In this document: piece by piece, positions 1 through 9,892 of the stretch | Numbering within the stretch: position 1 is the stretch's first letter | Layout of the letters: every line of letters starts with the position of its first letter | Virus record (IMG/VR): IMGVR_UViG_2579779077_000004 | Reading direction: 5' to 3' (one strand) | Origin: a virus | Taxonomy: Duplodnaviria; Heunggongvirae; Uroviricota; Caudoviricetes | Length of the DNA stretch: 9,892 bases | Notes under the pieces: model-generated | What the model was told of the DNA's origin: nothing | The model's database searches: none | The model's input: the letters and a program-made list of their open reading frames with translations, nothing else | Position numbers and translations under genes: made by a program

Positions 1-1
1 G

Positions 2-88
2 CATAACGTGCCCACCAGCAGGGAGAAAGCACGCGCCAATATTCAGAAGATGAAAAACATGATTAACGGATTCAGGGGCAAGAAATGA
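2..88 (+). CDS. Possible 3' end of an upstream gene running off the window edge (…VPTSREKARANIQKMKNMINGFRGKK*)
   Basis: Frame 2 is open from the window edge to TGA at 86-88, which overlaps the ATG at 85 in an ATGA arrangement. No start is visible and no family is recognised. Confidence 0.2.
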   Translation, partial: HNVPTSREKARANIQKMKNMINGFRGKK

Positions 89-1482
89 AAAGCGCACCGA
101 ACTTAAAAAAACAGCCTTACGACAAGATGACCGAAGTCATCATTTTTGCGGGTAGTGATGCGTGGGCACATGCGAAACAGTGGCAGGAACAGGACGGGCG
201 ACTGGCTGGCGATAATGTGCCTCCCATTGTGCTGGCTGATGATCAACTGGATGAACTGGCAGACCTGAGAATCATCGACGAGGGGCGCTATTGTGTCCGG
301 CTGTACAAGGCAGGCCACATCAGGCCATCAAATATTAATGCCATTGCGCACAAGCTGGCGGCGGCGGGCGTAACTGATGCGAATTATTACCCCGAAGGGA
401 TACACAGCCAGAAGCGGGAGAACTGGCGCGAATATCTGGAACGGGAGCTGGGGAAAAAGCCAGGGGAAGAACACCACCAGCGAAAAACCACGCTACCGAT
501 GAGCGTTGGATCTGCCGGATACGACACGCAATTAGATTACGTGGTAAAGGGGATTATTCCGGCATCGTCGCTATGCAGCATATACGGGGCAAGCGGTTCC
601 TATAAATCATTCCTTGCCGGATCGTTGGCGTGTCACGTTTCCACGGGCCGCCAGTGGGGAGGCCGCAGGGTGGCGCATGGCGCTGTTCTCTATGTGGTTG
701 GTGAAGGCGGTATCGGCGTTCCGCGTCGTGTAAAAGCCTGGGAGGTTGTGCACGGTGAGCAGGTGAAAAATCTGTATCTGGTAAACCGTCCCATATTTCC
801 GGCGGTCCCGCTTGATGTTGATGAAATGGTTATCGCTGCCCGTCAGGTGGAGCGGGAAACGGGTAAACCTGTACGCATGATTATTCTTGATACTCTGGCG
901 CGTTGCTTTGGTGGCAATGATGAAAATGATTCCCGTGATATGGGGGCGTTTATCCGTGGGTGTGACGAGCTTAAACGGCGCACAGGGGCCACGGTGCTGG
1001 TGGTTCACCATTCCGGCAAGGATGAGACGAAAGGCGCGCGTGGTTCCAGTGCATTTCGTGCTTCGCTGGATGCTGAATACCGGATACGCAGGGAGGACGC
1101 AGGAAGCGAAGCGCTGGTTATCTCATGCACCAAAATGAAGGACGCGGAGGAACTCAAAGAGGCTGCCTATGACTTACGCGTGGTGGAGCTGTTTACCGAC
1201 GCTGACGGGGAGTTAATCACGTCGCTGGTGGTGGTGGATAAGCCGCGTCCTCCCGTTGAACTGGAGCGCATCGAGGAGGCAGGCAACAAGACGGAAAACC
1301 ATACCGCACTATGGGGGTGCATCCGGTCACGCACACAGCACGGCGACAAGTGCACGATCCCGCTGTTACGTGATGACATGAAAAAACTGGGGTATGAAAT
1401 GAAAAACTTCCGGCGCTGGCTGTACAAGCTGGAAAAAGATGGGGTTATTCGTATCGATGGGGATGATGTAGCGCCGCTATAA
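85..1482 (+). CDS. Replication initiator / helicase-like protein: RecA-fold ATPase (AAA_25/RepA-DnaB-like) with an unassigned N-terminal domain and a probable C-terminal winged-helix DNA-binding domain
   Basis: 465-aa ORF with AGGGG about 8 nt upstream of the ATG. P-loop-like motif GASGSYKS, Walker-B-like hydrophobic stretch ending in D (VRMIILDTLAR), and the RecA/DnaB-like motif LVVHHSGKDETKG. The C-terminal 70 aa (…MKKLGYEMKNFRRWLYKLEKDGVIRIDG…) looks like a winged helix. An iteron array follows immediately downstream. Confidence 0.8.
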   Translation: MKSAPNLKKQPYDKMTEVIIFAGSDAWAHAKQWQEQDGRLAGDNVPPIVLADDQLDELADLRIIDEGRYCVRLYKAGHIRPSNINAIAHKLAAAGVTDANYYPEGIHSQKRENWREYLERELGKKPGEEHHQRKTTLPMSVGSAGYDTQLDYVVKGIIPASSLCSIYGASGSYKSFLAGSLACHVSTGRQWGGRRVAHGAVLYVVGEGGIGVPRRVKAWEVVHGEQVKNLYLVNRPIFPAVPLDVDEMVIAARQVERETGKPVRMIILDTLARCFGGNDENDSRDMGAFIRGCDELKRRTGATVLVVHHSGKDETKGARGSSAFRASLDAEYRIRREDAGSEALVISCTKMKDAEELKEAAYDLRVVELFTDADGELITSLVVVDKPRPPVELERIEEAGNKTENHTALWGCIRSRTQHGDKCTIPLLRDDMKKLGYEMKNFRRWLYKLEKDGVIRIDGDDVAPL

Positions 1483-1677
1483 AAGTGAGGAGCAAAAGCG
1501 AGGGGGGTAGAAAGAGGGCCAAAATTAGCCTGCTCTCCCTCACTTTTCGACCTGTATACATCCTCAAAAGTGAGGGGTAAAAAAATACTTATGAAACACA
1601 CACATAGAAAAACCAAAAATCCCAACTGCGACGAAGTGAGACGCTTGAAAAAGTGAGGCGAAAAAGTGAGAGGTTGC
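1482..1677. repeat. Iteron array, putative origin of replication
   Basis: Direct copies of AAAGTGAG(G/A) at 1482-1490, 1566-1576, 1649-1658 and 1661-1673; degenerate copies at 1494-1503 (AAAGCGAGG), 1511-1519 (AAAGAGGGC) and 1633-1641 (GAAGTGAGA); one inverted copy at 1537-1547 (CCCTCACTTTT). An AT-rich stretch sits between them at 1578-1620. The array lies directly 3' of the rep gene. Confidence 0.6.
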
Positions 1678-1682
1678 GAGAA

Positions 1683-1934
1683 ATGACCCAAAAACGCAGA
1701 GACAGAACAGAGCCGAAATATAAGGCGTTAGATATGGCTGAACTGGCTTTAAAGGTGGCAATCAGAACGATAGACCGCCACGCGGGGGAAGGATACGCGA
1801 AAGCACATCCCGAACTGATAAGCGCATTCATGACCACGACGGCGGCAAATTTTGCCACGCTGACAGAACGGGAGATTGCCGAAGCGGAACAGGTAACAAC
1901 AATCAACGTTAAAACCGGAGAGGTGGAATCATGA
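1683..1934 (+). CDS. Hypothetical small protein (83 aa)
   Basis: ATG at 1683 with GAGAGG 10-16 nt upstream. The ORF track gives an upstream in-frame start at 1653, but that lies inside the iterons with no RBS. The TGA stop overlaps the next ATG (ATGA at 1931-1934). No recognisable family. Confidence 0.45.
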   Translation: MTQKRRDRTEPKYKALDMAELALKVAIRTIDRHAGEGYAKAHPELISAFMTTTAANFATLTEREIAEAEQVTTINVKTGEVES

Positions 1935-2236
1935 GCGAACCAAAATTTGGTGAAAAATTTTACAAGCACAACGGACGGATCACGATTCTGCAAATAAGCG
2001 CAGCTACACCAGGCTGGTGGGTTGAAACAGACGAAGGATCCTCACCCGTGGCATCATGGGCGCTTTGTGTGCTTAGTTACCCTGACCGCGATGTGTATCA
2101 GGATATTCTGCCTGTGATATCCACTGACAAAGGCATGAAACCCGTAGACATCAAAAACATGGGGTTTCAGTGCGTAATGCTCACTGAAAAAATGATGGAA
2201 GAGATGAAAAAGAACAATGCCGGATCGCTTCACTGA
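1931..2236 (+). CDS. Hypothetical protein (101 aa)
   Basis: Strong RBS GAGAGGTGG 5-13 nt upstream of the ATG at 1931, which is translationally coupled to the preceding ORF. No recognisable family. Confidence 0.55.
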   Translation: MSEPKFGEKFYKHNGRITILQISAATPGWWVETDEGSSPVASWALCVLSYPDRDVYQDILPVISTDKGMKPVDIKNMGFQCVMLTEKMMEEMKKNNAGSLH

Positions 2237-2245
2237 GGTGGCAAT

Positions 2246-2656
2246 ATGACAGCACAAATTGCAGCTTACGGGCGGCTGGTGGACGACCCGCAGGTAAAAC
2301 AGAGCAGCAAGGGCACACCGATGACTCTGGCGCGTATGGCGGTATCGTTGCCATGCAGCCAGGCACATGACGGACAGGCGACGTTATGGTTATCGGTTAT
2401 CGCATTTGGCAAACAGGCCGATTTCCTGGCTAAACATCAAAAAGGCGATGTTGCCAGCGTATCCGGCACGATGCAGGTAAGCCAGTGGACCGGACAGAAC
2501 GGGGAAACGCGGCGGGGGTATCAGGTTATTGCAGACAGCGTAATCAGTGCCCGCGCGGCACGTCCAGGCGGGAACAGACGCAAAACCACAGGCACACAGG
2601 GTAATCAGCCACCAGCGGGAGGCGATGACCCTTACGGTGACGGTATTCCGTTCTGA
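2246..2656 (+). CDS. ssb: Single-stranded DNA-binding protein (short SSB, OB fold)
   Basis: RBS GAGGTGG upstream. The N-terminal stretch IAAYGRLVDDPQV resembles the SSB motif (…VGNLGQDPEV…), there is a conserved W…FGK…A core, a Gly/Pro/Gln-rich linker, and a C-terminal acidic tail ending DDPYGDGIPF (compare the canonical SSB end …DDDIPF). Confidence 0.75.
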   Translation: MTAQIAAYGRLVDDPQVKQSSKGTPMTLARMAVSLPCSQAHDGQATLWLSVIAFGKQADFLAKHQKGDVASVSGTMQVSQWTGQNGETRRGYQVIADSVISARAARPGGNRRKTTGTQGNQPPAGGDDPYGDGIPF

Positions 2657-2666
2657 GGGGGTGACG

Positions 2667-2939
2667 ATGGCACATGACCGCATAGCGGAGGAACTCGAGG
2701 CAAAAGGCTTTTACCGGAGGGCGGCGGCGCGATGGGGTGAAGTCATGCAACTGGTGGAGACAGACAAGGAACGGCATCAGGTTACGATGCGACGGCTGGA
2801 ATGTTCCAGGAAGGCACAGAGGCCACCGGAGCCGCCGGATAACTTCGGAGACCTGAGAAAGGCAGTCGATCGCACTTATGCTGAAATGGGTATGGATGGT
2901 GTAAGCGATGAAATATGGCGTAATTACACAGACAGCTAA
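2667..2939 (+). CDS. PerC-family transcriptional regulator-like protein (90 aa)
   Basis: ATG at 2667 with GAGGGGG 6-12 nt upstream. The ORF-track start at 2547 would overlap ssb with no RBS. The N-terminal motif AEELEAKGFYRRAAARWGEVM matches my recollection of the PerC/Pch signature; this is a family-level call only. Confidence 0.55.
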   Translation: MAHDRIAEELEAKGFYRRAAARWGEVMQLVETDKERHQVTMRRLECSRKAQRPPEPPDNFGDLRKAVDRTYAEMGMDGVSDEIWRNYTDS

Positions 2940-2944
2940 TCAAC

Positions 2945-2966
2945 AGCCGGAGCAATCCGGCTTTTT
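2945..2966 (+). terminator. Rho-independent terminator after the PerC-like gene
   Basis: Stem AGCCGGA (2945-2951), GCAA tetraloop, TCCGGCT (2956-2962), followed by a T-run (2962-2966, then TTATTTTTT). Confidence 0.55.
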
Positions 2967-2986
2967 GTTATTTTTTGTAAATTATT

Positions 2987-3033
2987 TGTTCGTGGTTGTT
3001 CCACGTTGTTCACTGAGCGGATCGGCATATTTT
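2987..3033 (+). promoter_or_regulatory. Candidate promoter/operator for the head operon: three phased TTGTTC repeats and a sigma70-like -35/-10
   Basis: TTGTTC at 2987-2992, 2997-3002 and 3006-3011, spaced about one helical turn apart. The last one (-35-like) is followed after 16 nt by TATTTT at 3028-3033 (-10-like). A 5-bp inverted repeat CGTGG/CCACG lies at 2991-3005. Confidence 0.3.
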
Positions 3034-3087
3034 ACCCGAACTGAATCATGATTATTCTCGCCTGTGGTGCCAGGACGCTGGGGCCAC

Positions 3088-3135
3088 TTTCCCGCCTGTT
3101 AATGTGCTCGCCAATATTCATTACCAGGCGGGAAA
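3088..3135. promoter_or_regulatory. Perfect 11-bp inverted repeat in the capsid-gene leader (operator or RNA stem-loop)
   Basis: TTTCCCGCCTG (3088-3098) and CAGGCGGGAAA (3125-3135) are exact reverse complements separated by 26 nt. They are nested inside a 9-bp long-range inverted repeat, CCAGGACGC (3070-3078) and GCGTCCTGG (3187-3195). Confidence 0.35.
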
Positions 3136-3226
3136 ACGATCGGTGCGATTACTGATTTCCTTATGAAAAACGGTTGAGTGTTTGCCGCGTCCTGGAGTTC
3201 CTTACTTAACCCCAGGACTTTTTTTT

Positions 3227-4384
3227 ATGCCGAGAATAATCGAATTACGCCAGCAGAAAACCGCCATTAAAAATCAGATGCGCGACATGCTGGAGAACGC
3301 TGAAAAAGAAAACCGCAGTCTTAACGATGCTGAGGGCGCAAAATTTGACGAATTACGCGCTAAAGCTGAATCCCTCGATAAAGACATTTCCCGCCTTGAA
3401 GCCATTGCAGACGAAGAGCGCAGCAAGCCAGGTAAAAGCAGTCAGACCACTGACCCCGCAGAACTACGAAACTACATTCTGACGGGTGAAACCCGCGCAT
3501 TAAGTACAGGCGTTCCCGCTGATGGTGGTTATACCGTTATCCCCGAACTGAACACCGAAATCATGCGAATGCTGGCGGATGAATCCACCATGCGCCGCAT
3601 CTGTACCGTGAAGAAAATCAGCAGCAACGAGTTTAAGCAGCTTGTTTCCGCTGGCGGTGCGACCGTTAACCACGGTGAAGAGGGTAAGGCACGCGAACAG
3701 ACCAGCACCCCGCAGATTAACGAGGTGAGCATTAAGCTGTATCCGGTCTATGCGTACCCGCGCACCACACAGGAAATCGTGGATTTTTCCGATGTGGACA
3801 TCCTTTCATGGCTGACGGGTGAGATTGGCGACACCTTCACGGAAACCGAAGAAAGCGATCTGGTTGTGGGCGACGGTGACAAAAAAGCAAAAGGTTTTTT
3901 ATCCGTACCCCGTGCAGAGAAGAACGACAAAGAGCGTGATTTTGGTACGTTGCAGGTAATTAAACCTTCCGAATCTCTGGCGTGGACATCTGCGGACCCG
4001 CTGATCGACCTGAAATTTGCATTACGTAAAAAATACCGCAAAAACGCGGTCTGGGTGGTTAACTCCACGACGGCGGCAAAACTTCAGAAGGTGAAGAACG
4101 CGAACGGTGATTACATCTGGCGCGACCGTTTACAGGCGGGTGATCCTGATACGTTGCTGGGCCTTCCGGTCGAATATCTGGAGTTTATGCCTGATAACGT
4201 TATTGCCCTGGGTGACTTCAAACGCGGTTACTACATTGTTGATCACGAAACAGGTGTTCGCACCAGACCGGACAACCTCACAGAGCCGGGCTTCATCAAA
4301 ATTTTCACGCAGAAATATTTAGGCGGTGGCGTGGTGGATTCGAACGCGATCAAGATTCTGGAACTGCCACAGGACGACGATTAA
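3227..4384 (+). CDS. Major capsid protein, HK97 fold, with N-terminal coiled-coil delta (scaffolding) domain
   Basis: 385 aa from the ATG at 3227 (the ORF track begins at an upstream TTG at 3182). The N-terminus has a charged coiled-coil heptad pattern (IIELRQQKTAIKNQMRDMLENAEKENRSL…DELRAKAESLDKDISRLEAI), followed by a mature domain with HK97-MCP-like motifs (GGYTVIPEL…, …LLGLPVEY…). Confidence 0.9.
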   Translation: MPRIIELRQQKTAIKNQMRDMLENAEKENRSLNDAEGAKFDELRAKAESLDKDISRLEAIADEERSKPGKSSQTTDPAELRNYILTGETRALSTGVPADGGYTVIPELNTEIMRMLADESTMRRICTVKKISSNEFKQLVSAGGATVNHGEEGKAREQTSTPQINEVSIKLYPVYAYPRTTQEIVDFSDVDILSWLTGEIGDTFTETEESDLVVGDGDKKAKGFLSVPRAEKNDKERDFGTLQVIKPSESLAWTSADPLIDLKFALRKKYRKNAVWVVNSTTAAKLQKVKNANGDYIWRDRLQAGDPDTLLGLPVEYLEFMPDNVIALGDFKRGYYIVDHETGVRTRPDNLTEPGFIKIFTQKYLGGGVVDSNAIKILELPQDDD

Positions 4385-4394
4385 CAGCATACAG

Positions 4395-4423
4395 AAGGGG
4401 CTTAAAAGCCCCTTTAGTGTTTT
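4395..4423 (+). terminator. Hairpin with U-rich tail between capsid and protease genes (partial terminator or RNA stability element)
   Basis: Stem AAGGGGC (4395-4401), loop TTAAAA, stem GCCCCTT (4408-4414), then TAGTGTTTT. Confidence 0.4.
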
Positions 4424-4996
4424 ATGGGTGAAAAAATTATGAAGAGTATGGAAATCCGGTCATCGGAAATCACCACCAGCGGAGCCGGTACGCTGACGGG
4501 CTACGTTGTTCGCTGGGATAAGCTTTCAGAACTGTTATGGGGTGAGTTTTACGAAAAATTCCAGCGGGGGGCGTTTACTGAATGGCTTGCGGCGGGTAAT
4601 GACGTTCGCGGCCTGTATGAGCATGACCACAGTATGTTACTGGGGCGCACCCGTTCCGGCACGCTGAAACTGGAAGAGGACGAAACAGGGTTACGCTTTG
4701 AACTGACCCCACCGGATACCAGTACAGGGCGCGACGTTATCGAACTGGTTAAACGTGGTGATATATCCGGCATGAGCTTTGGCTTTCGCTCCCGTAAGGA
4801 TGTATGGGATACCACAACAGATCCATGCGTTCGTACCGTGCTGGTGGCAGAACTGTACGAAATTACCGTTACATCGGTACCGGCTTACCCCGATTCCGGC
4901 GTGGAGCTGGCCCGCCGTTCCCTGTATGAGCAGCACCCCGAAAAAATGCCGCGTGCGGATAATCGCCGCTGGTGGGTGGATTTAGCGGGGGTGTGA
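4424..4996 (+). CDS. Prohead maturation protease, HK97 family (peptidase S78-like)
   Basis: Motifs LYEHDHSMLLGRT and GDISGMSFGF are typical of HK97 gp4-type prohead proteases. The start is ambiguous between ATGs at 4424, 4439 and 4448. Confidence 0.85.
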   Translation: MGEKIMKSMEIRSSEITTSGAGTLTGYVVRWDKLSELLWGEFYEKFQRGAFTEWLAAGNDVRGLYEHDHSMLLGRTRSGTLKLEEDETGLRFELTPPDTSTGRDVIELVKRGDISGMSFGFRSRKDVWDTTTDPCVRTVLVAELYEITVTSVPAYPDSGVELARRSLYEQHPEKMPRADNRRWWVDLAGV

Positions 4997-4997
4997 T

Positions 4998-6209
4998 ATG
5001 TGGCCTTTCAGAAGAAAAAAAGAGCAGCGCAGCATGACGCTTGATGAATTTATGGCGCTGGCTGGCACATCGAACACGGGGGCGGGTGAGTACGTATCAT
5101 CGGGGACAGCGGAATCACTGCCCGCCGTCATGAACGCCGTGACGGTCATTTCTGAGGCGGTGGCTACCATGCCGTGTTACCTGTACCTGGTACGCAATGA
5201 GAAGGGGAAGGAGGCCCGCGAGTGGCTTGATTCTCATCCGGTCGATCACATCCTCAACGAGCGCCCGAACGCGTGGCAGACTCCCTACCAGTTTAAGCGA
5301 ATGATGATCCGCCACTGCCTGTTAAACGGTAATGCTTATGCGGTGATTCAGTGGGGGCGTGATGGTTTTCCGGTGGCTTTACATCCTTACCCGCCGCAGT
5401 CGGTGAACGTGGAGCAGACAGGCGAACACAACTGGCGCTACTGCATCACTGACGCTTACACCGGAAACACCCGCAACTATTTACCGTGGGAGGTACTTCA
5501 CCTTCGTTACTCCACGGATGACGGCTTTATGGGGCGCTCACCTGTAACCATCTGCCGCGAATCGCTGGGGCTTGGGCTGGCCCAACAACGCCACGGCGCG
5601 AGCGTGATGCGTGATGGCATGATGGCGGCAGGGGTTATCACGTCAGGCGAATGGCTGGACGGCGTGAAGGGCAAACAGGCATTAGCCGCACTGGAACGCT
5701 ACAAAGGGGCCAGAAACGCCGGAAAAACGCCCATCCTTGAAGGGGGGATGAGCTATCAGCAGCTGGGCATGAGTAATCAGGATGCTGAATGGCTGGCCTC
5801 CCGTCGCTTCACCATTGAAGACATCGCCCGAATGTTCAACGTCTCGCCGATTTTTCTGCAGGAATACAGCAACAGCACCTACAGCAATTTCAGCGAGGCA
5901 AGCCGCGCATTTCTCACCATGACGATGCGCCCGTGGCTGGCGAACTTTGAGCAGCAGATAAAAAACGCCTTGCTGGTGGTCTCGCCTGTACCTGGTATCC
6001 GGTATCAGGTGGAGTTTGACAGCGCGGACCTGTTACGGGCCACACCTGGCGAACGCTTTGCCACCTATGAGCGCGGCATCAAATCCGGCGTAATGTGTCC
6101 GAACGAAGCCCGCGAACGTGAAGGACTGTCACCGCGTGATGGTGGTGATGAGTTCAGCCAGGCATGGAAACAGGAAGTAAAAATCAGCGAGGGAGAAAAA
6201 CCGGAATGA
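4998..6209 (+). CDS. Portal protein, HK97 family
   Basis: 403-aa ORF with GCGGGGG RBS upstream of the ATG at 4998. Size and sequence character fit HK97-type portals. It begins 2 nt after the protease stop. Confidence 0.88.
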   Translation: MWPFRRKKEQRSMTLDEFMALAGTSNTGAGEYVSSGTAESLPAVMNAVTVISEAVATMPCYLYLVRNEKGKEAREWLDSHPVDHILNERPNAWQTPYQFKRMMIRHCLLNGNAYAVIQWGRDGFPVALHPYPPQSVNVEQTGEHNWRYCITDAYTGNTRNYLPWEVLHLRYSTDDGFMGRSPVTICRESLGLGLAQQRHGASVMRDGMMAAGVITSGEWLDGVKGKQALAALERYKGARNAGKTPILEGGMSYQQLGMSNQDAEWLASRRFTIEDIARMFNVSPIFLQEYSNSTYSNFSEASRAFLTMTMRPWLANFEQQIKNALLVVSPVPGIRYQVEFDSADLLRATPGERFATYERGIKSGVMCPNEAREREGLSPRDGGDEFSQAWKQEVKISEGEKPE

Positions 6210-6544
6210 ACATAGGGCGACTGCGTGACAGGATAACGATTCAGACCCTGAAACAGACCAGGGATATAACCGGCGAAATACTCGAAACGTGGGAGGACGG
6301 TCACACACTCTGGGCAAGCGTGAACATGGTCAGCAGCAAGGAGGCCATTTCATCGGGTGCAGAGCTGGCGATTGGTACCGTAAGGATCTGGATACGGTAC
6401 CGGAAGGACATCAACGCCACCAGCCGGATAAAGGTCAGTACGGGGCCGCTGGCGGGGCGTGTACTGAATATCATCGGGCAGCCGCTGCCGGATGCCGCCA
6501 GGACACGCCTTGAAATTCTTTGTCGTGAGGGCGCGGAAAAATGA
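6206..6544 (+). CDS. Head closure / head-tail adaptor protein (phage head-tail joining family, SPP1 gp16-like)
   Basis: ATG at 6206 overlaps the portal stop (ATGA) with GGGAGA 8-13 nt upstream. The ORF-track start at 6164 lies inside the portal gene. About 112 aa (MNIGRLRDRITIQ…), the size and pattern of this family. Confidence 0.75.
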   Translation: MNIGRLRDRITIQTLKQTRDITGEILETWEDGHTLWASVNMVSSKEAISSGAELAIGTVRIWIRYRKDINATSRIKVSTGPLAGRVLNIIGQPLPDAARTRLEILCREGAEK

Positions 6545-6837
6545 CAGAAGAACTTATCACCCTGGAAGAAGTGAAACTCCATTGCCGCATCGATGGCGAC
6601 GAGGAAGACCAGTTAATCAGCGGATACATTGCCGCATCGCTTGAGGCGTGCCAGATACACATAGGCAGGCGCTTTGATGACGGGCTGGAGTTCACGCCAG
6701 CCATAAAGATTGGCTGCATGATGTTTATCGCTCACCTGTATGAGAATCGCCAGATTGTCGCGGATAACGCAAAAACACGCGTACCCATGACGATTGGCGC
6801 ACTCTGGACGGCTTACCGTGATGTGGGGGTGTACTGA
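6541..6837 (+). CDS. gp6-like head-tail connector protein
   Basis: N-terminus LITLEEVKLHCRIDGDEEDQLISGYI resembles HK97 gp6-type connectors (…LTLEEAKAHLRVD…). ATGA overlap with the upstream gene; 98 aa. Confidence 0.8.
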   Translation: MTEELITLEEVKLHCRIDGDEEDQLISGYIAASLEACQIHIGRRFDDGLEFTPAIKIGCMMFIAHLYENRQIVADNAKTRVPMTIGALWTAYRDVGVY

Positions 6838-7277
6838 TGCCGTGGCAACCATTAAGACGATGCACAGAACCAGGCTGTAACAGGCGCGTTAAATCCGGCA
6901 AGTGTGAGGAGCACAGGCGGGCGGCATGGCGTGCAGAGGATGCCAGACGAGGACACCGCCGCGCGCGTGGATATTCCAGACAGTGGGACAAATACCGCGC
7001 CATGTATCTGAGTAAAAACCCGTTATGCGTGCGATGCCTTGAGAAGGGGATATATACGCCCGCCGTGGTGGTGGATCACATTATCCCGATTAATGGCGGT
7101 GATGATGTTCTCTTCTGGCCCGAATGGAACCATCAACCATTGTGTCAGGCGTGTCATAACCAGAAAACGAAATGGCTTGATCCGGCAACAAAAAGCAAGC
7201 GTGCCGCAGGTGGATTTCGTGAAGAGGAAGAACGGGCCGCTAACCGCAATAACTGGATGTATGACGCTGATGAATGA
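6837..7277 (+). CDS. HNH endonuclease, phage packaging-associated
   Basis: Cys-rich N-terminus (CTEPGCNRRVKSGKCEEH) and an HNH motif (VVDHIIPINGGDD…WNHQPLCQACHNQKT). The start overlaps the previous stop by 1 nt (TGATG). It sits just upstream of terS, as in HK97-like cos phages. Confidence 0.85.
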   Translation: MPWQPLRRCTEPGCNRRVKSGKCEEHRRAAWRAEDARRGHRRARGYSRQWDKYRAMYLSKNPLCVRCLEKGIYTPAVVVDHIIPINGGDDVLFWPEWNHQPLCQACHNQKTKWLDPATKSKRAAGGFREEEERAANRNNWMYDADE

Positions 7278-7446
7278 GCGGGAACAAAACCGCCTTATCC
7301 GTGGACTTATAAGGCAGCGTGACACATGGAAGACACAGGAAACAGGGCATAAAGATAAAGCGTCAGGACGCGCAGAACGCATCACAGCGAAGCGATTAAC
7401 CGACCGTGACCGCGAGGTTATGGAATGTTTCCGCAATCGCTGGTGA
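7261..7446 (+). CDS. Possible small basic protein (about 61 aa)
   Basis: ATG at 7261 in the +1 frame relative to HNH, overlapping its last 17 nt (MTLMNEREQNRLIRGLIRQRD…NRW). RBS is weak and no family is recognised. It occupies the HNH-terS spacer. Confidence 0.22.
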   Translation: MTLMNEREQNRLIRGLIRQRDTWKTQETGHKDKASGRAERITAKRLTDRDREVMECFRNRW

Positions 7447-7565
7447 TGCTGTATGACGGGGTGGGGGGCGTTTTCAGGACAAACCCGACCCCGCCGGGCA
7501 CCGAACGCCTCCTCAAATTTTTATGCACGGGAATTTTTTGAAAAATAATCTGGCGAAAAATAAGC
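7447..7565. other. Candidate cos / packaging-initiation region upstream of terS
   Basis: Non-coding spacer with a GC-rich element (GACGGGGTGGGGGGCG at 7455-7470, then CCCGACCCCGCCGGG) followed by an AT-rich stretch (AAATTTTTATGCACGGGAATTTTTTGAAAAATAATC). The assignment rests on position only. Confidence 0.3.
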
Positions 7566-7922
7566 ATGGCAAGACCACCGAAAGCCCCCGCCTACCTGGA
7601 TGACATCGCCGTGAAGCAGTGGCGGGAAAAATCGCGGCAGCTTGCGGAACGGGGAGACCTGACTCCCGCCGACTGGAGCAATCTGGAACTGTATTGTGTC
7701 AACTACTCCATTTACCGGAAAGCCGTTGCAGACCTTGCGGCGCGCGGGTTCAGCATTGTTAACAGTCAGGGCGGCGAGAGCAGAAACCCCGCATTAAGCG
7801 CAAAATCCGACGCTGAAAGAGTGATGATAAAAATGGCCTCCTTGCTCGGTTTTGACCCGATAAGCCGCCGTAAAAATCCACCGGAAACAGAAGAAGAGGA
7901 CGAGCTTGACCGCCTGGAATAA
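7566..7922 (+). CDS. terS: Terminase small subunit, P27 family
   Basis: 118 aa with a P27-family-like pattern (…LTPADWSNLELYCVNYSIYRKA…NPALSA…MIKMASLLGFDPISRRK) and an acidic C-terminus. Lies between the HNH and TerL genes. Confidence 0.85.
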   Translation: MARPPKAPAYLDDIAVKQWREKSRQLAERGDLTPADWSNLELYCVNYSIYRKAVADLAARGFSIVNSQGGESRNPALSAKSDAERVMIKMASLLGFDPISRRKNPPETEEEDELDRLE

Positions 7923-9567
7923 GTACGCAGAAGACGTAAAAACGGGCAAAATTCCGGCCTGTAAACGGCTGAAACAGGCCGTTAAACGGTACTTTTCGGA
8001 CCTTAAAAACCCCCTTTATACGTTCGATCGTGAGGTCGTGGAGCGGTTTATTGCCTTTTCCAGGGTGTGCCCGCACGTAAAAGGGCCGATGCGTGGCAGA
8101 CCCATTGAGCTGGAGCCGTGGCAGCAGTTCGCCTTTGCGTGCATCCTCGGCTTTAAGGTTAAGGCCACCGGACGGCGCAAATACACGAGCGCATTTATCG
8201 AAGTGCCGCGCAAAAATGCGAAATCCACGACCGCCGCGATTCTGGCTAACTGGTTTCTGATTATGGAGAACGGGCAGCAGGATATTTACACCGCAGCAGT
8301 GAGCCGTGACCAGGCGCGGATCGTTTTTGATGATGCGCGTCAGATGTGCCTTTTATCCCGACCGTTACGCAGGCGGGTGAATATTCAGGCCCACAAGGTG
8401 ATGCACCCGAAAAGCAACAGCCTGTTAAAGCCGCTGGCAGCAAAAGCGGCAACCATCGAGGGCACAAACCCAAGCCTTTCCATCGTGGACGAATACCACC
8501 TACACCCCGATAACGGCGTTTATTCCGCGCTTGAGCTGGGGATGGGCGCACGTCCCGAAGGGCTGTTATTTGCCATTACCACATCGGGCAGTAACGTCGT
8601 TTCAGCCTGTAAACAGCACTATGATTATTGCTGCCAGATCCTGGACGGCGAAGAGGTCAACGATTCAATTTTTGTGCTGATTTACGAGCTGGACGACGAA
8701 AACGAGGTTGATGATCCGGGGATGTGGATAAAGGCTAACCCTAACATCGATGTTTCCGTGGATCGTGAAAAACTGGCCTCAACCATCCAGAAAGCGCGGG
8801 GTATTCCGTCGCAATGGGTGGAGATGATGACAAAGCGATTTAATATCTGGTGCCAGGGGGCTACCCCGTGGATGGGTAACGGCGCATGGGTTGAGTGTGC
8901 CGGAACGTTCATGGAGGAAGATTTACACGGGCAGGAGTGTTACGCGGGGCTGGACTTATCATCAACCAGCGATATTTCCAGCGTGTGCTATGCCTTTCCG
9001 GTCGGTAAAACCATTATGCTGATTTCCCGTCATTATCTGCCGGAGTTCCAGCTACAGAACCCCGCCAATAAAAACCGCGCTGTCTATCGCCAGTGGGCTA
9101 AAGCGGGCTGGATACGCACAACGCCAGGTGACTGCATTGATTACGACCGGATCAGAGATGACATCATGCAGGATGCGGAGAAATTTAATATCAGGCTGGT
9201 GGGCTTTGATACGTGGAACGCCACGCATCTCAGGACGCAATTACAGGGGGCTGGTTTTGAGGTGGAGCCGTTCCCGCAAACCTACCTCAGATTCAGTCCG
9301 GCGGCGAAATCGTTCGAAGTTTTTGTTAACCGCAGGGTGATTGTGCATCGTGGCGATCCGGTGTTGTCCTGGTCGATGAGTAACGTCGTGATGCAGAGTG
9401 ACGCGAACGCCAATATCAAGCCGAACAAGAAAAAATCACCGAACAAGATAGACCCGAGCGTAGCGGCGCTGATGGCGTTTGGTACATTCCAGGCAGAGCA
9501 TGAGGATTTTGCTTTTGATATAAGCGACAGCCACCGCCAGAAACTGGAAGAATTTAGCGGGGTGTAA
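7906..9567 (+). CDS. terL: Terminase large subunit (ATPase plus nuclease)
   Basis: 553 aa. N-terminus WNKYAEDVKTGKIPACKRLKQAVKRYFSDLKN is typical of Terminase_1-type TerL. The apparent start is TTG at 7906 with GAGGA 5 nt upstream, overlapping terS by 17 nt in the +1 frame; there is no in-frame ATG or GTG between the upstream stop and this TTG. Confidence 0.9.
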   Translation: MTAWNKYAEDVKTGKIPACKRLKQAVKRYFSDLKNPLYTFDREVVERFIAFSRVCPHVKGPMRGRPIELEPWQQFAFACILGFKVKATGRRKYTSAFIEVPRKNAKSTTAAILANWFLIMENGQQDIYTAAVSRDQARIVFDDARQMCLLSRPLRRRVNIQAHKVMHPKSNSLLKPLAAKAATIEGTNPSLSIVDEYHLHPDNGVYSALELGMGARPEGLLFAITTSGSNVVSACKQHYDYCCQILDGEEVNDSIFVLIYELDDENEVDDPGMWIKANPNIDVSVDREKLASTIQKARGIPSQWVEMMTKRFNIWCQGATPWMGNGAWVECAGTFMEEDLHGQECYAGLDLSSTSDISSVCYAFPVGKTIMLISRHYLPEFQLQNPANKNRAVYRQWAKAGWIRTTPGDCIDYDRIRDDIMQDAEKFNIRLVGFDTWNATHLRTQLQGAGFEVEPFPQTYLRFSPAAKSFEVFVNRRVIVHRGDPVLSWSMSNVVMQSDANANIKPNKKKSPNKIDPSVAALMAFGTFQAEHEDFAFDISDSHRQKLEEFSGV

Positions 9568-9580
9568 TGAGGTCAGCAGC

Positions 9581-9862
9581 ATGACAGAAGCCGAAATACT
9601 GCGATTAATCCGCCGCGTCTCTGGAATCAGCCAGCAGGCTGACGAACAGACCACGCAGCCGGACAGCGTGACAGCCGAAAATTATGCGCGTGTTGTTGCT
9701 GAGGTGATGCGCCGTGATGGTATCCAGCTTAATGATGCGGATATGCGCGACATACGGATCCGCGTTCTGGAAATGCTGGCCTACAATCGCCGCGTTGAAC
9801 TGTATCGGGAGAAGGAGAAAATCACGTACCACTGGAAGAAGCCGGAGCGGTTACGGCGGTAA
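9581..9862 (+). CDS. Hypothetical protein (93 aa) downstream of terL
   Basis: ATG at 9581 with GAGG about 10 nt upstream. Charged, probably alpha-helical protein (MTEAEILRLIRRVSG…); no family recognised. Confidence 0.5.
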   Translation: MTEAEILRLIRRVSGISQQADEQTTQPDSVTAENYARVVAEVMRRDGIQLNDADMRDIRIRVLEMLAYNRRVELYREKEKITYHWKKPERLRR

Positions 9863-9892
9863 CTCACTGAGATTAAAGCAAAGCGCGAAATT

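Follow-up and report, generated by a model that had tools for sequence, protein, structure and literature searches.

Does the window analysed here, a stretch of 9,892 bp in which a replication module directly adjoins a head and packaging module without tail genes, belong to a capsid-forming phage-inducible chromosomal island (cf-PICI), to an ordinary prophage or to a decaying remnant? The window makes up an entire draft-assembly contig (AQGN01000102.1, GCA_000647495.1, 9892 bp) and very probably represents about two thirds of an integrated cf-PICI of the EcCIEDL933 family. Elements of this family are already described as phage satellites of E. coli and are not new. By analogy with the prototype, the satellite would make its own small heads and take only the tails from a helper phage.

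The 15 ORFs of the window are all intact and lie close together, with start and stop codons that overlap, and the public gene calls of the contig agree exactly with our gene list (Table 1). The earlier note on this DNA had named genes for Rep, SSB, a regulator, capsid, protease and portal, as well as adaptor, connector, HNH, TerS and TerL; all of them lie on the plus strand at or near their proposed positions, with strong Pfam support, while a 15th gene, between hnh and terS, had been overlooked. The eight cf-PICI hallmark genes are all present and intact, and gene content and order match the published proteobacterial layout, i.e. capsid, protease, portal and connectors, then hnh, terS and terL. 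The replication module combines an AAA_25 Rep, different in type from that of the prototype, with six clustered iterons. No ORF possesses tail, tape-measure, baseplate, fibre, holin or endolysin signatures according to Pfam and phrog profiles, as had been claimed for the ~9.9 kb. The tRNA scan detects no tRNA genes in the window, and PADLOC, Pfam and NCBIfam yield no match for its four small proteins.

Table 1. Features of the window (positions in bp; "." in the strand column, no strand assigned).
Feature	Position	Strand	Evidence and remarks
DUF4222 gene, 3' end, truncated by contig end	1..88	+	Overlaps rep start; Pfam DUF4222 E=4e-25
Rep, replication initiator/helicase, RepA / AAA_25 type, 465 aa	85..1482	+	AAA_25 E=2e-43; phrog_2850 full length
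Putative replication origin, six AAAGTGAGG-type iterons (one in inverse orientation) on either side of an A/T-rich stretch	1482..1671	.	Direct-repeat families D1, D2
83-aa small gene	1683..1934	+	phrog_1231 full length (function unknown); 90% identical in EcCIEDL933
101-aa orphan accessory gene, clean cassette	1931..2236	+	Absent from EcCIEDL933
SSB, single-stranded DNA-binding protein	2246..2656	+	Pfam SSB E=3e-16; 97.8% identical to EcCIEDL933 SSB
PerC-family regulator, 90 aa	2667..2939	+	Pfam PerC E=7e-44; 94.4% identical to EcCIEDL933 protein
Terminator-like hairpin and T-run 3' of perC	2945..2972	+	Left edge of 97% block common with EcCIEDL933
Conserved box TTGTAAATTATTTGT	2975..2989	+	Probably regulatory/promoter element of capsid operon
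Structured non-coding leader of capsid operon	3064..3226	+	
Leader SL1	3064-3087	+	Loop GACG
Leader SL2	3088-3135	+	
Leader block GCGTCCTGG	3187-3195	+	Complementary to SL1 (3070-3078) and to 3212-3218
Leader hairpin (3189-3218), then U8 (3219-3226)	3189-3226	+	Masks Shine-Dalgarno AGGA; intrinsic-terminator-like, directly 5' of ATG
HK97-fold major capsid protein, 385 aa	3227..4384	+	Phage_capsid E=2e-61; TIGR01554 HK97 family E=5e-88
Capsid delta (scaffolding) domain, residues 1-92	3227-3502	+	
Mature capsid protein, from residue 93	from 3503	+	SxGxxAD motif at residue 93
Terminator-like hairpin 3' of capsid gene	4394..4415	+	
Prohead serine protease (S78)	4424..4996	+	Pfam E=7e-48; 97.4% identical to EcCIEDL933 protein
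Portal protein	4998..6209	+	Pfam E=9e-91; 99.3% identical to EcCIEDL933 protein
Head completion protein ("head-tail adaptor" in cf-PICI papers)	6206..6544	+	Phage_HCP E=2e-23; 108/112 (96.4%) identical to EcCIEDL933 protein
gp6-like head-tail connector	6541..6837	+	Phage_connect_1 E=8e-12; 98/98 (100%) identical to EcCIEDL933 protein
HNH endonuclease, required for cos cleavage	6837..7277	+	Pfam HNH; phrog_144; 99.3% identical to EcCIEDL933 protein
Small basic ORF, 61 aa, overlaps hnh end	7261..7446	+	phrog_3173; called in RefSeq relatives and source record
Conserved non-coding block GGGGTGGGGGG..TTTCAGGACAA..CCTCAAATTTTTATGCACGG..TTTTTTGAAAAATAA	7458..7548	.	Putative cos with IHF-like site, between hnh and terS
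Small terminase TerS, P27 family	7566..7922	+	Terminase_4 E=1e-23; TIGR01558; 100% identical to EcCIEDL933 protein
Large terminase TerL	7906..9567	+	TerL_ATPase and TerL_nuclease domains; 98.2% identical to EcCIEDL933 protein
93-aa gene, right-end variable region	9581..9862	+	phrog_1561 (function unknown)

The prototype cf-PICI EcCIEDL933 (E. coli O157:H7 EDL933) has the same gene order and is 97.3% identical in DNA over positions 2943-9864, which comprise the whole head and packaging module, and 95% identical in the SSB/PerC region, bearing out the suggestion that the locus is the core of a cf-PICI and not a new class. SSB, PerC, the 83-aa gene and the last gene are common to both. For EcCIEDL933, small capsids, exclusive packaging and a need for helper tails only have been demonstrated experimentally (Alqurainy et al. 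10.1101/2022.09.08.507074; He et al. 10.1101/2025.02.11.637232), and its T=4 capsid structure was determined by cryo-EM (10.1101/2025.02.11.637232). In contrast, its Rep is a 710-aa DUF927 protein, sharing only the first ~121 residues with the 465-aa AAA_25/RepA helicase of the window, which has its own iterons. Further differences are the additional 101-aa gene of the window (1931-2236), the lack of the 74-aa gene that EDL933 carries between perC and the capsid gene, and a 228-bp indel 3' of the last gene. Replicon swap, additional orphan and lost small gene are ordinary PICI mosaicism. The family was described in 2022-2025 and is common in E. coli; at least 80% of the window is carried by 270 of 5426 complete E. 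coli genomes. As a finding, its main value is that a reader without tools was able to spot a cf-PICI in raw sequence. Its practical value lies in a natural replicon-swap variant of the prototype, in which heads and tail-specificity proteins are unchanged, Rep and origin differ, and an extra orphan gene sits in the accessory hotspot beside rep.

Since the window is the entire contig, no integrase, alpA, att sites or right end can be seen for this copy of the element, and completeness and context of the element are deduced from relatives of 97-98% identity. The closest complete E. coli genomes are FHI_NMBU_10 (98.1% identical over the full window) and 25-07338 (97.3%). In both, roxA is followed by int, alpA, small genes, DUF4222, rep through terL and hyp93, and then by phoQ; the whole element is free of tail, lysis and other phage genes. 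The integrase, alpA gene and att repeats that the earlier note proposed to look for around the window are found in these relatives. Their left end holds a tyrosine integrase and AlpA (PF05930, E=5.5e-17); roxA lies just before the integrase, and phoQ starts ~600 bp past the last gene. The 26-bp att repeats of FHI_NMBU_10 are 14,510 bp apart, a spacing within the ~10-18 kb expected of a cf-PICI. EcCIEDL933 occupies the same roxA/phoQ site in EDL933, with the same att core.

This context bears on the possibility that the window is a fragment of an ordinary HK97-like prophage with tail, lysis and immunity genes just beyond its ends, a view compatible with the phage origin of the head and packaging genes and with flanks that lie outside the contig. 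Such a temperate prophage is expected to carry contiguous tail, lysis and immunity modules and to exceed ~30 kb. These modules are absent in the window, and a search of the closest complete genomes for contiguous tail, lysis or lysogeny genes in an element above 30 kb was negative; there the 97-98% identical copies are bounded by the host genes roxA and phoQ, with att repeats 14.5 kb apart. Furthermore, a comparison with 50,697 phage records gives no bona fide full-size phage whose match covers more than 20% of the window, and phages do not place a replication module immediately upstream of the capsid gene. A prophage fragment is therefore extremely improbable.

A decaying, immobile remnant ("cryptic prophage") merely resembling a cf-PICI is likewise very unlikely. 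The annotation of FHI_NMBU_10 lists several small genes of the alpA-rep interval as pseudogenes, so that some copies may be decaying; the contig is broken on both sides, and the Rep/ori pairing of the window variant is a prediction. Nevertheless, none of the 15 window ORFs is interrupted, the structural proteins are 96-100% identical to those of a proven functional element, the cis elements (iterons, leader and cos block) are conserved, and close relatives of 96-99% identity occur among IMG/VR viral contigs.

Classical Gram-negative PICIs (EcCICFT073, EcCIED1a, EcCIMP1) resemble the element in their rep and iteron replicon, PerC-like genes and helper dependence, and resemble the window's relatives in their size of 10-15 kb and int-alpA regulatory end. 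However, they lack a capsid, portal, protease and terminase set of their own and redirect helper proteins instead. Phage HK97 and HNH-dependent cos phages have in common with the window the HK97-fold capsid with cleaved delta domain, the S78 protease, the gp6-like connector, and packaging by HNH, P27-type TerS and TerL. Unlike HK97-type phages, the window has no tail, lysis or immunity genes, and its module is permuted, with the capsid gene first and terS/terL last; heads are T=4 in EcCIEDL933 but T=7 in HK97 (10.1101/2025.02.11.637232). Satellite P4 is integrated, helper-dependent and packaged in small heads with helper tails as well, but its small heads consist of the capsid protein of helper P2, whereas the window element codes for its own capsid and packaging proteins.

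The capsid gene starts at ATG 3227, the TTG at 3182 in the mechanical ORF list being incorrect. Its product is identical in 383 of 385 residues (99.5%) to the EcCIEDL933 capsid, the one solved by cryo-EM (PDB 9GYI; 9gyi_B, E=1e-255). Next among the PDB sequence matches is the RcGTA capsid, and the HK97 capsid is absent from them at E up to 0.001. The earlier note had regarded the capsid leader region and the small genes at 1683-2236 and 9581-9862 as uncharacterised. For the small genes, no function was found; the capsid "leader", at the protein level, is an HK97-type delta domain with predicted cleavage at residue 93, and this cleavage has already been shown in EcCIEDL933 (10.1101/2025.02.11.637232). 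Residues 93-385 amount to 32,588 Da, in agreement with the published 32.6 kDa (10.1101/2025.02.11.637232).

Directly upstream of the capsid gene lies a conserved, structured, cf-PICI-specific non-coding leader that appears to be undescribed, no account of it being found in the two cf-PICI papers, Rfam or the searchable literature. An Rfam covariance-model scan of the full window with E up to 1 yields nothing relevant, only a chance snoRNA match, which sets the leader apart from the known families, P4 CI / C4 RNA among them. The core of the TTGTAAATTATTTGT box shows no change in the first 10 upstream regions of cf-PICIs that were aligned; the box occurs once in the whole related element, and in 62/62 leaders carrying both features it lies upstream of the SL1 loop at a distance of 95-97 nt. 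The leader folds with z=-3.9, its last hairpin with z=-3.2. SL1 is 99.6% paired, with five of nine pairs altered on both sides, and its long-range alternative pairing with the downstream block is 98% paired. SL2 occurs with 22 distinct arm sequences and a median perfect stem of 11 bp, compared to 5.9 bp in shuffles. SL1 and the Shine-Dalgarno hairpin also emerge from an independent RNAalifold prediction, and every match of a leader profile, one at each locus, sits just upstream of a capsid homologue. The U8 after the ribosome-binding-site hairpin is a feature of the E. coli lineage.

It is conceivable, albeit rather doubtful, that box (2975-2989), SL1, SL2 and Shine-Dalgarno/terminator hairpin (3064-3226) together act as a cf-PICI-specific RNA switch. 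SL1 would either pair with the downstream block or both would fold locally, SL1 by itself and the block into the hairpin masking the ribosome-binding site. Such a choice of folds may control either read-through by transcription or translation for the head operon as a whole, perhaps together with an AlpA-type antiterminator. Expression of the head operon would pass the structured leader and the terminator-like hairpins at 2945, 3189 and 4394, which would fit read-through control. A sigma-70 scan finds no convincing promoter for this operon. TGGCAC in SL1 of other cf-PICIs was considered as a sigma-54 -24 box and rejected, because no correctly spaced TTGC accompanies it and TGGCAC itself does not occur in the E. 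coli lineage. CsrA-type GGA loops are not general across lineages and were likewise dismissed.

The iteron origin proposed earlier is real as a repeat cluster: all six matches to AAAGTGAGG (up to one mismatch) in the whole 9.9 kb lie within 1482-1671. Over residues 1-121, Rep shares 68% identity with the N-terminal part of the EcCIEDL933 DUF927 Rep, the remainder being unrelated and of a different family. This RepA-type rep is present at 80 Enterobacterales loci, with a capsid-gene match downstream in only 8 and the whole head and packaging module in 7. A DUF4222 homologue is located at 14789-15088 of locus L001, where the alignment with the window begins at 15001. PerC-like genes are common in Gram-negative PICIs (PMC11773190).

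Judged from sequence, the non-coding block at 7458-7548, between hnh and terS, probably represents the cos site. It is conserved across nine cf-PICIs with proteins only ~60-80% identical, and the induced cf-PICI vB_KppS-Ant has a linear record whose ends fall within it; as ~70 bp are missing at these ends, the cut site within the block cannot be placed. Leader and putative cos block are concrete, testable cis elements for two questions left open by the cf-PICI papers, the timing of head-gene expression and the start point of packaging.

The steps from AlpA induction to the joining of helper tails have been shown for EcCIEDL933 and are extended to the window on the grounds of 96-100% protein identity. 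A helper lambdoid phage would turn on the island via AlpA, and the island would excise and then replicate; replication may start with binding of the RepA-type Rep to the six iterons, aided by the island SSB. The 385-aa capsid protein and the portal would assemble into small T=4 procapsids, from which the S78 protease would cut off the 92-residue delta domain. HNH, TerS and TerL would cut and package one ~15 kb island genome at its own cos site, predicted inside 7458-7548. Adaptor and connector would close the head, to which the helper-phage tail would then be attached. These two proteins are the tail-choice determinants in EcCIEDL933 (10.1101/2025.02.11.637232); since the connector is 100% and the adaptor 96% identical to its EcCIEDL933 counterpart, the heads are predicted to pair with HK106-type siphovirus tails.

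Among the small genes, that of 83 aa, whose product has no Pfam, NCBIfam or PADLOC match, directly adjoins ssb in EDL933, where the 101-aa gene has no counterpart. The position of the latter agrees with the PICI accessory hotspot next to pri/rep (PMC11364771). Its protein occurs in only eight near-identical clusters, all from E. coli, among 5.8 billion proteins searched, and its AlphaFold model (pLDDT 49) is too poor for a structure search. Tai tail-assembly inhibitors were considered for the genes beside rep; the position fits, but the one Tai protein for which a size was found has ~26 kDa and no similarity was detected. The 93-aa protein belongs to 965 clusters, of which the 120 listed are all "hypothetical" and, where named, all from E. 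coli; it was not found in cf-PICIs of other genera. Its model comprises three helices at medium confidence (pLDDT 69); neither a viral fold with E below 0.4 nor a PDB sequence matches the protein. The 61-aa ORF is probably "gene 1792" of EcCIEDL933 by gene counting, the capsid gene being 1786 (10.1101/2025.02.11.637232); mutation of gene 1792 is reported to lower transfer severely. This ORF is conserved at 44-52% in four distant cf-PICIs.

ORF calling over the whole window yields 15 closely packed genes, all on the + strand, and no credible gene on the opposite one. Their identities derive from Pfam, PHROG and NCBIfam scans, and these together with a tRNA scan detect no tail, lysis or tRNA genes in the window. 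All six matches to AAAGTGAGG in the whole window fall in 1482-1671, around an A/T-rich stretch, and this segment between rep and the next gene has the look expected of an iteron origin. The earlier note had described a rep and iteron module abutting a tail-less head and packaging module. This observation stands on the gene scans, the iteron cluster and the absence of tail, lysis and tRNA genes, with two corrections to the gene list: the capsid gene starts at ATG 3227, and an extra small gene, the 61-aa ORF missing from that list, lies between hnh and terS.

Genes and non-coding features of the window
Feature	Position	Strand
Rep, AAA_25/RepA-type helicase, 465 aa	85-1482	+
Clustered iterons, putative origin	1482-1671	
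Gene of unassigned function, 83 aa	1683-1934	+
Orphan gene, 101 aa	1931-2236	+
SSB	2246-2656	+
PerC-family regulator	2667-2939	+
Terminator-like hairpin	2945-2972	
Non-coding leader of the capsid operon	2975-3226	
Box TTGTAAATTATTTGT	2975-2989	+
SL1	3064-3087	+
SL2	3088-3135	+
Hairpin of the ribosome-binding region	3189-3218	
Terminator-like hairpin	3189-3226	
HK97-family major capsid protein	3227-4384	+
Terminator-like hairpin	4394-4415	
S78 prohead protease	4424-4996	+
Portal	4998-6209	+
Head completion protein ("adaptor")	6206-6544	+
gp6-like connector	6541-6837	+
HNH endonuclease	6837-7277	+
Small basic ORF, 61 aa, overlapping the end of hnh	7261-7446	+
Probable cos block, non-coding	7458-7548	
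P27-family TerS	7566-7922	+
TerL	7906-9567	+
Small gene, 93 aa	9581-9862	+

The window is the entire draft-assembly contig AQGN01000102.1 (9892 bp) of GCA_000647495.1, for which public gene calls give the same 15 genes. The assembly breaks off on both sides, within a DUF4222 gene on the left and 30 nt past the last gene on the right; related islands of the same genome sharing flanking sequence are a plausible cause. Since the contig's own flanks are not visible, the element context is taken from relatives. Megablast matches the window in 1809 of 5426 complete E. coli genomes, and at least 80% of it in 270, nearly always in the chromosome. The closest complete relative, in E. coli FHI_NMBU_10, is 98.1% identical over the full length and has the order roxA, tyrosine integrase, AlpA, several small genes, DUF4222, the window genes, a 52-aa ORF and phoQ. 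A 26-bp direct repeat, CGGTGTAGTTAATGGTGTAGTTAATT, lies right before int and right after the last ORF, at a spacing of 14,510 bp. The arrangement in a second complete relative, 25-07338, is identical, and in both genomes the element is free of tail and lysis genes. Several genes of the alpA-rep interval of FHI_NMBU_10 (locus L001, 12876-14371), an ash-family gene among them, are annotated as pseudogenes; some copies of the island may be losing regulatory genes.

EcCIEDL933, the prototype capsid-forming phage-inducible chromosomal island (cf-PICI), occupies the same roxA/phoQ site in E. coli O157:H7 EDL933, with the same att core as the FHI_NMBU_10 element. DNA identity to it is 97.3% over 2943-9864, 95% over 2235-2966 and 92% over 1681-1934. 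At the protein level, identity is 383/385 residues for the capsid, 99.3% for portal, 97.4% for protease, 96.4% for adaptor, 100% for connector, 99.3% for HNH, 100% for TerS, 98.2% for TerL, 97.8% for SSB and 94.4% for PerC. EcCIEDL933 is induced via alpA by the helper phages HK106 and HK446, forms its own small capsids (46 x 42 nm by EM; 47.5 nm, T=4, by cryo-EM), packages only itself and needs helper tails as its sole contribution from the helper (10.1101/2022.09.08.507074; 10.1101/2025.02.11.637232), its adaptor and connector determining which tails fit (10.1101/2025.02.11.637232). By the published family criteria, a cf-PICI spans roughly 10-18 kb, encodes an integrase, has an exclusive packaging module besides one for replication and regulation, and lacks a lysis or tail module (10.1101/2025.02.11.637232). 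These features are found in the window or, as regards the element ends, in its near-identical relatives. The identity to EcCIEDL933 over 2943-9864 and the att spacing in FHI_NMBU_10 support the proposal of the earlier note that the window is the core of a cf-PICI and not a new class; by sequence comparison the element is of an already known kind, a near-copy of the prototype. What is new is modest: a variant with a swapped replicon and an orphan cassette, the likely cos block, and a structured, conserved leader that may regulate the head genes.

The Rep of EcCIEDL933 is a 710-aa DUF927 protein, whereas that of the window belongs to another family, the AAA_25/RepA type. Helicase core, C-terminus and iterons are exchanged between the two elements, and the first 121 residues alone are common (window 85-448 versus EDL933 locus L002 24039-24411; 68% identity). 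Rep is chimeric, one small N-terminal domain being joined to two different helicase cores in the two elements. The RepA-type rep with its origin is present in 660 of 5426 E. coli genomes. Relatives of this rep occur at 80 loci across Enterobacterales, only eight of which possess a cf-PICI capsid-gene match after rep, and seven the whole head and packaging module. Such a swap of modules is ordinary among PICIs and does not make this a novel type of element.

The capsid protein matches PDB 9gyi_B with E=1e-255. Its N-terminal region, which the earlier note had regarded as uncharacterised, is instead the HK97-type delta domain: an SxGxxAD motif is located at residue 93, and residues 93-385 amount to 32,588 Da, which fits the 32.6 kDa reported for the mature EcCIEDL933 protein (10.1101/2025.02.11.637232). 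Among solved structures, the capsid of the Rhodobacter gene transfer agent (6TB9, E=9e-47) comes next after 9GYI by sequence; the HK97 capsid is absent from the PDB matches at E up to 0.001.

The small genes at 1683-2236 and 9581-9862 are indeed uncharacterised, as the same note had stated. The 83-aa, 61-aa and 93-aa proteins have conserved counterparts in EcCIEDL933 and fall into PHROGs annotated as function unknown, and the 101-aa protein is an orphan. The 93-aa protein has 965 clusters, all E. coli among those listed; its model is a three-helix bundle of medium confidence, with no match by fold or PDB search. The 101-aa gene, lying between the 83-aa gene and ssb, is a cleanly inserted cassette that EcCIEDL933 lacks. 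In a collection of 5.8 billion proteins its product has only eight near-identical clusters, all E. coli, and structure prediction gives no usable model. Its position beside rep is that of a reported PICI accessory/immune hotspot (PMC11364771); a role in defence would be guesswork, and a PADLOC search returns no match. Counting genes from the EcCIEDL933 capsid, "gene 1786" (10.1101/2025.02.11.637232), the 61-aa ORF is probably "hypothetical gene 1792", mutation of which severely lowered transfer (10.1101/2022.09.08.507074; 10.1101/2025.02.11.637232). It retains 44-52% identity in four distant cf-PICIs.

Nine cf-PICIs from several genera share the non-coding block between this ORF and terS, with protein identities of only about 60-80%. 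The linear record of the induced cf-PICI vB_KppS-Ant ends within this block. We infer that it probably serves as the cos region and that it includes an IHF-like site.

Upstream of the capsid gene lies a conserved, cf-PICI-specific non-coding leader. Its profile has 68 matches in 2.5 Mb of collected loci, one per locus and in every case immediately before a capsid homologue, and none in Rep loci without capsid genes. Among 50,697 phage records the leader occurs in only three, namely the cf-PICI vB_KppS-Ant, a 3.8-kb fragment and a 106-kb record with an apparent cf-PICI segment. Rfam gives no match, and the published cf-PICI accounts mention neither promoter, terminator nor leader (10.1101/2022.09.08.507074; 10.1101/2025.02.11.637232). 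The box is invariant and located 95-97 nt upstream of the SL1 loop in 62 of 62 leaders with both features. In a set of 29 diverse leaders SL1 is 99.6% paired, and five of its nine pairs have changed on both sides. A downstream block can pair alternatively with SL1 (98% paired) or with the ribosome-binding region. One column of SL1 is seen in three Watson-Crick pair types with either of that column's two alternative partners; no more than two or three independent lineages underlie the SL1 and long-range covariation. In the window, as in E. coli generally, pairing of the ribosome-binding region makes a hairpin, with U8 and then the ATG directly after it. For SL2, 57 unique leaders supply 22 different arm sequences; its perfect stem has a median of 11 bp, versus 5.9 bp in shuffles, and it includes G-U pairs on the + strand. 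An independent RNAalifold prediction recovers SL1 and the Shine-Dalgarno hairpin, and leaders taken singly fold much more stably than shuffled ones (z=-3.9 and -5.4). The same covariation pattern would arise if a protein recognised inverted DNA half-sites that co-evolve, and the constant spacing from box to SL1 could reflect a DNA-level architecture. As a structured RNA, the leader may regulate head-gene expression. Three terminator-like hairpins, starting at 2945, 3189 and 4394, lie within one co-directional gene array, AlpA is encoded at the relatives' left end, and in Pseudomonas aeruginosa AlpA acts as a Q-like antiterminator; control of read-through by the island's AlpA would therefore be a reasonable hypothesis.

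Deposited as an induced phage, vB_KppS-Ant (16.5 kb, LR881103.1) is in fact a cf-PICI. In place of the 93-aa gene of the window it possesses a 765-aa gene annotated as tape measure (2036-4333). The 106-kb record of Klebsiella phage P12620-1 (PQ569648.1) contains its apparent cf-PICI segment at about 90.6-102.3 kb.

Follow-up and report, generated by a model that had tools for sequence, protein, structure and literature searches.

The classical iteron plasmids (pPS10, F, R6K and RK2) use Rep_3 initiators of the WH1-WH2 type that are not helicases and that recruit DnaA and DnaB, and their iterons, about 17–22 bp long and set in regular phase, have DnaA boxes adjacent to them. RSF1010 divides iteron binding (RepC), helicase (RepA, a 5′-3′ enzyme) and primase (RepB′) among different proteins, and it has 20-mer iterons and the priming sites ssiA and ssiB. 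The α protein of satellite phage P4 joins a primase and an SF3-type helicase to a C-terminal winged helix that binds short repeats at the origin, and it needs a distant second site, crr. P4 has been compared with the PICIs (PMC6092414), whose capsid-forming members have EcCIEDL933 as their prototype (bioRxiv 10.1101/2022.09.08.507074). The Rep proteins of the SaPIs are self-loading helicases that bind iterons with a C-terminal winged helix (PMC9371898). In the case of EcCICFT073, a rep-ori segment maintained a thermosensitive plasmid, and maintenance fell upon loss of either rep or ori (PMC6092414). This is the sole experimentally tested origin of the Gram-negative PICI comparison, and the origin proposed here is predicted from sequence.

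We analysed a stretch of viral DNA of 9,892 nucleotides (the window), in which a block of short repeats lies directly 3′ of a gene for a helicase-type initiator. Our reading, to which we give a probability of roughly 85%, is that positions 1481–1682 are the replication origin of an EcCIEDL933-like capsid-forming PICI (cf-PICI). A preliminary description of the same DNA had proposed a likely origin at this place, and the layout of the block, the PICI precedent, the covariation of the repeats with Rep and the lack of a second array all argue for that proposal. A literature search that took in cf-PICI papers turned up no written account of the origin proposed here, although it may be among those drawn in Fig. 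2a of PMC6092414.

The host element and its initiator

Analysis of open reading frames and Pfam domains gave a set of genes on a single strand, comprising a 465-aa AAA_25 protein (85–1482), an SSB, an HK97-type capsid protein, a prohead protease, a portal protein and a large terminase. The segment 1300–1800 matched 992 complete E. coli genomes, with 99.2% identity to STEC2017-197 and 96.4% to O157:H7 strains, and a search of a phage collection gave no DNA match. The element in STEC2017-197 is bounded by roxA and phoQ and runs from integrase to terL, its genes being ordered int, HTH, icd-like, DUF4222, 'helicase RepA family protein', small ORF, ssb, perC, capsid, protease, portal, connectors, HNH, terS and terL. 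Locus L001 shows the near-identical island in the same roxA-phoQ setting, beginning at int, finishing at terL and encoding capsid, portal, protease, HNH and terminase proteins. The HTH protein of the island is alpA-like, and the features expected of a PICI as host element (int, alpA, unidirectional genes, a length of about 15 kb and an att site of its own) are all found. Judged by this gene set the window is an E. coli cf-PICI, an EcCIEDL933-like phage satellite. The proposed origin would thereby mark that of the prototype lineage of the cf-PICI family (O157:H7 O-island 51 type).

The rep gene (85–1482, + strand) encodes a 465-aa initiator-helicase made up of an N-domain (aa 1–124), a RepA/RecA-type helicase core (about aa 146–385) and a C-terminal winged helix (aa 394–465, encoded by 1264–1479 on the + strand). 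The N-domain is 63% identical over 124 aa to the Pri-Rep of EcCICFT073, and the core has a RecA fold resembling that of RSF1010 RepA. The C-terminal domain, which had been called winged-helix-like from the letters of the DNA, does adopt this fold, and it is nearest to the origin-binding domains of Orc/Cdc6. Its recognition helix spans aa 442–451 and is N-capped by Asn441 (codon AAC, 1405–1407, + strand), a candidate determinant of base 5 of the iteron (GTG-A-G). Pfam recognised only AAA_25 in Rep, and a match to RepB_primase_C was not significant (E 0.19). The full-length AF2 model of Rep reached a pLDDT of 65, with residues 310–393 below 50, and because of this mediocre quality it was used for domain topology only. 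The next ORF downstream (1683–1934, + strand; 83 aa; PHROG match phrog_1231) is annotated in relatives and forms the right edge of the rep-ori cassette.

The repeat array downstream of rep

The motif AAAGTGAGR has five exact matches in the 9.9-kb window, at 1482, 1567, 1650 and 1663 on the + strand and at 1538–1546 on the − strand, and all five lie within 190 bp (1482–1671). In dinucleotide-preserving shuffles the motif occurred 0.10 times on average and twice at most, and five copies were reached in 0 of 200. The six best sites of the window in a position-weight matrix scan also fall in this block, which contains two copies with one mismatch as well (1495, AAAGCGAGG; 1633, GAAGTGAGA). Alignment with relatives revealed further, decayed slots at 1511–1518, 1548–1553 (− strand), 1624–1632 and 1673–1681, giving a total of about 12 repeat slots, about five of them decayed in the window. 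The preliminary description had counted at least four good direct copies and one inverted copy, and the exact matches given here are four direct and one inverted. Its degenerate copies, about three by its count, are also present, but the slots are more numerous than it had supposed. It placed the last two copies 12 bp apart, about one helical turn; the distance is in fact 13 bp from start to start (1650 to 1663), and spacing by a helical turn does not hold, since repeat units of 9–11 bp follow each other at irregular intervals of 11, 13 and 17 bp. An equivalent repeat set elsewhere in the element that supported replication had been named as one observation that would speak against an origin here, and an island-wide search for the motif gave no further copy and no equivalent set outside the array.

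The array occupies the entire 200-bp gap from rep to the next ORF. At its left end is a set of direct iterons (1481–1518, + strand), whose slots we defined against aligned relatives that retain three intact copies: L1 (1481–1490, AAAAGTGAGG), L2 (1494–1503, AAAAGCGAGG) and the decayed L3 (1511–1518, AAAGAGGG). L1 overlaps the stop codon of rep (1480–1482), as had been noticed before. A short spacer separates the left direct set from the inverted iterons (1537–1553, − strand), of which I1 (1537–1547, AAAAGTGAGGG on the − strand) is perfect and I2 (1548–1553) is decayed here and intact in L002–L005. Together with the direct iteron D1 (1566–1576, + strand, AAAAGTGAGGG), I1 forms a perfect 11-nt inverted repeat, and a box at 1553–1560 (TGTATACA) contains a GTATAC palindrome (1554–1559) placed exactly on the dyad axis of the inverted pair (1556/1557). 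The folding energy of I1/D1 as single-stranded DNA is −9.6 kcal/mol (z −5.3). With no T run behind it, this inverted repeat does not qualify as an intrinsic terminator, and a terminator scan of 1300–1800 picked up a single weak minus-strand hit, no better than chance.

Next to D1 lies an A/T-rich tract (1577–1623), A-rich on the top strand, that we consider a putative DNA-unwinding element. The AT-rich stretch pointed out in the preliminary description (1578–1620) is indeed 79% A+T and lies among the copies, and 1578–1618 is the least stable 40-bp duplex in the window (z 3.6). A comparable gap is found at the same position in relatives. Both arms of the inverted repeat are to the left of this tract, not one on each side. 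The right set of direct iterons (1624–1681, + strand) consists of R1 (1624–1632, decayed), R2 (1633–1641, GAAGTGAGA), R3 (1649–1659), R4 (1662–1672) and R5 (1673–1681, decayed). R4 contains GAGAGG (1668–1673), the Shine-Dalgarno-like sequence of the next ORF, whose ATG is at 1683, so that the array overlaps a ribosome-binding region as had been described.

Other kinds of element were sought in and around the block. An Rfam scan of 1300–1900 gave only a non-significant match to SprD (E 0.67; 16 bits against a gathering score of 100), and an RNA element was rejected. Scans for DnaA boxes (with up to one mismatch), IHF sites, GATC and oriC 13-mers were unconvincing, and a DnaA-dependent origin, whether of the oriC or the plasmid type, was likewise set aside.

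Repeat core and recognition helix in relatives

The comparison drew on a close set of four E. coli relatives, with Reps 89–98% identical and alignable through the whole spacer, and on a wide set of eighty further loci from contigs of one genome per species, with Rep identities of 51–73% (Xenorhabdus, Pantoea, Pectobacterium, Serratia, Kosakonia, Morganella and others). The layout is kept in about 85 relatives across Enterobacterales, Klebsiella included, over Rep identities of 51–98%, and the number of slots differs among them. Irrespective of the iteron core, 68 of 74 relatives combine the inverted iteron, the TATA-like box and the direct iteron, and 46 of those 68 have them at identical spacing. 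A second, separate cluster of the same repeats lies further downstream in L090, L091 and L093. One K. pneumoniae member of the rep-ori family, which has the same rep-ori architecture with TGCGGCA repeats and a Ser-type helix, was deposited as a closed circle of 16,971 bp without any other typed replicon; this speaks indirectly for an origin, although it could be an excised, non-replicating circle caught by assembly.

Across about 79 loci the repeat core tracks the residue that precedes the conserved F-x-R-W-L motif of the winged helix, with Asn accompanying GTGAG, His or Lys accompanying GTGGG, and Ser or Gly accompanying GTGCG. Expressed as copies per 262 nt, TGAG occurs 9.5–11.5 times with KN[FM] and TGGG 10–13 times with KH[FL] or 7.4 times with KKF, and TGCG occurs 8–12 times with KSF or KGF; control segments within rep showed no comparable repeat enrichment. 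GTGGG replaces GTGAG in every copy of L003 and L004, the inverted ones included. Particularly informative are the E. coli loci L090/L091 and L003, whose Reps are identical over the last 66 aa save for Asn versus His and whose arrays are of the GTGAG and GTGGG kind, respectively. The DNA encoding the C-terminal domain is nearly identical in these loci and divergence sets in abruptly from the stop codon, which makes it unlikely that the codon merely hitch-hiked in a large recombination tract. A second and a third pair (L095/L096 and L097/L098) agree with the correspondence of residue and core. The exception is L097 itself, where an Asn-type Rep is found with a hybrid array (GTGAG on the left, GTGGG on the right), and the match between residue and core therefore need not be strict. 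Physical linkage contributes to the association, the recognition-helix codon being only about 75 nt from the array, and independent switches are few: no fewer than two, one inside the E. coli lineage and another separating deeper lineages.

The preliminary description had proposed looking for conservation of the repeat unit in relatives whose Rep C-termini covary with it; what these loci share is the layout, and the core follows the recognition-helix residue. From this pattern, the repeat that Rep reads appears to be set by a single initiator residue. If such a switch is real, it would create orthogonal replicon specificities, and related satellites could coexist. The correspondence between Asn/His and A/G bears in this way on the evolution of initiator specificity and on the replicon compatibility of co-resident satellites.

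In satellites where a primase-family rep takes this slot, the repeats are unrelated (GGTAGAG or GGTAGAC), and homology between the window and these different-rep satellites restarts at about 1672–1676, the right end of the array. An identical DUF4222 protein (WP_000770163.1) is found with two unrelated iteron types, the 83-aa ORF and ssb have about 87–90% DNA identity in satellites with unrelated iterons, and the Rep N-domain is common to EcCICFT073, whose iterons differ (GGTAGA type). Because each of these three accompanies unrelated repeats, they were excluded as the source of repeat specificity, and the exchangeable unit comprises the helicase core, the winged helix and the array, roughly 457–1672 of the window.

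Proposed origin function and known systems

A plausible course of initiation can be proposed from these features. After induction by a helper phage and excision, the Rep of the island would recognise the AAAGTGAG(G/A) repeats via its C-terminal winged helix, with Asn441 at the start of the recognition helix reading the fifth base of the GTGAG core. Rep units would assemble on two sets, the left one made of three direct iterons and the inverted pair round the GTATAC dyad and the right one of five direct iterons, and the inverted pair would fix two Rep units in opposite orientation. The two sets flank the A/T-rich tract 1577–1623, the easiest DNA of the window to melt, and once this AT-rich DNA had melted, the RepA/DnaB-like ring of the helicase core would load itself on the opened strands without DnaA or DnaC. 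What the analysis shows directly is the sequence architecture, the folds and the covariation of core and initiator; Rep binding, melting, helicase self-loading and the identity of the AT-rich element that opens first are what we infer. The slot counts are suggestive of two hexamers on six plus six slots, but because these counts vary among relatives we do not claim this arrangement. A joint reading that goes further strikes us as possible but doubtful. It holds that a switch of the N-cap residue (Asn441 versus His, Lys or Ser) re-targets a self-loading SF4-type helicase-initiator from GTGAG to GTGGG or GTGCG, and that a head-to-head double hexamer nucleates, and melting begins, at the inverted iteron–GTATAC–direct iteron unit, which is invariant and of fixed spacing, and not at the long A/T tract. 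If nucleation did occur at the dyad, the block would be the bacterial equivalent of the origins used by large T in SV40 and by E1 in papillomaviruses.

The repeats might instead be Rep-binding sites with a mainly regulatory role, acting as a roadblock or operator that limits read-through to ssb and the morphogenesis genes, or controlling copy number by handcuffing. The array does form part of a unidirectional operon, the last repeats span the Shine-Dalgarno-like sequence of the next ORF and adjoin its ATG in both the window and relatives, and the second downstream cluster in L090, L091 and L093 recalls the control iterons of plasmids. However, a promoter scan of 1300–1800 gave no promoter-like (sigma-70-like) site, the AT-rich minimum, the inverted pair with its fixed dyad and the flanking sets amount to an origin architecture that would be superfluous for an operator, and the island offers no other candidate origin. 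Regulation would in any case add to origin function rather than exclude it; the array may double as an operator, as the preliminary description suggested, but a mainly regulatory role is unlikely. Occupation of the repeats by some protein besides Rep (the AlpA-like HTH, PerC, DUF4222, the 83-aa ORF product or a host factor), with a role in transcription control or DNA bending, is very unlikely. Several small genes of DNA-binding type do lie nearby, and the iteron-independent TATA-like box and a CATTACTGG element in relatives are sub-elements that do not track Rep, but the core follows one winged-helix residue of Rep, DUF4222 and the 83-aa ORF with ssb are shared by satellites with unrelated iterons as set out above, and no DnaA-box or IHF consensus is present.

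A function of the block as the packaging site (cos/pac) of the satellite, or as a recombination site, would suit an island whose DNA is packaged by HNH, TerS and TerL proteins that it encodes itself, and bends combined with repeats are often seen at pac and cos sites. Yet the HNH-terS-terL genes are 6 kb away, the block covaries with Rep, and the same type of array is retained despite other packaging modules (L003 and L004 have another capsid or terS, and L005 has none nearby), which leaves this explanation highly improbable. Finally, short purine-rich words recur easily in an A-rich intergenic spacer, and the top strand here is 40% A; an artefact of chance or composition is nevertheless scarcely credible given the result of the shuffles, the slot-by-slot conservation and the concerted change across genera.

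A replication origin remains the preferred reading, and every computable feature of a PICI-type origin is found: a position 3′ of rep, two sets (1481–1576 and 1624–1681) flanking an AT-rich region, some opposed iterons, repeats specific to the Rep allele (as judged by comparison of sequences only), a winged-helix Rep and a PICI as host. The satellite precedent invoked in the preliminary description, iterons just downstream of their own rep gene, has its published counterpart in PICI origins, where iteron sets flank an AT-rich region directly 3′ of rep (PMC6092414; PMC9371898). The nearest case is EcCICFT073 (Fillol-Salom et al. 2018, ISME J, PMC6092414), a member of the same island family with the same roxA-phoQ attachment region, whose origin occupies the same slot, from rep to the small ORF and ssb, and has two sets of short iterons round a central region; the N-terminal domain of Rep is shared as well. 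Its Rep, however, is a 584-aa 'DNA primase family' protein where the window encodes a RepA-type helicase joined to a winged helix, its repeats belong to the GGTAGA type, and its central region has CTGAAAGCCGCGCCATTACTGG where the window has an A-rich tract. Because helicase, DNA-binding module and iterons are all different, the precedent is positional and architectural, not homologous.

The SaPI origins (Ubeda et al. 2007 and 2012), as far as they are summarised in PMC9371898, also lie directly 3′ of rep and consist of 6–12 short iterons in two sets round an AT-rich region, some of them opposed. Their initiators, too, are helicases with a C-terminal winged-helix iteron binder and allele-specific specificity, although in that summary (PMC9371898) SaPI Reps are AAA+/SF3-like and 3′-5′, whereas the core here is RecA-fold and RSF1010-RepA-like. 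Since the helicase cores differ in type, this likeness is one of logic and not of motor homology. P4 resembles the present element as a satellite of enterobacterial phages in which a single polypeptide combines the replication enzyme with a C-terminal winged-helix origin binder, and differs in its requirement for crr, no second site having been found in this island.

With RSF1010 (IncQ) the relationship lies in the motor: the helicase core is homologous to RSF1010 RepA, a hexameric helicase of the same type, and both origins combine iterons and AT-rich DNA without relying on DnaA boxes. Here, by contrast, the iteron-binding winged helix is fused to the helicase, the repeats are 9–11 bp and not 20 bp, and no RepC or RepB gene is annotated in the island. 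The classical iteron plasmids share with this block the action of winged-helix initiators on direct iterons beside an AT-rich unwinding element, but here there is no Rep_3 domain, there are no DnaA boxes, and units of 9–11 bp recur at spacings of 11–17 bp. The block is therefore no classical Rep_3 origin, and of the IncQ features compared here (RepA-type helicase, separate RepC and RepB′, 20-bp iterons) it has the helicase homology. It is very probably a PICI-type origin, an expected feature built like other satellite origins. What it adds is not a new class of system; it is a residue-to-base correspondence in specificity together with a conserved dyad. That the PICI origin layout is retained despite a helicase motor of another superfamily points to convergence on one logic of initiation.

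A TATA-like box and variant iteron arrays

Halfway between the inverted iteron and the next direct iteron lies a box of the form (T/C)(G/A)TATA(T/C)A, which is present in 68 of the 74 relatives whatever the iteron core and which maps to positions 1553-1560 of the window and to about 65-85 nt past the rep stop codon in relatives L002-L087. The dyad axis of the window's inverted iteron pair falls exactly on a GTATAC palindrome. The TATA-like box does not track Rep specificity, and for that reason might serve either to nucleate melting or to bind a host factor.

The spacer is longer in L090, L091 and L093, where a ProQ-like gene comes after rep, and approximately 270-400 nt past the rep stop codon these repeats form another, separate cluster. 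An inverted pair and a TATATA box belong to this cluster too, which may represent either a control locus or a duplication of the origin. An E. albertii contig (L097) carries a hybrid iteron array at 2357-2573, beside a Rep of the Asn type. Copies with the GTGAG core make up its left half and one right-hand position, while the other right-hand copies are GTGGG and match His-type elements in sequence. This arrangement suggests a recombination breakpoint within the origin and some degree of tolerance of mismatched repeats.

Variation in gene content and form

Between the 83-aa ORF and ssb the window encodes a 101-aa ORF (1931-2236; phrog_27268, function unknown) that is found in the same place in L002. 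The 99%-identical island of STEC2017-197 (L001) lacks this ORF, and ssb directly follows the 83-aa ORF. K. pneumoniae pKp_Goe_795-4 (CP018459.1; L099) was deposited as a circular plasmid of 16,971 bp; its genes include an integrase, a DNA-binding protein, a RepA-type rep with origin, capsid, adaptor and terminase, together with a gene annotated as tape measure. Despite that label, the whole record is a cf-PICI-like element, in all likelihood a satellite that has been excised or is maintained as an episome.

Mosaic rep genes and comparison with EcCICFT073

The N-terminal domain of Rep (aa 1-124; window 85-456) shows similarity over part of the 'DNA primase' family phrog_864 (E 1e-12), has no Pfam family, and adopts an alpha/beta fold in the AF2 model. 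It is 63% identical to its counterpart in the 'DNA primase family' Pri-Rep of EcCICFT073, a protein otherwise unrelated to the window Rep. The rep genes of this group of satellites are therefore mosaics, in which the N-domain is common to all while the helicase, the DNA-binding domain and the origin attached to it can be exchanged.

The central region of many relatives contains, about 100-110 nt past the rep stop codon, the element CTGAAA(G/C)CCnnG(C/T)CATTACTGG (L006, 2836-2866; L007, 2868-2898; also L032, L033, L037, L040-L042, L079, L083, L094 and L099), and among them iteron class does not determine its presence. May it act as a priming signal, or as a host-factor site? The experimentally tested origin of EcCICFT073 (L089) has this element (approximately 10175-10205) despite an unrelated initiator module, whereas the window has an A-rich tract in that place.

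Follow-up and report, generated by a model that had tools for sequence, protein, structure and literature searches.

A 90-amino-acid gene of the PerC family lies directly upstream of the capsid operon of a phage satellite, and our analysis indicates that it is a neighbor of that operon and probably not its switch. In our preferred reading, to which we give a probability of about 0.72, the gene encodes a PchE-type PerC protein on a capsid-forming PICI (cf-PICI), stands at the end of the SSB unit, and would act in trans on the host as an accessory function. The capsid operon would be under a control region of its own, insulated by a terminator (T1) and served by an AlpA-type activator. The check puts the analyzed DNA in a known satellite class and removes a regulatory model that was attractive but unsupported. 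The perC gene itself is ordinary, and the architecture of the capsid leader is the more interesting by-product.

RESULTS

A capsid-forming satellite

We call the whole stretch of DNA that was analyzed, 9,892 nucleotides, the window. Judged from its genes, the window is the right two-thirds of a cf-PICI of the EcCIEDL933/O-island 51 (OI-51)/Sp7 type, and cf-PICIs are an already known class of satellite. All genes of the window are on the plus strand. The features as far as the start of the packaging operon, except those of the capsid leader, are as follows.

85 to 1482, plus strand: RepA-type helicase (profile search)
1483 to 1682, no strand: intergenic region with six AAGTGAG iterons, the presumed satellite origin of replication
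1683 to 1934, plus strand: ECs1586-like ORF, 83 amino acids (phrog_1231)
1931 to 2236, plus strand: ORF, 101 amino acids (phrog_27268)
2246 to 2656, plus strand: SSB (Pfam SSB family)
2655 to 2661, plus strand: Shine-Dalgarno sequence of perC, GAGGGGG, read from the sequence and overlapping the SSB stop codon
2667 to 2939, plus strand: perC/pchE-like coding sequence, 90 amino acids, ATG at 2667, stop codon at 2937 to 2939
3227 to 4384, plus strand: HK97-type major capsid gene, first of the packaging operon (Pfam, NCBIfam)

The genes between 1683 and 2656 are tightly packed, overlapping or lying within about 10 nt of one another. After the capsid gene, the packaging operon continues with genes for a protease, portal, head completion protein, connector, HNH, TerS and TerL, and it ends at 9567. 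Profile searches found no tail or lysis genes in the window. The window thus has the gene content of a cf-PICI: HK97-type capsid, protease, portal, connectors, HNH, TerS and TerL, with neither tail nor lysis genes. The DNA is thus from a phage-related element of E. coli, one that is a satellite and not a prophage.

The best E. coli match, here called L001, is 98.1% identical over the whole window and supplies what lies to its left. The L001 island is about 14 kb (4031 to 18252) and sits between roxA and phoQ, the site of OI-51/Sp7, which at that site encodes PchE (PMC3378721). At its left end are a tyrosine integrase and AlpA (PF05930, E = 5.5e-17), co-oriented; the window itself begins inside the island, at the helicase. 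Parts of the window occur in 1,809 of 5,426 complete E. coli genomes, and in 270 the match extends to at least 80% of the window. EcCIEDL933 is the prototype cf-PICI and requires alpA for induction, and it is the only one for which induction by a helper phage and the formation of its own small capsids have been shown experimentally (bioRxiv 10.1101/2022.09.08.507074). Overexpression of alpA alone has been used to produce EcCIEDL933 capsids (bioRxiv 10.1101/2025.02.11.637232).

An orthologue of pchE

From its sequence, the ORF at 2667 to 2939 is a functional gene of the PerC family and orthologous to pchE of E. coli O157, which belongs to group 3 Pch. The earlier note had called the product a PerC-like regulator on the strength of an N-terminal motif and had proposed an HMM search, which proved clearly significant. 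The protein, which begins MAHDRIAEELEAKGFYRRAAARWGEVM, aligns with the Pfam PerC model (PF06069) over its whole length (residues 1 to 90 on profile positions 1 to 90 of 90, E = 2.3e-44) with 150 bits against a cut-off of 22.6, which places it in the family, and it matches phrog_994 (E = 1.3e-45). The quoted motif, AEELEAKGFYRRAAARWGEVM, is residues 7 to 27 and was rightly recognized as PerC/Pch-like: it is the most conserved stretch of the family in a comparison of 38 diverse homologues. Six of its positions are invariant there (L10, E11, G14, R17, R18 and A19), and every invariant or nearly invariant column is kept in the window protein (D4, A7, L10, E11, G14, R17, R18, A19, R22, W23, C46, M74 and G75). 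The conserved core D..A..LE..G(L/F)(Y/W)RRA..RW, with the C and MG downstream of it, is likewise all present.

The start of the gene was chosen between two candidates. We prefer the 90-amino-acid form because a strong Shine-Dalgarno sequence, GAGGGGG, lies just 5' of the ATG at 2667. A 130-amino-acid ORF with a GTG start (2547 to 2939) was rejected, as it overlaps SSB and as both the Shine-Dalgarno sequence and the Pfam match suit the shorter form.

Identity to PchE of strain Sakai (ECs_1588) is 94% over all 90 residues, and this identity together with the OI-51-type synteny assigns the protein to group 3 Pch. Moreover, tblastn found it 100% identical to the product of an L001 coding sequence, WP_000929753.1, that NCBI names "PerC family transcriptional regulator," and PICI-encoded PerC homologues were noted earlier (PMC6092414, PMC11773190). 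Therefore, the gene is already known: NCBI annotates it, there is published work on pchE in O157, and PerC genes of PICIs are in print. The family is small, as only 235 clusters of relatives were found at E values up to 0.001 among 1.84 billion representative proteins. The median dN/dS for 34 distinct perC alleles is 0.29, and the gene is therefore kept by selection. An AlphaFold2 model of the 90-amino-acid protein (pLDDT 85) is all-helical and has a TPR-like fold with no recognizable DNA-binding domain, the fold match being weak evidence for a protein so small and helical. The sequences of solved structures gave chance matches only against the PerC profile (E at least 0.5).

The control region of the capsid operon

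Lambda Q, P4 Delta and staphylococcal RinA are encoded just upstream of the genes that they control. PerC would resemble them if it were a late activator of the satellite, produced last in the early unit and turning on or counter-silencing a promoter in the leader at 2940 to 3226. The position of perC suits such a cascade, for it is indeed the last gene of the early, or replication, module, directly after SSB at 2246 to 2656. The junction that follows it has these features.

2945 to 2972, plus strand: intrinsic terminator T1, closing the SSB-perC unit; stem AGCCGGA/TCCGGCT (2945 to 2962) and T-run (terminator scan)
2973 to 2989, plus strand: conserved motif TTTTGTAAATTATTTGT with core TGTAAAT (2976 to 2982), found once in the window; core invariant in an alignment of 49 leaders
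2986 to 3012, plus strand: three TTGTTC boxes with 10-bp phasing; one match in the window versus 0.01 expected
3031 to 3058, plus strand: candidate weak sigma-70 promoter; -35 TTTACC (3031 to 3036), 16-nt spacer, -10 TATTCT (3053 to 3058)
3064 to 3087, plus strand: hairpin A, GUGGU.CCAG-GACG-CUGG.GCCAC, with a conserved GACG loop; in RNAalifold, 99% of cells paired and 5 of 9 pairs compensatory
3088 to 3135, plus strand: hairpin B, 17-nt arms and 14-nt loop; inverted repeat I1 (94% complementary), with covariation between lineages in 8 of 9 pairs
3189 to 3226, plus strand: hairpin GUCCUGG...CCAGGAC and U8, abutting the capsid ATG; holds the only Shine-Dalgarno-like sequence, AGGA (3214 to 3217)

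A terminator between perC and the head operon had been predicted, and the terminator scan recovered it as the stem and T-run of T1. In O157 strain PA20, 5' RACE mapped a single polycistronic mRNA across ECs1586, SSB and pchE, with its 5' end 10 nt before ECs1586 (PMC7369912). The promoter sequence mapped in PA20 is not conserved in the window when Sakai and the window are compared. In our proposal, perC would likewise be the last cistron of an ECs1586-like/SSB/perC unit of the replication module, cotranscribed with SSB and ending at T1.

The leader is as rich in repeats as the earlier note described, with direct and inverted repeats in the 287 nt before the capsid ATG at 3227, and it folds far better than shuffled sequence (z = -6.4). 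We aligned 49 non-redundant leaders, no two of which share more than 93% identity. In most cf-PICI loci, those that lack PerC included, the TGTAAAT core precedes the capsid ATG by 204 to 256 nt, and a 12-mer of the motif is absent from satellites that have PerC only (L061 to L082). After the motif come direct repeats that are specific to each lineage, here the three TTGTTC boxes. The candidate promoter was inferred from nearly invariant positions in the 49 leaders and would start transcription of the capsid operon near 3064. It scores 8 of 12, below the threshold of a sigma-70 consensus scan of positions 1400 to 3400 that found no site at 9 of 12 or better. So weak a promoter is probably activator dependent, a point in favor of reading PerC as a late activator.

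Downstream of the predicted start, the three leader helices covary. Among 23 diverse sequences, 95.3% of cells pair, versus 33 to 48% when partners are slid by one to three columns. Compensatory changes occur in 15 of 24 pairs, and none of 500 shuffles reached the observed values. Other lineages have a GGUU...AACC helix at the place of the hairpin next to the start codon. An Rfam scan of the whole window returned nothing relevant and no match for the leader.

Terminators lie just upstream of the TGTAAAT motif in several distant cf-PICI lineages, and antisense cargo precedes the leader in many. Thus, the capsid operon most likely has its own promoter, as judged from these arrangements, and is not read through from the early genes. 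We note that the control region described here is not mentioned in the two cf-PICI preprints that we searched (bioRxiv 10.1101/2022.09.08.507074, 10.1101/2025.02.11.637232).

The TTGTTC boxes recur in L001, the full-length relative. With a pattern of TTGTT-N5-TTGTT-N5-TTGTT and at most one mismatch, L001 has 7 matches versus 0.03 expected, at the following sites (L001 coordinates).

3942: about 70 to 90 nt upstream of int
5308 to 5352: five inverted boxes in the int-alpA interval
6141: some 50 nt before the ORF that follows alpA
10988: capsid leader
18426: right end of the island

In L001, the copy in the leader and that between int and alpA are 96% complementary over 25 nt. Sakai has both of these copies and also paired boxes upstream of int. 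In distant cf-PICIs, a search for recurrence of the leader repeats near alpA or int (31 leader types with more than 6 kb upstream) gave best scores equal to those of shuffles. Recurrence of the boxes elsewhere in the island is therefore shown for the E. coli type only and remains a lead. Their distribution is as expected for the sites of an island DNA-binding protein that would act at the attachment sites and at each operon. It makes AlpA, or some other DNA-binding protein of the island, a better candidate than PerC for a direct activator of the capsid operon.

AlpA is related to P4 Vis and the excisionase family, and both its own promoter and PICI genes further downstream are activated by it (PMC6092414). 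It is the obvious candidate because of this kinship, because of its activation of itself and of genes downstream, and because EcCIEDL933 needs it for induction and makes capsids when it is supplied. Alternatively, the arm-binding domain of the integrase could bind the boxes.

PerC and the capsid operon in related elements

If PerC were a dedicated late activator, it should be found wherever members of the element family have the head operon with its control region. We compared about 240 related loci. cf-PICI loci were gathered by their capsid protein, 58 from IMG/VR, 80 from metagenomes and 80 further ones with 10-kb flanks. Every open frame of the collected loci was searched with the PerC HMM, and the counts are for loci whose capsid gene has 2.5 kb or more of sequence before it. 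The E. coli type has capsids at least 98% identical, and the distant loci have capsids 63 to 75% identical.

E. coli-type cf-PICIs, n = 48: PerC upstream in 47, phrog_1957 gene upstream in 22
Distant cf-PICIs, n = 65: PerC upstream in 2, phrog_1957 gene upstream in 57

The adjacency in 47 of the 48 E. coli-type loci is what a late activator would predict, but 63 of the 65 distant loci have no PerC-family ORF in the 2.5 to 4 kb upstream of the capsid gene that the scan covered. Most of those loci retain the TGTAAAT motif, and the non-redundant set retains the leader hairpins. In 50 non-redundant lineages, the region upstream of the capsid gene holds PerC in 3 and phrog_1957, the ECs_1589 family of unknown function, in 37. 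The space before the leader is often filled by variable cargo genes on the opposite strand, and one locus (L100) has a gene of the ProQ/FinO family directly after SSB, in the slot of PerC.

PerC also occurs apart from capsid genes. Scanning a single genome for each species turned up 22 PerC loci in other Enterobacterales, among them Escherichia albertii, E. ruysiae, Enterobacter, Kluyvera, Pantoea, Erwinia, Lonsdalea and Shimwellia; these came from an alignment of 12 PerC sequences via a single peptide pattern, and so the survey is biased toward closer relatives. Capsid, portal and terminase genes follow PerC in 0 of the 22. In many of them PerC comes after a satellite-type primase (Toprim/DUF927 or D5) and SSB, sometimes with ProQ. 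The genes downstream of PerC in the non-cf satellites mostly have no Pfam match. Moreover, box arrays are present in PerC-less cf-PICIs (L100 to L104) and are absent from all 22 PerC-only loci, and so the leader boxes are independent of PerC. Finally, tblastn of PerC against 50,697 phage records gave two weak matches only, and so sequenced phages essentially lack this PerC clade.

Within the E. coli type, perC alleles are only 61 to 100% identical, even as they stand beside a leader that is essentially identical and a capsid gene that is 98 to 100% identical. Homology breaks at T1. In Sakai, T1 is duplicated around an inserted cassette, the 74-amino-acid gene ECs_1589, and therefore the site is a cassette junction. 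Three non-cf satellite loci have no plus-strand terminator after PerC, and T1 is therefore part of the cf junction. The rarity of PerC in distant cf-PICIs, the PerC loci that lack capsid genes and the break at T1 together argue that the replication module, and not the capsid module, is the partner that PerC has kept. PerC does not co-occur with the head operon and control region across the element family. As far as gene order can tell, its place beside the capsid genes indicates a junction between modules, a variable accessory slot, and is not a sign that it switches those genes.

Two further points oppose a late activator. Searches with Pfam, PHROG and NCBIfam profiles found no homology of PerC to known late activators. 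Expression of pchE is low and steady without induction, and SOS-inducing antibiotics lower it; a gene transcribed in uninduced lysogens that drops upon SOS induction behaves in the opposite way to a late activator (PMC7369912, PMC6265319). The idea in the earlier note that PerC activates the head genes of the element thus finds no backing in the comparison, and we consider it unlikely.

Published functions of PchE and its relatives

The earlier note also offered PerC as a host-directed regulator, and that suggestion fits what is published on PchE, which is 94% identical. Overexpression of PchE lowers csgD/curli, biofilm and adhesion and raises flhDC, fliC and motility, and PchE mostly represses adhesin genes. 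These phenotypes come mostly from overexpression from a plasmid, and deletion of pchE has a slight curli phenotype (PMC6265319, PMC7369912).

PchE has little or no effect on LEE (PMC6265319, PMC7369912, PMC11773190), and the same is true of the group 2 and group 3 Pch proteins in general (PMC6265319, PMC11773190). Activation of the LEE1/ler promoter is the activity behind the name of the PerC family, and group 3 has little or none of it; as these two papers relate it, citing Porter 2005 and Iyoda 2004, group 3 is reported as not activating LEE1 (PMC6265319, PMC11773190). PerC of the window would most likely act in trans on host promoters. Its route would likely be the remodeling of nucleoid-protein or activator complexes, by analogy with PchA, which lifts H-NS silencing at AT-rich DNA; Pch proteins have no homology to known DNA-binding proteins (PMC4764244).

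DISCUSSION

How a cf-PICI might control its capsid genes can now be sketched. The capsid operon would be run by its own region, in which the TGTAAAT motif and the phased TTGTTC boxes are joined by a weak promoter and a structured 5' leader, and T1 would insulate it from the early unit. An island DNA-binding protein, probably AlpA, would be the direct activator. The control region offers direct handles on how cf-PICIs time the production of capsids.

PerC may nonetheless have acquired a part in this scheme in one lineage. Because PerC adjoins the capsid operon so regularly in the E. coli type, a lineage-specific role stays conceivable. There, PerC might have been recruited as an auxiliary counter-silencer of the T-rich capsid control region, atop AlpA. 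The start of the leader is T-rich (GC 0.41 to 0.47), the kind of DNA at which PchA relieves H-NS, and this speaks for any reading in which PerC acts on the leader. We regard such recruitment as quite unlikely. Were it true, one small protein would tune the capsids of the satellite and rewire the curli and flagella of the host, linking the state of the satellite to the behavior of the cell.

Alternatively, the main targets of PerC might be the helper phage or competing mobile elements, with effects on helper transcription or superinfection. Satellites commonly have interference or helper-manipulating genes beside the packaging module, the flanks of cf-PICI packaging operons are described as variable, with immune systems expected among their genes (bioRxiv 10.1101/2025.02.11.637232), antisense cargo genes that vary frequently fill the slot, and the family is present in satellites of species without LEE. 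No PerC homologue, however, is known to take part in phage interference, and among cloned genes of EcCICFT073 only c1503 (Rpp) inhibits lambda (PMC6739421). The effects of PchE on host genes, moreover, are documented, and we find a mainly helper-directed role very unlikely.

An equally improbable reading is that PerC is an anti-activator of the ANR type, which would bind and inhibit an AraC-family activator or H-NS. It draws on a match to NCBIfam ANR_neg_reg (NF033650) over residues 6 to 52 (E = 0.0019), on the helical, TPR-like model, on the mostly repressive effect of PchE on adhesin genes and on the PICI homologue EcCIMP1_025, which represses LEE1 and which its authors proposed to be ANR-like (PMC11773190), but the match, at 18 bits, is far under the cut-off of 32 and does not make the protein an ANR member when the PerC model gives 150, PchE also strongly induces flagellar genes, and no AraC-family partner is encoded nearby.

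The preferred reading, an accessory PchE-type PerC at the end of the SSB unit and a capsid operon with its own insulated control region, can be set against known systems. Lambda Q, P2 Ogr/P4 Delta and staphylococcal RinA/LtrC resemble PerC in position only, as the last early gene before the structural genes; there is no similarity of sequence or fold, and the linkage of PerC to structural genes is not kept across the element family. PerC of the EPEC plasmid and PchA/B/C of EHEC (group 1, activators of LEE1/ler) are likewise small members of PF06069 borne on mobile elements, but the plasmid-borne genes of the family are only about 33 to 43% identical to the window protein. EcCIMP1_025 is a PerC-family gene on an E. 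coli PICI, the classical EcCIMP1, and its likeness to genes of EcCIEDL933 and EcCICFT073 has been noted. It is about 40% identical by its authors' figure, represses LEE1 in Citrobacter rodentium and is carried by a satellite without capsid genes (PMC11773190).

The closest systems are cf-PICIs themselves. EcCIEDL933 has the same packaging module in the same order, and its int and alpA are matched at the left end of the close relative of the window. Its early module differs as a mosaic, with another replication gene and origin, and the accessory slot before the packaging operon differs as well. OI-51 of E. coli O157:H7 (CP-933C, Sp7), the home of PchE, has the order ECs1586-like ORF, SSB, pchE and capsid just as the window does. 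For replication, the window has a RepA-type helicase and AAGTGAG iterons, whereas Sakai has a primase and ATAACCCGCA iterons. The window alone has the additional 101-amino-acid ORF, and Sakai alone has the cassette with the 74-amino-acid ECs_1589 (phrog_1957) and a second copy of the terminator between pchE and the capsid gene. The terminator and the leader are common to both, and the relatives of the window occupy the same roxA/phoQ site.

The capsid-operon leader

A structured leader precedes the capsid operon and is kept among cf-PICIs with capsid genes of 63-100% identity (alignments A6 and A7). Its parts, and the TTGTTC boxes that recur elsewhere in L001, a full-length E. coli relative of the window, are as follows.

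Window 2973-3226: leader containing the TGTAAAT motif, a putative weak promoter and three helices
Window 2986-3012: TTGTTC boxes with 10-bp phasing, in the capsid leader
L001 3942, 5308-5352, 6141, 10988 and 18426: TTGTTC-box sites

The three helices covary strongly in A6 and A7, with compensatory changes in 15 of 24 pairs and 95% of cells paired, and none of 500 shuffles reached the leader's pairing and covariation values. Rfam holds no family for the leader, and the element is not mentioned in two cf-PICI preprints (bioRxiv 10.1101/2022.09.08.507074 and 10.1101/2025.02.11.637232). Window 3050-3060 is a perfect 11-nt complement of 3231-3241, such that the leader could pair with capsid codons 2-5. 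The leader arm of this complement overlaps the candidate -10 element, and in the minimum-free-energy fold of the window sequence the pairing is predicted to enclose the whole leader.

L001 carries seven TTGTTC-box sites versus 0.03 expected, and the boxes of the leader recur at the island's right end, upstream of int, in the int-alpA interval and ahead of the first ORF that follows alpA. The arrays are candidate binding sites of AlpA or integrase. The boxes are independent of PerC, the pchE-type regulator.

Genes upstream of the leader or after SSB

Genes upstream of the capsid leader in cf-PICIs, and a gene that follows SSB in some satellites, are as follows.

L002 9170-9394 (Sakai ECs_1589), L043 3013-3273, L050 3494-3769: phrog_1957 gene
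L043, L097, L109-L111, L114, L119, L122 and others: opposite-strand genes located 200-1,500 nt 5' of the capsid gene
L100 2446-2988, L061 5462-5998, L062 5462-6004: ProQ/FinO-family gene

The commonest gene upstream of the leader is the phrog_1957 gene, small (74-91 aa) and with no assigned function: 37 of 50 non-redundant cf-PICIs have it, as do 57 of the 65 distant loci. Many distant cf-PICIs also carry variable opposite-strand genes between the early module and the leader. The recurrent clusters among these genes are of 157-414 aa, mostly without a Pfam match, and a role as accessory or defence cargo is probable. In some satellites, the post-SSB position is held by a gene for an RNA chaperone of the ProQ/FinO family (Pfam E about 1e-24). 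This gene replaces PerC in the cf-PICI L100, whereas in the E. albertii and E. ruysiae loci PerC follows directly after it.

Packaging module, island end and origin

A 288-nt gap, which may be a cos region, separates the HNH and TerS genes (window 7278-7565). An ORF of 93 aa without a Pfam match lies 3' of TerL (window 9581-9862), and a pair of 66-nt direct repeats with 89% identity is found close to the right end of the island in L001 (17857-18054).

Window 1483-1682: six AAGTGAG iterons, 3' of the RepA-type helicase gene

The iteron region is presumably the satellite's origin of replication. The sequence of the promoter mapped in O157 for the ECs1586-SSB-pchE mRNA is not conserved in the window. 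The Sakai locus differs in having other iterons (ATAACCCGCA) and another replication gene, whereas the window combines AAGTGAG iterons with a RepA-type helicase. Sakai also has the phrog_1957 gene ECs_1589, flanked by duplicated copies of T1, the terminator that closes the SSB-perC unit, whereas the window lacks this gene.

Follow-up and report, generated by a model that had tools for sequence, protein, structure and literature searches.

A putative two-level control region with an attenuator-like leader RNA upstream of the capsid gene of a capsid-forming PICI

The spacer at 2940-3226 of the window (the whole stretch of 9,892 nucleotides analysed here) is the control region of a packaging operon that runs from capsid through terminase, and the window itself is a capsid-forming PICI, a phage satellite of the EcCIEDL933 type. 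We read this spacer as a two-level control region, i.e. a promoter with an RDF-type array followed by an attenuator-like RNA switch. We give this complete reading an even chance of being correct, and for the leader RNA the attenuator-like switch is the most likely interpretation. The reading is built on repeats, conservation, covariation and predicted folds, and the control element is undescribed in the databases and literature searched.

The gene order is integrase, AlpA, RepA helicase, SSB and PerC, then capsid, protease, portal, connectors, HNH, TerS and TerL, and the island sits between roxA and phoQ (gene order from the PGAP annotation of an identical island). By profile match AlpA, a protein of 62 aa, belongs to PF05930 (E = 5e-18) and PerC to PF06069. 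The packaging operon covers ~7 kb and the capsid gene is its first gene. The literature searched on capsid-forming PICIs gives no account of how this operon gets switched on; it does report that their tail-less capsids form without any helper phage and that reproduction of EcCIEDL933 is driven by AlpA overexpression (bioRxiv 10.1101/2025.02.11.637232). The leader of type A was found in 361 of 5426 complete E. coli genomes, O157:H7 among these, and relatives of it in Shigella, Citrobacter, Erwinia and Rosenbergiella.

Table 1. Coordinates of the features in and next to the spacer (window positions).
Feature	Position	Strand	Remarks
Intrinsic terminator of accessory cassette (here PerC)	2945-2970	+	stem at 2945-2962, 7 bp, 5 G-C
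Conserved box TTTTGTAAATTAT	2973-2985	+	leftmost conserved element of the packaging module; first TTGT unit inside
Four direct repeats, one helical turn apart	2975-3011	+	TTGTAA 2975; TTGTTC 2986, 2996, 3006
Predicted -35, TTTACC	3031-3036	+	TTTACN at fixed position in 12/17 diverse leaders
Predicted -10, TATTCT	3053-3058	+	16 nt 3' of -35; 5 nt 5' of HP1
HP1, hairpin at predicted transcript 5' end	3064-3087	+	RNA folds; -16.8 kcal/mol in isolation
5' arm of alternative helix, CCAGGACGC	3070-3078	+	copy of the Shine-Dalgarno arm of HP3; CCAGGAC again at 3212-3218
HP2, long hairpin abutting HP1	3088-3135	+	-22.6 kcal/mol; 11-bp inverted repeat is its core
Middle segment, small hairpin and A-rich stretch	3136-3186	+	poorly conserved; type A only
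3' arm of alternative helix, GCGTCCTGG	3187-3195	+	overlaps HP3 5' arm; invariant in type A
HP3, terminator-like, hides the RBS	3189-3218	+	3189-3199 with 3208-3218; -14.1 kcal/mol
Shine-Dalgarno-like AGGA, the only one	3214-3217	+	9 nt 5' of ATG, in HP3 3' arm
U8 tract	3219-3226	+	between HP3 and the ATG at 3227, abutting both
Major capsid gene, HK97 fold family, 385 aa	3227-4384	+	PGAP annotation of identical island, ORF list, homologues

Two perfect inverted repeats dominate the spacer. The first, TTTCCCGCCTG (3088-3098) with CAGGCGGGAAA (3125-3135), has a 26-nt spacer and extends to 17 nt with 94% complementarity (3088-3104 with 3119-3135); the second joins CCAGGACGC (3070-3078) to GCGTCCTGG (3187-3195), also perfectly complementary. 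Both pairs, as well as the three TTGTTC repeats and the terminator listed in the earlier note, are present where it had placed them. Its statement that such a density of symmetry is unlikely by chance also holds: dinucleotide-preserving shuffles of 2940-3226 contain on average 0.12 perfect inverted repeats of 9 nt or longer, two or more of them are seen in only 0.85% of the shuffles (P = 0.0085), and the probability of any of at least 11 nt is 0.0075. The slightly larger interval 2900-3260 holds four (11, 11, 10 and 9 nt), which is matched by 0 of 1000 shuffles. The two additional repeats extend into the capsid coding sequence. One of them, 3050-3060 with 3231-3241, closes one predicted leader fold; its 5' arm is the -10 region, 5' of the predicted transcription start, and each of 3052 T>G, 3231 C>A and the sequence of L060, a diverged type-A variant, breaks the helix without compensation. 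We judge it a chance or non-functional pairing. The other, 2916-2925 with 3243-3252, has an unconserved 5' arm within the variable PerC gene and was likewise set aside.

The spacer opens with an intrinsic terminator, whose stem AGCCGGAGCAATCCGGCT is followed by TTTTTGTTATT; directly 3' of the stem (2945-2962) lies TTTTTGTT. The terminator stands 5' of the conserved box in leader types A and C, type B has an equivalent hairpin between the box and the -10, and in O157 the terminator is duplicated on both sides of an inserted cassette. It would shield the packaging operon from transcription of the variable accessory cassette upstream. The sequence 5' of the box is unrelated from island to island. 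PerC is missing 5' of many identical leaders, it is a pseudogene with an internal stop in one O157 island, and in one island a ProQ/FinO-family gene lies directly 5' of the leader. PerC was therefore rejected as an activator, and the regulatory role once suggested for this PerC-like protein gives way to that of an accessory gene, absent or inactivated beside leaders that are kept. The box, for its part, starts 89-91 nt 5' of HP1 in all 52 unique leaders compared (52/52) and is kept in low-GC relatives too. A scan of viral contigs with the box pattern returned mostly chance AT-rich matches, which made filtering necessary.

Downstream of the box, TTTACC-16 nt-TATTCT is predicted, from its conservation, to be a weak sigma-70 promoter with a transcription start at about 3064. 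The exceptions to TTTACN among the 17 diverse leaders are five type-B-like leaders; TAnnnT is found in the same register in nearly all 17, and throughout this set the hexamers stay 16 nt apart and HP1 follows after a constant 5 nt. The 27 type-A variants show no change in either hexamer while 3012-3022 and 3039-3040 vary, and the low-GC relatives keep the promoter together with the box. A consensus scan passed over this promoter, which matches at 8 of 12 positions. A different promoter had been proposed, with TTGTTC as its -35, and it is not the conserved one: TTGTTC-N16-TATTTT is kept in type A only, its TATTTT overlaps the conserved -35, and type C has the repeats with no -10 at that distance.

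The TTGTTC repeats are better read as a putative upstream array of regulator binding sites. Their phasing is as first described (2986, 2996 and 3006, spacing 10 + 10 nt), and a fourth phased unit absent from the earlier note, TTGTAA at 2975 inside the box, brings the unit spacing to 11, 10 and 10 nt. Relative to the predicted start the array spans about -89 to -54. The pattern TTGT-N6-TTGT-N6-TTGT has 9 matches in the island locus L001 against 0.10 expected, a number reached by 0 of 100 shuffles, and all 9 fall within the island. At the left end copies lie 5' of int, in a putative attL arm, and at the right end in a putative attR arm; others occupy the int-alpA spacer, the stretch before the capsid gene and a site 3' of the last gene, and arrays of up to 5 units exist elsewhere in the island. 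Arrays at three of these places (the right end, the region 5' of int and the one before the capsid gene) are shared by three islands that have integrated at different sites. Next to each of the L001 arrays at 3317-3350 and 19481-19504 lie two copies of GGTGTAGTTAAT, the layout is the same in L197, and the arrays of L198 adjoin another repeat, GTGTGGTCAGTT; from the position of these repeats we infer that they are integrase arm-type sites and that the flanks are att arms. The int-alpA copy of the O157 array is identical to the capsid copy at 23 of 24 positions. The int-alpA spacer of L198 has no array, and no clear TTGT arrays were seen in a search of islands of types B and D.

Operators of RDF proteins are described as direct repeats that follow one another at about one helical turn, both at att sites and at promoters (PMC7498355). 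The island shows this pattern, with three or more such repeats in the array and the same repeats at the putative attachment arms. Because the same array recurs at both island ends and in the int-alpA spacer, an RDF-type pattern, AlpA is a candidate binder: our best guess is that the array is bound by an RDF-type protein of the island, most likely AlpA. Both excision and induction need this protein, which also activates its own promoter (PMC6092414; PMC11773190). For EcCICFT073, Pint is not controlled by AlpA (PMC6092414), and no AlpA binding site is reported in the literature searched (PMC6092414, PMC11773190). The P. aeruginosa AlpA antiterminator was considered as a model and rejected: it has eight helices, contacts DNA through residues 128-142 and binds GGGACG between -35 and -10, and the PICI AlpA has only 62 aa. 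The possibility that the TTGTTC repeats are the replication origin of the PICI was rejected as well, since another iteron, AAAAGTGAGG, present in at least 6 copies at 1481-1692, adjoins the replication gene, directly 3' of the RepA helicase.

From about 3064 the 163-nt leader is predicted to fold into three hairpins, HP1, HP2 and HP3, a fold common to 28 diverse leaders. The folding energy of 3064-3229 is -65.7 kcal/mol (z = -5.37; another leader fold has z = -4.95). HP1, a 24-nt hairpin which the earlier note had not described, pairs 3064-3068 with 3083-3087 and 3070-3073 with 3078-3081 around the loop GACG (3074-3077); the 5' arm of the 9-bp repeat falls within it. It exists in three types, with compensatory changes (CCAG/CUGG, CUCA/UGAG and CUCC/GGAG) and an invariant GACG loop. 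In all non-A leaders the sequence of HP1 is invariant across genera, while HP2 drifts freely. A covariance model made from the non-A leaders matches 3064-3165 of the window (E = 1e-5).

HP2 shows the opposite kind of conservation: at least 9 different stem sequences occupy the same position. Both sides have changed in 6 of 7 aligned pairs, and the covariation score is 0.228 compared with 0.110 in shuffles, none of which reaches it (0/500), slid controls being far lower. Within type A the variation in HP2 is concentrated in the loop, at 3105-3118. The segment that follows is replaced in non-A leaders by a short C-rich linker. In low-GC relatives the leader is short and unstructured, and to judge from these sequences it appears to be dispensable there. 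An Rfam covariance-model scan of the window and of three other leader types gave no leader match at E up to 1, and a literature search with exact leader sequence strings found no paper; one for RNA-seq brought nothing of use either. We found no conserved upstream ORF; a 4-codon ORF at 3163-3177 is lacking in L060 and in the non-A leaders.

HP3, the third hairpin, was also absent from the earlier note. Its arm GTCCTGGAGTT pairs with AACCCCAGGAC, and a hairpin is found at this position in all non-A leaders. There the 3' arm carries GGA or GAG at the same 9-nt distance, such that the Shine-Dalgarno-like motif is always buried, as in RBS-sequestering leaders; in the window leader P(HP3) = 0.99996. 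The T tract that follows counts 7 or 8 T in every type-A variant (8 in L060), and it is missing in non-A leaders. HP3 and U8 together form what is expected of an attenuator, a G+C-rich hairpin then a U tract 5' of a gene. The consensus terminator scan missed HP3 on account of one internal mismatch and of the loop rule of the scan. A second conserved terminator-like hairpin lies 3' of the capsid gene, at 4394-4415.

The 9-bp repeat that had been described as enclosing the 11-bp one is present, but it is an alternative pairing of HP1 with the 5' arm of HP3. This duplex of 9 bp has an energy of -19.8 kcal/mol, and it is the counterpart of the antiterminator pairing of an attenuator. The complementarity is kept in three leader types among 71 unique leaders, each with its own complement. 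At pair 15-122 a U-A is changed to G-C in L254 and L274, one compensatory pair, and the change falls on a base that is unpaired within HP3. Overall 97% of the cells of the alternative helix are paired, compared with less than 60% when the partner is slid; this support comes from three lineages and, within the non-A leaders, from a single event in two related sequences. In L060 the long-range helix is the minimum-energy fold, with a probability of 0.97. In the leader of the window itself the three-hairpin fold is ahead by ~12 kcal/mol and the equilibrium probability of the long-range helix is ~4e-7, and with such a gap a factor or a kinetic route, neither of which turned up, is needed for switching. 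An ORF check and an Rfam scan of the leaders found no sensor (leader peptide or aptamer).

In the mechanism that we propose, AlpA, the known master inducer, would bind the array and turn the promoter on. In the default fold HP3 would stop transcription or block translation just before the capsid gene; we consider this default to be OFF because HP3 has the look of an intrinsic terminator and the single Shine-Dalgarno-like AGGA is hidden in it. The copy of the Shine-Dalgarno arm present in HP1 could then pair with the 5' arm of HP3 and open this hairpin, 3187-3195 acting, in the modelled folds, as anti-Shine-Dalgarno and terminator strand. The topology would be the 1:2 / 2:3 / 3:4 one of classic attenuators, and HP2, lying between segments 2 and 3, would be a clamp. 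Termination at U8 would be general for type A only, since the non-A leaders have no U tract after HP3. Of the tight control of head-gene expression put forward earlier, the idea of a control is retained but not that of a very tight OFF state, given the spontaneous tail-less capsids.

Capsid-forming PICIs are recently recognised, widespread satellites that make their own capsids and borrow phage tails only. Through an array common to the island ends and to the promoter, capsid production would be linked directly to the master inducer AlpA. Should the switch exist, it could account for a production of tail-less capsids that is spontaneous yet restrained, and the leader would be an RNA family missing from Rfam 15.

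Among the other explanations the one that survives best, although we hold it to be unlikely, is a passive architecture with no switch. HP1 and HP2 would protect a highly expressed capsid mRNA from 5'-end-dependent decay, HP3-U8 would be a leaky insulator or dosage terminator, and the HP1-HP3 complementarity would be a by-product of the CCAGGAC duplication. Hairpins that stabilise 5' ends, e.g. that of ompA, require a position at the transcript 5' end, and HP1 begins exactly at the predicted +1 in all leaders, 5 nt from the -10. The dominance of the three-hairpin fold in the ensemble (the P(HP3) given above) and the spontaneous production of capsids also agree with this explanation, and the conserved hairpin 3' of the capsid gene suggests a dosage control through partial termination. 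However, the HP1/HP3 complementarity is kept in three different types, including a compensatory change; the invariance of HP1 across genera, next to an HP2 that drifts, exceeds the needs of a generic stabiliser; and a Shine-Dalgarno-like motif is buried in every leader type.

Somewhat less probable again is a leader that works as a riboregulator, with HP1 recognised and opened by a specific trans factor, so that the capsid start becomes accessible, and with AlpA bound to the phased repeats of both the island ends and this promoter, coupling excision and capsid production. The trans factor could be an RNA-binding protein of the island or the host, the capsid or scaffold protein in a feedback, or RNA polymerase in a put-like manner. 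If this riboregulator reading is true, one protein couples excision and capsid production, and one RNA checks both.

At the DNA level, the HP1 palindrome and its inverted copy ~120 bp downstream could be operators for a dimeric, possibly looping repressor of the island, which we regard as improbable. As an imperfect palindrome that covers +1 to +24, HP1 lies where operators typically do; its sequence does not vary among any of the non-A leaders, and each type has the inverted downstream copy. But among the type-A variants 3087 C>T in HP1, 3091 C>T, and 3210 C>T and 3212 C>T in HP3 keep the RNA pairing as G-U or U-G while breaking the DNA palindrome (3211 C>T in HP3 gives an A-U pair). The internal loops of HP1 are asymmetric, and the pairing of HP2 and HP3 is kept with unrelated sequences. 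The + strand folds ~10 kcal/mol better than the opposite one, for which we obtained -55.2 kcal/mol and z = -3.9. Moreover, Gram-negative PICIs have no known repressor candidate (PMC6092414). The earlier note had offered a dimeric-regulator site and an RNA structure in the 5'UTR as two options for the inverted repeats: the first is disfavoured by stems that vary freely and tolerate G-U pairs, and the second gains from the HP2 covariation (6/7 pairs), the variants that preserve G-U pairs and the advantage of the + strand.

No more probable than the operators is an antitermination of the put type, in which HP1 and HP2 would bind RNA polymerase and allow read-through of HP3-U8, of the post-capsid hairpin and of the 7-kb operon. 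The two adjacent stems, ~72 nt at the transcript start, are like those of HK022 putL (PMC9378689), terminator-like hairpins lie downstream (3189-3226 and 4394-4415), and the invariance of HP1 is what a surface contacting RNA polymerase would show. Against it, the covariance model R1 has no match at the HK022 put sites (its best hit elsewhere has E = 1.8), the stems of HP2 vary freely whereas both put stems have specific bulges, the conserved HP1-HP3 pairing is left unexplained, and non-A leaders have no terminator in the leader.

The leader could also be mainly a small-RNA gene of ~163 nt that ends at U8 and acts in trans on targets of the host, the helper or the island, a very unlikely explanation in our opinion. 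The predicted promoter of its own, the stable hairpin predicted at the 5' end and the predicted Rho-independent termination signal with its long run of U are features typical of Hfq-dependent small RNAs, and a ProQ/FinO-family gene lies directly upstream in one island. The terminator, however, is present in type A only, the distance that ties HP1 and HP3 to the capsid start is constant in every type, and the RNA has no known target.

The layout of lambda pR'-tR' is promoter, leader, terminator. In spite of the resemblance of the spacer to it, a target for a late activator or antiterminator of the helper phage (Q- or Ogr/Delta-like), which the earlier note had listed, is highly improbable: such an activator cannot be required because the published tail-less capsids arise without helper phage, and AlpA overexpression drives EcCIEDL933 (bioRxiv 10.1101/2025.02.11.637232); the P2 Ogr/P4 Delta dyad TGT-N12-ACA (near -55) has no match in 2940-3226 and two matches elsewhere in the window, which is chance level; the leader gave no match when compared by sensitive BLAST with 50,697 phage genomes; and by eye HP1 has no obvious -10-like pause element.

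Compared with known systems, the spacer shares with the lambda pR'/6S RNA/tR' region the order of its parts: a promoter, then ~160-190 nt of leader closed by an intrinsic terminator, then the head genes. It differs from control by lambda Q in that the island has no annotated Q gene, inspection by eye revealed neither Q-binding nor pause elements, and cf-PICI capsid production needs no helper phage. With the HK022 put RNAs, too, the transcript begins with two abutting stem-loops (~70 nt) and terminators follow further on; here HP1 + HP2 cover 3064-3135, i.e. 72 nt with 0-3 nt between the stems. HK022 putL and putR, read from the HK022 genome, show no similarity to them by eye or with the covariance model R1, and, in contrast to put, the HP2 stem is variable and the leader has an extra conserved pairing to the RBS hairpin.

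The closest likeness of the RNA part is with classic attenuators (trp, pyrBI) and RBS-sequestering leaders, which also have a promoter, a structured leader and a hairpin with a U tract before the first gene. The mutually exclusive pairings, 1:2 + 3:4 versus 2:3, are those of the attenuators, and the Shine-Dalgarno motif in the 3' arm of the last hairpin is that of the RBS-sequestering switches. Unlike in classic attenuators, the present leader has no leader peptide, known aptamer or RNA-binding-protein motif, its segment 1 is at the extreme 5' end of the transcript, the variable-sequence HP2 is inserted between segments 2 and 3, and the U tract exists in one leader type only.

The DNA part resembles the sites of RDF regulators such as 186 Apl, P2 Cox (which activates the P4 PLL promoter) and P4 Vis (an AlpA homologue), small winged-helix excision proteins with direct repeats ~10-11 bp apart at the ends of the element and beside a promoter (PMC7498355). 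The repeat unit, TTGTTC(N4), is undescribed in the literature searched. Most Apl and Cox sites overlap the promoter and repress it, whereas the present array lies at about -89 to -54, and this upstream position implies activation. As for these regulators, a morphogenesis promoter of the satellite would be under the putative control of the protein that directs excision.

The window is identical to the 15.6-kb island lying between roxA and phoQ in E. coli 07-4299. Its early genes are, in order, those of an integrase, a 62-aa AlpA (PF05930), small proteins, a RepA-type helicase, SSB and PerC (PF06069); the packaging genes encode an HK97-type capsid, protease, portal, head closure protein, connector, HNH endonuclease, P27-family TerS and TerL. 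Capsid-forming PICIs (cf-PICIs), whose prototype is EcCIEDL933 (bioRxiv 10.1101/2022.09.08.507074), have the same gene set, and by this content the window is a cf-PICI of that type. Directly 3' of the helicase gene, the iteron AAAAGTGAGG occurs at least six times within 1481-1692, in either orientation, and one pair of copies (1537-1547 with 1566-1576) forms a perfect 11-nt inverted repeat; the region is probably the replication origin of the island. A candidate cos site of the HNH/TerS/TerL packaging system is the 120-bp gap before the TerS gene (7446-7566), which opens very G+C-rich (GACGGGGTGGGGGGCG ... CCCGACCCCGCCGGGC) and becomes A+T-rich further on.

The leader of the window, called type A, occurs in 361 of 5426 complete E. 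coli genomes at 95–100% identity, always with the capsid gene downstream, and is the same in the O157 island at the same chromosomal site. In that island (locus L195, 650-1020) PerC and the conserved box are separated by an inserted 74-aa gene with a copy of the terminator AGCCGGAG(A/C)AATCCGGCT on either side. This terminator seems to travel with accessory cassettes; PerC has an internal stop there. Relatives gathered through capsid homologues and pattern scans come from Shigella, Rosenbergiella, Citrobacter, Erwinia, Gilliamella and many viral contigs. An HP1-like hairpin is present in 71 unique leaders, which fall into type A (the window and L060, a 74%-identical variant) and several non-A types. 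Upstream of the box the islands are unrelated in sequence (PerC, another small gene or opposite-strand genes), in agreement with the published variable region ahead of the cf-PICI packaging module. In one cf-PICI (L073 6178-6720) this region carries, upstream of the box, a gene for a ProQ/FinO-family RNA-binding protein; some 280 bp, which include one small gene, separate it from the box. Among a further set of relatives (L227, L228, L230, L233, L234, L236, L239, L240; L232, L237, L238; L244, L246, L249, L273, L277), low-GC ones keep the box and the promoter with a leader of only ~35 nt that has no hairpins; in others, Gilliamella among them, the leader is long and carries unrelated hairpins. 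Thus the leader is a fast-evolving, exchangeable module.

All the repeats that the earlier note listed between PerC and the capsid gene are present where it placed them, and their density, which it thought unlikely by chance, does exceed chance: dinucleotide-preserving shuffles of 2940-3226 contain on average 0.12 perfect inverted repeats of at least 9 nt, against two here (11 and 9 nt; P of two or more = 0.0085). Extending the region by 40 nt on either side raises the number to four, which 0 of 1000 shuffles reached. It had not listed HP1, HP3 (followed by T8 and directly by the ATG) or a fourth phased repeat, within the box.

Coordinates and motifs of the features (window positions, or L001 positions for the whole-island locus, window = L001 minus 9101)
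Feature	Position	Motif	Remark
Studied spacer	PerC to capsid gene		capsid ATG at 3227
Conserved box	2973-2985	TTTTGTAAATTAT	
Phased repeats	2975; 2986, 2996, 3006	TTGTAA; TTGTTC (three)	one helical turn apart, ~-89 to -54
Predicted -35	3031-3036	TTTACC	conserved register across diverse leaders
Predicted -10	3053-3058	TATTCT	conserved register across diverse leaders
HP1, window	3064-3087	GUGGU-G-CCAG-GACG-CUGG-G-GCCAC	
HP1, non-A leaders		GUGGC-A-CUCA-GACG-UGAG-CC-GCCAC	invariant across genera
HP1, L254 and L274		GUGAC-A-CUCC-GACG-GGAG-CC-GUCAC	
HP2	3088-3135		
HP3	3189-3199 with 3208-3218		
Shine-Dalgarno-like motif	3214-3217	AGGA	GGA or GAG in other leaders
Alternative helix, 5' arm	3070-3078		5' strand and loop of HP1
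Alternative helix, 3' arm	3187-3195		5' arm of HP3
HP1 segment and HP3 5'-arm complement		CCAGGACGC; GCGUCCUGG	
HP1 segment and HP3 5'-arm complement		AGACGUGA; UCACGUCU	
HP1 segment and HP3 5'-arm complement		GACGGGA; UCCCGUC	
Hairpin between capsid and protease genes	4394-4415	GAAGGGGCTTAAAAGCCCCTTT	9-bp, G+C-rich, terminator-like
Array cluster 1	L001 3317-3350		upstream of int, beside two copies of GGTGTAGTTAAT
Array cluster 2	L001 4684-4737		int-alpA spacer, five consecutive units
Array cluster 3	capsid promoter		
Array cluster 4	L001 19092-19115		just after last gene; related phased GTGAC array
Array cluster 5	L001 19481-19504		right end, beside two copies of GGTGTAGTTAAT

Folding and covariation, which the earlier note had proposed as checks, both support an RNA structure. 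Folding of the predicted transcript 3064-3229 gives -65.7 kcal/mol (z = -5.37), versus -55.2 for the reverse strand, and three hairpins constitute the minimum-energy fold in 27 of 28 diverse leaders, the exception being L060. Between HP1 types the loop is constant and the stem differences are compensatory pairs. HP2, i.e. the 11-bp repeat, lies 0–3 nt 3' of HP1, and at least nine stem sequences unrelated to one another were seen for it; of seven aligned pairs, six are changed on both sides, giving a covariation score of 0.228 versus 0.110 in shuffles (0/500), with slid controls far lower. HP3 ends 5–8 nt ahead of the AUG in all types, and the sole Shine-Dalgarno-like motif is always within its 3' arm, 9 nt from the AUG. 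The type-A polymorphisms 3087 C>T, 3091 C>T, 3210 C>T and 3212 C>T produce G-U pairs and 3211 C>T turns an A-C mismatch into an A-U pair; these changes are of the RNA kind. A covariance model built from non-A leaders only matches window 3064-3165 (E = 1e-5) with HP1 and HP2 correctly aligned, and an Rfam scan of the leaders matched no family. The region is very probably a promoter followed by a cis-acting structured leader.

Type-A leaders contain a four-codon ORF, ATGAAAAACGGTTGA (3163-3177; missing in L060), whose start resembles ATGAAAAAA, the start of non-A capsid genes. Its ATG was placed on the capsid ATG by the covariance model, and folding predicts its A-run to be paired with the U8 tract; the ORF may be what is left of an older start of the capsid gene. 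They also hold four CCWGG sites (3070, 3125, 3191, 3212; ~0.6 expected), all in hairpin arms, which non-A leaders are without; CCWGG is the target of Dcm methylation and of EcoRII. CGAGAATAATCGAATTACGCCA, the first 22 nt after the capsid start (3231-3252), has an upstream reverse-complement copy that is split in two, with 124 nt between a piece at the end of PerC (2916-2925) and a piece over the -10 region (3050-3060). Variants break both pairings without compensation, so this split copy is probably due to chance or a relic of rearrangement.

To position the promoter, 17 diverse leaders (<88% identical) were anchored on HP1. Type-B-like leaders excepted, TTTACN occupies a fixed place, followed by exactly 16 variable nt, TAnnnT, 5 nt and HP1, which predicts a transcription start at ~3064. 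Both hexamers are invariant in 27 type-A variants, where 3012-3022, 3039-3040, 3052 and 3063 vary. A consensus scan missed this promoter (8/12 positions matched, threshold 9), and such weakness fits activator dependence. The box starts 89–91 nt ahead of HP1 in 52/52 unique leaders examined.

The phased repeats are not confined to the promoter. TTGT-N6-TTGT-N6-TTGT, with at most one mismatch, has nine matches across the island versus 0.10 expected (0/100 shuffles reach nine); they form five clusters, none in the flanking chromosome. The GGTGTAGTTAAT pairs at the island ends are likely integrase arm sites. A further island, inserted in tqsA, has clusters at the same places, minus the one that follows the last gene. 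In a type-C island, located between rcnR and thiM, arrays precede both int and the capsid gene and recur at the right end; the repeat adjoining them is a different one (GTGTGGTCAGTT), and the AlpA of this island shows only 67% identity. In O157 the int-alpA and capsid copies agree at 23/24 positions. RDFs such as 186 Apl and P2 Cox bind direct repeats 10–11 bp apart at att sites and promoters (PMC7498355). AlpA, an RDF-class protein homologous to P4 Vis, is needed for PICI excision and induction and activates its own promoter (PMC6092414; PMC11773190). From the recurring arrays, this binding pattern and the class of AlpA we infer that AlpA binds the array and activates the capsid promoter; as the array-binding protein it stays putative, with chances slightly short of even. 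This is weakened by three observations: no array was found in the int-alpA spacer of the rcnR-thiM island, clear TTGT arrays were not seen in type B and D islands, and type B keeps the box with the repeats replaced by a terminator hairpin. Ahead of alpA in another cf-PICI (L074 1500-1543, = L198 7783-7826) lies a hairpin, CGTCCTCG...CGAGGACG, with GAGGA in its 3' arm, then T8 and the ATG of alpA, an arrangement identical in design to the HP3-U8-ATG of the capsid gene. An attenuator there may be relevant to alpA induction by helper phages.

The 9-bp repeat said to enclose the others has real arms, but these belong to HP1 and HP3, so that the helix they form is in competition with the two hairpins. 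The Shine-Dalgarno arm has a copy within HP1, since CCAGGAC is present at 3070 as well as at 3212. Every HP1 type is matched by its own complement in the HP3 5' arm. In the third type a U-to-G change in HP1 is met by A-to-C at a position that HP3 itself leaves unpaired as a bulge (U-A in 20 sequences, G-C in 2), and 97% of cells are paired in the HP1-HP3 alternative versus <60% when slid. Such compensated changes, from three lineages with one event within the non-A group, would be expected of a functional alternative helix. In the window the three-hairpin fold (-68.3 kcal/mol) dominates the long-range one (-56.6; P ~4e-7). In L060, where the outer stem of HP1 has decayed, the long-range helix is the minimum-energy fold (P = 0.97). 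Both states are thus reachable in evolution, and according to the folding model a factor or a kinetic route is needed for the open state of the window.

With U7 or U8 behind it, the type-A HP3 (-14.1 kcal/mol) has the shape of an intrinsic terminator; non-A leaders have no U tract at this place. The feature common to all types is therefore burial of the ribosome-binding site, termination being a predicted type-A-specific addition. A second conserved G+C-rich hairpin stands 3' of the capsid gene in all types; every relative checked, Gilliamella among them, has one there, of differing sequence. Its probable role is to fix how much capsid is made relative to the downstream proteins, or to stabilise capsid mRNA. 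Transcription of the operon would thus meet terminator-like signals repeatedly. In the model we consider most likely, AlpA or another island protein on the phased array would activate the weak promoter at a fixed distance. The nascent leader would fold into HP1, HP2 and HP3, blocking the capsid start and, in type A, also terminating transcription. The HP1 copy would then pair with the HP3 5' arm and open the start, with HP2 as a clamp joining the partners. We give this combined model an even chance, and the switch part, taken separately, roughly the same.

A leader acting as a passive 5' stabiliser and leaky insulator would agree with the dominance of one fold and with the reported spontaneous capsid production (bioRxiv 10.1101/2025.02.11.637232). 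It leaves the conserved HP1-HP3 pairing unexplained, and we consider it unlikely. Much less probable is a DNA operator, the dimeric-regulator site of the earlier note, against which speak the G-U substitutions and the freely varying stems; equally so a put-like antitermination RNA, which has the two-stem layout at the 5' end in common with the leader but no detected homology to put. A trans-acting small RNA, conceivable for type A only, is slightly more doubtful still. A target for a helper-phage late activator, also suggested initially, is highly improbable: such an activator is not required for capsid production (bioRxiv 10.1101/2025.02.11.637232), and neither an Ogr/Delta site nor a phage homologue of the leader was found. 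PerC, whose product the earlier note would have included in its reporter test, was rejected as controller of the capsid operon, being a dispensable accessory gene.

This RNA family and the link between island-end arrays and the capsid promoter are absent from Rfam and the literature searched, and the leader would gain in interest if a specific trigger of the switch were found. Its components are of known kinds, an attenuator-like leader and RDF-type operator arrays doubling as promoter controls. The leader has the topology of classic attenuators, with no known sensor; as with the sites of 186 Apl and P2 Cox, the repeats lie one turn apart, at both island ends and at a promoter.

Follow-up and report, generated by a model that had tools for sequence, protein, structure and literature searches.

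A Capsid-First Packaging Operon in a 9,892-nt Viral Record Shares the Gene Order of Gammaproteobacterial cf-PICIs

The closest described counterpart of the locus analyzed here is EcCIEDL933, the prototype capsid-forming phage-inducible chromosomal island (cf-PICI, a phage satellite) of E. coli O157:H7 EDL933 (bioRxiv 10.1101/2022.09.08.507074; bioRxiv 10.1101/2025.02.11.637232), which experimentally forms capsids and transfers, with a T = 4 capsid, a hijacked HK106 tail, and cohesive ends. The cf-PICI papers give the order capsid-protease-portal-connectors-hnh-terS-terL for proteobacterial cf-PICIs and use the name "head-tail adaptor" for the protein called Hc1 in what follows, with "head-tail connector" for the one called Ad1. 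PerC-like genes have been reported in EcCIEDL933 and in other Gram-negative PICIs (PMC11773190).

The window, that is, the whole 9,892-nt stretch of viral DNA that was analyzed, has the same gene order as EcCIEDL933: on the + strand, capsid, protease, portal, Hc1, gp6-like Ad1, HNH, TerS, and TerL. An initial annotation, made from the sequence without database searches, had proposed these eight families, and Pfam and PHROGs searches keep every listed ORF in its proposed family (Table 1). The HNH endonuclease is a packaging accessory protein in HK97-type cos systems. As the initial annotation had also noted, the genes are co-directional and tightly coupled: all lie on the + strand with intact ORFs, five junctions in the operon overlap by 1 to 17 nt, a single nucleotide separates protease and portal, and true gaps occur in two places only, one of 39 nt following the capsid gene and one of 119 nt preceding TerS. 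The small ORF between HNH and TerS was absent from the earlier gene list; it is annotated in the islands of EDL933 and of another E. coli (L001, see below) as well as in the record vB_KppS-Ant, and it has tblastn matches in 28 loci.

Table 1. Features of the window, with positions, strand, and supporting matches or location
Feature	Position	Strand	Support or location
Replication protein, RepA-family / AAA_25 helicase	85..1482	+	PF13481 2.3e-43; phrog_2850 full length
Single-stranded DNA-binding protein (SSB)	2246..2656	+	PF00436 3.3e-16
PerC-family regulator	2667..2939	+	PF06069 6.7e-44; last gene ahead of packaging operon
Intergenic region, 287 nt	2940..3226	+	5' of capsid gene; terminator-like hairpin 2945-2962
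Major capsid protein, HK97-fold	3227..4384	+	PF05065 1.8e-61; phrog_10 9.1e-89; operon's first gene
Terminator-like GC hairpin, GAAGGGGCTT-AAAA-GCCCCTTT then T-rich tail	4394..4415	+	Immediately 3' of capsid stop codon
Prohead serine protease S78	4424..4996	+	PF04586 7e-48; phrog_80 1.9e-67
Portal	4998..6209	+	PF04860 9.2e-91; phrog_12 7.1e-116
Head-closure Hc1 (Phage_HCP)	6206..6544	+	PF05521 1.7e-23; phrog_25 6.8e-35
gp6-like head-tail adaptor Ad1 (Phage_connect_1)	6541..6837	+	PF05135 8.4e-12; phrog_40 7.9e-36
HNH endonuclease	6837..7277	+	PF01844 1.8e-08; phrog_144 8.1e-45
Conserved 61-aa ORF	7261..7446	+	phrog_3173 3.4e-36; overlaps HNH 3' end
Conserved non-coding element, putative cos site	7458..7550	.	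Between HNH/small ORF and TerS
TerS, P27 / Terminase_4 family	7566..7922	+	PF05119 1.3e-23; phrog_83 2.6e-39
TerL, ATPase + nuclease domains	7906..9567	+	PF03354 1.3e-25; PF20441 9.7e-50; phrog_9 1.1e-177
93-aa ORF after TerL	9581..9862	+	phrog_1561 1.5e-55

Upstream of the capsid gene, the 287-nt intergenic region is presumed to hold the promoter of the packaging operon, and a promoter scan of the + strand turned up no sigma-70 consensus there. At the other end, the 93-aa ORF has matches of 94–100% identity in E. coli and Shigella loci only, with weak partial matches (∼39% along a portion of its length) in a Pantoea locus (L063) and a Klebsiella record (L086). Similarity to most relatives stops at position 9864, where alignments to many genomes end.

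Compared with the roxA/phoQ island of EDL933, window positions 2943–9864 are 97.3% identical at the nucleotide level, and the head and packaging proteins are 96–100% identical (capsid 99.5%, portal 99.3%, Ad1 and TerS 100%, TerL 98%). This island matches EcCIEDL933, with which we equate it by strain, size, and gene content; it measures ∼15.2 kb between repeats, against a published size of 15.4–15.5 kb. Both EcCIEDL933 and the window have SSB and PerC genes, with 98% identity between the window SSB and the EDL933 island copy. The replication genes differ: EcCIEDL933 encodes a 710-aa DUF927 protein and the window a 465-aa RepA/AAA_25 helicase, and only the first 121 aa of the two align (68%). 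Also missing from the window are 330 bp that EcCIEDL933 has upstream of the capsid gene and that include a small ORF. In L001, whose island is the closest full-length relative (98.1% identical to the window), the element lies at the same site as in EDL933, between roxA and phoQ, and is bounded by 26-nt direct repeats (att) 14.5 kb apart; it contains an integrase (PF00589), AlpA (PF05930), RepA, SSB, and PerC, followed by the eight packaging genes. Integrase and AlpA are likewise present in the EDL933 island. It should be noted that integrase, AlpA, and the att sites lie outside the window and are seen only in these 97–98% identical islands of other genomes. No tail or lysis genes were found in the window, and the annotation of L001 and of EDL933 likewise shows none between roxA and phoQ. 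A cf-PICI is taken here to measure 10–18 kb and to carry an integrase, a regulator of the AlpA type, and a replication module; of these, we find the replication gene in the window and the remainder in the L001 and EDL933 islands. The head and packaging set of a cf-PICI (capsid, protease, portal, two connectors, HNH, TerS, TerL) is complete. The hint in the initial annotation that satellites might play a part is correct, and the operon is nearly identical to that of the EcCIEDL933 island.

The initial annotation had further claimed that the order departs from that of HK97-like phages and is stably maintained, and both points stand. HK97, Brucella phage BiPBO1 (among true phages, the closest by TerL), and Pseudomonas phage VW-6S (the closest by capsid) all have the canonical order TerS-TerL-portal-protease-capsid-Ad1-Hc1-tail, from which the window differs. 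We scored 74 loci, the window and L001 included, from ∼28 genera in the orders Enterobacterales, Orbales, and Pasteurellales; seven genes (capsid, protease, portal, Ad1, HNH, TerS, and TerL) keep the same relative order in 74 out of 74, even as portal identity drops to 60%. The full eight-gene order including Hc1 is found in 64 of the 74; in the other 10, the Hc1 gene is missing between portal and Ad1. Hc1 is the fastest-evolving gene in the module (24–55% identity to relatives outside E. coli/Shigella) and the sole one of variable position. The swap of connector and adaptor that had been described, present here with Hc1 before Ad1, is the least fixed part of the arrangement. We consider it highly probable (∼93%) that the window comprises the replication and packaging portion of an E. 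coli cf-PICI, with a packaging operon essentially the same as in EcCIEDL933, and that the non-canonical order represents a fixed arrangement ancestral to the gammaproteobacterial clade of cf-PICIs. The order has already been described as a hallmark of the cf-PICI family and hence is no new rearrangement.

An assembly mis-join, in which a chimeric contig unites head and terminase genes of different elements, had been named at the outset as a result that would undo the claim of an unusual order, and chimeric records do exist elsewhere, as in the 106.5-kb Klebsiella phage P12620-1, whose last 16 kb are a cf-PICI. Here, however, no signs of a mis-join were found within the window, GC content and skew show no break across it, the best match, to a complete chromosome, aligns in one piece over 9,892 nt with 98.1% identity, at least 80% of the window is found in one place in 270 complete E. 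coli genomes, and the same order is seen in 74 independent assemblies; we regard a mis-join as effectively excluded, with a vanishingly small chance of being right. Nor can decay readily account for the order. Because the seven-gene order recurs, with similar coverage, in 74 loci from ∼28 genera, independent decay would not be its source, and a cryptic HK97-like prophage stripped of its genes for tail, lysis, and regulation and scrambled by rearrangements would not be expected to have packaging ORFs that are all intact and translationally coupled, to form a discrete 14.5–15.2 kb unit with att repeats, or to encode proteins at most 40% identical to those of any true phage; capsid formation and transfer have moreover been demonstrated experimentally for EcCIEDL933. 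What speaks for such a prophage is that HK97-type phage families account for all eight proteins and that a small number of pseudogenes lie in the left, regulatory portion of the nearly identical L001 island. Early annotation of EDL933 presumably also described the region as a cryptic prophage, which we count in favor of decay. On balance we judge this origin very improbable.

Whether the order is useful in itself is a narrower matter. It is quite possible, at somewhat less than even odds, that the locus is a cf-PICI whose order was frozen by accident at a single founding capture event, being without adaptive value and held in place by overlapping, coupled genes and a lack of recombination partners, in which case the word "selected" in the initial annotation would be wrong. 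Descent alone can explain a clade-wide order, the start/stop overlaps at five junctions make rearrangement costly, and Firmicute cf-PICI clades are reported in the literature to function with other orders, so that the cf-PICI lifestyle requires no single one. Yet flanking modules swap freely (RepA versus DUF927, indels upstream of the capsid gene), and Hc1 moves or vanishes, which means that rearrangement is possible, and still the order of the seven genes stays constant. The hairpin conserved behind the promoter-proximal capsid gene suggests a functional expression design: it is the top-scoring terminator-like site in the window, an equivalent GGGGC-loop-GCCCC hairpin is present in 61 of 64 distinct relatives, and HK97 has an annotated putative terminator in the corresponding place, after gp5. 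With the capsid gene close to the promoter and followed by a seemingly leaky terminator, a single promoter could yield capsid protein in excess over the low-copy components encoded downstream. The hairpin may act as an attenuator, and the gene order may have adaptive value.

The HNH gene adjoins the terminase genes, and the conserved, HK97-cos-like element between them (Table 1) is likely the cos site. Its motifs, GGGTGGGGG ... ACCGCCCGCCCCCTCAAATTTTTACGCACGG..ATTTTTTTGAAAATAA, are kept across 67 distinct sequences, and two records derived from virions have their ends on either side of it and lack 69 nt and 134 nt of it; the predicted cleavage position is about 7500–7520. The layout HNH, putative cos, TerS-TerL is similar to that of the HK97 cos junction. 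A cos site near the 3' end of the module had been proposed; the putative site is within the module, ∼2 kb from that end. The claim that the terminase block has moved also needs qualification: the order does differ from the canonical one, but relative to the putative cos the terminase genes have not moved, and it is the five head genes that are displaced, being upstream of HNH rather than downstream of TerL. In DNA packaged after cleavage at this putative cos, TerS-TerL would lie leftmost and HNH rightmost, the arrangement found in HK97, and the head genes would sit just upstream of HNH.

Given the 96–100% protein identity to EcCIEDL933, the window variant would be expected to share its reported cycle of helper induction, T = 4 capsids, island-only packaging, and helper tails. 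According to the literature on EcCIEDL933, a helper phage induces that island via AlpA, and it then replicates and expresses the packaging operon. Capsid protein, protease, and portal assemble into a small T = 4 HK97-fold capsid, HNH, TerS, and TerL cleave the island's own cos and load the island DNA of roughly 15 kb, and the two connector proteins finish the head, the tail-less head then joining a helper phage tail.

Comparison with 50,697 phage records places the operon apart from true phages. TerL is 68–82% identical to four satellite-like "phage" records and at most 36% identical to all others, and the capsid protein is 58–65% identical to satellite-like records and otherwise at most 40%; three of the four records measure 10.7–16.5 kb, and the fourth is P12620-1, with its cf-PICI in the last ∼16 kb. 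Judged by this identity gap, in place of a tree, TerL and capsid fall into a satellite-specific grouping of the kind that the initial annotation had proposed to look for, and published trees agree. In HK97-like phages, all eight functions belong to proteins of these same families, at no more than 40% identity to the window, but HK97-like HNH/cos siphophages are 37–47 kb with tail and lysis genes, whereas the window-type island is 14.5–15.2 kb with none, and the HK97 capsid is T = 7 whereas that of EcCIEDL933 is T = 4. An HK97-like temperate siphophage was rejected as an identification on the basis of the non-canonical order, the island size, and the absence of tail, lysis, and immunity modules. 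The classical Gram-negative PICIs EcCICFT073 and EcCIED1a resemble the island in their left half (P4-type integrase, AlpA, replication module, PerC-like gene) but remodel helper capsids and are without portal, connectors, and TerL, which are forbidden components in the SatelliteFinder PICI model. The window has portal, both connectors, and TerL, and a classical PICI of the EcCICFT073 type was likewise rejected.

Among other cf-PICIs, those of Firmicutes (Bacillus/Clostridium/Staphylococcus and Lactococcus/Enterococcus groups) are described in the literature as having the same functional gene set and tail-stealing lifestyle, with operons that place either portal-protease-capsid or HNH-TerS-TerL first, and their capsid and TerL phylogenies point to independent origins. 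KpCIDSM30104, an island of K. pneumoniae ATCC 13883 (L007) that GenBank also has, in identical form, as "Escherichia phage vB_KppS-Ant" (LR881103), agrees with the window in the order of the eight genes, in the small ORF, and in the conserved putative cos element, but its primase differs and its TerL is followed by an accessory gene of 765 aa. Its TerL and portal are each 81% identical to those of the window, capsid 65%, Ad1 62%, and Hc1 38%, in agreement with published values of 63% for Ad1 and 35% for Hc1 and with a tail specificity that is reported to differ.

The eight packaging genes named in the initial annotation were all found at the same coordinates and in the same families by Pfam and PHROGs searches, as listed in the table. 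Every coding sequence of the operon is intact and, like all other genes in the window, lies on the plus strand, with no break in composition along the 9,892 nt. Five junctions overlap by 1-17 nt, the protease and portal genes are spaced by a single nucleotide, and there are two real gaps (39 nt 3' of the capsid gene and 119 nt 5' of TerS). An assembly mis-join is excluded as the source of this arrangement: in 270 complete E. coli genomes, 80% or more of the window is present at a single place, and the top match is one full-length alignment at 98.1%.

Genes of the packaging operon, with the families or databases on which each assignment rests
Feature	Position	Strand	Support
Major capsid protein	3227-4384	+	PF05065, 1.8e-61
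S78 prohead protease	4424-4996	+	Pfam, PHROGs
Portal	4998-6209	+	Pfam, PHROGs
Phage_HCP / head closure (Hc1)	6206-6544	+	Pfam, PHROGs
gp6-like adaptor (Ad1)	6541-6837	+	Pfam, PHROGs
HNH endonuclease	6837-7277	+	Pfam, PHROGs
Small ORF, 61 aa	7261-7446	+	phrog_3173, 3.4e-36
Small terminase (TerS), Terminase_4	7566-7922	+	Pfam, PHROGs
Large terminase (TerL)	7906-9567	+	Pfam, PHROGs

The small ORF, absent from the original gene list, belongs to a conserved family and shares its first 17 nt with the HNH gene. Relatives from E. coli and Klebsiella have it annotated, it could be detected in 28 loci, and its position adjoining a putative cos element (see below) suggests an accessory role in packaging. 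An Rfam scan of the whole window returned no family at threshold, and a sigma-70 promoter scan gave no plus-strand site 5' of the capsid gene or of TerS, with a site count below that of shuffled sequence. PADLOC, applied to the ORFs of no assigned function and to the KpCI accessory protein, gave no defence-system match.

In the best-matching E. coli genome, the window is part of a discrete island that occupies the roxA/phoQ interval and has a 26-nt direct repeat at each end, 14.5 kb apart. Genes for a P4-type tyrosine integrase and for AlpA come first in this island, then small regulatory genes, a RepA-type helicase, an SSB, a PerC-family gene, the eight packaging genes, and a pair of small ORFs; none of its genes is a tail or lysis gene. 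E. coli O157:H7 EDL933 carries a like island at the same roxA/phoQ site, to which window positions 2943-9864 are 97.3% identical at the nucleotide level (capsid 99.5%, portal 99.3%, Ad1 100%, TerS 100%, HNH 99.3%, TerL 98%, protease 97%, and Hc1 96%). The EDL933 island, which we measured at 15.2 kb between its att repeats, matches EcCIEDL933, the prototype capsid-forming phage-inducible chromosomal island (cf-PICI; bioRxiv 10.1101/2022.09.08.507074, 10.1101/2025.02.11.637232), described as 15.4-15.5 kb long with int, alpA, rep, a PerC-like gene, and a complete capsid and packaging set but no tail genes. The identification is by strain, size, and content; neither 'phoQ' nor 'CP-933' occurs in the text of the cf-PICI preprint. 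The capsid-first gene order is the published hallmark of this known cf-PICI family and hence already known. SatelliteFinder has reported 969 cf-PICIs, the type with all 11 core components being very abundant in Enterobacteriaceae (13% of genomes).

The differences between the window and EcCIEDL933 are ordinary within-family mosaicism. Whereas the packaging operon is 97% identical, the replication proteins, a 465-aa RepA/AAA_25 helicase in the window (85-1482) and a 710-aa DUF927 protein in EcCIEDL933 (EDL933 island locus L085:24039-26171), are related over their N-terminal 121 aa only (68%). Between its PerC and capsid genes, EDL933 also has a 330-bp segment with a 74-aa ORF that the window lacks. 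This segment (L085:27487-27864) has on both sides a direct repeat of ~24 nt, which includes the hairpin at 2945-2962 and has its window counterpart at 2943-2966; the difference suggests either a moron-type insertion or loss of the segment by deletion between the repeats. The PerC-family regulator gene itself (2667-2939; PF06069, 6.7e-44) lies immediately 5' of the packaging operon. Gram-negative PICIs commonly carry PerC-like genes; one such gene, from a different PICI, represses LEE, and no effect on LEE1 was reported for the EcCIEDL933 copy (PMC11773190). At the other end of the window, a 93-aa ORF 3' of TerL (9581-9892 region; phrog_1561) has high-identity counterparts in E. coli and Shigella loci only, with weak partial matches in a Pantoea locus (L063) and in the record of Klebsiella phage P12620-1 (L086). 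Similarity of the window to most E. coli genomes ends at 9864, probably the start of a variable accessory region at the right end of the island.

When TerL was compared with 50,697 phage records, four matched at 68-82% and all others at 36% or less; for the capsid protein the corresponding values were 58-65%, then 40% or less. Together with the published capsid and TerL trees, which agree with this identity gap between satellite and phage homologues, the comparison supports the satellite-specific clades envisaged for both proteins. Three of the four TerL matches (vB_KppS-Ant, Pasteurella Pmp7, and Pmp8, the last with the gene order of the window) are short, at 10.7-16.5 kb, and resemble satellites, and the fourth is the 106.5-kb record of P12620-1. 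'Escherichia phage vB_KppS-Ant' (LR881103.1, 16.5 kb) is a satellite deposited as a phage, being 100% identical to the cf-PICI of K. pneumoniae ATCC 13883 (L007). Its 765-aa ORF labelled 'tail length tape measure protein' (L002:2036-4333 in our numbering) had no Pfam or PADLOC match and was not counted as a tail gene. The last ~16 kb of the P12620-1 record (PQ569648.1; 90.6-106.5 kb) are a cf-PICI that starts with TerS and finishes with the small ORF, which is virion order. Unrelated DNA adjoins it exactly where TerS starts; a phage and a co-purified satellite were probably concatenated in this record.

To follow the gene order among relatives, we used the portal protein as query with one genome per species, which yielded 80 loci (portal identity 60-98%) from Escherichia/Shigella, Klebsiella, Enterobacter, Kosakonia, Citrobacter, Erwinia, Pantoea, Pectobacterium, Serratia, Yersinia, Proteus, Providencia, Xenorhabdus, Photorhabdus, Gilliamella, Frischella, Mannheimia, Haemophilus, and others. 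By ordered tblastn matches, 57 of the 80 have the full eight-gene order and 13 more the same order with Hc1 undetected, the remainder being truncated contigs. Within a closer set of 74 loci having portal, Ad1, HNH, and TerS matches, the genes for capsid, protease, portal, Ad1, HNH, TerS, and TerL always keep this relative order (74/74), and the arrangement is thus stable, as had been proposed from the window itself. Of the 74, 64 have Hc1 between portal and Ad1, and two Symbiopectobacterium loci have it between HNH and TerS (L045:10996-11313 and L047; phrog_25, 1e-20); in eight islands from Xenorhabdus, Pantoea, Yersinia, Serratia, Erwinia, and Gilliamella (L020, L048, L061, L063, L065, L067, L068, and L070) it is not detectable, and Ad1 directly follows portal. 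The swap of connector and adaptor noted earlier is the least constant part of the order, with Hc1 relocated or undetected in ten of the 74 loci.

Hc1 also diverges more than any other protein of the module, with 24-55% identity outside E. coli/Shigella versus 67-81% for TerL. This agrees with published cf-PICI work, in which the two connector genes determine tail compatibility and are swapped among islands that are identical in other respects. Against the ATCC 13883 island, we measured for the window 38% identity in Hc1 and 62% in Ad1, matching the 35% and 63% published for the 'adaptor' and 'connector', so the 'adaptor' of those papers is Hc1 and their 'connector' the gp6-like gene. One of the Hc1-less islands encodes a lambda gpI-like tail assembly protein (L020:13381-14004; phrog_32, 1.1e-71), and an ORF of the same length and position with a similar N-terminus, itself outside the PHROGs scan, is found in another (L063:13257-13880). 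In both, this gene and a 116-aa ORF lie directly 3' of TerL; a tail-related gene is unexpected in an otherwise tail-less satellite. In some genomes the packaging module occurs as three or four separate copies, each on its own contig or at its own site, giving many cf-PICI-like elements in one genome; these are Xenorhabdus mauleonii (L037, L043, L054, L056), Pasteurellaceae bacterium Macca (L077-L080), and X. innexi (L035, L041, L050).

A non-coding element 5' of TerS (7458-7550) is kept in 67 distinct sequences, from E. coli to Pasteurellaceae, in all three orders (Enterobacterales, Orbales, and Pasteurellales). It consists of a G-run, GGGTGGGGG, ~35 variable nt, and then ACCGCCCGCCCCCTCAAATTTTTACGCACGG..ATTTTTTTGAAAATAA, and in more distant relatives it is conserved as well as or better than the neighbouring coding sequence. 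The vB_KppS-Ant record, which comes from an induced lysate, is circularly permuted with respect to the ATCC 13883 island, and its two ends flank the element, lacking 69 nt of it; the cf-PICI segment of P12620-1, likewise virion-derived, starts at the second codon of TerS, stops in the small ORF, and lacks 134 nt whose midpoint falls at the same place. In HK97 the cos junction is organized similarly (a G-run ~45 nt ahead of the end, C-rich sequence at the end itself, a T-run ~25 nt past it, and TerS starting at +50), although its pairwise alignment with the window is weak alone and is used here as supporting evidence of layout. With these three lines agreeing, 7458-7550 is likely to be the cos site, with cleavage predicted near 7500-7520. 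The packaged DNA would then begin at cos with TerS-TerL, continue through att, int, and the regulation and replication genes, and close with capsid-protease-portal-Hc1-Ad1-HNH at the other cos end.

Directly 3' of the capsid stop codon, a hairpin (4394-4415) forms the strongest terminator-like site in the window. An equivalent GGGGC-loop-GCCCC hairpin with a T-rich stretch is present in 61 of 64 distinct relatives; its loops are freely variable, and the stem shows a few compensatory changes (e.g., GGGAT/ATCCC and CGGGGC/GCCCCG). The Pasteurellaceae version is a textbook terminator with a T6 tail, and in HK97 a putative terminator is annotated at the corresponding place, after gp5. A T=4 shell needs, by arithmetic, ~235 capsid subunits, and tailed-phage heads contain about a dozen each of portal and connectors. 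Capsid-first order could serve expression: one promoter would drive the promoter-proximal capsid gene to high output, and a leaky terminator at 4394-4415 would throttle all low-copy components downstream. The swappable Hc1 cassette would be the tail-matching module, and the head genes would occupy the HNH-proximal end of the cos-delimited chromosome.

We give a probability of roughly one in five to this reading taken jointly, that is, that capsid-first order is a clade-specific adaptive expression design, that Hc1 serves tail matching, and that the putative cos, the phrog_3173 protein, and the Hc1-less variants are functional parts, apparently undescribed. That the order is instead a frozen founder arrangement is a serious alternative, because Firmicute cf-PICIs are reported to function with other gene orders.

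The scientific weight of these results is small, since the family, the prototype, and the exact gene order are all published. Their practical value lies in annotation: the order capsid-protease-portal-(Hc1)-Ad1-HNH-TerS-TerL, where no tail genes accompany it, reliably tells cf-PICIs apart from 'incomplete prophages,' and several GenBank 'phage' records are such satellites or contain one. Handles on satellite DNA packaging and helper-tail matching are provided by the likely cos element, the hairpin 3' of the capsid gene, the conserved 61-aa ORF, and those relatives with Hc1 relocated or missing; these side results, like the satellites deposited as phages, are modest.

That the order is non-canonical is borne out by comparison with true phages. 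HK97 is arranged as TerS, TerL, portal, protease, capsid, Ad1, Hc1, a gp10-like gene, tail terminator, and tail, with its HNH gene at the far right end, adjoining cos, and the same order is found in Brucella phage BiPBO1, the nearest true phage by TerL (36%), and in Pseudomonas phage VW-6S, the nearest by capsid (37%); the window truly differs from it. Neither a single inversion nor one block transposition of the HK97 order yields that of the window while leaving every gene on one strand; by reasoning from the gene maps, it takes at least four transpositions. The initial annotation is therefore confirmed in its observation and supported in its interpretation, with refinements: the order is a published hallmark, and it is the head genes that appear displaced. 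If cos has been placed correctly, the terminase block, which it proposed to have moved, has not moved relative to cos: the junction of HNH, cos, and TerS-TerL is as in HK97, and the five head genes would lie upstream of HNH rather than downstream of TerL, with their sub-blocks each reversed.

Follow-up and report, generated by a model that had tools for sequence, protein, structure and literature searches.

The whole 9,892-nt stretch of DNA analysed here, called the window throughout, represents the packaging module of an EcCIEDL933-type capsid-forming PICI (cf-PICI). Its gene order, read from the open reading frames and their domain matches, is that described for proteobacterial cf-PICIs, namely capsid-protease-portal-connectors-hnh-terS-terL (bioRxiv 10.1101/2022.09.08.507074). 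The genes to which the text refers are the following.

85-1482: RepA/AAA_25 helicase, followed by SSB and a PerC-like regulator (ORF and domain matches)
3182-4384: major capsid protein, start of the capsid-to-terL series
6837-7277, plus strand: HNH endonuclease, gp74-like packaging cofactor (PF01844, E 1.8e-8; phrog_144, E 8e-45)
7270-7446, plus strand: small basic gene (58 aa, phrog_3173), its start codon overlapping the stop codon of HNH (ATGAATGA)
7566-7922, plus strand: small terminase TerS, P27 family (PF05119, E 1.3e-23; TIGR01558, E 1.9e-16)
7906-9567, plus strand: large terminase TerL, HK97-like (PF03354, PF20441)

The capsid gene is followed by an HK97-type prohead protease, a portal, a head-closure protein and a gp6-like connector, and then by HNH, TerS, TerL and a 93-aa ORF. 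In BLASTP comparisons the HNH protein is 39% identical to gp74 of HK97 (E 2e-19) and TerL 27% identical to its gp2 (E 1e-46). Of 5426 complete E. coli genomes, 515 match the segment from HNH to terS (6837-7922), most closely strain ST130 (99.5% identity across the segment), in which the host gene phoQ lies ~0.8 kb past the last island ORF. Tail genes are found neither in the window nor at this 99.5%-identical ST130 locus.

In EcCIEDL933 every gene of the packaging module is required for transfer of the island and is dispensable for transfer of the helper. The helper contributes nothing but tails, and in the two published cf-PICIs the packaging genes of phage and PICI are not interchangeable (bioRxiv 10.1101/2022.09.08.507074, 10.1101/2025.02.11.637232). 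The packaged DNA of cf-PICIs is of unit length and has cohesive ends by which it re-anneals (bioRxiv 10.1101/2025.02.11.637232). A cf-PICI cos sequence or cut is given in neither of these two preprints, and the matches listed in a literature search include no paper mapping cf-PICI termini.

Between the end of HNH at 7277 and the start of terS at 7566 lies a gap of 288 bp (7278-7565), while all other junctions from capsid to terL measure between -46 and +39 nt. The gap consists of two parts, the small gene at 7270-7446 and a non-coding core of 119 bp at 7447-7565. A GC-rich element at 7455-7494 has 70% GC, a level reached by 199 of the 9853 40-nt segments of the window (2%) and thus not exceptional alone. 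It contains, in the window copy, an imperfect inverted repeat (7457-7466 / 7484-7493, 9 of 10 positions complementary). The stretch at 7513-7565 has 28% GC and is the most AT-rich of the window, 7 of the 11 equally AT-rich 53-nt segments falling there. An earlier, sequence-only reading of this DNA had pointed to the gap as standing out from the tight coupling elsewhere, and to a GC-rich element followed by an AT-rich stretch; the coordinates and the base composition bear out both observations.

The small gene between HNH and the core

The 7270-7446 frame is a real gene of a narrow family, with a basic product of 58 aa, and it is translationally coupled, its ATG overlapping the HNH stop. The frame is open from 7261, where PGAP places the start and from which a 61-aa ORF had been proposed. 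The proposal of a coding frame at 7261-7446 was right, but it is the ATG at 7270 that is conserved as the start codon. No start further upstream is possible in the Klebsiella homologue, which has an in-frame stop there; the product is therefore 58 aa long. The ORF had also been described as unannotated, which does not apply, as RefSeq/PGAP already lists it as a hypothetical protein (WP_000174068.1), and a hypothetical-protein feature occupies the same position in all E. coli matches listed.

The protein matches the phrog_3173 profile over its full length (E 2.8e-36, residues 1-57 against profile positions 1-57 of 57) and has no match in Pfam or NCBIfam. Its 65 database cluster representatives come from E. 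coli, Klebsiella, Enterobacter, Citrobacter, Cronobacter, Salmonella and Hafnia, and the family has only 5 representatives in 1.84 billion clusters. The frame is kept in 72 distinct nucleotide variants with lengths of 153, 174 or 177 nt. Among 28 aligned proteins the N-terminus and a C-terminal RDRE..ECFRNR motif are conserved and the indels are whole codons; the invariant residues include L9, L13 and the C-terminal C-x-RNR, and F54 is nearly invariant. Codon-position bias is modest only. AlphaFold2 models the protein as one long helix (pLDDT 76), and it is probably all-helical.

Some related islands do without this gene. The Pasteurellaceae elements Pmp7 and Pmp8 and some enterobacterial ones lack the ORF and keep the non-coding block, so that the gene is an accessory and not the core of the site. 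In the EcCIEDL933 study, loss of a "hypothetical gene 1792" in the module severely reduces transfer; this gene may correspond to the small ORF or to the ORF after terL.

The non-coding core and the contig ends of particle-derived relatives

Spacers of related elements were collected by TerS homology, by TerL homology in phage records, with an 18-nt motif in IMG/VR and with a different right-hand motif in metagenomes. The invariance of alignment columns was scored in 32 non-redundant spacers, and segment lengths and a profile were taken from 49 representatives. The core is common to the elements of Escherichia, of the Klebsiella/Enterobacter type and of Pasteurellaceae, with the same blocks in the same order and at the same spacing.

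7458-7468, plus strand: G-box (GGGGTGGGGGG)
7470-7482, plus strand: conserved GTTTTCAGGACAA block (consensus GTTTT.A..A.AA), from the alignments
7483-7499, plus strand: variable segment of fixed length (about 16 nt), constant to ±1 nt in the 49 representatives
7500-7512, no strand assigned: ACCG motif and C-rich box (ACCGAACGCCTCC), predicted cosN
7513-7548, no strand assigned: AT-rich conserved block (TCAAATTTTTATGCACGG GAATTTTTTGAAAAATAA), predicted cosB-like, near-identical from E. coli to Pasteurella

Within the predicted cosN, ACC(G/A) occupies 7500-7503 and the C-rich box 7504-7512. The AT-rich block has the consensus (T)CAAATTTTT.YGCAMGG at 7513-7530, followed by ..ATTTTTT.GAAAATAA at 7531-7548, and its 18-nt motif is present in >120 IMG/VR contigs. 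The GGGG of the G-box, the ACC and the T-run, none of which belonged to the search patterns, do not vary in any of the 32 non-redundant sequences (32 of 32) and are also conserved in the independently selected metagenome set. The core is no less conserved than the genes that flank it: its identity to the core of Pasteurella Pmp8 is 69%, against 54-66% for HNH, terS, terL and the connector, and its identity to that of the Klebsiella element is 79%, against 71-77% for the flanking genes. The variable segment shows no covariation, and the hairpin that the window could form (7457-7466 / 7484-7493) is not conserved among the spacers.

Evidence bearing on the physical ends comes from two relatives. 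The linear contig LR881103 (vB_KppS-Ant), 16,548 bp long, was assembled with SPAdes from a Nextera XT library of particle DNA; the particles came from a lysate on K. pneumoniae DSM 30104, and the authors noted >99% identity to the host chromosome (PMC8006926). From its gene content the contig is KpCIDSM30104, the cf-PICI of that strain, and its TerL is 81% identical to that of the window. Later work showed this element to be packaged on a massive scale, in small capsids.

The Ant contig is a circular permutation of the integrated order (terS-terL-...-int-...-HNH). It starts 22 nt before terS, ends with ...GGTTTTCAGGAC and has no terminal overlap. It shares 100% identity with the ATCC 13883 (= DSM 30104) chromosome over flanks of 3755 nt and 4176 nt, one on each side, and between the two contig ends the chromosome holds 69 nt more, GAACACGAGGGCGCCAGGCACCACCCGCCCCC TCAAATTTTTTCGCACGGTGATTTTTTTGAAAATAAA, equivalent to window 7481-7549. 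On the right the contig stops at a position that aligns to window 7480, within the GTTTTCAGGACAA block, and the cut predicted below is 32 nt away from one contig end and 37 nt away from the other. This gap fits a linear molecule cut at cos, as a tagmentation library under-samples the last tens of bases.

The other relative, PQ569648, is a chimeric 106.5-kb virion-derived assembly with a terminal cf-PICI block of 15.9 kb, which runs from the start codon of terS to the 3' end of the small ORF. Two independent virion-derived assemblies thus break in the 119-bp spacer; these are assembly breakpoints, and they come from relatives. A contig break at the G-run and C-run homopolymers could in principle also arise as a sequencing artefact.

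No clustering of contig ends in the spacer was seen among ~240 IMG/VR and metagenome loci, which says little either way because most of these loci are integrated copies. Boundaries near the spacer at four of the loci were set aside as storage boundaries, present in about the number expected by chance. One short contig starts 70 nt left of the predicted cut. A Logan contig with a Klebsiella-type small protein breaks near int and not at cos.

Position of the cut and rival explanations

The sequence-only reading had taken the spacer as a candidate cos on the ground that cos lies beside terS in HNH-dependent systems. This is the case in both phages compared here, in which cos lies between HNH and terS. 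In HK97 it is placed, like the core of the window, between HNH (with a small ORF) and terS. The HK97 GenBank record ends at the cohesive ends: its right end reads ...GGGCAGGGGGGGGGATC... and closes with ...GACCGCCGCCAAA, the G-run lying 42 nt from the end, while its left end begins with GTTTGAATTTAACGCTAACCCGATTTTTTTAG..., 49 nt before terS. The overhangs of HK97 are 3' and 10 nt long, and its TerS binds at +15..+29, where it reads a G and the adjacent A-tract (PMC11331095; PMC9410871).

The TerL and HNH of the window are homologous to HK97 gp2 and gp74. The ACCG/C-rich box of the window aligns to the HK97 cut, which has ...GACCGCCGCCAAA on one side and GTTTG on the other. The G-run of HK97 lies 42 nt left of the cut, and in the window the G-box ends at 7468 and ACCGAACGCCTCC extends to 7512, 42-44 nt further on. 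A G/C triplet followed by a T-run starts at 7534 in the window, which would be +22 for a cut between 7512 and 7513, and at +24 in HK97, inside the TerS site. This last analogy is positional only, because the window TerS belongs to P27/PF05119 and HK97 gp1 to a different family; the two show no similarity in BLASTP, and gp1 matches no P27 model. The transfer of the HK97 TerS Arg128/G21 contact to the window was dropped, as the TerS families differ.

A profile HMM of 49 cf-PICI spacers was run on both strands of the circularised HK97 genome. The top hit falls at the cos junction with a marginal E of 0.05, in the single place expected beforehand (~100 nt of ~80,000 scanned). It pairs the G-box with the G-run and ACCgcccgcc with ACCGCC-GCC and covers the left half only, that is, the TerL/HNH side, which fits a TerS without detectable relation to gp1. 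Pairwise local alignments of the window, Pmp8 and ECO95 spacers with the HK97 cos junction were no better than dinucleotide shuffles.

The Bacillus phage phi105 has the gene order of the window, i.e., HNH, small ORF, cos, terS, terL. Its TerS is of the same family (PF05119) and its TerL is 35% identical. The annotated 7-nt cohesive end of phi105, GCGCTCC, is preceded by ...GGAGACC and followed by CCTCCCCATTTTGATAAAT..., so the overhang starts directly after GACC, enters a C-rich tract and is followed by an ATTTTGA-type AT block.

On these comparisons we infer a left nick at ~7502/7503, since HK97 and phi105 both place it beside the invariant ACC, and a right nick at ~7512/7513, since HK97 places it about 10 nt after the left one. 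The overhang, by analogy, is predicted to be 3' and ~10 nt long, at ~7503-7512 (GAACGCCTCC in the window copy). We see about an even chance that the cut falls at 7503-7513 (±3 nt). That cos is located somewhere within 7447-7565 is very probable in view of the gene context, the conservation of the spacer, the layout shared with HK97 and phi105, the breakpoints in relatives and the negative outcome for other signals.

A cut in or beside the G-box or GC-rich element (7455-7494), with the ACCG/C-rich box as a protein-binding element, would leave cos in the spacer but move the cut to the place that the sequence-only reading implied. The G-box is the most invariant of the GC-rich elements, cohesive ends are often GC-rich, and the 69 nt that the Klebsiella particle contig lacks include 7481-7494. 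However, the homologous G-run of HK97 is found 42 nt left of a mapped cut, the annotated overhang of phi105 starts directly after GACC, and the Ant contig reads past the whole G-box; because it continues to the equivalent of 7480, the packaged DNA has its right end past the G-box. We consider a cut in the GC-rich element quite improbable. A larger departure would be that the spacer is not cos at all and instead carries a promoter or activator site for terS-terL, or a terminator or attenuator after HNH and the small ORF. The spacer lies directly upstream of terS, its AT-rich tract could serve as an UP-like or bent element, and the window copy has the GC-rich inverted repeat. Nevertheless, neither a plus-strand sigma-70-like promoter nor a terminator-like site was found in 6800-8000, the spacer matches no Rfam family, and its RNA fold is no better than that of shuffles (z = -0.6). 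The repeat is not conserved, and the RNAalifold consensus of 32 spacers amounts to -2.1 kcal/mol, with trivial pairing of the G-run and the C-run only and no covariation. A transcription signal would moreover leave both the breaks in particle-derived assemblies and the HK97/phi105-like layout unexplained, and we judge it quite improbable. An intrinsic terminator was rejected as a candidate, no site having been found and the GC-rich stem being unconserved and free of covariation.

Recognition sites close to TerS also occur in pac systems, and the spacer could accordingly be read as a pac site of headful packaging, with no fixed ends. Against this, a gp74-like HNH together with an HK97-like TerL is a hallmark of HNH-dependent cos packaging (PMC9410871), the unit-length DNA of cf-PICIs re-anneals through cohesive ends, and the particle contig, which is linear, is neither permuted nor terminally redundant. 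We regard headful packaging as very improbable. The reading that we prefer is that the gap holds a translationally coupled accessory gene and, at 7447-7565, the cf-PICI's own cos, and to this whole explanation, including the working proposed in the following section, we assign a probability of about 0.82.

Packaging model and relation to known systems

After excision and replication, the TerS (P27) of the island would bind the AT-rich block at ~7513-7548, upstream of its own gene. TerL, aided by the HNH protein, would then nick the two strands of the ACCG/C-rich box at staggered positions, the top one near 7512/7513 and the bottom one near 7502/7503, to give the ~10-nt 3' overhang. Packaging would start at the terS side, the side of the AT-rich block being the end packaged first, and run around the island into the small capsids that it encodes. 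The next cos would end packaging at unit length, with the G-box on the last-packaged side. The G-box is possibly a cosQ-like termination signal, its position being analogous to that of lambda cosQ.

The site would fit the terminase of the island rather than that of the helper, because the packaging genes of phage and PICI are not interchangeable in the two published cf-PICIs. The sequence-only reading had proposed a comparison with the cos sequences of candidate helpers. An identical helper cos is the wrong expectation for a site that most probably works with the terminase of the island itself, although its left half does resemble an HK97-type cos.

A more far-reaching reading, which we consider rather unlikely, would combine a modular cos, a swapped right half and the small protein as a cos factor into one account of how satellite and helper exclude each other. 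The left half (G-box, ACC and C-rich nick site) would be shared with HK97-type helpers because TerL and HNH are homologous, and the right half would have been swapped to suit the P27 TerS family. The phrog_3173 protein would be a dedicated cos accessory factor of enterobacterial cf-PICIs, which might, for example, protect the ends, act in termination at the G-box or discriminate against the helper terminase, and its gene might be the "hypothetical gene 1792" of EcCIEDL933.

As cos is an expected feature, the present assignment is a refinement that locates it more precisely than before and involves no new mechanism. Its use lies in the biology of the cf-PICIs, which move between species and genera by means of borrowed tails and package only themselves. 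Once the cis-acting site and its blocks are known, the mobilisation of cos plasmids by cf-PICI capsids becomes possible. The blocks would also allow packaged cf-PICI DNA to be recognised in viromes, for instance in records mislabelled as phages, and islands able to cross-package to be predicted. They would make it testable, furthermore, how satellite and helper, both of which use HNH-dependent cos packaging, avoid cross-packaging.

Among the closest known systems, the published cf-PICIs EcCIEDL933 and KpCIDSM30104 have the same module order, and KpCIDSM30104, from Klebsiella, also has the same spacer architecture and small ORF. The window element differs from phage HK97 in being a satellite with its own capsids and without tail genes. 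The right half of the HK97 cos is not alignable to that of the window, and the overall DNA similarity of the two sites is marginal. The other phage, phi105, is a Gram-positive phage with an overhang of 7 nt instead of the ~10 nt predicted here; it has no G-box at the same distance, and its small ORF, gp52 (95 aa), is unrelated to phrog_3173. The cosQ-cosN-cosB arrangement of lambda is a functional analogy only, with termination on the last-packaged side, nicking in the middle and TerS binding beside the terminase genes. Lambda has 5' overhangs of 12 nt, does not need an HNH protein, and its terminase, gpNu1/gpA, is of other families.

Sequence switches and breakpoints near the predicted cut

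In the locus L060 (IMGVR_UViG_2713896771_000020), the spacer upstream of terS is identical to the window type as far as ...CGCCTCC; from TCAAATTTTTGT on it is of the type that accompanies the 89%-identical TerS. Judged from the sequence, this switch of type places a putative recombination joint at, or adjoining, the predicted cut.

Two sequence boundaries were also considered. The first is found in PQ569648.1 (L004/L005; Klebsiella phage P12620-1, 106.5 kb), in which the final ~15.9 kb is a capsid-forming PICI (cf-PICI) and the junction with unrelated sequence lies exactly at the terS start codon; the record looks like a chimeric assembly. The second is the boundary of L243 (metagenome scaffold JAEHJW020008655.1, 1-2409), whose stored stretch begins CAAATTTTTAC..., 1 nt from the predicted cut. 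Such proximity is about what is expected by chance, and, because the scaffold extends past this point, the boundary is probably one of storage or a gap, not usable as evidence on the cut.

The lengths of homopolymers were also compared between the window and many IMG/VR loci. Among E. coli copies with no other difference, two runs vary in length: the last G-run of the G-box (window 7463-7468), from 5 to 8 G, and the run of A preceding terS (window 7555-7559), from 5 to 7 A.

Regions flanking the packaging genes and a related record

One open reading frame follows the terminase genes:
window 9581-9862, 93-aa ORF directly 3' of terL, matching phrog_1561

The profile match of its product to phrog_1561, a family with no assigned function, is full-length (E 1.5e-55). 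In the EcCIEDL933 study, transfer was severely reduced on loss of 'hypothetical gene 1792', and this ORF is one of two candidates for that gene.

At the other end, the relatively AT-rich ~240 bp between the PerC-family regulator gene and the capsid gene (window 2940-3181) were assigned no gene in the present analysis, and PGAP annotates a 225-bp hypothetical CDS at this place in the ST130 copy. It is likely that the packaging-operon promoter or a regulatory region is located here.

The record LR881103.1 (vB_KppS-Ant) was called a filamentous ssDNA phage or an induced prophage in its paper (PMC8006926). Its gene content shows that it is a cf-PICI of K. pneumoniae DSM 30104, in agreement with the strain of KpCIDSM30104. 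The annotation of its ORF 2036-4333 as 'tail length tape measure protein' looks doubtful.

Small ORFs upstream of cos in HK97 and phi105

Both reference phages carry a small ORF upstream of cos:
HK97 (NC_002167), L208 547/595-798 = NC_002167 39346/39394-39597, small ORF with two possible starts
phi105, L214 498-785, gp52, 95-aa gene in the equivalent position

The HK97 ORF, which is unannotated and encodes 67-83 aa depending on the start, overlaps the 3' end of gp74 (HNH). No Pfam family was found for either this ORF or phi105 gp52. Since both phages have a small ORF at this place, the order HNH - small ORF - cos - terS recurs, the likeness being one of gene position.

Follow-up and report, generated by a model that had tools for sequence, protein, structure and literature searches.

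The 93-aa gene that follows terL in this viral sequence is conserved and closes the late (packaging) operon of enterobacterial phage-inducible chromosomal islands (PICIs), beside the attR/attP arm. It is an accessory gene, and it encodes neither a capsid nor a tail-docking component. A sequence-only reading of the window (the whole 9,892-nucleotide stretch analysed, IMG/VR record IMGVR_UViG_2579779077_000004) had described an unrecognisable, charged small protein encoded directly after terL by the last gene before the window ends. All of this is confirmed, and the gene proved to be conserved. Of the roles offered in that reading, namely head-completion or tail-attachment adaptor, helper-interference factor or accessory factor, only the last has held.

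The window covers the late half of a capsid-forming PICI (cf-PICI) of the EcCIEDL933 type (O-island 51) at the roxA/phoQ site. Its gene order starts with a RepA-type helicase, three iterons, SSB and a PerC-like gene, continues through an HK97-type capsid, prohead protease, portal, head-completion protein, gp6-like connector and HNH, and ends with a 61-aa ORF, a P27-type TerS, TerL and the 93-aa gene. Pfam found all eight (8/8) of the capsid, prohead protease, portal, head-completion, connector, HNH, TerS and TerL genes, and their order is the published proteobacterial cf-PICI order (10.1101/2022.09.08.507074). The stretch from 9400 to 9892, comprising the 3' end of terL and the ORF, is 100% identical to Escherichia coli FHI_NMBU_10 and 99.6% identical to O157:H7 strains, including the O157 copy L002 (L numbers denote loci). 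The gene order of the window is matched throughout in both, with differences from FHI_NMBU_10 at some upstream positions such as the iterons.

In those genomes, this gene set forms the right half of a ~14.5-kb island with an integrase and an alpA-like gene. More specifically, the upstream part of the 100%-identical locus (L001) contains int, an HTH regulator, the RepA helicase and SSB, and direct repeats at 534-608 and 15018-15092 bound a ~14.5-kb element between roxA and phoQ. The element has the features expected of a cf-PICI: an integrase, an alpA-like regulator and a replication module, no tail or lysis genes, a length of 10-18 kb and att repeats. Inspection of the DNA beyond the window, proposed in the sequence-only reading, was carried out in these relatives and shows that the gene adjoins attR. 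The 93-aa gene is the final annotated gene in the O157 form of the island (L002), and one extra annotated 52-aa hypothetical gene lies between it and attR in L001.

EcCIEDL933 is transferred upon helper induction in small capsids of its own making, joined to helper tails; mutation of the packaging-module genes abolished transfer in all cases except 'hypothetical gene 1792', for which transfer was severely reduced (10.1101/2022.09.08.507074). The capsid is gene 1786 and the packaging module comprises nine genes; tail specificity of cf-PICIs is assigned to the adaptor and connector genes, and the regions flanking the packaging operon are variable and 'expected to encode immune systems' (10.1101/2025.02.11.637232). 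We considered the 93-aa ORF as gene 1792 and rejected it, because counting from 1786 puts 1792 between HNH and terS. By this count we infer that TerL is 1794 and the 93-aa ORF approximately 1795, outside the tested module, and that gene 1792 is probably the 61-aa ORF. The ~120-nt gap downstream of the 61-aa ORF is a candidate cos region. Two further identifications of the 93-aa ORF were rejected: the OI-51 regulator RgdR is ECs1581, in the early region (PMC3378721), and the 'UvrB-like' gene of EcCIMP1 sits between int and alpA.

Two other sites were noted in the window. The three 17-nt iterons (AAAAGTGAGG-G-AAAA), spaced by 85 and 83 nt, the first of them at the extreme 3' end of the gene for the RepA-type helicase, compare with a chance expectation of 0.06 matches and are probably the replication origin of the island. 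The motif TTGTTCCACGTTGTT, found upstream of the capsid gene, returns in slightly degenerate form beside both att sites (L001 533-565 and 15017-15049) and may be a common regulator site or an integrase arm-type site.

Table. Features around the 93-aa ORF and elsewhere in the window.
Feature	Position	Strand	Remarks
93-aa ORF	9581..9862	+	ATG start; 13-nt gap after terL; sources include PMC1890555
Shine-Dalgarno GAGG	9570..9573	+	7 nt upstream of the ATG of the 93-aa ORF
terL	7906..9567	+	cistron preceding the 93-aa ORF in the same late operon; stop codon 9565-9567
Codons 47-71 of the 93-aa ORF	9719..9793	+	best-conserved core, common to long and short forms
Codons 83-93, YHWKKPERLRR	9827..9859	+	near-invariant aromatic-basic C-terminal tail
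ORF overlapping the 93-aa ORF	9605-9832	antisense	annotated c1506 in CFT073
Start of post-stop element	9863..9892	.	degenerate TTGAT-type box, then hairpin 5' arm and loop
Hairpin 5' arm AGCGCG	9882-9887		hairpin cut off by the window end
Portal	4998-6209		Pfam
Head-completion protein (PF05521)	6164-6544		Pfam
gp6-like connector (PF05135)	6541-6837		Pfam
61-aa ORF	7261-7446	+	phrog_3173; overlaps the HNH end, precedes terS
Iterons, 17 nt	1481-1497, 1566-1582, 1649-1665	+	
Motif TTGTTCCACGTTGTT	2996-3010	+	upstream of the capsid gene

The ORF is a genuine protein-coding gene. It is more than a chance frame because it has a full-length profile match to phrog_1561 (E=1.5e-55, 1-93/93), stays open across copies and has a low pairwise dN/dS (0.19-0.5). 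Among 102 non-identical loci we found 77 distinct nucleotide versions of the ORF, 75 of them intact and in frame and coding for 63 distinct proteins; the frame is open in all 77 versions and intact in 101 of the 102 loci, and the Shine-Dalgarno motif is kept in 71 of the 77 distinct copies. Judged by these substitution patterns, the 93-aa protein is under purifying selection. Furthermore, because the last codons differ synonymously among versions (Leu TTA/TTG/CTG; Arg CGG/CGA/CGT), the C-terminal constraint acts at the level of the protein. Copies at every locus found are 86-94 aa long, or 62-63 aa in a short form described below, and this constancy rules out a fragment of a longer gene. The sequence-only reading had worried that the frame might not be conserved in relatives or might be part of a broken longer gene; the opposite was found in both respects. 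The sole locus of the 102 in which the stop codon of the ORF is lost is L026, where the ORF follows terL and a short CGGCGGTTA duplication lengthens the frame.

No sigma-70-like promoter was found upstream of the ORF in simple promoter scans, and terL and the ORF are therefore taken to be co-transcribed. The gap between them is 5-14 nt in 49 non-identical cf-PICI loci, and the distance to the preceding gene is 2-21 nt in many carrier loci.

The profile and structure searches suggested by the sequence-only reading returned phrog_1561 only. Pfam (to E=10), NCBIfam and PADLOC gave zero matches for the 93-aa protein, and the PHROGs search matched only function-unassigned families. A search of all PDB chains with phmmer and the family profile yielded nothing below E=0.26 and no terminase-like match, and no fold match was obtained for the protein model. 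In Pfam, the HTH_17, Phage_AlpA and Xis profiles did not match the protein; neither did the adaptor profiles PF05521 and PF05135, even at E<=10, and both of these match other ORFs of the window. Searching the literature for the accession, the PHROG number and the O157 locus tags gave comparative-genomics lists only.

The protein has a mass of 11.2 kDa, a pI of 9.5 (10.5 for the short form) and a net charge of +4 over its last 12 residues, and there is no cysteine in the long, short or Citrobacter forms. AlphaFold2, run on a 62-sequence alignment, produced an all-helical model with a pLDDT of 77 (87-95 over residues 31-70). The model has a helix at residues 3-14, a disordered linker at 17-28, a second helix at 32-45, a long third helix at 52-80 and an extended tail, with no wing; the core encoded by codons 47-71 corresponds to the loop and the start of helix 3. 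With low confidence, we take the product for a small basic three-helix accessory protein that may bind nucleic acid or a partner via its invariant tail.

To place the family, we searched bacterial and phage genomes. The gene is carried by 1567 of 5426 complete E. coli genomes (29%), in 1515 of them near full length, often in several copies, up to six per genome, and at 77-100% nucleotide identity. Because a tblastn search of the 93-aa protein against 50,697 phage records gave zero matches compared with this frequency in E. coli, we conclude that the gene is confined to satellites. Clustering at 90% identity yields 965 protein clusters, and a search of 1.84 billion 50%-identity representatives yields only 37 clusters, many of which are fragments. 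A GTDB genome scan with exact peptides recovered just a Shigella copy and a chance match within a Bacillota alpha-glucosidase.

The family comprises a long and a short form, together with a divergent 86-aa branch in Citrobacter. The short form (62-63 aa; 82 clusters) is found in Klebsiella, Enterobacter, Citrobacter, Pluralibacter, Phytobacter and some E. coli; it is without the N-terminal helix and the linker and retains the core, which is a helical hairpin, and the tail. G47, R59, W85, K87 and P88 are invariant in both forms, and L50, N51, D54, I58, L66, A67, R71, Y83, R92 and R93 are at least 90% conserved in both. The C-terminal motif Y-x-W-K/R-K-P-x-x-x-R-R is likewise kept across long and short forms.

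The genomic context was surveyed in the 102 non-identical carrier loci. The gene follows a cf-PICI terL in 49 of them and unrelated, non-cf-PICI genes in the other 53, where the upstream gene is TerS/Rpp-like (25 loci), another hypothetical (15), DUF1441 (1), Citrobacter-type (1) or something else (11). The gene is thus tied neither to terL nor to capsid-forming islands, and it also terminates the late region of islands with lambda-type capsid/decoration/Rpp or DUF1441 packaging modules. Complete genomes place it as the final gene ahead of the right junction at roxA/phoQ, clpS, tRNA-Ile/mug and yejO, and the family spans at least seven integration sites. Four small annotated genes on either strand come after it in the ydgV island L008, and one small opposite-strand gene follows the family gene in the Citrobacter island L010. 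The short-form gene of Klebsiella/Enterobacter cf-PICIs at fis, hpt or mug is separated from terL by one or two other genes and closes the island in every case except L173. In L173, a gene for a 483-aa AAA_15/AAA_21 ATPase (phrog_3940; 9388-10839) separates the short-form gene from the mug junction, probably as defence cargo added beyond the conserved terminal gene.

Some of these Klebsiella/Enterobacter cf-PICIs carry a lambda gpI-like tail assembly gene directly after terL (L169 8027-8647 and L172 8378-8992; phrog_32, E<=1e-70), which is unexpected in elements said to borrow helper tails; a tail assembly protein gene is annotated in L006 as well.

Homology between island types starts within a few nucleotides of the ATG and stops at the stop codon or at most ~40 nt past it. 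Neither flank is shared in 30% of the pairs with near-identical ORFs. The ORF is divergent in 2% of the pairs with a common downstream flank versus 18% of those with a common upstream flank; its linkage is thus tighter on the att side than on the packaging side. These comparisons show that the gene moves between islands as a discrete cassette, regardless of packaging strategy, replicase and integration site.

Conversely, a TerL-anchored set was used to look for cf-PICIs without the gene. The set consists of 77 IMG/VR loci, neither independent nor de-replicated, with TerL at least 91% identical and a downstream stretch long enough for a call: the long form follows terL in 58 loci, L038 has the short form, L073 has a DUF3892 gene instead, and 17 loci, with a ~92%-identical TerL, have no such gene. 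The 17 loci are L043, L048, L052, L054, L056-L058, L060, L063, L066, L077, L079-L081, L083, L085 and L089. These have a different right end in common: terL is followed by ~520 nt of non-coding DNA with a doubled TTTGCGGGTTATTT motif, and in the 14 contigs that are long enough this DNA borders on the C-terminal nuclease portion of a split TerL gene (Pfam positions 64-283/286). The 17 gene-less cf-PICIs are islands inserted in a prophage terminase gene, which is the helper-embedded arrangement already described (10.1101/2022.07.18.500453).

EcCICFT073, the prototype lambda-cos PICI, occupies the same roxA/phoQ site as the O157 island, and its final gene c1505 (WP_000133413.1) is 91% identical to the 93-aa protein over 93 residues. 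EcCICFT073 and the O157 cf-PICI share an identical integrase (WP_000085269.1; L177 5931-7160 and L002 1-894), the alpA-like protein and the att site, and their late modules are entirely different, a clear case of module swapping between PICI classes. In EcCICFT073/Nissle-type islands (L009, L008 and L177), two inverted lambda-type cos sites flank the rpp-like gene; in L009 they are located at 3057-3068 (+) and 3924-3935 (-), and both align with the lambda left end. The second cos lies ~65-76 nt upstream of the ATG of the 93-aa gene in 39 of the 53 non-cf loci. We rejected an upstream cos as a general feature: the inverted lambda-type cos2 is present in classical islands and the arrangement is not general. 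The cos2 site has been reported as non-essential (PMC6739421).

Published constructs bear directly on c1505. By mapping the published primers onto CFT073, we found that the pBAD18 'c1505' clone contains the CFT073 copy of the 93-aa gene and that 'EcCICFT073 c1504-07::cat' deletes L177 16104-17001, which removes the whole gene, cos2 and the annotated c1504, c1506 and c1507. When clones c1499-c1507 were expressed singly, only c1503 (rppA) inhibited lambda plaques and pBAD18-c1505 did not (PMC6739421). The c1504-07::cat island was still mobilised by lambda and phi80 and served as the reference island in transfer assays, in a design without an isogenic gene-positive comparison and with titres given in figures only (PMC6739421). 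From these constructs it follows that c1505 is not a lambda inhibitor and is dispensable for induction, packaging, transfer and establishment in laboratory strains. With the gene absent from 17 cf-PICIs and the deleted island still mobilised, the accessory-factor option of the sequence-only reading is borne out.

The DNA downstream of the stop codon is also patterned. E. coli long-form islands have 48 distinct post-stop sequences, most of which follow one scheme: the stop codon, a TTGAT-type box, an A/T-rich spacer and a 5-10-bp hairpin. The commonest TTGAT-type box, TAACTGGTTGATA, is the reverse complement of the IHF consensus WATCAANNNNTTR. Hairpin stems differ between related loci yet remain complementary, and in E. 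coli long-form islands the hairpins score as minus-strand intrinsic terminators. Short-form islands have a canonical, strong plus-strand terminator ~20 nt past the stop, beyond which come a doubled CTGTATAAACAT and, ~150 nt away, the fis crossover core TTCATGCC (core sequence from 10.1101/2022.07.18.500453). Alternative right ends carry GTGAC repeats at ~10-11-nt spacing. We read the post-stop region, on these sequence patterns, as a putative terminator or insulator plus attP arm, and nothing in it pointed to a binding site for the 93-aa protein.

Several repeats were observed in the same region. Units made of TAAC-NNG-TTGAT (the opposite-strand IHF consensus), an A/T-rich spacer, a hairpin with covarying stem and GCTGG are repeated two to four times over ~250 nt past the ORF (L001 14464-14700, L009 4283-4520 and other loci). 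L001 also has a 66-nt direct repeat of 89% identity (14456-14521 versus 14588-14653), the first copy of which corresponds to the window from 9855; it opens with the ORF's final 8 nt, stop codon included (GGCGGTAA), contains the post-stop hairpin and looks like a partial tandem duplication or a recombination scar at the 3' boundary of the ORF. An Rfam scan of the downstream region gave sub-threshold matches only, to the manA RNA (18 bits, gathering 55) and a 22-nt viral pseudoknot, both of which were treated as chance.

Taken as a whole, the best explanation is a late-terminal satellite gene with a putative late nucleic-acid-binding role, a proposal we hold tentatively and rate somewhat short of an even chance. 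According to this proposal, the protein would be produced late, together with the packaging proteins, and would probably dimerise through its helical hairpin, while nucleic acid would be contacted by the arginine-rich first part of helix 3 and by the aromatic-basic tail. It would be likely to act at the att-proximal end, on DNA or late transcript of the satellite itself, and the step tuned could be the fate of the late transcript, read-through of attP or the handling of excised or packaged DNA. Such a function would be common to all these satellites, with transfer in laboratory strains proceeding without it. Among the possible actions, binding of nucleic acid at the att-proximal end by this late-made protein, be it to the late transcript or to excised DNA, is the one we favour, although taken by itself it is rather unlikely. 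Improbable, in turn, is a new kind of satellite late factor in which the tail of a dimeric hairpin protein binds the 3' hairpin of the late transcript or the attP-arm DNA and so links late transcription with what becomes of the excised satellite DNA, for instance by keeping that DNA from re-integrating or by controlling read-through into int-alpA. If true, this would be the sole late function common to capsid-forming and capsid-hijacking PICIs.

Two other functions have been considered at length. The protein might instead be a protein-binding modulator or counter-defence factor, the tail of which docks onto a host, helper-phage or rival-element protein (e.g. a nuclease, a defence system or a regulator) that is missing from, or of no relevance in, laboratory K-12 strains; we regard this as almost as likely as nucleic-acid binding, if on balance unlikely. 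Short conserved C-terminal peptides are typical docking motifs. Such a role would fit a gene that is dispensable for lambda and phi80 transfer from K-12 derivatives (PMC6739421) and yet under purifying selection, that occurs in 29% of E. coli genomes at up to six copies per genome, that lies past the packaging operon in a region regarded as an immunity-cargo hotspot (10.1101/2025.02.11.637232) and that in L173 adjoins the AAA_15/AAA_21 ATPase; however, PADLOC has no match, the gene is conserved between islands whereas typical defence cargo is variable, no partner is recognisable from sequence and, with no promoter of its own in simple scans, expression would come only late after induction. An accessory factor for integration or excision, acting at the adjacent attP arm to block re-integration or to modulate Int once late transcription crosses attP, has little probability. 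The att-proximal position in nearly all loci examined (~150-950 nt from the junction or first flanking gene), the tighter linkage to the att-side flank than to the packaging genes, the IHF-consensus boxes with GTGAC or doubled repeats downstream, and the absence of the gene from cf-PICIs with the prophage-late-gene integrase arrangement (10.1101/2022.07.18.500453) would all suit it. Nevertheless, ORFs at roxA/phoQ (L001) and yejO (L009) are 94% nucleotide-identical, no co-variation with integrase or att specificity is apparent across at least seven integration sites, AlpA is already the excisionase/regulator in these islands (PMC11773190), no HTH or Xis-like profile matches, and the gene-deleted island was still able to establish itself in recipients (PMC6739421).

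The remaining explanations fare worse. Interference with helper packaging in the manner of Ppi or Rpp would suit a small protein with its gene beside rpp or terminase genes, but pBAD18-c1505 left lambda plaques unreduced while c1503 (rppA) reduced them (PMC6739421), EcCIEDL933 shows no interference toward its helpers (10.1101/2022.09.08.507074) and the protein has no sequence similarity to any PDB chain; this option of the sequence-only reading is very unlikely. Even less credit can be given to its head-completion or tail-attachment adaptor of the satellite capsid, since 53 of the 102 loci have unrelated packaging modules, other genes intervene between terL and the short-form gene in Klebsiella/Enterobacter cf-PICIs and ~17 cf-PICI loci with a ~92%-identical TerL lack the gene; the portal, which had been expected after terL, lies upstream together with the head-completion and connector genes. 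That the ORF is non-functional, a chance frame or the shadow of the antisense ORF c1506, is a notion to which we attach almost no weight: the protein has no known domain and 67 of the 77 versions keep an antisense frame of at least 70 open codons, but dN/dS is 0.9-2.8 for the antisense frame compared with 0.2-0.36 for the plus frame, the antisense frame is interrupted in 10 of the 77 versions, and the synonymous tail codons and conserved Shine-Dalgarno motif belong to the plus frame.

PICIs and cf-PICIs are intensely studied as gene-transfer vehicles, and nearly all genes of their late modules have roles. This gene is the sole late-region gene found common to islands with wholly different packaging strategies, and it has so far been treated as disposable space for antibiotic markers. 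It is already catalogued as a hypothetical protein and a PHROG and has been cloned and deleted in passing; apparently undescribed are the family with its long and short forms, its use as a marker of the PICI right end and its absence from prophage-embedded cf-PICIs. The finding is a modest one: the element is of a known kind and the gene an accessory orphan. Should the gene act only in natural hosts, for instance in counter-defence, regulation or the handling of DNA, satellite biology may be under-reported by laboratory constructs that lack it; otherwise it is simply an orphan that has been conserved. Annotators can take the gene as a marker of the right end of enterobacterial PICIs and should give it no head or tail label.

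Among known systems, the closest positional analogy is with P2 Ogr and P4 Delta, small basic late-gene activators of the Cys4 zinc-finger type whose genes come last in the late region and adjoin attP and int; they are a model for a regulator encoded at the end of a late operon. The likeness is in position only: the 93-aa family has no cysteine and no sequence or fold similarity to them. The PF05521 and PF05135 proteins of cf-PICIs are similar in size and encoded in the same operon, but their profiles do not match the 93-aa protein and their genes occupy 6164-6837. Rpp of EcCICFT073 and Ppi of SaPI are, like the 93-aa protein, small, satellite-specific and encoded beside terminase-related genes; Rpp, however, has a TerS-like DNA-binding domain and blocks lambda, whereas the 93-aa family shows neither the similarity nor the activity (PMC6739421). 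RgdR (ECs1581), the 99-aa basic regulator, likewise belongs to this island, is close to the 93-aa protein in size and pI and lacks a known domain, but its gene lies in the early region between z1841 and z1842, and the complementing fragment z1835-z1843 excludes the 93-aa ORF (PMC3378721). The closest known relative is c1505 of EcCICFT073, itself uncharacterised, having been cloned and deleted without a described phenotype (PMC6739421). It differs from the 93-aa gene in following rppA and an inverted cos rather than terL, in an island without capsids of its own, and resembles it in being the final gene before attR at the same roxA/phoQ site.
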